Part shown: positions 1-40,568 of the stretch, piece after piece
How positions within the stretch are numbered: the stretch's first letter is position 1
Layout: every line of letters begins with the position of its first letter
Source: a virus
Taxonomy: Duplodnaviria; Caudoviricetes
IMG/VR virus record: IMGVR_UViG_3300030104_003667
Location: 1-40,568 of that record
Length of the DNA stretch: 40,568 nt
Reading direction: 5' to 3' (one strand)
Position numbers and translations under genes: made by a program
The notes under the pieces: model-generated
What the model was told of the DNA's origin: nothing
Database searches by the model: none
Seen by the model: only the letters and a program-made list of their open reading frames with translations

Positions 1-256
1 AGAGAGGCAGAGATCGTGAGGAGAGTGATAAGTGAACTGACTCCTCAGCAACGAGCACAGTTGCCAGGTGGTGCTACTACTGAAGACTTCATGCAGGCAT
101 TTGCCACGTACCTAGAGACAAAGGCTAAGACCATAGATCACTCGGCCGTAGAGACAGAGGCACCACTGCTTCTGGTCTATCAAAAAGCAAGGCGTGGAGC
201 AGAGATCACTCCAGAGGAACGAGTAAAGGCAGAAGAGCAAGTTCAAGAAATTACTT
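1..256. repeat. Terminal direct repeat (circular assembly overlap), copy 1
   Basis: 1-256 aligns without gaps to 40313-40568; mismatches at 78, 123, 126, 133 and 144. Confidence 0.95.
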
Positions 257-2457
257 CAGAAGTACCACCGGAAAGACTTAAAAAGATCCGGGAAGAAATT
301 GCAGCAATTGAGGAGACTGCTGACGAGGTAGCTGACCTTGGAGAGTTTAAACCGCCTCCTGATGCGGACCTAATGATCGTCATGAAAATGGGTGATAATT
401 TAGGCAGTCCTGTCAAACAAGATTTTCAAAAAAAATTTAATGAGCTGCTTCAAAAAAATGAGATTACTGACATCGAGTGGGGAGACAAGACACTTCAGCT
501 TGCCGATTTAGGCGAAGGTGTACCCGTTGATCTGGGTAAAAAAGAAGCAGTAGACGCAGTCGAAAGCTTAGGTACAGCCGCCAGACAGTTAGACGAGCCA
601 GTAGGAACCCCTGAGCCAGACATAAATTACAACGAGGGTGATTTTGTCAACACTGATCCAGCACAGATAGAGCTGCCAGAAGCATTGCTGATTGACAACT
701 TAGAACAGATTGGAGAACAAGCTGGCACGCAAAAGGGAGGAGTCTACAGAGACAAGGCAACAAACATCGAGTACTACGTCAAATTTCCATCTAACGCAGA
801 CCAGGCAGTAAGTGAGTTTGTTGCTGCTCAGCTTTACCGTTTGTTTAACGTACCTTTTCCTACTACCACGTTAGTGGCTAACAAGGAAGGTAAATTTATC
901 GGAGTGGCCTCACAGATGATACCAGGAGCAAAGATGATTACTCCTGATCAATTTAGGGCCCTTCCTGATGACATCAGACAGGATTTTTTAAAACATGGAA
1001 TTATTGACATGTATCTTGGAAATAGGGATGTGGTTGGAAATGCTCCTAATTTCAATCTCGTACTTCATCCTAGCGGTAAAGTTATGAGGATAGACCCTGG
1101 AGGCGCGTTGCTATATCGTGCTCAGGGCGGCTACAAACAACTAGACAGTGAGTTTAGTGAAGTATCAAGCATGGTAGATCCTACAGTTGCTCCTACTACG
1201 CACCAGGTGTTTGAGACATTTAATCCAGCGTATGCCTCAGAGTCAGAGTCTTTCAACCTCAACCAGTTTTATCGAGGAAACGAGGATGCTGCCATAGAGC
1301 TGTTTTCTACGCCGCAGCAAATGATCGATGACGTCGTCGATTCGGCTGGCATAAGAAATGCCTCGATTATAAAGAGACAGCTTTACGAGAGGCGCATCAA
1401 GCTTACTACCAACAATGCTTTTACCGAGGCGGCACAAAAGGCTACTGAAAAGCGGGGGGTCCCCATACAAGCATTTTCAGCCAGTAAAGCTGAAAAAATT
1501 TTGCAAGAGGATTTAACAGCAGATCCTAAGACTTTTACAAAAAAAGAAAAAGACGCAATTGCTGCCTACACAAATCATAGTGACAATTTTAATCAATACA
1601 TGCGTCTTGGTCCTAAGAAGGCGTCAGAAGCTTTTAGTGGTGCTGCTCTAGACATGTACAATCAAATGAAGGTACATCTTACAAAAGCAATGAAAAAGTT
1701 GCAGACTCCTCAAAAGATCGTAGTATATCGAGGGGGCACGCCTTACACCTTGTTTAATAAGATAAAAGGAGTCAAGGGTGTCAAGTTGACAGACGAGACA
1801 GATCTTAAAAATGCCAGAAAGTTGGTTGGCGGTGTCGTAAGCTGGCGTCAATTTGCATCTACGTCTTTGTACGTCAACAAAGCAAACCAGTTTAATGGTG
1901 CAGGAGATATACTGCTAAGAATTGACTTGCCAAAAGGTCTTAATTTCATGTACTCTCAAAAGCAGCCGTTCTGGTCATACGGTATAAAAGAATTTGAGAT
2001 ACTGCTAGCACCTAATCAAAAGTACGTGGTCAAACACGCCGGCAGATTTAAGGGCCAGATGGTCATTACCCTAGAAGCTTTGCCTCCTGGTAAAGAGGTA
2101 CCGGCCACAGTCACCAAAGAGACTGCCATAAAAATTGCCCAGAAGCACCGAGAATCACCTGATAACGGTGTAGCTGACTCCCAGGATGCACTGCCCTACG
2201 AAGATGTAGCTACGGTACAAGAGACATTAAAACAGCACACTCCTGAAAAAGACTTGACTGTACTACAAGATGACATTGCTGAGATGGAGACACAGCTGAA
2301 TGCGGAACTTGAAAACCTAGACGAGGCCGTAGCAGCAGGCATAAGAAAAGAACTTGAGAACGTAGCTGCTGAGGGAGATCAAGCAGTTGCTTTTGCACAA
2401 GAACTACACGATGCAGCCAAAGCTGGAGCCGTGTGCCTCAGAGCGAGTGCTGCATGA
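1..2457 (+). CDS. C-terminal part of large putative internal virion/ejection protein (true start 39341, ~1142 aa) with kinase-like and ADP-ribosyltransferase domains
   Basis: In frame with the ORF from 39341 across the repeat; kinase-like motifs GGVY..YYVK..E..NRDVVG..N..RID; ART motifs VYRG, FASTS, EFEILL; located among internal virion genes. Confidence 0.85.
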   Translation, partial: REAEIVRRVISELTPQQRAQLPGGATTEDFMQAFATYLETKAKTIDHSAVETEAPLLLVYQKARRGAEITPEERVKAEEQVQEITSEVPPERLKKIREEIAAIEETADEVADLGEFKPPPDADLMIVMKMGDNLGSPVKQDFQKKFNELLQKNEITDIEWGDKTLQLADLGEGVPVDLGKKEAVDAVESLGTAARQLDEPVGTPEPDINYNEGDFVNTDPAQIELPEALLIDNLEQIGEQAGTQKGGVYRDKATNIEYYVKFPSNADQAVSEFVAAQLYRLFNVPFPTTTLVANKEGKFIGVASQMIPGAKMITPDQFRALPDDIRQDFLKHGIIDMYLGNRDVVGNAPNFNLVLHPSGKVMRIDPGGALLYRAQGGYKQLDSEFSEVSSMVDPTVAPTTHQVFETFNPAYASESESFNLNQFYRGNEDAAIELFSTPQQMIDDVVDSAGIRNASIIKRQLYERRIKLTTNNAFTEAAQKATEKRGVPIQAFSASKAEKILQEDLTADPKTFTKKEKDAIAAYTNHSDNFNQYMRLGPKKASEAFSGAALDMYNQMKVHLTKAMKKLQTPQKIVVYRGGTPYTLFNKIKGVKGVKLTDETDLKNARKLVGGVVSWRQFASTSLYVNKANQFNGAGDILLRIDLPKGLNFMYSQKQPFWSYGIKEFEILLAPNQKYVVKHAGRFKGQMVITLEALPPGKEVPATVTKETAIKIAQKHRESPDNGVADSQDALPYEDVATVQETLKQHTPEKDLTVLQDDIAEMETQLNAELENLDEAVAAGIRKELENVAAEGDQAVAFAQELHDAAKAGAVCLRASAA

Positions 2458-4949
2458 GTGTAAAAGCCTGCGTTGAGATCATCCAAAAAGCCGCTGGTGA
2501 GAATAAGATCACCAAGGAGCACGCACAAGAGATCCTGAAAGATATTGACAACTTTCTTAAGAGTAAGAAGGCACTGAATGATCCTGAGAATCTAGACTCG
2601 ATGCTGCAGCAGCATCTAAAAGAGAAGCTAGATGATACGATCTTTGCAGCAATGATTGAAAAGAGAAACAGGTACATTAACGCGACAGTCGAGGCAAAAG
2701 CAACCCAGTATCTTAAAAACTTTGACGATGCCTCTGAGGGACTAGCTGCCTTGATGGGTGGCATTGTGAAGTCAAAAGCAGGCAGTAAGAAAAGCATCGA
2801 CGCACAGGGCAAGTCACTGGCAAACAAGTACGTTGGCAGACTCTTAGACAGGATTGATAAGGACGGAGACCTTGCCTTGTTTAACACTGGCAAGATAGAC
2901 ACTGACATTGCAAATGAGCTGTGGGAGATTAGACCCGGCGGTAATCCTGGTGTGACAAAAAACAAGGCAGCAGAACGGATTGCCAGGAACATTCATGAGA
3001 TGCAAGAGACAGCTATCAAGAATGCTAACTTTGCAGGTGCTTTCGTCAGGTCACTCCCTGGTTATATATTTAGACAGTCACATGATATAGCTAGGATTAG
3101 AAAGGCTGGATTTGACGAGTGGTATGACTATATTGTTGACAAACTAGATGAGAGTACGTTTAAGGGAGAAGATGCCCGTGAGTTTTTAGAGGGCGCCTAT
3201 AAGGGCCTAGCGTCAGGAGTGCATAAAAAATTTAAGGGCGCTGAAGAAAGCAACATCGGTCAAGGTTTCACAGGACCTGCTAACCTAGCAAAAAAGATAA
3301 GTCAGGAACGGGTACTGCACTTTAAAGACGCAGACTCGTTTATGGAGTACAATGCCACGTTTGGCACGGGAGACTTACGAGAAGGAGTAGTCCATGGTCT
3401 TGAGCACATGGGAAGAAATACGGCCTTGATGAGGGGCCTAGGTACAAACCCAGGCGACATGATGAAAAGGCTGCAGAAAAAATACATGATGCAGGCACAA
3501 GACGAGATGGACTTCACCCTTGTTGATAAATTTCAAGCCAAAAATCTTGACGACCTGATGAAGGAGATTGATGGTACTACTAGAATTCCTGTTAAGATAA
3601 CCACGGCTAGAGTCAATGCTGGTATTAGAGGTGTTCAAAATATGGCCAGGCTAGGAGGTTCTACAGTTTCCTCCGTAACTGACCTGCCTAACCAAGTAGC
3701 AGAATTAAGGCACCACAATATTCCAGTGCTAAAGGCTTATGGAAATTCTTTATTAAACTTGTTCCGTGGCAGAGGCACTGCTGAGCAAAAGACTATTGCC
3801 AGGACCATTGGCATTGGCTTTGACGGCATCACCGGAGATCTTATATCTAGGCTAGGTTCTAATGATCATGTTGCCGGGGCTCTTGCCAAGATGCAGCAAA
3901 AGTTCTTTAAACTTAATCTGATGAGTTGGTGGAACGATGCTCATAGGACAGGCGTAGGATTAATGATGTCTCATAACTTAGGAGACAATCAAAGACTTAC
4001 CTTTGATAAATTAGGGACTGAATTAACTAACCTTCTGAGACAATATGGAATAGAAGACTTAGAGTGGAATATCTATAGAAAACACCTAGTGTCAAAAGAC
4101 AGTCGTAATTACAAATTTATGACGACTGAAAACATCGACAAGATTCCTGATGAGGAGCTAGCTCTGTATCTCAAGCGTAAGAGCGGCATTGACAAGCCAA
4201 ACAAGAGAGAACTACAAGACGCTAGGTTTGATCTTGAGATGATGCTAGACACGTTTTATCTAGACAGAGCAGACCACGGGATACCTATGCCAGGAGCTGC
4301 TGAGCGTGCCATCATGAACCAGGGTACACAACCAGGCACAGCTGTGGGCGAGGTGTTTAGACACGTCATGCAGTTTAAGTCATTTCCTATCACCATGATC
4401 AGACGTGGTCTTGGTCGGGAAATGAGAGGCACAGCAAATGGTAAGGCTGACATTCGGGGACTGGCCCAGCTTATAGCAGGAACAACAGTCTTTGGCTATG
4501 GAGCTCTAGTTGCAAAAGATATTCTTAAGCTAAGAGAGGCCAGGCAGTTTACCGGGGACTTTGAGAATGACTCTAAGCTCATCATGGCGGCCATGGCACA
4601 AGGCGGTGGTATGGGGATCTATGGAGATTTTTTATTCGGTGAATTTAGCCGTTTTGGCAGGTCTGCAGTGGCTACAGCCGTGGGTCCTACCCTAGGCCAG
4701 CTTGATGATCTAGGAGAGCTCTGGACAAGAATCAGGACTGGTGGAGATGTTGGTGCAAATGCCTTTCGCATGGCAATGAACAATACACCCTTCATAAATT
4801 TATTTTACACAAGGGCCGCTTTAGACTATATTATCTTATACGAACTACAGGAAATGATAAATCCGGGGTATCTTTCTCGGATGGAGCAGCGTATAATGCG
4901 TGAAAATAACCAGAAATTTTTTATACCTCCAACGTCGGTAGTGAGATGA
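2454..4949 (+). CDS. Large internal virion/ejection protein (~831 aa)
   Basis: ATGA overlap with the upstream stop; helical protein with Gly-rich hydrophobic C-terminus; last gene before the tail fibre as in BPP-1-like podoviruses. Confidence 0.75.
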   Translation: MSVKACVEIIQKAAGENKITKEHAQEILKDIDNFLKSKKALNDPENLDSMLQQHLKEKLDDTIFAAMIEKRNRYINATVEAKATQYLKNFDDASEGLAALMGGIVKSKAGSKKSIDAQGKSLANKYVGRLLDRIDKDGDLALFNTGKIDTDIANELWEIRPGGNPGVTKNKAAERIARNIHEMQETAIKNANFAGAFVRSLPGYIFRQSHDIARIRKAGFDEWYDYIVDKLDESTFKGEDAREFLEGAYKGLASGVHKKFKGAEESNIGQGFTGPANLAKKISQERVLHFKDADSFMEYNATFGTGDLREGVVHGLEHMGRNTALMRGLGTNPGDMMKRLQKKYMMQAQDEMDFTLVDKFQAKNLDDLMKEIDGTTRIPVKITTARVNAGIRGVQNMARLGGSTVSSVTDLPNQVAELRHHNIPVLKAYGNSLLNLFRGRGTAEQKTIARTIGIGFDGITGDLISRLGSNDHVAGALAKMQQKFFKLNLMSWWNDAHRTGVGLMMSHNLGDNQRLTFDKLGTELTNLLRQYGIEDLEWNIYRKHLVSKDSRNYKFMTTENIDKIPDEELALYLKRKSGIDKPNKRELQDARFDLEMMLDTFYLDRADHGIPMPGAAERAIMNQGTQPGTAVGEVFRHVMQFKSFPITMIRRGLGREMRGTANGKADIRGLAQLIAGTTVFGYGALVAKDILKLREARQFTGDFENDSKLIMAAMAQGGGMGIYGDFLFGEFSRFGRSAVATAVGPTLGQLDDLGELWTRIRTGGDVGANAFRMAMNNTPFINLFYTRAALDYIILYELQEMINPGYLSRMEQRIMRENNQKFFIPPTSVVR

Positions 4950-5665
4950 CAGTAGGTGTTGTATTAGGAAAATCTGTTGCAACCGGAACAGGAAGCGCAG
5001 CTGCTTTCTCTTTTAATGCTCCTGTTGCTGCAGTTGACGAGCTAGCAGTCTATACAGTAGTCATTGCAACTGGGGTCCAGACTAAACAGACCAGAGGCGG
5101 TTCAGGGACGTACGACTTTAGTGTGACAATAAATGCCAGTACGAGGTTTGCTACAGTTACCCTGAACAACAATTTGCCTGACACACACCAGGTTATTATC
5201 CTCAGGGAAGTTGCAATCAAGCAAGAGACTGACTACGTAGCAGGTGACGCGTTTCCTGCTGAGACTCACGAGGCAGCTCTTGATAAGCTGACCTTTATCA
5301 CTACTCAGCTTTCAGAAAGAATTGACCGTACAGTAAAATTCCAAGAGGCCCTGGCCAGTGACTTACCTGGTGACATCACGGCCTCAAGTACACTGAGAGC
5401 TAACAAGGCAATCAAGTTTGCGTCTGACGGTTCGATAGGACTGTCGACGAATGACCCTGACGAACAAGTAACTTTAGCTACAACACAGGCAACAAACGCA
5501 GCAACGTCTGCGACAGCAGCTGCATCATCGGCAACAGCAGCTGCCAGTTCAGCAACAGCAGCAGCTAGTTCAGCGACAGCTGCCGCTAACTCAGCAACAT
5601 CTGCAGCTAGTTCAGCAACATCTGCAAGTGGCGCAGCAATAGCAATGGCAATTGCCCTAGGATAA
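4946..5665 (+). CDS. Tail fibre protein with T7 gp17-like N-terminal attachment domain and Ala/Ser/Thr coiled repeat
   Basis: Motif QETDY..GDAFPAETHEAALDKLT..QL; SATAAAS repeats; ends AIAMAIALG. Confidence 0.8.
   Translation: MTVGVVLGKSVATGTGSAAAFSFNAPVAAVDELAVYTVVIATGVQTKQTRGGSGTYDFSVTINASTRFATVTLNNNLPDTHQVIILREVAIKQETDYVAGDAFPAETHEAALDKLTFITTQLSERIDRTVKFQEALASDLPGDITASSTLRANKAIKFASDGSIGLSTNDPDEQVTLATTQATNAATSATAAASSATAAASSATAAASSATAAANSATSAASSATSASGAAIAMAIALG
5485..5630 (+). repeat. Degenerate 21-bp tandem coding repeat (SATAAAS heptads)
   Basis: tcagcaacagcagcagctagt-like units; protein ATSATAAASSATAAASSATAAASSATAAANS. Confidence 0.85.
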
Positions 5666-5673
5666 GGAGAAAC

Positions 5674-6123
5674 ATGGCAAATGGCGCAAGTATTACATTA
5701 GAAGCAACAGTCTTACCTGACAGTATTTCAAAGGTAATATCCGGATCTATGTCTTTAGAGCCTGCTGATGCAAATGACAAGTGGTACTATAAATTTACAA
5801 ATGTCAGCAACAGCTCTACTGACCTAATCGCAGGATATTTTACTGACTACACAGGTGTGGATGATGACACAGCACCAACTGCAGTTCATACTGGAGATAA
5901 AGTAAAGTTCATCTTTATCAAAAACACTCACGCATCGGCTGATGTGTATATCGTCTTAGATGCCGGTACTGCTTCAACAAGTGTCGGCGACGGCATCAAG
6001 ATACCTGCCGGAGCATCTTGGTTTGGTCAACTACCAAATACTACAGTGGCAGACATACATGCGATTACTTCTACAGGTACAGTAGATTGTATAGTATGCG
6101 CCTTATTAGATGACGTTGCATAA
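5674..6123 (+). CDS. Putative tail/virion structural protein
   Basis: AAGGAG RBS; beta-rich Thr/Ser/Asp composition; tail gene context. Confidence 0.65.
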   Translation: MANGASITLEATVLPDSISKVISGSMSLEPADANDKWYYKFTNVSNSSTDLIAGYFTDYTGVDDDTAPTAVHTGDKVKFIFIKNTHASADVYIVLDAGTASTSVGDGIKIPAGASWFGQLPNTTVADIHAITSTGTVDCIVCALLDDVA

Positions 6124-6131
6124 GGAGAACC

Positions 6132-6461
6132 ATGGCTTCTTTTGAAAGATATTCCGCAACAGGGGTCGGCAGTGTTGCGACAACGGTGCATACGTCAAAT
6201 GCCAGCGATGCTGCTCAGGCTGACATTGTCATAGGTCTGAGCATCTCTAACTCTGGCCTGACAGCAGCGACTGCATCTGCCTATATTACTTCTGGTACGT
6301 CAGACGTGCATCTAGCACGAGACATTGTCATACCTTCAGGAGGAGCCGTTGAGGTCATACAAGGAAAAGTTGTTCTTGACAACGGCGACATAGTCAAGGT
6401 CAAAGCATCTGCAGGACAGGTTGATGTCTGGCTTAGTGTTTTAGATAACGCTTCTGCATAA
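6132..6461 (+). CDS. Putative small beta-sandwich tail protein
   Basis: AAGGAG RBS; motif IP.GG..EVIQGKVVL..GD.VKV. Confidence 0.65.
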   Translation: MASFERYSATGVGSVATTVHTSNASDAAQADIVIGLSISNSGLTAATASAYITSGTSDVHLARDIVIPSGGAVEVIQGKVVLDNGDIVKVKASAGQVDVWLSVLDNASA

Positions 6462-6468
6462 AGGAAAT

Positions 6469-6702
6469 ATGAAAAGACTAGGATCAGGAAGCTTTGAAAG
6501 CGGAGTACATGTTTCTGCCAAAGGCGACATTAATGGAATTACTGGTCATGTGGATTCAGATTTGTCAGGAGTATTAAGAAACCCTGCAACGATTAACTCT
6601 GCTGTAACCATAAGTGCAGATGAGAATGCGGTCATGGCAGGACCAGTAACAATAGGTACAAATGGATCTCTTACTGTAAATGGAACGCTGGTGATTGTAT
6701 GA
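6469..6702 (+). CDS. Short tail-fibre-associated protein
   Basis: C-terminal motif NAVMAGPVTI...LTVNGTLVIV common in marine phage fibre regions. Confidence 0.65.
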   Translation: MKRLGSGSFESGVHVSAKGDINGITGHVDSDLSGVLRNPATINSAVTISADENAVMAGPVTIGTNGSLTVNGTLVIV

Positions 6703-7226
6703 CAGTCGTTACACAAAACAAAATAGACATATTAGTAGGCATGATAGCCCCTTTTGGTATGTCTTCAGTTCCTACTGGTTGGCTTGCTTGTGATGGGTCT
6801 GCGGTTTCAAGAACAACCTATGCAGATTTATTTACTGCTATAGGAACTACATGGGGTGCAGGAGATGGATCTAGCACGTTTGCTTTACCAGATTTAGAAG
6901 GTGCATTTTTAAGGGGTGTTGGCGCACATAATACAAGTAACAAAGCTGATGGTAGTGACTTTGGTGACGCTAGTAGAGCAGTTGGTAGTTTTGAGAATGA
7001 TGCACTTCAAGGTCACAGACATGAATATAAAGTTATAAATGACAATTGTACTTATCATGTTTCCCCGTATATCAATGTGGATAAAACAAATTCAGGTTCC
7101 AATGGGATTTCAACAGTAAATGGCAGGGTGTTTGACCCTATAACCGATGGAAGCAACGGAACCCCTAGAACAACTGATGAAACCAGACCTTTTAACGCTG
7201 GTGTCAAATACTGCATAAAATACTAA
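6699..7226 (+). CDS. Tail collar domain protein
   Basis: VGMIAPF...PTGWLACDGSAVSRTTYADLF.AIGTTWGAGDGSSTFALPDL.G.FLRG; C-terminal ETRP.N..VKYCIKY. Confidence 0.9.
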   Translation: MTVVTQNKIDILVGMIAPFGMSSVPTGWLACDGSAVSRTTYADLFTAIGTTWGAGDGSSTFALPDLEGAFLRGVGAHNTSNKADGSDFGDASRAVGSFENDALQGHRHEYKVINDNCTYHVSPYINVDKTNSGSNGISTVNGRVFDPITDGSNGTPRTTDETRPFNAGVKYCIKY

Positions 7227-7228
7227 AA

Positions 7229-7567
7229 ATGATTGCTTATAACAAAGACAATGCATCACCAAGACAACGACAAAAAGATCCGTTAGGTGGTGGTTATTTA
7301 ATGCCGGGGAATTGCGTGGATGTTAAACCACCAGACTTTGATTCTAAAACTCATACTTGTAAATTTGATGGGTCAAAATGGGTTACAACTAAAATCCCAG
7401 ATCCTCCAAAACAAAAAGAGCCTGAACCTGTTGTAGAAACATACCTAGACAAAAGGTTAAAAGAATACGGACCTGTTAATGAACAAATTGAATTTATAAC
7501 AGAAAAGGGTTTGGATGCTTGGAAAACTAATGTTGATGAAATCAAGAAAAAATATCCTAAAGAATAA
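7229..7567 (+). CDS. Tail fibre assembly/chaperone-like protein
   Basis: DP..GGYLMPGNC..VKPP...FDGSKW; C-terminal Y..KR..EY...EQ...IKKKYPK. Confidence 0.65.
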   Translation: MIAYNKDNASPRQRQKDPLGGGYLMPGNCVDVKPPDFDSKTHTCKFDGSKWVTTKIPDPPKQKEPEPVVETYLDKRLKEYGPVNEQIEFITEKGLDAWKTNVDEIKKKYPKE

Positions 7568-7572
7568 GCAAC

Positions 7573-8163
7573 ATGAGTTCTGAAATAAAAAGTACGACAT
7601 TACAAACTAATTCATTAAAAGATAAAACAGGAACTCGTACTTTAGCTTCTGATTCTGGAAGTGCTTGGAGTTGGGGGTCAGGCGTGCCAAGTCATACAAT
7701 TATTCAGGTAAAATCTACAACAAAAACTAATACTTGGTCAGACACACCGGGGGCAGGAGCATTTTCTGACATCACAGGTTTGTCTGTGTCTATCACTCCT
7801 GCATCAAGCTCAAACAAAATACTTGTAACCTTTTCTACTACCGTAAGTGCTAGTAGCCTTTCTACAACAGGAGTGCGTTTGGTCAGAGACTCAACTGCAA
7901 TTAGTATTGGAGGTGCAGACGGTACAAGGCCACGAGTCACAAGTGGTGGTGTTGGAAATGTGGATACTACTTGGCAAGCTTTTGTTATATCAAGTTCGTT
8001 TTTAGATTCACCAAGTACAACGAGTTCAGTAACTTACAAACTACAACTAACAGGAAACGGATCATCTACGCAGTATGTTAATCAGACAGCACGAGATGTT
8101 AACAGTACCGAAGCTGATTACCGCAGTACATCGCATATTACAGTAATGGAGATTGTAGGATGA
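7573..8163 (+). CDS. Tail fibre/receptor-binding-like beta protein
   Basis: IIQVKST..DITGLSVSITPASSSNKILV..FLDSPSTTS.VTYKLQ..ITVMEI. Confidence 0.7.
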   Translation: MSSEIKSTTLQTNSLKDKTGTRTLASDSGSAWSWGSGVPSHTIIQVKSTTKTNTWSDTPGAGAFSDITGLSVSITPASSSNKILVTFSTTVSASSLSTTGVRLVRDSTAISIGGADGTRPRVTSGGVGNVDTTWQAFVISSSFLDSPSTTSSVTYKLQLTGNGSSTQYVNQTARDVNSTEADYRSTSHITVMEIVG

Positions 8164-8447
8164 AACATGAAGCTATTAGAAATACACATCCTAATGTTAA
8201 AATGATTGATGATGGAGAAGGGGCATTTGATAAGAATGGTAATTCTGTAACTATTGACGAAACTAAAGTAGCAGAAGAAATTAAACGACTAGAAGCAGAA
8301 TACGACTCAAAAAAGTACCAACGTGATCGATTAGCAGAATACCCTTCTATTCAAGAATTAGTTGTTGCTCTTTATGATGCAGATGATAAAGCAGAAATTG
8401 ATAAAAAAAGAGCAGAGATAAAAAAGAAATATCCTAAACCAGAATAA
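8160..8447 (+). CDS. Small fibre-associated chaperone-like protein
   Basis: EYDSKKYQRDRLAEYPSIQE..KKKYPK; paralogue of 7229 and 9124 genes. Confidence 0.65.
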   Translation: MKHEAIRNTHPNVKMIDDGEGAFDKNGNSVTIDETKVAEEIKRLEAEYDSKKYQRDRLAEYPSIQELVVALYDADDKAEIDKKRAEIKKKYPKPE

Positions 8448-8452
8448 AAATC

Positions 8453-9124
8453 ATGCCTAGCGATCTTCAGATAACGAACATCCGTGACCTAAATAATGCT
8501 AATTCTGCAATTAGTATAGCTTCAGATGGTCAGGTTACTATTGCACAGAATAATCCTACGATTACACTACACGCAACTGGTGATTCTAGTAGCACAAACA
8601 CGACTTTTCCGCAAGGACACATTATTAAATCTCAAACACATAACATAAATTTAACAGGTGGTACTGCAATTCAAAGTGTGAATGAAACGGATTTTAATTA
8701 CGATGCAAGTAATTCAACTTCAACAATGGTATTTACTCCAATTCAAGAAATCACAAATCTTATTGTTACCATTCAAATGTGTCTTAGGCACGGTACGAAT
8801 TGGCAATCTCATCTTTTTAGATGTTATTATAAAATAGGAAGTGGTAGTTGGACGCAATTTTTTCTTGAAGGTTGGAATTGTTTCAATAGTAACACAAATG
8901 TTAGTAATGGGATGTTTATGGAGGCACGAACAAGCAGGAGACATAACTCTGGGTTTAATAGAGGTACTGATACTGTTTCTATTAAATGGACTCACGAAGG
9001 GCATTCTAGTGGAAATTTTCTTGTTCCAAATTCTTACAATATAGACGCCTCGTCTGTTGATTTAACTTCAACTCAAATTAGTCAATTCGGAGGATTGATT
9101 ACTATAAGTGAGGAGAAAGTTTAA
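8453..9124 (+). CDS. Tail fibre/receptor-binding-like protein (low GC)
   Basis: N-terminal MPSDLQITNIRD..AISIASDGQVT, FPQGHII motif; AT-rich. Confidence 0.6.
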   Translation: MPSDLQITNIRDLNNANSAISIASDGQVTIAQNNPTITLHATGDSSSTNTTFPQGHIIKSQTHNINLTGGTAIQSVNETDFNYDASNSTSTMVFTPIQEITNLIVTIQMCLRHGTNWQSHLFRCYYKIGSGSWTQFFLEGWNCFNSNTNVSNGMFMEARTSRRHNSGFNRGTDTVSIKWTHEGHSSGNFLVPNSYNIDASSVDLTSTQISQFGGLITISEEKV

Positions 9125-9456
9125 TGATAAATCTTAATGATGCAATTCAAGCATTAAATATAAAAAACTTTGCTGTAAAAGGTGATGTTATTACAGAAGA
9201 ATCTTTTAATCAAACTTATCGTGAATTTAATGTTCAAGGTAAAGTTTCTTTGGAACTTGGGGAACCCACGATAACGTGGTCACAAGTAAAAGCAAAATAC
9301 GATGAGTTAAAATCAGAATACGATGCCAAAAAATACCAACGTGACCGAGCAATGGCTTTTGACCCAATTCCTGAACAGCTTGACCAGATTTACCATGATA
9401 TAGATGGGTGGAAAGCTCGCATTAAAAGCGTAAAAGATAAGTATCCGAAGCCATGA
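9124..9456 (+). CDS. Small fibre-associated chaperone-like protein
   Basis: EYDAKKYQRDR...EQLDQIYHDIDGWKARIKSVKDKYPKP. Confidence 0.65.
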   Translation: MINLNDAIQALNIKNFAVKGDVITEESFNQTYREFNVQGKVSLELGEPTITWSQVKAKYDELKSEYDAKKYQRDRAMAFDPIPEQLDQIYHDIDGWKARIKSVKDKYPKP

Positions 9457-9809
9457 ATCCTGCTGATCATGTTTACACATACGGAACAACACACCCCGAT
9501 CTCATGGAAGTAGATACTTTTTTAGTTTTAGTAGAAAGAATAGGACTGCCAGCAGTTATTATTGGATTCTGTTTTTATTACATAATGAAGACTCAGGATG
9601 CACATAGGCAGGAAATAGTTCGGTGGGAAAATAAAGATTCGGAAGGTGATTCTAGGCTTATAGATGTAATTAAAGAACAGAATACTAGAAATGAACATTT
9701 TGCTAAAGCAATCTCTGATTTAACTATCTCAAATAAAGATGTAACTAAAAGTAATGAACGATTAGCAGATGAAATTAAAGGAATGGCCTCCGCACTAATA
9801 AGGAAATAA
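9453..9809 (+). CDS. Putative holin/antiholin-like membrane protein (1 TM plus coiled coil)
   Basis: ERIGLPAVIIGFCFYYIM hydrophobic segment followed by coiled coil; lysis context. Confidence 0.55.
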   Translation: MNPADHVYTYGTTHPDLMEVDTFLVLVERIGLPAVIIGFCFYYIMKTQDAHRQEIVRWENKDSEGDSRLIDVIKEQNTRNEHFAKAISDLTISNKDVTKSNERLADEIKGMASALIRK

Positions 9810-9868
9810 TGGAACTAATTATTATTGGGATATTAACAATAATCTGGGCATACATAGTAATTGACTAA
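9809..9868 (+). CDS. 19-aa hydrophobic peptide MELIIIGILTIIWAYIVID
   Basis: Exactly fills the gap with TAATG stop/start overlaps at both ends. Confidence 0.55.
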   Translation: MELIIIGILTIIWAYIVID

Positions 9869-10224
9869 TGGCTAAAGAAACGACAGTTACGACAGTTACT
9901 AAACCAGATCCTCCAAAGCCGTTTAAACCGCAAATGACGGTGAATGAGAGGATTCAGGTCAGTAGGTTTATAGCGAGGTTTGCCATTGCCTTGTCGGCAC
10001 TTGGTATCTTTGCTTACGTAGTACACATCATGCTTGGTGCTTCTGCAGAACTGCCATCCTCATCCAAGGATCTTCTTAATATCCTGATCGGAGCGTTTAT
10101 TCCTATCATCGCGGGTATAGCAAAATTCTATTTTGAGTCAGGAGGTGATTTAGCACAGGAACCAGAGAAACACGAAATCCCACCTCATGGCGCAAAGGAA
10201 AACGGTGATCCAGAAACTACTTGA
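9868..10224 (+). CDS. Two-TM membrane protein, putative holin
   Basis: Two hydrophobic helices (FAIALSALGIFAYVVHIML; LLNILIGAFIPIIAGIAKFYF) upstream of the endolysin. Confidence 0.6.
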   Translation: MAKETTVTTVTKPDPPKPFKPQMTVNERIQVSRFIARFAIALSALGIFAYVVHIMLGASAELPSSSKDLLNILIGAFIPIIAGIAKFYFESGGDLAQEPEKHEIPPHGAKENGDPETT

Positions 10225-10273
10225 TTATTTGCATGCATATTTTAAACCCCAAACAGACGAAAGGACTGATAGT

Positions 10274-10471
10274 ATGCTTAACCTCGTATTGCCATTCGTG
10301 GCTAACATGTTGCGCGACATGGTCGTAGATAAAGCGCAGAGCCTAGCAGCCGAACATCTTGAAGAGCATATTGATAAGCTTCCTAAGGAAGTTAAACAAG
10401 CGCTTGACGACGCTGTTAACGGTGATAACTCTCACGGGCATAAGTCCGTCGTTGATCTTATCAAAGGATAG
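10274..10471 (+). CDS. Hypothetical protein in lysis cassette (65 aa)
   Basis: ATG 10274 preceded by AAGGA; the longer track start overlaps the upstream gene. Confidence 0.55.
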   Translation: MLNLVLPFVANMLRDMVVDKAQSLAAEHLEEHIDKLPKEVKQALDDAVNGDNSHGHKSVVDLIKG

Positions 10472-10481
10472 ACTCATTGCC

Positions 10482-10997
10482 ATGCAGATCAGCAAAAACT
10501 TTAGTCTACAAGAGCTGGTCTACTCACCAACTGCAATTCACGCAGGAATAGATCAAGAAAAATATCTTGACACGAACGCTGTAGCACGGATCACGGCCCT
10601 AGTGCTAAAGGTGCTGCAGCCTGTTCGAGATCAATTTGGCGCTACCAAGGTCAACAGTTGTTTCAGGTCAGAGGCTCTGAATGAACTGGTCAATGGTTCT
10701 AGTAAGAGTCAGCACTGTTGTCAGAGTACGGCAGCTGCTGCTGACATTGAGATTGCCAGTGAATCAATCAGCAACTTAGAGCTAGCAGAGTGGATTAGGG
10801 ATAACCTGGAGTTTGACCAGCTGATATTAGAGAACTATGCACCTGATCGTGTCAGCAGAATTACCGGTAAACCTGAGGGCCCTAACTCAGGCTGGGTGCA
10901 CGTGTCTTACAGCAGTACTGGTGACAACAGAAAGCAAGTGCTGCGGATGATCAAGAAAAATGGAAAAGCAAAGTACTACGAGGGTTTGTCTGAGTGA
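10482..10997 (+). CDS. Endolysin, peptidase M15 family
   Basis: MQISKNFSLQEL..SPTA; FRS..LN..VNGSSKSQH; AADI; FDQLILE; WVHVSY. Confidence 0.9.
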   Translation: MQISKNFSLQELVYSPTAIHAGIDQEKYLDTNAVARITALVLKVLQPVRDQFGATKVNSCFRSEALNELVNGSSKSQHCCQSTAAAADIEIASESISNLELAEWIRDNLEFDQLILENYAPDRVSRITGKPEGPNSGWVHVSYSSTGDNRKQVLRMIKKNGKAKYYEGLSE

Positions 10998-11140
10998 AGC
11001 TTTACGTACTTGTTTCCTCGGATACGTGGTCTTATGTCTCTCACTTTTCGCTGTGGCGCTTTTATTGCTCGCAAGGTCTCGACACTGACTCCAAGAAAGT
11101 CTGCCTCTAGTTCCTCACCGGTCCAAGCCAGTCTCTCCAC
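10976..11140 (-). CDS. Possible small HTH-like protein (start uncertain)
   Basis: EADFLGVSVETLR resembles an HTH helix pair; fills the gap between the SNF2 end and the endolysin end. Confidence 0.35.
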   Translation of the reverse strand: MERLAWTGEELEADFLGVSVETLRAIKAPQRKVRDIRPRIRGNKYVKLHSDKPS

Positions 11141-12564
11141 TGCTCGTTCATCACAGTGCTTGCAACCTGTTTCTTTGACCTCAGGGCCTTGATGATCTTC
11201 TCGTCTATTGTTCCTGGACATACTAGATCTACATAGTTGACGTTTTTAGTTTGACCAATGCGATGTGCACGGTCCTCTGACTGCAGCCGATGCTCTAGAT
11301 TGTGGCTGTTAGAATAGTATACTACCGTGTTTGCAGCAGTTAGTGTAATACCCATACCACCTGTCTGCGGATTGCCTACAAAAAAACGGCAGTCAGGATC
11401 CTCCTGAAACCTTTTAATATTCTCTGGTCTTTCCTTGGGATTGATGCCACCGTAGTACATGACCATGGACTCAGCGCCATACTTCTTGACGATAGCTTCT
11501 TTGATGTGCATCAGGTCATTGATATACGTGGCCCAGATAATTACCTTAGACGGTGCCTCGTCTAGTACGTCAACCAGTTCCTGTATGCGATTGTTTGGCA
11601 GACTGACATACTCGCCACTGTCAGAGGTATAGTTGCCGCAGGTAATCTGATGCAGCCTGAGCAGTTGTACCAAGGCATTGCTGGCACTGATAACCTCTCC
11701 TTCAAAGTCACCAATTGCAAAGTCTGACACTTGGTTGTACAACTTCTTCTGTTCAGGAGTCAGTGTCACGTAACGGTACTGATAGGTCTTGGCAGGCAGA
11801 TCAAGGCACTGGTCCTTGAGACAGCGGTAGCTGTAGTCACCAATGGCACTAGACAGTTCAGTCAGTCTCTGGTAACCTACGATCTTCTTAAAACTTCTCA
11901 TGCCAAGCTTCTGATCTATCATGACTGCATACCTGTTCCTAAAACTGTAGTAGCTGCTGAAACCAAGGATGGCAGAGTTGAGAAACTGCAGCTGCGTGTA
12001 GAGATCTAACGGGCTCCTGGTCACAGGCTCACCAGTCAGAATCCGGCGGTACCTAGTCATATTGCCAAGCTTGATGAGGTTCTTAGTCCTCCTGGCACTA
12101 GGATTCTTGATCGTAGTTGACTCATCTACAATCATCATGGTTGACATGCATGACGTGAGAAACTTGTCAACAAACTTGTAGCCCTTGGCAGTGCTGAATG
12201 CCTCGACATTGATGATCAAGATCCTGAGATCTAAGGATGATTGCCTGAGCTTGTCAAGTGCCTCCTTGTCCTTCTTACGGGGCTGTGCAGCCCACACGGC
12301 CACATGAGCAAGCACGTGTTCTGGCATGTGCTCAGGGATCTCTTTTGTAGACCAGTTAAGGTAAGCACCTTTCGGAGCAACAATCACAACCGAGTCAATC
12401 TTGCCCTTGTCATATAGCCAGGCAATGTTGTCAATGATCACCTTAGATTTGCCGGTGCCCATCTCCATGAACAAGGCATATTCGTCTTTGTCTTTACACG
12501 TGTCCCAGGCTTCTTGCTGGTGTGCGTATGGTTTAGTCTTAAATCGATACATGTTAGAGGTCAT
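11107..12564 (-). CDS. SNF2-family (SF2) helicase
   Basis: ALFMEMGTGKS, IVDESTTIKN, LTGEP, GGMGITLTAA, QSEDRAHRIGQ. Confidence 0.95.
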   Translation of the reverse strand: MTSNMYRFKTKPYAHQQEAWDTCKDKDEYALFMEMGTGKSKVIIDNIAWLYDKGKIDSVVIVAPKGAYLNWSTKEIPEHMPEHVLAHVAVWAAQPRKKDKEALDKLRQSSLDLRILIINVEAFSTAKGYKFVDKFLTSCMSTMMIVDESTTIKNPSARRTKNLIKLGNMTRYRRILTGEPVTRSPLDLYTQLQFLNSAILGFSSYYSFRNRYAVMIDQKLGMRSFKKIVGYQRLTELSSAIGDYSYRCLKDQCLDLPAKTYQYRYVTLTPEQKKLYNQVSDFAIGDFEGEVISASNALVQLLRLHQITCGNYTSDSGEYVSLPNNRIQELVDVLDEAPSKVIIWATYINDLMHIKEAIVKKYGAESMVMYYGGINPKERPENIKRFQEDPDCRFFVGNPQTGGMGITLTAANTVVYYSNSHNLEHRLQSEDRAHRIGQTKNVNYVDLVCPGTIDEKIIKALRSKKQVASTVMNEQWRDWLGPVRN

Positions 12565-14020
12565 AGAATAATCTCGATTGAGGTTGTATGATGTTCAGTC
12601 CCTTCTTAGCTCTGGTCACTGCTACGTAGAACACGCGATGCTCGTCATCTAGGTTGTTCTGCATGTGGTAATATGACCTAGCTGCAAGGTCCGTGATCAC
12701 TGCAACGTGATCTGCTTCTGCACCTTTCACACCATGGATAGTATTGATCTTGATCCGTGGCTTTAGCAGGCTCTCACCTTGTCTGCGCGCAGCCAGAAAG
12801 TACTCACGCAACGTGGGACTGATGTTGTCAAAGCAGTCAAACCAGTGATAATAGTTGACAGGCAGATCGTCAATGCTGTAGATGTTTTCATTGTCTATAA
12901 GTTTCATCTTAAATCCATGGAAACGCCTGACAATCCTCAATCTCTTGCCTGAGATTGACTGGCCCTTGCCTAGCTCAGTCCATGCTCTGATGGCCTCTAA
13001 TGCAGAGGACTGCAGTGGTTTACGGCTAGGACTTTCGTATGGGAAGCCAGACTCTTCGCAGATTCTCTCGTACTCTTTTAGCAGGTAGCCGTTGCGTGCT
13101 AGCAGCAGCCAGTCACCTTGACTGAGGTCTAGGTCTGCAGGTCTGAAGTACCAGTCAACATAGCCTTGGTCACCGTTGTGTGCAAACTCCTTGGTCTTCC
13201 TGTAGGAGATCTCATCTAAGATGCCAAGTGCCTGTTGCCAGACATTCTGAGGCAGTCGGTAAGAGTGAGACAGCACCGTCTTTTGACCAGGAAGAGTGAG
13301 GAAGTCCTCGACAGAAGCACCTGCCCAGCGATAGATAGCCTGGTCATCGTCTCCTGCGACATACTTCTCAGGTACACGCTCACCTATCTTCTTAACCACT
13401 TCCCACTGCAGACGTGACAGGTCCTGTGCTTCGTCTACAAACAACGCGTCAAGCGGTGGCACCAGACCCTCGTGTAAATATTTTTCGAGTAGGTCTGTAA
13501 AATCGATTAATTTATGTTTTTGTTTATACCTGGCCAGGGCTTTAGAAAGCAAGACAAGCTGGTCATAGCTCAGGTCATCATCAATCGTTTCCTCGTAGAC
13601 GTCTCTAAGACTTTTCTGGGTTATTCTAGACAGGTTATCTAGGAAGAACATGCGGTCACCGACCGGTGATGCAGCGTAGAGCTCCTCATTCATCTCTGAA
13701 CCCTGGGTCTCAATGCCAAGGTAGTCGCCTAGCTGCGCGTAATGATCTTTCTGCATCATCATGCTAGGTTCCATGAGCAGCTGGACAAAGCAAAAACTGT
13801 GAATAGTCCTGAACCAGAACAGATCGTCTTTGCTGAAGTCAAACTTTTCTTGTGCCCTGCTTCTAGCTTCTAATGCTGCCTTTCTGGTAAAGGCGATGTA
13901 AGCTATCTTGCCAGGGATGGCACCAGCGTCTAGCTGAGCCTCCACAAAGTTCATGCCAAAGGTCGTCTTGCCAGTACCTGGCGGACCAAAGACAAGTTTC
14001 CAATCAGAAGATGTCCTCAT
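12554..14020 (-). CDS. UvrD/Rep-like SF1 helicase
   Basis: GPPGTGKTT, AFTRKAA, VDEAQD, GDDDQAIY, TIHGVKGAE, FYVAVTRAK. Confidence 0.95.
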   Translation of the reverse strand: MRTSSDWKLVFGPPGTGKTTFGMNFVEAQLDAGAIPGKIAYIAFTRKAALEARSRAQEKFDFSKDDLFWFRTIHSFCFVQLLMEPSMMMQKDHYAQLGDYLGIETQGSEMNEELYAASPVGDRMFFLDNLSRITQKSLRDVYEETIDDDLSYDQLVLLSKALARYKQKHKLIDFTDLLEKYLHEGLVPPLDALFVDEAQDLSRLQWEVVKKIGERVPEKYVAGDDDQAIYRWAGASVEDFLTLPGQKTVLSHSYRLPQNVWQQALGILDEISYRKTKEFAHNGDQGYVDWYFRPADLDLSQGDWLLLARNGYLLKEYERICEESGFPYESPSRKPLQSSALEAIRAWTELGKGQSISGKRLRIVRRFHGFKMKLIDNENIYSIDDLPVNYYHWFDCFDNISPTLREYFLAARRQGESLLKPRIKINTIHGVKGAEADHVAVITDLAARSYYHMQNNLDDEHRVFYVAVTRAKKGLNIIQPQSRLFYDL

Positions 14021-15497
14021 CTTCCTCTCTTTCTAACTCTGTTGGACCTTCAAAGTCTTCTTCATGTTGTTCGAACTCAGGGATCGACCAGCAGTTTACA
14101 CCTTTGCCTTTGCAATTGAAGAAGTGGTGTTCTGCCTGATTGTTCTTTAGTATTGCAGTGATCTGATGAACCTTATAATCTCTGAAGTGTACTCTTTCAA
14201 AATATGCCATCAAGTCTGCAATCCTAAAATAGTGTCGGTTGTTTTCTGTCCATGGTTTACCTAGCAACAGCTCATCTCTGTTCTTAGCTCTGACTCTCCC
14301 TGTACAGAATCGTTCGATGTGCTCGAACATCTGACCAATGGGACTGGCATCAACAGGAGCCTCAACGATTGTCAGATTCTCAAACAGATTATTGATCAAC
14401 TGATTCCAGGAGGTCTCATTCATCTTGGCTGGCATGGTGTTTAGCTTCTCCATGCACTTGCGCTGAAACCTGCGTTGATTCTGTAGGTCATCAGTCTCAA
14501 GCTCTAGTCTGCCGCCACCTTCTACGTCAAGAAACCAGAGTGGTGGGTTGCTGTCAAACTTAGTCAGCGAGTGAATCATCGGTGTGTTGGCATCATCGTC
14601 AATACCGTACTTGCGCAGCTTACATACGGCAGCATTACAGAAGGCAGCGATTGGCGGACGACTGCAAGTGTAGTGATATTCTTTTCTCTTTGCACTCTTG
14701 ACAACACCTTGGACCTCGTTACTGCCTAAAGGTGGTGCCATGCACTGCACGTTATAACTCTCTAGTTCCTGTTGCCAGTTGTCAGGATTTTTCTTACGGC
14801 AGTAGACTGCCACGTTAAACAAGCCGTTGTTCCTGGTACCTTGTGGAAACCCTTGTTGTGCCAGATGCTGCAAGCACGGAGGACCGTCGTCAAACAACTC
14901 AGCACCTCTAGGTATGACAAGACCATCAAACTCGTGTGGTGCCAGCTGTGCCTCTTGCGCACGTTGCATGAATGTCTTGGCCGGCATGTTGTTGCACCAG
15001 CGTTCCTGACCAAAGTATGGCATGTTGATCCACTGACCAACGTCACCACGTTCTGCAAGGATGTGAGTTTGTTTAGGAAAAATCTCAGAGCCGCCAAAGC
15101 CTAGTAGTGACGCGATGTCATTCAGCTTCTGTTGCATATCTACCGCGGGAACCCAGTCGCGAACGAATAAATACAGATGTACGCCTCCTGATTTACTCTT
15201 GCAAGGAAACAGAGGAAGGTGATACTTGTCTAGCTTCTGGTTGATGTCTGAAAAGTCTAAGCCGTCATAGGTGTCAATGTCGATGGCGCCAAACCTGCAC
15301 ATAGAGGCATCATTGATAGGTACAATGCCTAGGCCCCGTTCGCCTTCTAAATGTTTTTTCCACTTGTCAAGGGTGACCTCTTCTCTGACAGTCCTAGCAG
15401 CCCCTTGCTTCTTACCATCAGCTCGTTGGCCCTTGATCTCGTATTCTCCATGAGCTCTGACAAGGCCCATGAATAAGTCAAAAAATTCTTGTTCCAT
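14004..15497 (-). CDS. AEP-superfamily primase with PriCT-like domain
   Basis: GAIDID, SKSGGVHLY, EIFPKQ, INMPYF, PPCL..GTRNNGLF; start reassigned to ATG 15497. Confidence 0.85.
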   Translation of the reverse strand: MEQEFFDLFMGLVRAHGEYEIKGQRADGKKQGAARTVREEVTLDKWKKHLEGERGLGIVPINDASMCRFGAIDIDTYDGLDFSDINQKLDKYHLPLFPCKSKSGGVHLYLFVRDWVPAVDMQQKLNDIASLLGFGGSEIFPKQTHILAERGDVGQWINMPYFGQERWCNNMPAKTFMQRAQEAQLAPHEFDGLVIPRGAELFDDGPPCLQHLAQQGFPQGTRNNGLFNVAVYCRKKNPDNWQQELESYNVQCMAPPLGSNEVQGVVKSAKRKEYHYTCSRPPIAAFCNAAVCKLRKYGIDDDANTPMIHSLTKFDSNPPLWFLDVEGGGRLELETDDLQNQRRFQRKCMEKLNTMPAKMNETSWNQLINNLFENLTIVEAPVDASPIGQMFEHIERFCTGRVRAKNRDELLLGKPWTENNRHYFRIADLMAYFERVHFRDYKVHQITAILKNNQAEHHFFNCKGKGVNCWSIPEFEQHEEDFEGPTELEREEDEDIF

Positions 15498-15502
15498 GTT
15501 GT

Positions 15503-15518
15503 AGGGCCCGAAGGCCCT
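15503..15518 (-). terminator. GC hairpin with cUUCGg loop between SSB and primase (terminator or stability element)
   Basis: Minus strand AGGGCC-TTCG-GGCCCT; no U-tract. Confidence 0.5.
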
Positions 15519-15522
15519 TTGA

Positions 15523-16263
15523 TTAGAATTGTGGGATGTCGTCTTGCTGCTCAGGAGGGAGGGGCCCCTGCTGATTTGCAAACGCGGTGTGGCCAAAGTC
15601 TTTTGCTGTAGCATACAGATGAGCATTGTCGACTGGCCCTATGAGTTCAATGTTCCAACCATACCAGCTGCCTTTCTCGTTCTTTTCTAACGTGCTTGAC
15701 AGCTTGTACTTGTGGCTGAATCGTGCTGGTGTGTACATGGCACCTGCCTTAGTTTGCATCTTGATGCCTGCAATTAGACTGTTCCAGCGCCTGTTTTTCT
15801 TCAACTGAGTGCTTGTCATCACGATCAAGGCACGTTCAGTATTGACCTCGTCATCCATTGGATGAGCGAGAACAAAGTGGTTTGCAGTCTCAACAAGCTG
15901 ATTTCCATTCATGCTCAGAAGCTTACCTTCGACACGGCTTGCTCCTGCGACTGTTGGACTGTCAATCTCGTGTACACCTACGAGACCACCACCCTGTTCT
16001 CGTGGAATCCATTCCACAAAGTTTCTCTTGTATGCACATGGTATGACAGTGATCTCATCATATCCAACCTCAGAGACTGTGTTGAATATCTGACCAGCTT
16101 TCATGTCATGCGTGTCTATCTGCGGTGACATCTTTTGCAAGAGTGTCAGGTACGGAATAGCGTAATCTTGACTAGTAAGATCACCTAAACCATCATCGGC
16201 ATCTGCTGAGAAATCAATGTTTGTCAGCGCTTGCTCTTTTTGTTTTGCTATATCACGAGCCAT
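15523..16263 (-). CDS. Putative single-stranded DNA-binding protein
   Basis: Acidic/aromatic tail DDIPQF; EKNEKGSWYGW; replication context; start reassigned to ATG 16263. Confidence 0.7.
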   Translation of the reverse strand: MARDIAKQKEQALTNIDFSADADDGLGDLTSQDYAIPYLTLLQKMSPQIDTHDMKAGQIFNTVSEVGYDEITVIPCAYKRNFVEWIPREQGGGLVGVHEIDSPTVAGASRVEGKLLSMNGNQLVETANHFVLAHPMDDEVNTERALIVMTSTQLKKNRRWNSLIAGIKMQTKAGAMYTPARFSHKYKLSSTLEKNEKGSWYGWNIELIGPVDNAHLYATAKDFGHTAFANQQGPLPPEQQDDIPQF

Positions 16264-16267
16264 GATA

Positions 16268-16798
16268 TTACCCTTTCTTGATGGTTGTTTTCTGCCCAAT
16301 GAATACACCTAGCAGGTCAAGGGGCAGTGACTTGCCTGCTTCTACTTGCTCACGCACAAAGGCGCGCAACGTAGATGAGTGAACACCGGTCTTGTCAGTG
16401 TATGATAGACCTGTGCTTTGTAAGCTTTCACGCAGCGTGTCAGCACGGTCGTCTTCGCCACGACCAAAGTCGACTGACACTGTGTTCTTAATAAGGTCCC
16501 CATGGTTGTTGTCACGCAACCAGTCAAGTGCCTCGTTAATCCTGTCTTTAGGAATACTGGCGCTATAGTATGGTTGTACAGTGACTTTGTCACCATCCTG
16601 AAGCTTGAACTCTGACATACCGACCTCGGCCATTGCCTCCGGTATGTCGGTCTGACTGACCTGCTTGTGTTCTTGCTTCAACATCTTCAGTTGTTCTTCT
16701 ATCAGAGCAATCTCATGCTCTAGCTCAAGCTGCTGGTTAGCAAGCTTGCTGATCTTTGACAGCTGACTGTCGTCTACCTCTACAATTTCTTCTTTCAT
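16268..16798 (-). CDS. Conserved phage replication-region protein (coiled-coil N-terminus)
   Basis: IPEAM.E.G..F.L.DG..V; WLRDN.HGDLIK; VH..TL.AFVREQ. Confidence 0.7.
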   Translation of the reverse strand: MKEEIVEVDDSQLSKISKLANQQLELEHEIALIEEQLKMLKQEHKQVSQTDIPEAMAEVGMSEFKLQDGDKVTVQPYYSASIPKDRINEALDWLRDNNHGDLIKNTVSVDFGRGEDDRADTLRESLQSTGLSYTDKTGVHSSTLRAFVREQVEAGKSLPLDLLGVFIGQKTTIKKG

Positions 16799-17031
16799 TA
16801 TTTATTCTCGAAATAATTTTCATCTAAACCTATTAAAATTTCAAGAGGAACATTGACCCTTGGTTTAAACCTGTCAACGTCATCTTCGTGCGTGTCAGTG
16901 ATTTTTTGTATCACACCTCCTTTCTCAAAAAATTTTTTCATAGCAATTTGTATTTCTTCCCTAGTTATATTTTGGGTCTTGTACCTGCTTGCAGCAAAGT
17001 ACTTACCAATGGATAGTTTACCGTAGTTCAT
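16798..17031 (-). CDS. Small AT-rich protein with SutA-like RNA-polymerase-binding motif
   Basis: EEIQIAMKKFFEKGGVIQKI. Confidence 0.5.
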   Translation of the reverse strand: MNYGKLSIGKYFAASRYKTQNITREEIQIAMKKFFEKGGVIQKITDTHEDDVDRFKPRVNVPLEILIGLDENYFENK

Positions 17032-17342
17032 GTCATCTTCGTGTATAAGTCAACCTCAATAGGAAAGTATTGCCTCTCCTGGCGATCCCACTTCAATAGT
17101 CGCATCTTGCCGTTGTTTCTCTCACAAGCAACAGCACCTGCGATTGCAATGGCTGCAGGGTCTCCCATTAAAAGCAAATAGTCATTGTCACTAAAGTGAC
17201 TTAGCTTTTCTCGCAAACGCCTTACAGTAGGAGCAGGCGAGTATGCTACCTGACCCGCTGGCAGCAGTATCTTGATGTCACCGAACTTGGCAGCTGGCAA
17301 GAGGTTCTTGCCTATTGCTTCTTGTACAACAAAGACAGTCAT
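17028..17342 (-). CDS. Conserved hypothetical phage protein (alpha/beta)
   Basis: Coupled ATGA overlaps; DYLLLMGDP, LLKWDRQE. Confidence 0.7.
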   Translation of the reverse strand: MTVFVVQEAIGKNLLPAAKFGDIKILLPAGQVAYSPAPTVRRLREKLSHFSDNDYLLLMGDPAAIAIAGAVACERNNGKMRLLKWDRQERQYFPIEVDLYTKMT

Positions 17343-17779
17343 GGTGCAAAGATGGCTTTACGAACTAGTTTCCAGTCGTATGGTTTAGAAAAGCAATATG
17401 AGTCCTCAGTAAAAAACTCACTGACTAAGACTCTGATTGATTTATTTTTCATTGGTATCCAATGCTCCTGTGCGTCAAGAAACGTGTGACCATGGACAAT
17501 CAACAGATGAGGCACGCGCTGGCCTTTCTGATAATAGTTCCACTGTATGACAAACTTAGCATTGCCTTGTTCTTTCATACGCTGCTGAAACCAGGCAACC
17601 TGTGATGGTTTAAAATACACAAAGTTGCCCTTACACACTTTCATCTCAAGCCAGACCTCGTTGCCCTCGTAACAAACATTGACGTCTGGACACCCGACAC
17701 CTACGACGTTTTCAATACGACAGAGGTGTCCGGGTAGATTATTCTTGACCAATCTCCACAGGGAAGACTCCGGGCTCAT
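17339..17779 (-). CDS. PD-(D/E)xK nuclease, VRR-NUC/Holliday junction resolvase-like
   Basis: E..LW..RIEN..GVGCPDV..WLEMK..PSQVAW; start reassigned to ATG 17779. Confidence 0.8.
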   Translation of the reverse strand: MSPESSLWRLVKNNLPGHLCRIENVVGVGCPDVNVCYEGNEVWLEMKVCKGNFVYFKPSQVAWFQQRMKEQGNAKFVIQWNYYQKGQRVPHLLIVHGHTFLDAQEHWIPMKNKSIRVLVSEFFTEDSYCFSKPYDWKLVRKAIFAP

Positions 17780-18107
17780 CTCCGTTCTCCAGGAAAGCTG
17801 CTGCATAGTAGACTTCCTCATACGCACGGTATGTGTTCATGTCTACTCGTTTCTCATTCAGCAGATGGTTTTTAAAATTAGGATAGTTGATCTGATTGAT
17901 CTGACGAATCATTACATCCCAGAAGCCGTCACGGTCGACCATAGCACGATAGCGATAGTCAGCCTTGGGAAGCTTATGAATGCGAGTTTCTGTACCCTTA
18001 AACAATTCACGAAGCACGTTTGGCTCGCGTGAACGTACGAGAAGCATGTTAGGGTCTTCTCTGTGCTGTACGACAGAGACCATGCCATGTTGAGTAAATA
18101 ACCACAT
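17739..18107 (-). CDS. Conserved hypothetical phage protein
   Basis: Strong RBS AAAGGAG; MWLFT..G..S.V; LLVRSR; DYRYRA; INYPNFK. Confidence 0.75.
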   Translation of the reverse strand: MWLFTQHGMVSVVQHREDPNMLLVRSREPNVLRELFKGTETRIHKLPKADYRYRAMVDRDGFWDVMIRQINQINYPNFKNHLLNEKRVDMNTYRAYEEVYYAAAFLENGDEPGVFPVEIGQE

Positions 18108-18137
18108 ATATTCTCCTTTCTTATAATATACGTTTTT

Positions 18138-18166
18138 ATTGTATTATATTATTGACACAATGTAAA
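18138..18166 (-). promoter_or_regulatory. Sigma70-like promoter TTTACA-17-TACAAT
   Basis: AT-rich gap after the polA stop; exact 17-bp spacing. Confidence 0.7.
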
Positions 18167-19951
18167 TCACTTTATTTCTCCCCAGTTAGGTCCTATCTCA
18201 ACGTCGACCTTGAGTGGGAGAACAAGTGGTACACAAGATTCCATGACTTCCTTGTAGACCGCAGCTTCTTTCTCAGTGTGCACCGAAAAGTCTAGCTCGT
18301 CATGCACGGTCACATGTGGCACGACTCCAATGTCATGCAGATCGATCATTGCCTTCTTGATCATGTCAGCAGATGATCCTTGAATCAAGGCGTTAAGTGC
18401 CTTGTAGTTAAAATCGCGAGGCAGGTGTCGGTGTCTGCCCAGTAGTGTTCTGATGTGGCCCTTGTGATTGATGGCCATCGTGCACTCGTGCGCGAGCTGA
18501 CGAACGAAAGGCACTCGCTGATGATATTGCTCAAACAGTGGTTTTGCATCATCTAAGGACATGTCTAAGGTCTGTGAGAGCTTATGTAGACCCATGCCAT
18601 AGAACATACCTAAGTTGATTGTCTTTGCCTGCTTCCGTTTGATCTTGGCCATGTCAGCAACCATCTGATGGAAGTCAGTGTCTGGGTCGTCAAGGTACAT
18701 CTGCACGGCGTCTTGTGATCCCTTGAGCTTTCTCAAATAAGCATAGTGCATCAACACCTTTGGTTCCTGTTGGCTGTAGTCGAGACAAGCCCACTTCATG
18801 CCCTCTTCTGGTAAAAACAAGGACCTGATCATCGGACCCCAGTACTCGTCACGTGCAGGTATCTGCTGCAGGTTAGGTGTAGAGCTGCTGAACCTGCCTG
18901 ACCTGGTACCGTCAGAGTCTTTACGCAGCGAGTGAAACTGAGCATAGATACGACCCTTGTGTGACATCTTGAGGCACAGACCCTCGATAAAGTCACGTCG
19001 CATCTTGTTGATCTTGCGATAGTGTGCAATTTTCTTAGCAAACGGGTGCGTGTGATTGTTTAACCAGTATGAAGTAAAAGACGGATTGCCTTTTTCAGTC
19101 TTTGGATACCAGATCTTGAGTCGATTAAACGCTTCTGCTAGTTCCAGGGCTGACCATGGCGACACCTTGAACTCTGCCTCCTGATAGATGGCAGACAGAG
19201 TCTGATCCTCTTCCTTTGACGTCTCGATTGCTAGCCTCTGCGCCTTGTCAAGGTCAATTGGCACACCCTTGAACCTCATGTCTAATATTACCCGCAAAAG
19301 TTTAGACTCAAGCTCAAAAATCTTCCACAGACCCTTGTCAGAGATAATTTTTTCTTGCTTTTGCCAGATCTCCAGTGGCAGTTGTGCGTCTGCCTCGGCG
19401 TAGGGTCCCACAAACCTGGCAGGCATCTTCCACAGACCTGACTTAGGATCTACACCATGTGCCTGGGCTGCCTCGTTCAACAGAGTCTCATCTTTTTGCT
19501 TGCCTAGATAGTAACCAGCCAAAGCACCAAGACTGAAGCTGCCTTGCCTCTCTTCATTTATCAGGGGTTCGGCAACTTGGATGTCGATGAGACTTCCACC
19601 AACCTCGATGCCAGTGGCCCTGAGCCATTCAAGATCGTAGAGCAAATTTGCTCCAACCTTTGTTTGTGTTCCTCCAAGTAGAGCTCTGGCCCATGCGAGG
19701 ACAGCGTCACGGTCAAGGTTATCTCCTCCTTCGTGCCCGATGGGGAAATAGCCTTTAAAACCAGTGTCCGTTGCCACTGAGATTCCAACGAGTCTTCCGT
19801 CATTTCGTACACCTCCTGGTCCTTGTTGTAATAAGTTTGGGTCGCATGTCTCGACGTCTAATCCAATCAGCTCTGCACTACTGAGATCAGGAAGTTCTCT
19901 GGGCGGCAGCCACTTACTTCTTGGCTGGAACAAACTGAATTGTTGTGTCAT
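18167..19951 (-). CDS. polA: Family A DNA polymerase with 3'-5' exonuclease (594 aa, Leu762 type)
   Basis: DVET exo motif; SGRFSSSTPNLQQIP; DYSQQE; KTINLGMFYG; VHDE; start reassigned to ATG 19951. Confidence 0.95.
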   Translation of the reverse strand: MTQQFSLFQPRSKWLPPRELPDLSSAELIGLDVETCDPNLLQQGPGGVRNDGRLVGISVATDTGFKGYFPIGHEGGDNLDRDAVLAWARALLGGTQTKVGANLLYDLEWLRATGIEVGGSLIDIQVAEPLINEERQGSFSLGALAGYYLGKQKDETLLNEAAQAHGVDPKSGLWKMPARFVGPYAEADAQLPLEIWQKQEKIISDKGLWKIFELESKLLRVILDMRFKGVPIDLDKAQRLAIETSKEEDQTLSAIYQEAEFKVSPWSALELAEAFNRLKIWYPKTEKGNPSFTSYWLNNHTHPFAKKIAHYRKINKMRRDFIEGLCLKMSHKGRIYAQFHSLRKDSDGTRSGRFSSSTPNLQQIPARDEYWGPMIRSLFLPEEGMKWACLDYSQQEPKVLMHYAYLRKLKGSQDAVQMYLDDPDTDFHQMVADMAKIKRKQAKTINLGMFYGMGLHKLSQTLDMSLDDAKPLFEQYHQRVPFVRQLAHECTMAINHKGHIRTLLGRHRHLPRDFNYKALNALIQGSSADMIKKAMIDLHDIGVVPHVTVHDELDFSVHTEKEAAVYKEVMESCVPLVLPLKVDVEIGPNWGEIK

Positions 19952-20402
19952 ATTGTATTGCTGTGTTGTGAAGTTGCCATCTTCGGTTTCCTGCTTTGTT
20001 TCCTGTCCACAGATTGTATGGTCTGAGCCAATCAGAATATTCCTCTGCAAACACGATGCCCTTACAGCCAGTGTTGAGCAGCAGCTTGACGCAGGTCCAG
20101 CAGGGACTGGTCGTAATGTACGCAGTCTCGATTGCCTGCGTGTCCTTGCACTGCAGCAAGGCGTTCTGTTCTGCATGAATTGCTTGACAGTGCTCGAGGC
20201 CCTCGCCTGACTTATACTTGGCACCAGGACAGGGGTTGTCGATACAGTGTTCAAGGCCAGAGGCCACACCGTTGTAGCCTGTTGCTAGCACGTGCCTGAA
20301 CTTGTCAACCAAGATACAACCTACCCGGCGTCTGGCACAGGTAGACCTGAGACTGACAAGCTTAGCCATGCTGATAAAGTAAGTATCTAGGTCAGGTCGC
20401 AT
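19914..20402 (-). CDS. dCMP deaminase
   Basis: RSTC.RR.VG, TGYNG, HAEQNA, SPCWTC Zn motifs. Confidence 0.93.
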   Translation of the reverse strand: MRPDLDTYFISMAKLVSLRSTCARRRVGCILVDKFRHVLATGYNGVASGLEHCIDNPCPGAKYKSGEGLEHCQAIHAEQNALLQCKDTQAIETAYITTSPCWTCVKLLLNTGCKGIVFAEEYSDWLRPYNLWTGNKAGNRRWQLHNTAIQYDTTIQFVPAKK

Positions 20403-21162
20403 AGCTCCATAATGTGTCTACAAATTGATCAGGATCTGTGACCTCAGCACTAGGAAGAATCCACGAGTCTGCGTGCTTGTTCTGAAGTGCAGGTTCGGTG
20501 ATGATTTGAAATGACTTTTTGACATTTTCCTCGTACAAGTGCAAGCTGCCAGCAGTCAAGTACAGATTACCAAGTTCAATGTCGTGATCGATGGCAACCT
20601 CGTCGATGCTCTTGAGATACAGCAGTATGTAGCGACTGATCATGCTCATGTTGAACACGTCATACGGCCAGCCAAGCCAGATGTCTGAGGATCGCATGGT
20701 GTCGAAGCAGTGTAGCCGGTTGTTTCTGATCATAAACTGCAAGGACACGGTACATGGTACATCTTTTGTGTCCTCAGGGCGCTCACGCCAGATGTTGATC
20801 ACAGCCTGTCTTGTCTCGTAGTCTTTTGCCAAGGTCTTTGCTATGTAGGGGATCTGATCTATGACCTTAGGACCATACGCACCATGAAAGGTAATCCCGT
20901 CATCTGAGTAGTCTACAATCTTAGGTGCATTCTTTCTGATGGTACTGACCCGGTTGTCTCCTGACAGGATCCACGCAGCCTCTGCAGCCATAAACTTGTA
21001 GCTTAGTTTTCTTGCAGCAATCGACATGACTGGCATGTTCATGTCTACGATGGTCTGAAAACCTAACAGTTCCCGACACTTCATGAACCTAGGTGCAGTC
21101 TGCTGGCCATCCTTGATCAGATGGCGAAGCGTGTTGACCCAGGTGTTATTTACTAAATGCAT
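20392..21162 (-). CDS. Thymidylate synthase superfamily protein, probable dCMP (hydroxy)methylase type
   Basis: TRQAV, DVPCT catalytic Cys, MRSSDIWLGWPYD (Asp where TS has PFN Asn), GSLHLYE; start reassigned to ATG 21162. Confidence 0.85.
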   Translation of the reverse strand: MHLVNNTWVNTLRHLIKDGQQTAPRFMKCRELLGFQTIVDMNMPVMSIAARKLSYKFMAAEAAWILSGDNRVSTIRKNAPKIVDYSDDGITFHGAYGPKVIDQIPYIAKTLAKDYETRQAVINIWRERPEDTKDVPCTVSLQFMIRNNRLHCFDTMRSSDIWLGWPYDVFNMSMISRYILLYLKSIDEVAIDHDIELGNLYLTAGSLHLYEENVKKSFQIITEPALQNKHADSWILPSAEVTDPDQFVDTLWSYAT

Positions 21163-22156
21163 TTTTGATAAGCTCCTTGTAGACGATAGTGTGACCGAAC
21201 CGCTTAGCCCACGAGGGATGTGGCAGCTCGTAGTGGATAGGGACATCGTGCCGCTTGAGAATCGAAGCAGCCTTCTTGCCCATGGGAACAACCTTCAAGG
21301 TTGGTTTGATCTCTAGCAGCTCTACCAGAGAGGGATCGACATTGCCATGGTGGTCTTGGATGTTGGTCCACATGAAGTCACACTCCTCAAAGTTGTGCTC
21401 ATGCATGATCTGTGTCAGGTACAGACTAGAGTTGCGGTACTCGTAGAACGGCCAGAATAACTCACGATGCTTGGGATTGACCTGCTCTCCCACGACCAGA
21501 TATTCTGCAGTCTTGATGTGACCAGCAATGTTCCAGTAGTGATAGTTGAGAGCCTTGTCCCACTGATGTCTCTGCCAGTCTGCCGCTGTGTCTGCCAGCT
21601 GGGTGACAAAGTGCTTGAGATTAGCCCAGTCGTTAGTGCCATATCTGACTGTGTCAGGACGCCACCTGATGCCTCCGTTGGCAATCAACTGATCGATGTA
21701 CTGGCCTGAACCTTGCCACGACGTGCCACCCCACCAGAGGTCGACATAAAGCTGGGCAACCTTGCTGATGTCATCGTACATCTCTTCTCTGACACCTTTC
21801 AGCTTCTCATGTCTGGCAACGACCTCCTCAGCATTGTCAGGTGTACAGTAGACATAGATTGCACCAAACTTACGAGCAATCCTGTCTGCCATCCTGCCTT
21901 GCAGAGGCCACGAGGAACCACCACGGTAAGCATGGGCGTACACAGCCTCTGTCGGCCACCAGCGATCAATGACAAATGGTTTACCTGTCAGCCACACTTG
22001 CCTGGCAGCATGTCTGATGGCTGCCGTGTGATAGTCAAAGATACGAGGTTTCCAGCGATACGTCAGGTGAGTGTAGCCAGCGTCTAACTGACTGCAGATC
22101 TCACGTGCAAGAGTAGTCTTGCCAGTGCCGTCTGGACCTTCTAAAATATAGATCAT
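21146..22156 (-). CDS. dNMP (thymidylate-like) kinase fused to a uracil-DNA-glycosylase-fold domain
   Basis: ILEGPDGTGKTTLA and IDRWW (kinase); LVVGEQ..WPF..WTNI..VVPMGKKA..LPHPSW (UDG superfamily). Confidence 0.8.
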   Translation of the reverse strand: MIYILEGPDGTGKTTLAREICSQLDAGYTHLTYRWKPRIFDYHTAAIRHAARQVWLTGKPFVIDRWWPTEAVYAHAYRGGSSWPLQGRMADRIARKFGAIYVYCTPDNAEEVVARHEKLKGVREEMYDDISKVAQLYVDLWWGGTSWQGSGQYIDQLIANGGIRWRPDTVRYGTNDWANLKHFVTQLADTAADWQRHQWDKALNYHYWNIAGHIKTAEYLVVGEQVNPKHRELFWPFYEYRNSSLYLTQIMHEHNFEECDFMWTNIQDHHGNVDPSLVELLEIKPTLKVVPMGKKAASILKRHDVPIHYELPHPSWAKRFGHTIVYKELIKNAFSK

Positions 22157-22173
22157 AGTCTTCTTTCTTTGAA

Positions 22174-22414
22174 GCCGCGGCACGACTGCACCCCCATAGA
22201 CTAGAAACCGTAATTGGTTAACTATTCCGTCCAGTGACCAGCCTTAATCTGACCGCGGCAAATGTTAGCACTGCTGCCACCTCGTCTTAGCCTATGAGAG
22301 GAGCTCGGAGGTTAAACACCTGGTCTTGCCACCTGCCTAAGGAACACAGGTGTAGGTAGAGCCACATCGGTGTTTGTGAGTGCCGACGTGCCAGGCGAAT
22401 CTGGACAGCAGTGC
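22174..22414 (-). ncRNA. Candidate two-domain structured RNA in the intergenic gap
   Basis: 9-bp stem GCACTGCTG/CAGCAGTGC and 7-bp stem GCCGCGG/CCGCGGC, each closing multiple hairpins; G-U pairs favour the minus strand. Confidence 0.55.
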
Positions 22415-22419
22415 AGATA

Positions 22420-22773
22420 TTAAGTGAATGGTGCCAAGTCAGGCGGCTTCCAGCCATCTGGCTTGACAATCCCCAGCTTGCGCTGGTCTGGATTGTACCC
22501 GCGAACTTTCTCCATGTTTGCTTTGTGGACCTCTTTCCATGCGCCGTCAAAGTCAAACCCATGAAGGAGAGCAGTGCCGACCGCGAGGTACACCAGATCG
22601 ATCAAGGCGTCAAGCTTTTCCTCTCTGCTAGAGGCAGTGATATACTCCTCTAGTTCCTCAGTCATGTGAGCAATCCGATGAGTGCTCAATGATGGAGGCA
22701 GCATGCGCCTTGGGCCCTTGTAATTCAGGCCAAATTTATGCAAAAACTCGTCTACGTCTTTAGATGCTGTCAT
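22420..22773 (-). CDS. MazG-like/PRA-PH all-alpha NTP pyrophosphohydrolase
   Basis: EELEEY, DALIDLVYLAVG, EVHKANM.K, IVKPDGWKPPDL. Confidence 0.88.
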   Translation of the reverse strand: MTASKDVDEFLHKFGLNYKGPRRMLPPSLSTHRIAHMTEELEEYITASSREEKLDALIDLVYLAVGTALLHGFDFDGAWKEVHKANMEKVRGYNPDQRKLGIVKPDGWKPPDLAPFT

Positions 22774-23617
22774 AGCTTGGATCCAATCTCTGCCAGTGTT
22801 CACTGCTGCCCCAGGGTTGTTCTTGATCTCTCAACGGATCAAACTTTCTGACATTGTTTCTTCCTTGAAACGTGCAGCGCCACAGACAGTTGCGACTGTG
22901 CTGCGGATACAGTGGTGCAAAGATCGTGGACAGATAGTTCGTATCATAATATGCTCGCAGCTCATCGAACACTGTTCTCTGCTCGTGTGTCAGAGCGTCA
23001 CGATAGTCCTTGATACTGGCAAATGTGCCATGCTGAGATTCGATCGTGTAGCCAATGTCCTCTAACGTAGCACCAAAGGCCTCATACTTCATCTCGTTGA
23101 CGTGGTTGCCAGCAGCTCCAACCGCAGGATCCCAGCAAGGTGTACTGACAAACAAGACACCTTCGTCGTCTAGCAGCTCACTGAACTTGGTCAGCATGCG
23201 ACGGCAGTGGTCTGCCTCGACATGTTCGACAACCTCAAAGCAGACAATCACATCTAGCTTTGATGGCAAGTCTTTCAAGGACAGGTCACAGACGTCTGTC
23301 TTGCTGTACAGCTCGTCTGGCTTCCAGCTTGCATTGGCAAACTGAGCTGGTGTCGTGAGTGGTGTGACGTCTACAGCACCATACCACGCAGGAGCCATGC
23401 GGCTCGAGTGCAGCAGCTTTGCCAGTGGCATCTCTTTGCCACAACCGACGTCTAGGATCCTAGATTCTTTGTAACGCATTGACGTGCCCAGGAACTTGAC
23501 CACGTGGGTCCACCTGAGACAATGTGCAATGTAGTCTCGATGCAGAAAACCTCTGTCCTCTGCGTTGTCGACTGACAGAAAAGTCTTGTCGACTGCCTTA
23601 CCTGAACGATTAGCCAT
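22760..23617 (-). CDS. Class I SAM-dependent methyltransferase (UbiG/small-molecule type)
   Basis: ILDVGCG, CFEVVEHV, LFVSTP; no DPPY/NPPY or PC motif of DNA MTases. Confidence 0.88.
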   Translation of the reverse strand: MANRSGKAVDKTFLSVDNAEDRGFLHRDYIAHCLRWTHVVKFLGTSMRYKESRILDVGCGKEMPLAKLLHSSRMAPAWYGAVDVTPLTTPAQFANASWKPDELYSKTDVCDLSLKDLPSKLDVIVCFEVVEHVEADHCRRMLTKFSELLDDEGVLFVSTPCWDPAVGAAGNHVNEMKYEAFGATLEDIGYTIESQHGTFASIKDYRDALTHEQRTVFDELRAYYDTNYLSTIFAPLYPQHSRNCLWRCTFQGRNNVRKFDPLRDQEQPWGSSEHWQRLDPSYDSI

Positions 23618-23837
23618 GTCTGGTCTCTTCGATTAAGCCCTTGTTGATCAAGGGACCTTTATAGTAAGTCAGGAGACGCTTGGCCTCCTGTTTGGATTTG
23701 ACATCTAACTGGATCTGCTGAATAAGTTCAGTCTCAGTGATGGGTGACTTTGCCTCTACAATATTGAGGATAGTCCTCGCCTGCTTGGGAAGACTATCCT
23801 CTGAGGCTTTCACAAAAGTGAAAGTCCGGTTCATCAT
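23610..23837 (-). CDS. Small putative winged-helix protein
   Basis: LPKQARTIL..KQ..RLLTYY..LI.KGLI; paralogous to the C-terminus of 24934-25509. Confidence 0.65.
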   Translation of the reverse strand: MMNRTFTFVKASEDSLPKQARTILNIVEAKSPITETELIQQIQLDVKSKQEAKRLLTYYKGPLINKGLIEETRHG

Positions 23838-24820
23838 GCAGCGTACTCCATGGCGAGTTGAAGAGCAGCACGCTTGGTCACAGCACGTCCGCCAAACCAG
23901 GCAGCCTGCAAGGAACTGTCACGATCTCTGCCAGCTTTATGGTCGACATAGTATGTCACTGCGTTGAGTGCAGACCACCAGGTGCCCTCTGACAACTCAG
24001 CACCTGGCTGAGTACGAATGCACGTAAACACGTTGTCCATCGTACGATTGAACTGTGTCCGGTCGAACTCCCACTCAGAGGGATTGTCCTTGGTCTTGTT
24101 GGCATCTTTGATGGCCACCGGATTAAAGATTCGAGCAAGATAAGCATTGAGCTGCTTCTCTGTATACTCATTTTGTGTGAGGATCTCTGCTTGCTGACGA
24201 AAATCATCCAGCTGATTTGATGCCAGACCCAAAGCCTGTTCAGCCGCTTCCATAACGTCACCGTCCCATGCCTTGACATGAGGAAATCTGAATCGGTCTC
24301 CAGCACCACCGAGAGCAGCAACCAGAGTGTTGTTGCAGACCACCCGGATGGGTGTGAACATGATCGTCATGGCCTTCCCCCAAATGTGAGGATGGGCAAT
24401 CAGCAGATGTCCTTGGACCTCATCGCCGCCTGGCAAGGTGAATCCCTTACGTATGTTGGCTAGACCCCAGACCTGCCTTCCACCATTCAAGGATCCGGCC
24501 GTCTCTAGTGTCATGTCGCCTGCTTTGACGAACTTATCGAAGAACTCGAACACCTCAGCATTCTGTACTGGCACGTATGACTTGCCAGCAGGACCAAGCA
24601 CCTGGTCGTCTGAGTCTCTGACCAACATGAAATAATCGTCAGTCGTCAGCATGTCTGTCGAGTTGGCAGACTGCACGTGTACACGTCTCTTAGAGACAGT
24701 CCAATCTAACTGAGCTGCCATGAGCATCTCAGCAGGGGTCAGATTATCATCGACCTTCTGACCGAGGCCGTGCCATGGGGTCTGTCCCGCATAGGCCATT
24801 GTTTCTACTGCATCAGGCAT
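23834..24820 (-). CDS. DUF932/DUF945 phage-plasmid protein
   Basis: VETMAY..PWHGLG; Y.PVQN..F.FF; ETAGSL..GR.VW; TPIRVVCNNTL; W.ALNAVT.Y.DH. Confidence 0.9.
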   Translation of the reverse strand: MPDAVETMAYAGQTPWHGLGQKVDDNLTPAEMLMAAQLDWTVSKRRVHVQSANSTDMLTTDDYFMLVRDSDDQVLGPAGKSYVPVQNAEVFEFFDKFVKAGDMTLETAGSLNGGRQVWGLANIRKGFTLPGGDEVQGHLLIAHPHIWGKAMTIMFTPIRVVCNNTLVAALGGAGDRFRFPHVKAWDGDVMEAAEQALGLASNQLDDFRQQAEILTQNEYTEKQLNAYLARIFNPVAIKDANKTKDNPSEWEFDRTQFNRTMDNVFTCIRTQPGAELSEGTWWSALNAVTYYVDHKAGRDRDSSLQAAWFGGRAVTKRAALQLAMEYAA

Positions 24821-24852
24821 GGATTCTCCTTTCTGATGGGTTAAAAAATTAC

Positions 24853-24881
24853 ATCCTAAACAGATATTGTCCGGATGTACA
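24853..24881 (-). promoter_or_regulatory. Sigma70-like promoter TGTACA-17-TAGGAT overlapped by inverted repeat TACATCC/GGATGTA
   Basis: Spacing and position upstream of the AAAGGAG RBS of DUF932. Confidence 0.5.
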
Positions 24882-24894
24882 CAAAAAAATCACA

Positions 24895-24930
24895 CATTCA
24901 GAGCCCCTGCGAAGGGGCCCCTGATGAATG
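24895..24930 (-). terminator. Probable intrinsic terminator
   Basis: GCCCCT/AGGGGC stem extended by CATTCA/TGAATG, followed by a T-run on the minus strand. Confidence 0.65.
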
Positions 24931-24933
24931 ATC

Positions 24934-25509
24934 TCAGCTAACTGACAGGAAACCGAGCTTGATCATGCGTGGCCGATAGTACTGGAATATCCGCCAAGCT
25001 GGTTGCTTAGTGATCAGGATTCCATCCGCAGCAATTTTTAGAATAACTGCTTGCAGAGCAACTTCAGAATAGTCATCAGTGTCATCCATGAACTCACCAA
25101 GGATAACCATCATCTGACCTGGGATCTTGGCGTCGTTAAGACTGCCGCCTGACACATTGAACGTGTACGTGCGATCCTTAGCCTTAAGCTTGACAGGAGG
25201 AGGATCAGGAAGAGAATCGTCGGTGCAGGGCGGTGGCACGTCAGCCATGTCGTCACCGTCATTGAACAGGACCTTGCCGGTTGGCTGCTCTGGGATCTCT
25301 GCCACATGTGTCACGACAGGCTCAGGAGCAGGATGCTTGGGCGCCTTGGCGTACTCCTTAAAGATACGCTTGGCAGCAGCTAGCTTGTCTGAGAATGAAG
25401 GGACTTTTTCAAGACCTGTGATCTCAGTGAACAAGGACTTGAGTTCTGCCATGCTATTGGTCTTGGCCAAATTAGCTGGCGCTTGATGTACTGCGATTAC
25501 GTCAATCAT
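24934..25509 (-). CDS. Early protein, two domains with Pro-rich linker and C-terminal putative winged helix
   Basis: Own promoter and terminator; TKQPAWRIFQYYRPRMIKLGFL. Confidence 0.75.
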   Translation of the reverse strand: MIDVIAVHQAPANLAKTNSMAELKSLFTEITGLEKVPSFSDKLAAAKRIFKEYAKAPKHPAPEPVVTHVAEIPEQPTGKVLFNDGDDMADVPPPCTDDSLPDPPPVKLKAKDRTYTFNVSGGSLNDAKIPGQMMVILGEFMDDTDDYSEVALQAVILKIAADGILITKQPAWRIFQYYRPRMIKLGFLSVS

Positions 25510-25584
25510 TTTATTCTTCTTTCTTGCTGCTATTTAGAATCGATCAGGACCGCAGCAGCGAATCAGTCATGATCATTTGAATAT

Positions 25585-25613
25585 ACTTTAGCAAATAAAA
25601 TCCGCAATGTAAA
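25585..25613 (-). promoter_or_regulatory. Sigma70-like promoter TTTACA-17-TAAAGT
   Basis: Shares TTTACATTG with the promoter at 18166; T-tract upstream. Confidence 0.6.
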
Positions 25614-25663
25614 CAGAAAAATTAAAAAACTGCATAAACAACTGATTTTATTGACAAAAATAA

Positions 25664-25912
25664 TTAATTTAACCAGTCAGAGAACTCTGTCAGACTGATC
25701 TTGTGACCAAGGATTTTCTCTGCCACTCGCTTCAGATTCCACTCATCTCTGCTGTAAAACTCGATCACCGGATGACCGCCTCCTGGACCGGATTTATCGA
25801 TTAATTTAAATTTGATTGGATGATCATCGATCGACTGTTCGCATTCATCGAGGATGTCGATCAGATCGTCGATTGTCGTGGTGGCAATGATGTCTAGCTG
25901 GATCCTGTACAT
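25664..25912 (-). CDS. Small acidic early protein (82 aa)
   Basis: AAAGGAG RBS before ATG 25912; GPGGGHPVIEF motif. Confidence 0.7.
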   Translation of the reverse strand: MYRIQLDIIATTTIDDLIDILDECEQSIDDHPIKFKLIDKSGPGGGHPVIEFYSRDEWNLKRVAEKILGHKISLTEFSDWLN

Positions 25913-26080
25913 GGGATCTCCTTTATAATAAGAATTTATTCTTCTTTCTATCACGTCAGATGGATTTCTGTGTGACTGAAGTACAGTTGCATAATCTCTG
26001 TCAAAAGTAAACAAAAATATATTGGATATAGAATCTGCACACTGAAATTGATCAGCAAGAATGTGTCAACCTCAATCGAT

Positions 26081-26540
26081 TATTGGTCTATTAGATTTAT
26101 TAGACACTACGGTTCGAAAAAAAAGTTTTTTTTGAAAAGTTCCTATATATAAATAAGCTTAATAACCGCCCATCTCGGTCTCACCGGAGAACCATATCGT
26201 TCGTCGATTCATAAAAAACTACCATTTATCCCTGTTGCTGTGACCATGATCACCGATTTTTTTCGCTTGTGCCAGTGACAACAGAGCTCGGCCGCGTGCG
26301 CGGGAATCGCGGTCCGTGTGCCTAGGAACACAACAAAAAGCTTTGCAGCGGGGACCCGGAATGGCGCCCCGGGGGCCAAAAATCGCCCGGCTGGCCCAAA
26401 AAGCGCCTACCTACTCGCTCCGCGGGCCAAGATTCTTAAAACGGATAAAATAGGTTGACAATTATTAGTATATATAAGAGAATTTTTAAAATTGTCAAAA
26501 AATCCAAAATGAGGCGTCTAATCAATACAATACTCCAATA
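26081..26540. repeat. Imperfect ~87-bp inverted repeat pair (26081-26167 and 26453-26540) flanking a GC-rich core
   Basis: Outer 25 bp match 20/25; TTTRAAAA and TATATATA blocks at conserved spacing. Confidence 0.6.
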
Positions 26541-26564
26541 TAGTTCCACAATTATTTTTGATAG

Positions 26565-26593
26565 TTTACAAATTTGTCGGATACTGTTATATT
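26565..26593 (+). promoter_or_regulatory. Sigma70-like promoter TTTACA-17-TATATT with extended -10 TG, for the packaging/structural arm
   Basis: Exact spacing; followed by AAGGAGG RBS. Confidence 0.7.
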
Positions 26594-26621
26594 TATACAA
26601 AAGCAACTTAAAGGAGGTACG

Positions 26622-26774
26622 ATGCCAGCAAAAAAAGGTCTGTATGCCAATATTCACGCTAAAAGAAAAAGAATAAAGGCAGGCTCTGGTGAGACGATGC
26701 GTAAGGCTGGGGCCAAGGGGGCTCCGTCTGCTGCTGACTTTCGTAGGTCTGCTAAGACTGCTAAGAAAAAATGA
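26622..26774 (+). CDS. Small basic protein (50 aa)
   Basis: AAGGAGG RBS; GLYANIHAKRKRIKAGSGE.MRK.G.KGAP, a family I recognise from marine phages. Confidence 0.8.
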   Translation: MPAKKGLYANIHAKRKRIKAGSGETMRKAGAKGAPSAADFRRSAKTAKKK

Positions 26775-26814
26775 GGAAGAAACCAAAACCGTACGGTAAA
26801 CCACCAAGGAGATA

Positions 26815-27090
26815 ATGGCCAGACCAAAAGGTGCAAAGAACAAGAGGACCCAAGAGATAATGGACCGGCTAGCTGAGCTAGACTGCGATCCTATTGAGGG
26901 CATGGTCACGATTGCCAACGATCCGACGTCAAGTCAGGAGTTGAAGCTTCAGGCTTACAAGGAGTTGGCACAGTACGTGGCACCTAAGAGAAAAGCCGTG
27001 GACATGACAGCTTCTGTTGACGGCAACATCTCAATTGACATCGTCAAGTTTTCAGATATAGAAGAGGATGAAGCTCAGGGTTCCAGTTGA
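26815..27090 (+). CDS. terS: Putative terminase small subunit
   Basis: RPKGAKNK..; KELAQYVAPKRKAV; directly upstream of the large subunit. Confidence 0.7.
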   Translation: MARPKGAKNKRTQEIMDRLAELDCDPIEGMVTIANDPTSSQELKLQAYKELAQYVAPKRKAVDMTASVDGNISIDIVKFSDIEEDEAQGSS

Positions 27091-28369
27091 CTGGAGACCC
27101 AGGCCATATCAGTTGCCGCTTTGGAAGTTTTTAGAGGGCGGAGGTAAGAGAGCAGTCTGTGTCTGGCACCGTCGTGCCGGCAAAGACTTGTGCAGTATCA
27201 ACTGGGCCGTGGTCTCAGCATTGCAGCGTCCGGGCCTGTATTGGCACTTGTTTCCTACCTACAACCAAGGTCGCAAGATTGCTTGGGACGGCATGACCAA
27301 GGACGGCCGTGCTTTTCTTAATCACTTTCCAGAAGAGTTAGTCGAAGCCAAGAACAACACCGAGATGCGGTTGACACTGAAGAATGGGTCAATCTTCCAG
27401 GTGGTAGGCACTGACAACGTCGACCGGCTGATAGGAGCAAACCCAGTCGGTGTCATCTTTTCTGAGTACTCCGTCCAAGATCCCAGAGCCTGGGACTACA
27501 TCAGACCAATCCTTGCCGAGAACGACGGCTGGGCATTATTTATCTTTACAGCCAGGGGTCGCAATCATGGTTATGATCTTCTGAACATTGCCAAGAGGAA
27601 TGAGACGTGGTTTCAGCAAGTCTTATCGGTGGAGGACACTCGAGCCATTCCCATGTCAGCAGTTGACGAGGAACGCGCGGCGGGAATGCCAGAGGAGATG
27701 ATCGAGCAAGAGTTCTTTTGTTCGTTTGATGCTCCGCTAGTAGGGGCATACTATGGTAACGCGATGGCACGGCTGTTAGCAGACAAGCATATTACTAAGG
27801 TTCCTTACGAACCCTTGTTAGACGTACACACGTCCTGGGACCTAGGTGTCGGTGACTCGACAGTCATCTTGTTCTTTCAGTTGCAAGGCAACGAGATCAG
27901 GATCATCGATTATTATGAAAATCAAGGCGAGGGCCTAGCACATTATATCAAGGTGCTGCGTGAGAAAGAATACGTATATGGTGACCACTACGCGCCACAC
28001 GACATCCAGGTCAGAGACTTCAGTACTGGCAGATCTAGGTTAGAGATTGCCAGGGAGCTCGGGGTCAGGTTCAGGGTCGCGGCCAACCTGAGGATTGACG
28101 ACGGCATCGAGGCAGTCAGGTCCATCTTGCCAAGGTGCTACTTTGACGAGGACAAGTGCAGCCACTTGATTGAGGCCCTGAGGCAGTATAGAAAAGACTA
28201 TGATGAGAAGCTGAAGGCCTACAAGGACAGACCTTTGCATGACTGGACCAGTCACCCGGCAGACGCCATGCGGTACCTGGCACTGAGTGTGAGAGACCGG
28301 ATTAACAAGAAGATTTCTAACTTGCCAAGACAAGCAGAACTTGAATACGGGATCTTTGACGCATATTAG
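27068..28369 (+). CDS. terL: Terminase large subunit
   Basis: WHRRAGKD Walker A, IFSE Walker B, WDLGVGDST and HPADAMRY nuclease motifs. Confidence 0.95.
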   Translation: MKLRVPVDWRPRPYQLPLWKFLEGGGKRAVCVWHRRAGKDLCSINWAVVSALQRPGLYWHLFPTYNQGRKIAWDGMTKDGRAFLNHFPEELVEAKNNTEMRLTLKNGSIFQVVGTDNVDRLIGANPVGVIFSEYSVQDPRAWDYIRPILAENDGWALFIFTARGRNHGYDLLNIAKRNETWFQQVLSVEDTRAIPMSAVDEERAAGMPEEMIEQEFFCSFDAPLVGAYYGNAMARLLADKHITKVPYEPLLDVHTSWDLGVGDSTVILFFQLQGNEIRIIDYYENQGEGLAHYIKVLREKEYVYGDHYAPHDIQVRDFSTGRSRLEIARELGVRFRVAANLRIDDGIEAVRSILPRCYFDEDKCSHLIEALRQYRKDYDEKLKAYKDRPLHDWTSHPADAMRYLALSVRDRINKKISNLPRQAELEYGIFDAY

Positions 28370-28811
28370 AGACATAGAGAAGTCAGATGTTGTCCATGTT
28401 GTAAGATTAGTTAGACAGATAGTAAAAGAATCTAGCTTTTCACAGGTCCTGTTTGATGATGATCATTGCGCCGTCAACGTAGAGCAGTGGATAAATCACG
28501 ATGCTTATTACGTTCAAGGTGCCTTTGATTCGAATAAAAACATTTTTGCTGTTTACGCCGGTTATATCACGCAGTACTATTTCTCAAAAGACCTTGTCGC
28601 ACACGATTTTTTGATGTACGTGGAACCCGAGAGACGCGGTGGTTACACAATTGTAAGGTTAGTCAAGAATTTTGAGTCGTGGGCAAAGTCTATGGGAGCC
28701 AAGGAGATAAGGCCAGGCACGTCAACAGGTATAAAGTCTGAGATGAGCAAGAAACTTTACGAGGCACTTGGCTATAAATTTACAGGACACAACTTTATGA
28801 AAAGGAGTTGA
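28341..28811 (+). CDS. GNAT-family acetyltransferase
   Basis: MYVEPERRGG acetyl-CoA motif A; KLYEALGYK motif B. Confidence 0.85.
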   Translation: MNTGSLTHIRDIEKSDVVHVVRLVRQIVKESSFSQVLFDDDHCAVNVEQWINHDAYYVQGAFDSNKNIFAVYAGYITQYYFSKDLVAHDFLMYVEPERRGGYTIVRLVKNFESWAKSMGAKEIRPGTSTGIKSEMSKKLYEALGYKFTGHNFMKRS

Positions 28812-28812
28812 T

Positions 28813-29154
28813 ATGTGTGGACCGGTCTCATTTAGCCCAGGAACAATAGTTGGAAGTACAGTTGATGCTATCTTTAATCAACTTCCCGGGGGCAGTAAAA
28901 AAAGAAAATCACAGCTACAGTCTTCTAGTATACCAAAAAAACCTAAGCCTGTGACACAGCCTCAGGAAATAGAAGATCCTGAAAAAGAGATTGAAGTGGA
29001 CGCAGGTAACGCGGCAACTCAGGTCACTAAGAAGTACGCCAGGCGAGGTAGAAAAGCAAACATCCTGGCAGGTGCCATGGGAGGTATGAACATGGAACGC
29101 ATACGCCGACGCCGGATGCTTGGGTCATTTTCTGAACCAATGGGTCAATATTGA
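28813..29154 (+). CDS. Small pre-portal virion-associated protein
   Basis: MC start, RRGRKANIL..G motif, position just before the portal. Confidence 0.6.
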   Translation: MCGPVSFSPGTIVGSTVDAIFNQLPGGSKKRKSQLQSSSIPKKPKPVTQPQEIEDPEKEIEVDAGNAATQVTKKYARRGRKANILAGAMGGMNMERIRRRRMLGSFSEPMGQY

Positions 29155-30764
29155 TAAACGACAAAGTCTCCAAACTGCTGCAACGGTCTGAGCAGCTAGA
29201 GGACCGCAGGTCCATCTGGGAACAGCTCTGGCAAGACTGCACGGATTACGTCAACCCCCGGCGAGGTGACTTTTCTGCAGTCAAGTCTAGAGGATCAAAC
29301 CAGAGATTTGACAAGGTCTTTGACTCGACTGCTCCGTTAGCCAACGAGCAGCTAGCATCTGGACTGCATGGTCACTTGACGAATGCTGCTGAGAGGTGGT
29401 TTAGTCTCCGTGTCCCTGGGTCCCCTGAGTCAGAACCATTGAGAGCTTGGCTGCAAGGCACAGTTGACCTGATGTTTGACGAGGTATTTTCTTCTCCTGA
29501 GACCAACTTTGTCACAGCAATCCACGAGCTGTACCTAGACCTTGGTGCTTACGGTACGGCAGTCTTATATATAGAAGACAAACCTGGCAGGGCAGTCAAC
29601 TTCAGAAGCTTTCACTTGGCTGAGTGCTATGTCTCAGAGAACGCTGAGGGTGTGATTGACACCTTATATCGTAAATATAAGCACACGGCAAGACAGTTAG
29701 TAGAGCTTTATGGCGAAGTCTTACCTGAAAAGATAGTTGAACAAGCAGAAAAGCAGCCATTTAAGGAGTTTACGTGCTTGCACGCAGTTGAACCACGAGA
29801 GACAGCTGTCAACCCAGACAAGCGAAACGCACTTGAGATGCCATTCAAGTCTTGCTATGTCTTGGTAGAAGAGAAGCTCATGCTGCAAGAGAGCGGCTTC
29901 ATGGAGTTTCCTTACATGGTACCACGTTGGAGCAAGACCTCTGGCGAAGTCTATGGCAGGTCTCCGGCAATGATGTGCTTGCCAGACATTAAGATGGTCA
30001 ACGAGATGATGAAGACGACCATCCGGGCTGCCCAAAAGGCAACTGATCCACCCTTGCTTGTACCAGATGACGGTTTTATCTTGCCACTCAGGACCATCCC
30101 GGGAGGTCTTAACTACTACAGGTCTGGCACAAATGACCGGGTAGAGCCTCTGACCACTGGTTCTAGGCCTGATATTGGTCTTGACTACATAGAATCACGC
30201 CGGGAGCATATCACTAAGACATTTCACACTGACTGGCTGCAACTCAGAGAGGGTCCACAGATGACTGCAACTGAGGTACTGCAGCGTCAGGAAGAGAAGA
30301 TGAGGCTGATGGGCCCGATGGTAGGACGCTTGCAGTCAGAGCTTCTTGGTCCCATGATAGACCGTGTCTTTAATATACTCACGAGGCGTGGTCAACTAGC
30401 CATGGCACCCACTGAGTTTGAGGGCCAGCAGCTTGCCGTAGACTATGTGACCCCGGTTGCACGAGCACAAAAAGCACAGCTTGTGTTTAACTTGTCTAGA
30501 TTCCTAGAGCAGATGGTGCCTCTGGCAAACTTAAAGCCTGAGATGCTAGACAACCTAGACTTTGATGCAACTTTCAGGTGGGCACACAGCACGTTAGATG
30601 CACCGATGATGACCTTGACTAACATGGAAAGCATGGCACAGCAACGTCAACAGCGGGCACAGCAAGAGCAAGCCATGATGGAACAAGAACAAGCAAACGC
30701 ACAGGCAGCACAGATTAAAGACCTGGGTGCTGCAAACCAATCGCTAAGTAATGCCGCAGGATAG
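29151..30764 (+). CDS. Portal (head-tail connector), podovirus type
   Basis: FDSTA..LASGL; DLGAYGTA; PRW...GEVYGRSPAM; MTATEV..RQEEKMR. Confidence 0.95.
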   Translation: MINDKVSKLLQRSEQLEDRRSIWEQLWQDCTDYVNPRRGDFSAVKSRGSNQRFDKVFDSTAPLANEQLASGLHGHLTNAAERWFSLRVPGSPESEPLRAWLQGTVDLMFDEVFSSPETNFVTAIHELYLDLGAYGTAVLYIEDKPGRAVNFRSFHLAECYVSENAEGVIDTLYRKYKHTARQLVELYGEVLPEKIVEQAEKQPFKEFTCLHAVEPRETAVNPDKRNALEMPFKSCYVLVEEKLMLQESGFMEFPYMVPRWSKTSGEVYGRSPAMMCLPDIKMVNEMMKTTIRAAQKATDPPLLVPDDGFILPLRTIPGGLNYYRSGTNDRVEPLTTGSRPDIGLDYIESRREHITKTFHTDWLQLREGPQMTATEVLQRQEEKMRLMGPMVGRLQSELLGPMIDRVFNILTRRGQLAMAPTEFEGQQLAVDYVTPVARAQKAQLVFNLSRFLEQMVPLANLKPEMLDNLDFDATFRWAHSTLDAPMMTLTNMESMAQQRQQRAQQEQAMMEQEQANAQAAQIKDLGAANQSLSNAAG

Positions 30765-31005
30765 TTACACACTGACAGAGCTTCATGACTCGTACAAAGC
30801 AGTCTTTAATAATAAAGACGGCGAGCGAGTCTTGGAACATCTGTGCAAGATTGGCCATGTAAATGAGTCAACCTATGTCACAGGTGACCCTGGAGAGTCT
30901 GCACATCGAGAAGGTATGCGTAGACTCGTCTTGAGTATCTTACGGTTTGTTAACCGAGACGCTCAAGAGATTTATCAACTCACACAGCAATCACAGTATG
31001 ACTGA
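30751..31005 (+). CDS. Bbp19-like small protein
   Basis: YKAVF...DGERVL.HL..; A.REGMR..VL.I; between portal and scaffold. Confidence 0.75.
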   Translation: MPQDSYTLTELHDSYKAVFNNKDGERVLEHLCKIGHVNESTYVTGDPGESAHREGMRRLVLSILRFVNRDAQEIYQLTQQSQYD

Positions 31006-31825
31006 AGAAACTGGGTCCGTAGAAGCACCGGTCGATGCACCGGTAGAGACGGGCAGCTCAGATTGGTTAGATTCAATTGAAGAGAGTCTCAAGACTGAGC
31101 CAAGCCTGTCAGATATAAAAGATGTCAACTCTTTGGCAAAGTCTTACGTACATGCACAAAAGATGATTGGTGCTGACAAGATTGTCATGCCAAGCGATAA
31201 GTCAACAGACGACGAGTGGAATGATTTTTACGAAAAGCTGGGTCGTCCTGAAAAATATGAGCTTAAGCAGCCTGAACTAAGAGAAGGTGTAGACTTTGAT
31301 CCGGCAGCAGCAGCTGGTATGGAAGAGATCATGCACAAGGCAGGACTTTCTCAAACACAGGCGCAGTCGATCATTGATGGCTACTGGGATATGATTGGCG
31401 GTCAATACGACTCGTTAGTAGAGCAAGCACAAGCAGACCAAGAGGCATCTCAAGAAGAACTTAGAAAAGAGTTTGGCCGAGCATTTGATCAAAAGGTAGC
31501 ACTGGCAAAGAGAGCCGCTGAGGAGTTTGGTGGTAAACCTTTCTTAGAGTGGTTAGAAAAATCAGGGCAAGGTGACAACTCAGCAATTGTCAGGATGCTG
31601 GCTAACGCAGGAGCACAGATGTCAGAATCAGGAGCAATGACCGGTGAGGGTTCTCAAGGATTTGCCTTGACACCTAACTCAGCAAAACAGGAGATTGGCC
31701 GTTTGACCGGTGACCAAAACTTCATGAAGCAATACCATGATAGCGAAGAACCAGGGCACGAGCAAGCAGTAATAAAGATGCAGGACTTGTATCAATTTGC
31801 TTATCCTGAGGAAGTAGCGTCATAA
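30998..31825 (+). CDS. Capsid scaffolding/assembly protein
   Basis: LAKSYVHAQKMIG; FYEKLGRPE.Y; acidic; start reassigned to ATG 30998. Confidence 0.85.
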   Translation: MTEETGSVEAPVDAPVETGSSDWLDSIEESLKTEPSLSDIKDVNSLAKSYVHAQKMIGADKIVMPSDKSTDDEWNDFYEKLGRPEKYELKQPELREGVDFDPAAAAGMEEIMHKAGLSQTQAQSIIDGYWDMIGGQYDSLVEQAQADQEASQEELRKEFGRAFDQKVALAKRAAEEFGGKPFLEWLEKSGQGDNSAIVRMLANAGAQMSESGAMTGEGSQGFALTPNSAKQEIGRLTGDQNFMKQYHDSEEPGHEQAVIKMQDLYQFAYPEEVAS

Positions 31826-31864
31826 AAATGTTTTAAAAAAATATTTTTTTAGCTATATTGAACT

Positions 31865-31942
31865 GGGGAGCGGACTTTTGTCCGTCCGAGTCTTATGCCG
31901 CTCGACTATAAACGTGGCAGTCAGGTCCGTAAGGGTAGCCTA
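31865..31942 (+). promoter_or_regulatory. Structured leader upstream of the major capsid gene
   Basis: Three hairpins, two sharing a GGGNAGC/GTCC internal loop. Confidence 0.5.
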
Positions 31943-31974
31943 TAATTTAAACTAAACTAACGGAGATTTTTTCT

Positions 31975-32859
31975 ATGTCTACGCAAATAACAACGGCATT
32001 TGTACAACAGTACCGTGCCAACGTAGAACATCTCCTGCAGCAAAAAGGGTCGCGGCTTCGCCCGTTTGTCAGATCAGAAACTCAAAGTGCTGAATTTGAC
32101 TTTTACGATCGAATCGGATCTACTGCTGCCCAGGAGGTGACGGGGCGTCATCAAGACACTCCACTCGTTACAGTACCACACGATCGCAGACGCGTCTCGC
32201 TTCGCGATTTTGATTGGGCTGAGTTGATTGACAGAACAGACCGGATTCGACTTCTCATGGATCCCACTTCACCTTACGCGCAAAATGCTGCTTTTGCACT
32301 TGGCCGTAAGATGGACGAGATCATTATTGAGGCAGCCACCGGAACTGCTTCTACCGGTAAGACAGGCTCTGGCAGTGCTACGTTTTTAGCAGGCAATCAA
32401 ATTGCTGTGAACTACGTAGAATCTGGCGGTGCTACAAACTCAGGTCTTACCATTGGTAAGTTGCGCAAGGCGAAGGAACTCTTGGATGCCGCTGAAAACG
32501 ATCCAAGTGAAGCTCGCTATTGCCTTGTGACTGCTAAGCAAGTCAATGATCTTCTGCAGACAACTGACGTGACAAGTGCTGACTTTAATACAGTACGAGC
32601 CTTGGTTCAGGGAGAGATTAACTCTTTCCTTGGCTTTCAGTTTGTCAGGACAGAACTTGTTGGTACGGACACTAGTTCATACCGCCGTGTATTAGCTTAT
32701 ACTAAGTCTGGATTGCTGCTTGCAGTTGGTCAAGACATCAACGTGGACATTGGTCCTCGTCGAGATAAGCGCAATGCAACACAGGTCTACTGCTCCGCTT
32801 CATTTGGCGCTGTTCGAATGGAAGAAAAGAAGATCGTCGAAATCAAATGCGCTGAATAA
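31975..32859 (+). CDS. Major capsid protein
   Basis: MSTQITTAFVQQY..LLQQKGSRLR; ALGRKMD; FLGFQF; GAVRMEE. Confidence 0.93.
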   Translation: MSTQITTAFVQQYRANVEHLLQQKGSRLRPFVRSETQSAEFDFYDRIGSTAAQEVTGRHQDTPLVTVPHDRRRVSLRDFDWAELIDRTDRIRLLMDPTSPYAQNAAFALGRKMDEIIIEAATGTASTGKTGSGSATFLAGNQIAVNYVESGGATNSGLTIGKLRKAKELLDAAENDPSEARYCLVTAKQVNDLLQTTDVTSADFNTVRALVQGEINSFLGFQFVRTELVGTDTSSYRRVLAYTKSGLLLAVGQDINVDIGPRRDKRNATQVYCSASFGAVRMEEKKIVEIKCAE

Positions 32860-32868
32860 GGAGACAAT

Positions 32869-33369
32869 ATGGCCAGTCAAAATAGTACCGAGTACGCAAA
32901 TACTGTCGCAACTCCTCCTGTGATGAATCAGCCTACTGAAGATCACGGTCGGATGCGCATCAAGTATTTCAAACACACGCAATCCGGCTCCGGTAGTTCT
33001 GGAGATTCGGTAGCTCTTTGCAAACTCCCCGGCGGGAAAGTAAGAATGATCTTGGCTCTCTCAAGAGTCTATGTAAACTGGACTACTAGTTCAGCAAACT
33101 TAGATCTTGGCTGGGATGCTTACACTTCCGGCGCATCAGGGACTGAAGGTGATACAATCGCCGCTGATCCTGACGGATTGGTTGATAACCTAGACGTAGA
33201 TACGGTAGGTTATTTTACTTTTGAAGGCGCTCTTGCTGCTACCAAGGCACTTGGTGGTACATACGTCTTTGAAAGCCAAGACGGAGTTTTGATCCGAGCA
33301 ACCTCACAAGCTGCTGCTATGGCAGATGGTGACGTGATTGCCGGCTACATTGTTTATGTAGTCGATTGA
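32869..33369 (+). CDS. Putative capsid decoration/minor head protein
   Basis: Beta-rich, directly after the capsid gene with AAGGAG RBS; ends YVVD. Confidence 0.7.
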   Translation: MASQNSTEYANTVATPPVMNQPTEDHGRMRIKYFKHTQSGSGSSGDSVALCKLPGGKVRMILALSRVYVNWTTSSANLDLGWDAYTSGASGTEGDTIAADPDGLVDNLDVDTVGYFTFEGALAATKALGGTYVFESQDGVLIRATSQAAAMADGDVIAGYIVYVVD

Positions 33370-33377
33370 TCCTCAAC

Positions 33378-33397
33378 AGGGGATCTTCGGATCCCCT
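33378..33397 (+). terminator. Hairpin with cUUCGg loop after the head genes
   Basis: AGGGGATC-TTCG-GATCCCCT, weak U-tract. Confidence 0.7.
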
Positions 33398-33412
33398 TCA
33401 CACAAGGAAAAT

Positions 33413-33550
33413 ATGTCAACAGTGATTCTCGTAAAAGAAGAAGGCAATGAGCAAGAAGTTGTCAAAGATTCTGCACAGCATAAAGACCTGGTTAAAAAAG
33501 GTTGGAAAGATAAGAACGCTCCTAAAAAAGCTGCTAAGAAAAGTGAGTAA
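33413..33550 (+). CDS. 45-aa protein absent from the ORF track
   Basis: AAGGA RBS; MSTVILVKEEG...KKAAKKSE; TAATG coupling to tail tube A. Confidence 0.65.
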   Translation: MSTVILVKEEGNEQEVVKDSAQHKDLVKKGWKDKNAPKKAAKKSE

Positions 33551-34155
33551 TGGCAACAGCCACAGCTAACATAGACCTGGTCAACAGGTCATTAGCACTT
33601 CTGGGTGTCGAGTCAATTACATCTTTGTCTGACACCTCGAAGCCTGCGTCTACAGCAAACTTGTTGTATGACAATACTAGGGCCGCTGTATTTAGAGCAC
33701 ATCCCTGGAACTGTCTTACTAAGAGAGCAGCTCTTGCACAAGATGCCACGGCACCTGTGTATGAGTACACGTATCGCTATATCTTGCCAGCAGACTACTT
33801 AAGACTACTGACGTTAGAGGAACCAGTCGACGAGTACCAGCTTGAAAATGGTTTTATCTTATCTAATGACAGCACCTTAAATATTAAGTACACGGCTCTT
33901 GAGACAGATGTCACGAAGTATGACACACTTCTTGTAGAAGCCCTTACCGCAAGACTAGCTGCTGATCTAGCACAGCCCTTGCTTCAGAGCATGTCGGCAA
34001 TGGAAGCCATGCAGCGTATGTATGAGCTTAAGATCAGAGAAGCTAAGTTCGTAGATGCACAAGAAAACTCACAAGACATCTTAGACACAGACTACTGGCT
34101 CGAATCAAGGCTAGGTGTTTATAGAGAAAATATAAGTACTCCTCCGAGGTTCTAG
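33550..34155 (+). CDS. Tail tubular protein A (adaptor)
   Basis: NRSLALLG..I.SL; HPWNC..KR..LA; Y.LPADYLR; LAADLA. Confidence 0.88.
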   Translation: MATATANIDLVNRSLALLGVESITSLSDTSKPASTANLLYDNTRAAVFRAHPWNCLTKRAALAQDATAPVYEYTYRYILPADYLRLLTLEEPVDEYQLENGFILSNDSTLNIKYTALETDVTKYDTLLVEALTARLAADLAQPLLQSMSAMEAMQRMYELKIREAKFVDAQENSQDILDTDYWLESRLGVYRENISTPPRF

Positions 34156-34157
34156 TC

Positions 34158-36473
34158 ATGGCCACGCCCATTCAAGCTAATTTTACCGGTGGTGAAATTA
34201 GTCCACGCCTTCTTGGACGTGTCGACCTCACTAAGTACCAGAACAGTTTAGCCCTCTGTGATAACTTCCTGTGCTTTCCACACGGTGGAATCACAAAGAG
34301 ATCTGGTACTAGGTTTGTAGCAGAGGTCAAGGACTCATCTAAAAATACTAGGCTCATACCATTTGTCTTTAGTACTACACAGGCCTACATCATAGAGTTT
34401 GGCCATCAGTACTGCAGGTTTTACCGAGACGAAGGCCAGATACTGACAGGAGGCGGCGCTGTATACGAGATCAGTAGTCCATACGAGTCTACTGACTTAG
34501 ACCAGATAGACTACGTTCAAAGTGCGGACGTCTTGTACTTGTGCCATCCTAGCTACATTCCAAAAAAACTTAGTCGTACGGCTCACACCACGTGGACTTT
34601 TTCAGATCTAGACCCGTATGATGGGCCATACTTAGATCTAAACACGGGTGTAACCTCTACGACCATGTATCCTAGTAGTCACACAGCAAACTGTTCTACT
34701 GATGTCACAATCACAGCAAGTGCTGTTACTGGTATCAACGGAGGTAGCGGCTTTGTCTCGTCAGACGTCGGACGACCTATTAGAATTTTTATTGATAATA
34801 AGTATGGAGCTGCTAAGATTACTGCAGTTGGAGGTACTACCTCAGTAACAGTCAGGTTGTTTTGCCAAGCTGACGTAGCAACTCATCAGTGGGAAGCTTC
34901 AGGCTCTAGTACCGCGACGGTTGAGTGGCAGCTAGGCGCCTGGAGTGACACAACTGGTTGGCCTAGTCACGCAGTATTCTTTCAAGACCGTCTTTTCTTT
35001 GCCAACACGTCTGCACAACCAAACACAGTCTGGGCCTCACGTTCTGGGGATTATGAAAATTTTAGTCCAAACGACAGAGATGGCACGGTCACTGATTCAC
35101 ACGGACTTAATTTTACACTTGCCACCGACCAGGTAAACGCTATCCGATGGTTGTTCAGTAGTAAAAATTTACAGCTTGGCACGTCAAGTGGTCCTTTTAT
35201 CATGAGCTCCGGAGAAGACAACGTTGCCATTACACCAACAAACGTGGTTGTAAACCGGGAAACTACTGACGGTGTAGGTGCAGTAAAGCCAGTAGGTTCA
35301 GGGAAGTCGACACTTTACGTAGATCGCAGTAAGAGACGGATCAGAGAATTTGCATATACAGCGGCTGCTCAAGGCTACATCTCACCTGACATGACACTGA
35401 TCGCAGAGCACACTGCTGCAGGTACCAGCATAGAACAGCTAGCATTGGCAAAGTTTCCTGATAATTTGATTTACGTAAGATTAGCAGATGGCGGTCTGCG
35501 CAGTATGACTTACGAGAGAGACCAAGACGTGGTTGCCTGGGCAAGACACACAATCGGTGGTAGTAACGTGGCAGTTAAGTCGCTTGCTACAATCCCAAGT
35601 ATTGACGAGACCCACGACCAAGTGTATATGATTGTGTCAAGAGCCATTGACAAGGGCACAGTGACTGTACCTGACCACACAAACGACAAAATACGCTTTG
35701 ACGGCCATGCCCTGCCAGCTGGAACTAAGGTTCAATTCACTACTACCGGAACGTTACCTGCAGGTCTTTCATTAAGTACAAATTATTACGTTAGAGACGT
35801 AGAGACAAATTTTTTTAAAGTAGAGCTTACCGTTGGTGCTGGAGCAATAAATATTACGTCCGCAGGCTCAGGCACGCATACTGTCAAAATGATGGAGCGG
35901 CAGTACGTAGAATTCTTAGAACAAAACTTTGATACAAACGCAGGAGATACCTCGGTTGACTCGTTTTTTGTAGACTCAGGTCTTGCTTATTCAGGAGGTG
36001 CTGTCACGTCACTTACAGGACTAGGCCACCTTGAGGGAGAGACTGTGTCAGTACTTGCTAACGGAGCAGCTCATCCTGACAAGGTCGTGTCTGGTGGTTC
36101 TATAAGTCTTGACGTGTCTGCAACAAGTGCCTCTGTGGGTCTACCGTACACTGCTAGGGTACAGACGCTAGATCCTGAGGTTGCAACAGATTTAGGACCG
36201 TCACAAGGTAAGACAAGGCGAGTTGAGAGATTGACATTCAGGGTTGTTGACACGTACAACCTTAAGTTTGGCACTAGCGAATCTGACCTTGAGCTGATTC
36301 CGTTTAGACTGCCGGCACATGCCATGGACTCAATTACGTTGTTTACCGGTGACAAGAGGGTCTTGCTTAAAAATAATCCTGATCGCAGGTTTGATTTTTT
36401 TATACATCATGATGACCCATTACCGTGTACAATATTAGCAATCATGTACTCTATTAATATGTCGGAGAGATAA
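34158..36473 (+). CDS. Tail tubular protein B (nozzle)
   Basis: NFTGGEISPRL.GRVD; RLIPFVFS; QSADVL; FFQDRL; DSGL; L.HLEGETV; VGLPY. Confidence 0.9.
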   Translation: MATPIQANFTGGEISPRLLGRVDLTKYQNSLALCDNFLCFPHGGITKRSGTRFVAEVKDSSKNTRLIPFVFSTTQAYIIEFGHQYCRFYRDEGQILTGGGAVYEISSPYESTDLDQIDYVQSADVLYLCHPSYIPKKLSRTAHTTWTFSDLDPYDGPYLDLNTGVTSTTMYPSSHTANCSTDVTITASAVTGINGGSGFVSSDVGRPIRIFIDNKYGAAKITAVGGTTSVTVRLFCQADVATHQWEASGSSTATVEWQLGAWSDTTGWPSHAVFFQDRLFFANTSAQPNTVWASRSGDYENFSPNDRDGTVTDSHGLNFTLATDQVNAIRWLFSSKNLQLGTSSGPFIMSSGEDNVAITPTNVVVNRETTDGVGAVKPVGSGKSTLYVDRSKRRIREFAYTAAAQGYISPDMTLIAEHTAAGTSIEQLALAKFPDNLIYVRLADGGLRSMTYERDQDVVAWARHTIGGSNVAVKSLATIPSIDETHDQVYMIVSRAIDKGTVTVPDHTNDKIRFDGHALPAGTKVQFTTTGTLPAGLSLSTNYYVRDVETNFFKVELTVGAGAINITSAGSGTHTVKMMERQYVEFLEQNFDTNAGDTSVDSFFVDSGLAYSGGAVTSLTGLGHLEGETVSVLANGAAHPDKVVSGGSISLDVSATSASVGLPYTARVQTLDPEVATDLGPSQGKTRRVERLTFRVVDTYNLKFGTSESDLELIPFRLPAHAMDSITLFTGDKRVLLKNNPDRRFDFFIHHDDPLPCTILAIMYSINMSER

Positions 36474-36931
36474 TGCCAGGTCCTTTAATAATCGGAGCAG
36501 CAATTGCTATGGGGGCCGGAGCACTTTTAAGTGCCAAAGGCCAGCTTGACGCAGGAGCGGCTGCAAGAAAAGCAGGAAACGCTGAGGGTGATCTTTTAGA
36601 AAAGAATGCTGACAGAGTCGAGGAGATGGGGGACTACACTGCTTTTCGACACAACATGAAAGTTAAAAAAGTCTTAGGTGCCGGTAGAGCGGCGTATGCA
36701 GCTTCAGGGGTCACGATGTCCGGATCCGCCATGGATGTCATGCGGGAGTCTGCCGTAGAAGGCGAACGCGACAGACTTACAATCCTGTATAATGCTAAGG
36801 TCAAGGCAGATACAATGAGAGACCAGGCAGAAATTGCCCGGTATCGTGGTGCATCAGCACAAGCCGCAGCACAGTATAAAGCAGCTGGAACCGTACTTAG
36901 CGGAGCTGGTCAGATATTTGCAGCAATATAA
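36473..36931 (+). CDS. Internal virion protein (gp14-like, Ala/Gly-rich)
   Basis: Hydrophobic N-terminus; RAAYAASGV..SGS..DV. Confidence 0.75.
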   Translation: MPGPLIIGAAIAMGAGALLSAKGQLDAGAAARKAGNAEGDLLEKNADRVEEMGDYTAFRHNMKVKKVLGAGRAAYAASGVTMSGSAMDVMRESAVEGERDRLTILYNAKVKADTMRDQAEIARYRGASAQAAAQYKAAGTVLSGAGQIFAAI

Positions 36932-36935
36932 TAAT

Positions 36936-39341
36936 ATGGCAAGAATACCAACATACCAAGGAAGAGTCGGCCTAGACACGTCTGCTCTGTCAGGTGCGTC
37001 CCTAGAAGCAGGAAAGAGTAGGGCAGACGCTTCGGTGTTTCAAGCACAGGCAGAAGCAGCTGACAGCCTCTTTAGAGCCGCAGGAACTGTTGTCAGTAAG
37101 CTTAGCCAAGAAGAAGAACGCCAAGAAAAGAATGATGCAAGACTGTGGCTGTATGAAAACGCATCTAAGTTTGAAGCTGCTTCTGCAAGACACAGTGGAG
37201 ATCTTGAGATTGATCAAGACGCTGATGATTATGCTACTGACGCAGACACCAAAAACCTAGGTGAAAACAGTTTTTCTCGACAGCGTCTTAACTGGTTTAC
37301 AACTCATCAAAATGAAAAAGATACTGCCGGAAAAGCGATCTACAATCCACCTAACAAGTATGCACAGCAGATGTGGTCCGAGTATCTTGCAAAACAGCGT
37401 GGCAGCATTGAACTAGAAGGAATACAGTTTGAAGCAGAGCTGAGAGTACAGGCAAGATATAATCAGGCAGAGAGAATACTAGACGGCTGGGTAGCCGAGG
37501 TTGCAGAAGACCATACTAAGTTAAATGGTAAGCTAACGGCACTTCAGCAGTTTATTGATGAAGGCAAGATAGACGACGAAGAAGCTCAAAAGTATGGAGG
37601 TCGTGTCTTCTTAGATTCCGCTAATTTAGAAAAGATTGGTAATGAGAAAAAACAAGAGATGCTTCGTGCTCATCTTGATGCTCGTCTAGCAGAAAATCCG
37701 TTTGACGTCTATCTACACATCGAGGGTAAAGGCAAATATAAAGATAAGCCATTTGGTTCTACGAAAGGCTTAGATCCTAATCTTATCTCTCAGTATCGGG
37801 ACGAGGCACTTAGAAAATCTGCTGGCAGGCTTGAGCAAGACGTGGCCACTGTACAAAATAACGCTACAGCCTACCTGACAAATATTGCTGCAGGAGGAGA
37901 CGGCGGTGACTATAAGCAGTCATTTGCAGCCGGAGCAGCTCGTCAAACTTTTGCTATGGGCTTTGGCGGTGCCTTAGGAAACGAGAGGCTAGCACTATTT
38001 CCTGGAGTACAAAAGAGGCATGACGCAGCTTTTGCTGACTTTCAATCACGAGAAAGAGTTGCGATGACCACAGCTGGTCTAGTAAAATTCTTTGAGTCTG
38101 AGATTGCTACTAAGGATGTTGCTCCAACAATGACCTTGCTTCGTGATGCTGTCAAAAATACTAACGTACGAGATGCTTTTATAAAAGAATTAAAAATAAC
38201 GCAAGAAGGTGAAAAAGCAAAGTTAGACAGTGCTGAGATGCAGGCAGCAATTGAGAGAGCACAGGCTCGGATTACTGCTACCTTAAAACTTAGATCAGAG
38301 GATCCTGTACAGCATGCAGTCGAGGTTGACGATGGTCCCGGGGGTTTTGCAAGCGTGTTTTACAATAACGATATTGATTTTAATGAAAAAAAAGAAATAT
38401 TGTATGCTCACTATGATGCCATTGGACAACCAAAGCACCACAGGCCTTTGTTGACAAACGCGCAGGCCGAGACCGTTATTGACACAGTACAAAGGGCAAG
38501 CTCAGGAGATGACTTGATTGCCCAGATGAAGGGTTTACGAGACAAATATGGGGATAGTTATCCTGAAGTTTGGAAGCAGCTGACCAGCATGAAAAATGGT
38601 CTTGATGCAAATTATGGCTTCCTGGGATCAATCCCTAACTCTATGTTTATGACTGAGTACGCCGAGGCAATGAGGGTCGATGAAAAAAAGCTCAAAGATT
38701 TTTTTACAAGCACATCCGGTGCTGGCAGTACTTACAACGCCGTTAGTAACAAAACCATTACCCAGTTAAAACCGTACTTTGAAGCATTCCACGGTAACAT
38801 GACCCATCGCATAAACGAAGTTTCACTCTTGGTAGATACCTTTACGAAGATGGTTGCAATACGAGTTCAAAACGGAGATAACGAAGATTCTGCAATTGAA
38901 AAAATTACCGGCATGATGTCAAGTTCAATAACTCTTGTCAACGAAGATTACTTTCCTGTTATGAATACTGACAACCTTAATTTTTACATCACGCCTGACA
39001 TGCAGACAGAGGACGGGGACCCAATTAATCCTGACACTGTCGCAGAAAACGCCGCTGAGTGGTTTGACGACATTGAAAAATTTTTTGATGACAATCCTAA
39101 TATTCACATCCCATCAGGTTCTTCTTACGCCTTGCAAAACTCAGAGGAGATGGGCCGTGAGACTTTTATTAAAGCCGTTGAAAATGATGGCAAGCTAGTG
39201 ATGAATGACACCGGTGACGGTCTTATGCTTGTCGTACCACTTGGCGACGAGGGAATGCTCTACCCTGTCAAGTTTAAAGAAAAAGACAAGTTAAAAGTTT
39301 TAGAATTTAAGTTCGATAAATTCATGTCGTCTTCTAAATAA
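36936..39341 (+). CDS. Large internal virion/ejection protein (801 aa)
   Basis: MARIPTY start typical of this gene position; helical; start reassigned to ATG 36936. Confidence 0.75.
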   Translation: MARIPTYQGRVGLDTSALSGASLEAGKSRADASVFQAQAEAADSLFRAAGTVVSKLSQEEERQEKNDARLWLYENASKFEAASARHSGDLEIDQDADDYATDADTKNLGENSFSRQRLNWFTTHQNEKDTAGKAIYNPPNKYAQQMWSEYLAKQRGSIELEGIQFEAELRVQARYNQAERILDGWVAEVAEDHTKLNGKLTALQQFIDEGKIDDEEAQKYGGRVFLDSANLEKIGNEKKQEMLRAHLDARLAENPFDVYLHIEGKGKYKDKPFGSTKGLDPNLISQYRDEALRKSAGRLEQDVATVQNNATAYLTNIAAGGDGGDYKQSFAAGAARQTFAMGFGGALGNERLALFPGVQKRHDAAFADFQSRERVAMTTAGLVKFFESEIATKDVAPTMTLLRDAVKNTNVRDAFIKELKITQEGEKAKLDSAEMQAAIERAQARITATLKLRSEDPVQHAVEVDDGPGGFASVFYNNDIDFNEKKEILYAHYDAIGQPKHHRPLLTNAQAETVIDTVQRASSGDDLIAQMKGLRDKYGDSYPEVWKQLTSMKNGLDANYGFLGSIPNSMFMTEYAEAMRVDEKKLKDFFTSTSGAGSTYNAVSNKTITQLKPYFEAFHGNMTHRINEVSLLVDTFTKMVAIRVQNGDNEDSAIEKITGMMSSSITLVNEDYFPVMNTDNLNFYITPDMQTEDGDPINPDTVAENAAEWFDDIEKFFDDNPNIHIPSGSSYALQNSEEMGRETFIKAVENDGKLVMNDTGDGLMLVVPLGDEGMLYPVKFKEKDKLKVLEFKFDKFMSSSK

Positions 39342-40568
39342 TGGCAGGACTCACCTTTCAAAATAAGACTAAAGGCAGTCAATTTTTTGACAACTACGGC
39401 CTAGACTTCTTGTCACCGACAAACGAGCAGGTCGTAGATGCCGCCGCAACAAGGGGCTGGCGTTGGACCGGTACTGACTCAGTTGCTCGTATATCTGAAA
39501 TTCAACGAATTAGAAAATATGCTGATGCCTCTCAAGAAGAGCGTGAAAGTGTTTTTTCCGAAAAGTCTGCTTGGTTGTTAAAAGGTGCCAGGACTGCCCA
39601 CAAAGTTCCTTTTATAGACCTCGATAATTATCCTGATTTTCAAGAGTCAGATGTCGAGAATATACCTGCAGAGCAAGCAAACCTTAAATACGGCATCAAG
39701 GGCCACCTTCAGTTTCACGAGCCAGTCAGTAACCTAGAGGCACACGTCTTACATCAAAGAAAGCAAGAAGAGCTTCGCTACAACTATATCTTAGAACGTG
39801 CTAAGGGAGGACAGTGGTGGGCAGGATTTGGAATTGAGCTGGCCGTCGGTATTTTAGACCCTATTGCACTACCTTTAATGTTTGTACCACCCTTAGGTGC
39901 ATCTAAGGTTCTTGCCAAGTTAGGATGGCAAGGCAGTCGCTACGGTAGACGAGCAGTCACCGGTGCACTAGGAGGTCTGTATGGATCTACTGCCTTAGAA
40001 CCACTTATTTACGCTGCTCACAAACAAGAGCAAGCAGAGTACTCAGGATTTAATTCACTGACGAACATTGCCTTTGGTACAATTGGCGGCTCTATCTTAC
40101 ATCTTGGCGGTGGAGCAGTTGCTGATGGTGTGAAATACGTCAGAAAGAAAAGACACGTAGCTTCGGTAGATACTGCAGTCAAGCAGATGGCGGCAGGCAG
40201 GTCAGTTGAGGTAGAACCTATCGCAAGAGGTTCAGAGGAACCTGATGCAGGAGTCACGTACTTAGATGACCTGTCAGAGGACATCCCGGCAGTACGTCCT
40301 GACGAGGCAGTCAGAGAGGCAGAGATCGTGAGGAGAGTGATAAGTGAACTGACTCCTCAGCAACGAGCACAGTTGCCAGGTGGTGCTACGACTGAAGACT
40401 TCATGCAGGCATTTGCCACGTACCTAGAGACAAAAGCCAAGACCGTAGATCACTCAGCCGTAGAGACAGAGGCACCACTGCTTCTGGTCTATCAAAAAGC
40501 AAGGCGTGGAGCAGAGATCACTCCAGAGGAACGAGTAAAGGCAGAAGAGCAAGTTCAAGAAATTACTT
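39341..40568 (+). CDS. N-terminal part of the ~1142-aa putative ejection protein (continues into 1-2457)
   Basis: TAATG coupling; open to the window end; Gly-rich hydrophobic segments (GFGIELAVGILDPIALPLMFVPPLG); same frame as ORF 16-2457. Confidence 0.85.
   Translation, partial: MAGLTFQNKTKGSQFFDNYGLDFLSPTNEQVVDAAATRGWRWTGTDSVARISEIQRIRKYADASQEERESVFSEKSAWLLKGARTAHKVPFIDLDNYPDFQESDVENIPAEQANLKYGIKGHLQFHEPVSNLEAHVLHQRKQEELRYNYILERAKGGQWWAGFGIELAVGILDPIALPLMFVPPLGASKVLAKLGWQGSRYGRRAVTGALGGLYGSTALEPLIYAAHKQEQAEYSGFNSLTNIAFGTIGGSILHLGGGAVADGVKYVRKKRHVASVDTAVKQMAAGRSVEVEPIARGSEEPDAGVTYLDDLSEDIPAVRPDEAVREAEIVRRVISELTPQQRAQLPGGATTEDFMQAFATYLETKAKTVDHSAVETEAPLLLVYQKARRGAEITPEERVKAEEQVQEIT
40313..40568. 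repeat. Terminal direct repeat, copy 2
   Basis: Matches 1-256 with 5 substitutions. Confidence 0.95.

Follow-up and report, generated by a model that had tools for sequence, protein, structure and literature searches.

Phage T4 reshapes its nucleotide pools with a dCTPase (gp56), a dCMP 5-hydroxymethylase (gp42), a kinase (gp1) and the cd deaminase, and it encodes alpha- and beta-glucosyltransferases. Other 5-hydroxymethylcytosine (hmC) cassettes likewise combine a thymidylate-synthase (TS) homolog bearing Asp177 with a group-transfer enzyme, a carbamoyltransferase that modifies the hmC hydroxyl (PMC8670742). In the 5-methylcytosine (5mC) pathway of phages Xp12 and PaMx74, described with mSCD deaminases, genes for a MazG-like protein, a TS homolog with Asp177 and a deaminase are adjacent near polA (bioRxiv 2024.12.05.627091). 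A different kind of precedent is the RNA methyltransferase HEN1, where E796, E799, H800 and H860 hold Mg on the hydroxyls of the substrate (PMC10781085); HEN1 chelates a vicinal diol of RNA, a group that hmC lacks.

The DNA analysed here (the window, 40,568 nucleotides) holds the genome of a marine podovirus-like phage of ~40.3 kb, which is complete as judged from its 256-bp terminal repeat (98%). Six genes lie on the minus strand in the order methyltransferase, MazG-like, kinase-UDG, TS homolog, dCMP deaminase and PolA. The first encodes a class I SAM methyltransferase of 285 aa (22760-23617; Pfam Methyltransf_23, 4e-12; model pLDDT 92), and the second a predicted dNTP pyrophosphatase of MazG-like/PRA-PH type (22420-22803; PF01503, 9e-12) that starts at GTG 22803 or ATG 22773. 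They are followed by a fusion of a TMK/YorR-like dNMP kinase (residues ~1-200; PHROG 761, 5e-14; YorR, 4e-13) to a domain of uracil-DNA glycosylase (UDG) fold (residues ~199-337, from fold matches) at 21146-22156, and by the TS homolog (20392-21162), whose best PDB match is MilA (4e-22). The dCMP deaminase (19914-20402; PF00383, 2e-18) shows the Zn-binding HAE/PCxxC motifs in its sequence, and the 594-aa family A DNA polymerase (18167-19951; PF00476, 3e-63) includes a 3'-5' exonuclease. Junctions overlap by 8-44 nt, with the sole exception of a 263-nt gap between the MazG-like and kinase genes, and the likely starts of the kinase, TS and PolA genes are internal to longer 5' extensions given by the ORF caller. 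The overlapping genes upstream (23610-24820, minus strand), a 75-aa ORF (23610-23837) and a DUF932/TIGR03299 gene (23834-24820), are outside the core and missing from many homologous cassettes. PolA scores 320 bits against a DpoZ cut-off of 500 and PurZ was not seen, which sets aside a Z-base system.

Relative to T4, this is a compact podovirus operon that includes PolA, in which MazG-like and TMK-like enzymes replace gp56 and gp1, and a methyltransferase and a UDG-fold domain are added. A PHROGs scan of 50 ORFs recognised neither a glycosyltransferase nor an hmdU kinase, and tblastn searches started from T4 beta-GT, GT-like and carbamoyltransferase sequences brought none to light either. The original prediction, made from the sequence alone, had described this gene list and order, a co-oriented and mostly overlapping arrangement without glycosyltransferase or hmdU kinase, and a T4-like logic of modifying a dNMP, phosphorylating it and destroying the canonical dNTP; coordinates, domain matches and both searches bear out the description, and the logic fits.

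The identity of the pyrimidine hinges on the TS homolog, in which the catalytic Cys146 and the dCMP-specifying Asp177 are present as C137 and D168 (reference numbering first). Residue rules for product assignment are available for positions 143, 169 and 177 (PMC13326640); the protein has an acidic residue at 143 (D134), a rule that is a correlation only and from which Xp12 departs by Asn alone, and it retains Asp169 (D160). Sequence comparison places it with T4 gp42 (D143/T147/D169/D177, with T138 as Thr147; 28% identity over 78 aa), apart from Xp12 (N143/P147) and RB69 (N169). Ser167 and Arg126', found as S158 and R118 on alignment with MilA, are associated with a deoxyribose preference that MilA does not share (PMC5175136). 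Among 117 distinct homologs, Cys146, Asp169 and Asp177 are kept in all and Asp143 in 116. A canonical ThyA or a dUMP hydroxymethylase is rejected on Asp177 and Thr147, where those enzymes have Asn177 (and ThyA also His147), and scores fall far under the ThyA cut-offs. A 5-hydroxy-dCMP synthase like RB69 gp48 needs Asn169, which is Asp in the window and in 117/117 homologs; 5-hydroxycytosine and 5-methoxycytosine are ruled out as products because Asp169 is retained, and no report of 5-methoxycytosine in a phage was found in the literature searched. The enzyme is thus very probably a dCMP 5-hydroxymethylase of gp42 type, predicted to make hm-dCMP from dCMP and CH2-THF. As the signature disfavours an identity as ThyA, as 5-hydroxy-dCMP synthase or as an Xp12-type methylase, the most likely modified base is a cytosine derivative formed via 5-hydroxymethyl-dCMP. 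The modified pyrimidine proposed originally is thereby supported and narrowed to a cytosine derivative, of the T4 gp42 and not the SPO1 hmdU type.

The methyltransferase belongs to a phage-specific family (329 clusters at 50% identity, E up to 1e-30; ten listed look-alike Atlas clusters are 95-100% viral) with a HEN1-like set of putative metal ligands. In the non-gap rows of an alignment of 150 representatives, E128 is kept in 146/147, E131 and H132 each in 147/147, and H172 in 147/149. Its FEVVEH aligns with LEVIEH of HEN1, so that E796, E799 and H800 fall over E128, E131 and H132; the same ExxEH motif is found in UbiG too. The near-invariant H172 follows an STP motif, and its position makes it a candidate equivalent of H860, which is outside the aligned stretch of HEN1. 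The predicted model and HEN1/HENMT1 share the class I fold (rmsd 2.6, 185 aligned, 21% identity), ExxEH, STP and a later His, but the phage protein lacks RNA-binding domains, has no recognised Pnkp partner and sits in a dNTP-synthesis context. The best structural matches are a mixed set, in which HEN1 ranks third (Z 16.7), barely above lower matches and after CmoM (18.5) and ChlM (17.7), both of which methylate carboxylates. A DNA C5, N4 or N6 methyltransferase is rejected: Pfam gives no match to DNA_methylase or N6/N4 families, and where this protein has the Cys of STPC, relatives have Asn or Ala. These features suggest a hydroxyl (O-) methyltransferase for hmC, and if hmC is made, O-methylation of its hydroxymethyl group is the probable next step.

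The linkage of the two genes is close. A neighbourhood survey, which the original prediction had proposed, took TS-anchored loci that extend 3.5 kb or more upstream. Of these 69 loci, 61 have the methyltransferase near TS, as do 42 of the 48 clusters formed at 90% identity, counts that overstate independence as the loci are mutually related. Conversely, TS is present in 66/80 methyltransferase-anchored loci, and every one of the 64 parsed is of the hydroxymethylase type D143/D169/D177, across 23-92% identity to the window TS; in loci of the type found in Stenotrophomonas phage AXL3 the pairing holds for 26/27. A scan of genome contigs gave three loci, the longest of them a full cassette and the other two short, with no cellular context. 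In AXL3, gp31-gp27 are five of the cassette genes in the same order, kinase-UDG fusion included, and Pseudoxanthomonas phage PW916 has the same cassette, but both are siphoviruses; the AXL3 methyltransferase is 30% identical to that of the window, and TS in the two phages 44-45%. AXL3 DNA was tested with 37 enzymes, of which two with A/T sites cut and 35 with G/C sites did not (PMC7504290). No base analysis of AXL3 or the window phage was found in the literature searched, the passages of PMC7504290 consulted included. Palindrome observed/expected means in the window phage (1.07 for 4-mers, 0.91 for 6-mers) are uninformative because there is no unmodified control.

The strongest rival, itself unlikely, is that the DNA contains plain hmC, as in T4gt, and that the methyltransferase acts on RNA 3' ends like HEN1, on a metabolite or on a protein. 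TS of the same clade does occur without the methyltransferase, in 8 of the 69 loci (five of them with no recognised substitute) and in pelagiphage HTVC200P, and pelagiphage HTVC119P also lacks it, which shows that the cassette does not require it; HEN1 itself works on RNA diols. Plain hmC moreover covers nearly all of the AXL3 pattern, since among the 35 non-cutters only PdmI/XmnI and XbaI (one site) partly cut hmC DNA in another laboratory's table. The failure of XmnI/PdmI to cut AXL3 DNA, which has 21 of its sites, is a hint of something beyond plain hmC, but the comparison spans two laboratories and isoschizomers, and Xp12 DNA (5mC) resists XmnI as well. Against this reading, the methyltransferase tracks the D143/D177 TS over three distant lineages in the trees and is naturally fused to MazG in one case. 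In a locus whose TS is 52% identical (L114), a Pfam-confirmed carbamoyltransferase occupies its slot, and a GT-like gene does so in three others (L138, L153 and L160; a lead only); neither substitute was present in any methyltransferase-bearing locus examined. As for RNA ends, the protein scores 17.5 bits against TIGR04074 (bacterial Hen1), where the cut-off is 340, a resemblance and not membership.

It is less probable still that the methyltransferase hits the modified cytosine elsewhere, for instance at N4 to give the isobaric N4-methyl-hmC, or acts on a deaminated product such as hmU. Linkage is silent on the methylated atom, and the structural matches with nearly tied scores include many N-methyltransferases. 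Activation of a hydroxyl is, however, what the ligand-like ExxEH...H set suggests, and the hmC hydroxyl is the target of all the substituting enzymes.

A fully 5mC genome of Xp12 type, with TS producing 5-methyl-dCMP and the deaminase turning 5m-dCTP into dTTP, is improbable. Neighbourhoods with TS(D177), deaminase, PRA-PH and PolA do include tested 5mdC producers (bioRxiv 2024.12.05.627091), the best phage match of the window deaminase (58%) adjoins a V143/D177 TS in phage S28-C10, and the window TS is the only one recognised there. Such a methylase, however, would be expected to show a non-acidic residue 143 and a linked DHFR. The window has D143/T147, and its TS is 27% identical to that of Xp12. 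Xp12 has DHFR beside its own TS, but a DHFR homolog was found neither in the window nor in the 164 loci, and no homolog of the window methyltransferase was found in Xp12. AXL3 also resists KpnI, with 13 sites, and Eam1105I, whereas KpnI cuts Xp12 fully, as it does hmU DNA, and AhdI, an isoschizomer of Eam1105I, cuts Xp12 partly or fully.

Plain dTMP supply (the case named at the outset as refuting, and one favoured by the thymidylate synthase/kinase annotation and by the reading in the AXL3 paper, PMC7504290) or an hmU modification with normal cytosine (AATT and TTAA enzymes also cut hmU DNA, and hmU alongside modified C would be compatible) is very improbable given Asp177 and Thr147 in place of Asn and His, resistance of AXL3 to 35/37 enzymes as against ~8% for SP8 (hmU) DNA, and a separate ThyX in AXL3 (PMC7504290).

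What is observed is which genes are present, how their products fold, which active-site residues they carry and how the genes are linked; all of the following chemistry is inferred from this. The preferred reading, to which we give a probability of about 0.5, is that hmC is made as in T4 and then O-methylated to 5-methoxymethylcytosine, which would replace genomic cytosine. The MazG-like enzyme, which resembles DR2231 (E 2e-7) and has the acidic metal motif, is predicted to remove dCTP and dUTP by conversion to the monophosphates. The TS homolog would turn dCMP into 5-hydroxymethyl-dCMP, and the deaminase is predicted to divert part of the dCMP to dUMP, letting the host make dTMP. A metal at E128/E131/H132/H172 may activate the CH2OH group, with SAM as methyl donor, more likely at the free-nucleotide stage than on DNA; the kinase would phosphorylate the hydroxymethylated product and PolA incorporate it.

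The UDG part of the fusion has no Pfam, PHROG or NCBIfam match, but residues 199-337 of the predicted model (pLDDT 94) match family-4/5 UDG folds (1l9g: Z 11.8, rmsd 2.9, 134 aligned), which together with the kinase profile match upholds the predicted fusion. The motif A acid and motif B His are kept (G224 and D/E225 in 42/44, N266 in 39/44, H314 in 40/44, P315 in 44/44). Family-4 UDGs have four Fe-S cysteines; this domain has one Cys, so the set is absent. At the N-terminus of P0135 the likeness to UDG is weak (hhalign probability 19%; 5.4 bits vs 3.1 for the best of 500 shuffles); the one natural methyltransferase-MazG fusion is P0244. Methyltransferase and UDG domain occur together in 55 loci, the methyltransferase alone in 6, UDG alone in 1 and neither in 7, uncorrected for kinship. 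The domain most likely clears deaminated or misincorporated U/hmU.

A structured RNA, proposed earlier for the MazG/kinase gap (22157-22419, minus strand), is not established. Rfam gave no covariance-model match there at gathering score or at E up to 10, and folding is weak (z -1.87 for the whole gap, about 0 for the core). The gap consists of a ~155-nt core, common only to two near-identical relatives, and a strain-variable 93-bp hairpin insertion (22170-22262); in 13 other relatives the gap sequence cannot be aligned with it, and many more have no gap here. A 16-nt core pattern matched only the two near-identical phages, and the eight matches of a 17-nt insertion pattern are put down to chance because likeness stops at the pattern itself.

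Candidate novelty is confined to the predicted methyltransferase step. No report of 5-methoxymethylcytosine as a natural DNA base was found among the literature titles and abstracts searched. The gene family itself may be mentioned by Iyer et al. (2013). More tentatively, 5-methoxymethylcytosine may replace genomic cytosine in a widespread group of podo- and siphoviruses from the sea, fresh water and soil. A HEN1-like enzyme that depends on a metal would then methylate hydroxymethyl-dCMP or -dCTP before replication, and the kinase-fused UDG-fold domain would proofread deamination products. If true, hmC could be capped in a third way, by methyl as well as by sugar or carbamoyl, and viral DNA would gain a new letter. 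An hmC-specific methyltransferase would also be a possible labelling tool for 5hmC sequencing. Such a small neutral cap might evade ordinary restriction enzymes as well as those that target hmC or glucosyl-hmC, and it would account for why the DNA of AXL3, a candidate for phage therapy, withstands so many restriction enzymes.

Six minus-strand genes occupy positions 23617 to 18167 of the window in the order that had been predicted originally: a methyltransferase, a MazG-like/PRA-PH protein, a kinase-UDG fusion, a TS homolog, a dCMP deaminase and PolA. The junctions overlap by 8-44 nt, in agreement with the mostly overlapping run that had been described, except at a 263-nt gap after the MazG-like gene. 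In the pathway that we infer for all steps of the chemistry, dCTP would be drained to dCMP, which would most likely be hydroxymethylated, then phosphorylated and then incorporated, and the deaminase would provide dUMP from which the host makes dTMP. The methyltransferase would probably cap the CH2OH group, giving 5-methoxymethylcytosine.

The residues that separate the activities of TS enzymes have been described (reference numbering): Asp177 selects dCMP, an acid at position 143 accompanies hydroxymethylation, and Asn169 marks hydroxylases (PMC13326640). The window TS carries D143, C146, T147, S167, D169 and D177, and among 117 distinct TS homologs D177 and D169 are found in all and D143 in 116. 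T4 gp42 has the same D143/T147 pair, whereas RB69 gp48 has N169 in place of D169 and the TS of the 5mC phage Xp12 has N143/P147. A DHFR gene adjoins the TS of Xp12; searches of the window and of 164 loci turned up no DHFR homolog. A hydroxymethylase regenerates THF, and this negative result thus fits an enzyme of this type. The nearest solved relative of the window TS is the CMP hydroxymethylase MilA, and the Ser and Arg described as favouring deoxyribose (PMC5175136) are both kept. Because the neighbourhood of TS, deaminase, PRA-PH and PolA has already been described in C-modified virome contigs (bioRxiv 2024.12.05.627091), the hmC-making half of the pathway is known in kind. Of 90 such deaminases, the same source reports activity on hmC for only 7, each of which is linked to a predicted 5mC enzyme.

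Two cultured T7-like pelagiphages, HTVC200P (locus L005) and HTVC119P, carry the kinase and a TS of the same clade, with no methyltransferase homolog found. D143/D177 can be read in the HTVC200P TS, and the DNA of both phages is predicted from these genes to contain hmC, though the gene is annotated as thymidylate synthase. Phage S28-C10 (locus L006, 6479-7678) encodes a V143/D177 TS, predicted to be of the 5mC type, beside a dCMP deaminase 58% identical to that of the window.

The fusion of kinase and UDG was borne out by an AlphaFold model (pLDDT 94), in which residues 1-200 form a TMK/YorR-like kinase and residues 199-337 a family-4/5 UDG fold (Z 11.8); the UDG part went undetected by Pfam, PHROGs and NCBIfam. 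This domain keeps its motif residues, is missing the Fe-S cysteines, and is degenerate or missing in some relatives. UDG domains are reported to belong to the polymerases of T-modified phages (PMC13697223), and by analogy the domain would probably remove U or hmU. In one phage group a second, free-standing small protein directly follows the methyltransferase (L060-L067:~8907-9392 and L004:15392-15880), and the L004 copy is, by annotation only, a G:T/U glycosylase.

The methyltransferase adopts a class I fold (model pLDDT 92), and its top structural matches score almost alike: CmoM (Z 18.5), ChlM (Z 17.7) and HEN1 (Z 16.7). A profile of the catalytic half ranked HEN1 first, with UbiG close behind, and aligned HEN1 E796/E799/H800 with E128/E131/H132 of the window protein. 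Across 150 representatives, hardly any variation is seen at these three positions or at H172; in HEN1, four ligands are described as holding Mg on the ribose hydroxyls (PMC10781085). Identity as a DNA methyltransferase was rejected, as there is no matching family profile and no invariant catalytic motif, and membership of the HEN1 family was rejected by the family profile. Methylation is more likely to occur at the nucleotide stage, since the methyltransferase sits among pool enzymes and in one family member, P0244, is fused to a MazG-like PRA-PH domain (Pfam-confirmed). Another member, P0135, has a weakly UDG-like N-terminus.

Linkage of the methyltransferase to this type of TS was surveyed from both sides. 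Anchoring on TS gave the best 80 of 121 loci, 69 of these with at least 3.5 kb upstream, and among the 69 the methyltransferase is present in 61, the kinase in all and the UDG fusion in 56; at 90% identity, 42 of 48 clusters have the methyltransferase. With the methyltransferase as anchor, the best 80 of 198 loci were taken; 66 contain TS, and most of the other 14 are apparently short on one side. The neighbourhood survey, which the original prediction had proposed as a check, found D143/D169/D177 in all 64 parsed TS partners, even though their identity to the window TS spans 23-92%. Loci of the type found in AXL3, a cultured Stenotrophomonas siphovirus, agree on the TS residues in 26 of 27 cases, with one ending early. 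In FastTree trees, methyltransferases from two distant TS lineages fall inside the main methyltransferase clade, and this placement suggests that the methyltransferase follows the hmC product, not one gene block alone.

Eight loci are without the methyltransferase. In one of them, L114, a carbamoyltransferase (5232-7025) occupies its slot in a same-clade cassette; the carbamoyltransferase family is reported to modify the hmC hydroxyl in DNA and in hm-dCTP (PMC8670742), and L114 is likely a 5-carbamoyloxymethyl-C phage. In two others, L138 and L160, the candidate substitute is a GT-like gene, suggested by the Atlas (T4-Gluco-transf in 40% of one cluster) and with no Pfam match. Its family, phrog_14998, is virus-only and lies beside the same TS clade in L138 (4820-7268), L153 and L160 (10970-12001). 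L138 and L153 additionally carry a C5-DNA-methylase-like gene. A recognised substitute is absent from five of the eight, and no locus among the methyltransferase-bearing and AXL3-type loci combines methyltransferase and substitute.

AXL3 has the same five genes in the same order, kinase-UDG fusion included, and the TS residues of the window. Of the 37 enzymes tried on its DNA, TasI and Tru1I alone were able to cut, and the authors left the modification unassigned (PMC7504290). KpnI is reported to cut 5mC and hmU DNA completely (PMC7653180) and leaves AXL3 uncut despite 13 sites, evidence against plain 5mC or hmU. Digestion of hmC DNA by XmnI is partial (PMC7653180), whereas its isoschizomer PdmI leaves AXL3 uncut (21 sites); this contrast is no more than a weak hint at a base bulkier than hmC, as Xp12 resists XmnI too (PMC7653180) and the laboratories differ. 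AXL3 has 100 sites for Hpy188I and 106 for BtsCI, two enzymes to which hmC DNA is sensitive and glucosyl-hmC DNA is not (PMC7653180). GATATC, the site of EcoRV, which cuts hmC DNA (PMC7653180), is absent from the window (5.5 expected), AXL3 and Xp12, an absence that is not significant after 62 tests.

A structured RNA had been placed in the MazG-kinase gap and was not established: an Rfam search of the gap gave no match, and the gap core (22263-22419), common to the two near-identical relatives L007 and L008, folds no better than shuffles (z ~0). One compensatory change, A-U to G-C, in the core hairpin among three core sequences is the sole RNA hint. The adjoining 93 bp (22170-22262), a hairpin insertion with GCCGCGG-type inverted ends, are missing from L007, L008 and contigs of the metagenome runs X5 and X12. 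Pieces of this insertion occur with different flanks in X5 and X12, and it is possibly a small mobile element.

A 256-bp terminal repeat (1-256 and 40313-40568, 98% identity) shows the window to be a complete genome of ~40.3 kb, circular or terminally redundant in form, and its head, tail and terminase genes are of podovirus type. Seawater metagenome contigs from two other studies cover the operon part 21500-23700 with few differences. The virion region encodes a large protein (16-2457, plus strand) in which residues 496-677 match an ADP-ribosyltransferase domain (PF03496, E 1.5e-17) and which we take to be reminiscent of injected enzymes of the T4 Alt type; the protein possibly begins on the other side of the circular junction. 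Directly 3' of the large terminase gene lies a GNAT acetyltransferase gene (28341-28811, plus strand).

The literature searched, which included text of PMC13229309 and PMC12707154 and did not extend to subscription papers, bioRxiv supplements or Iyer et al. 2013, yielded no report of 5-methoxymethylcytosine in phage DNA. Within the proposed pathway, the hmC core is known and novelty lies in the methyl cap.
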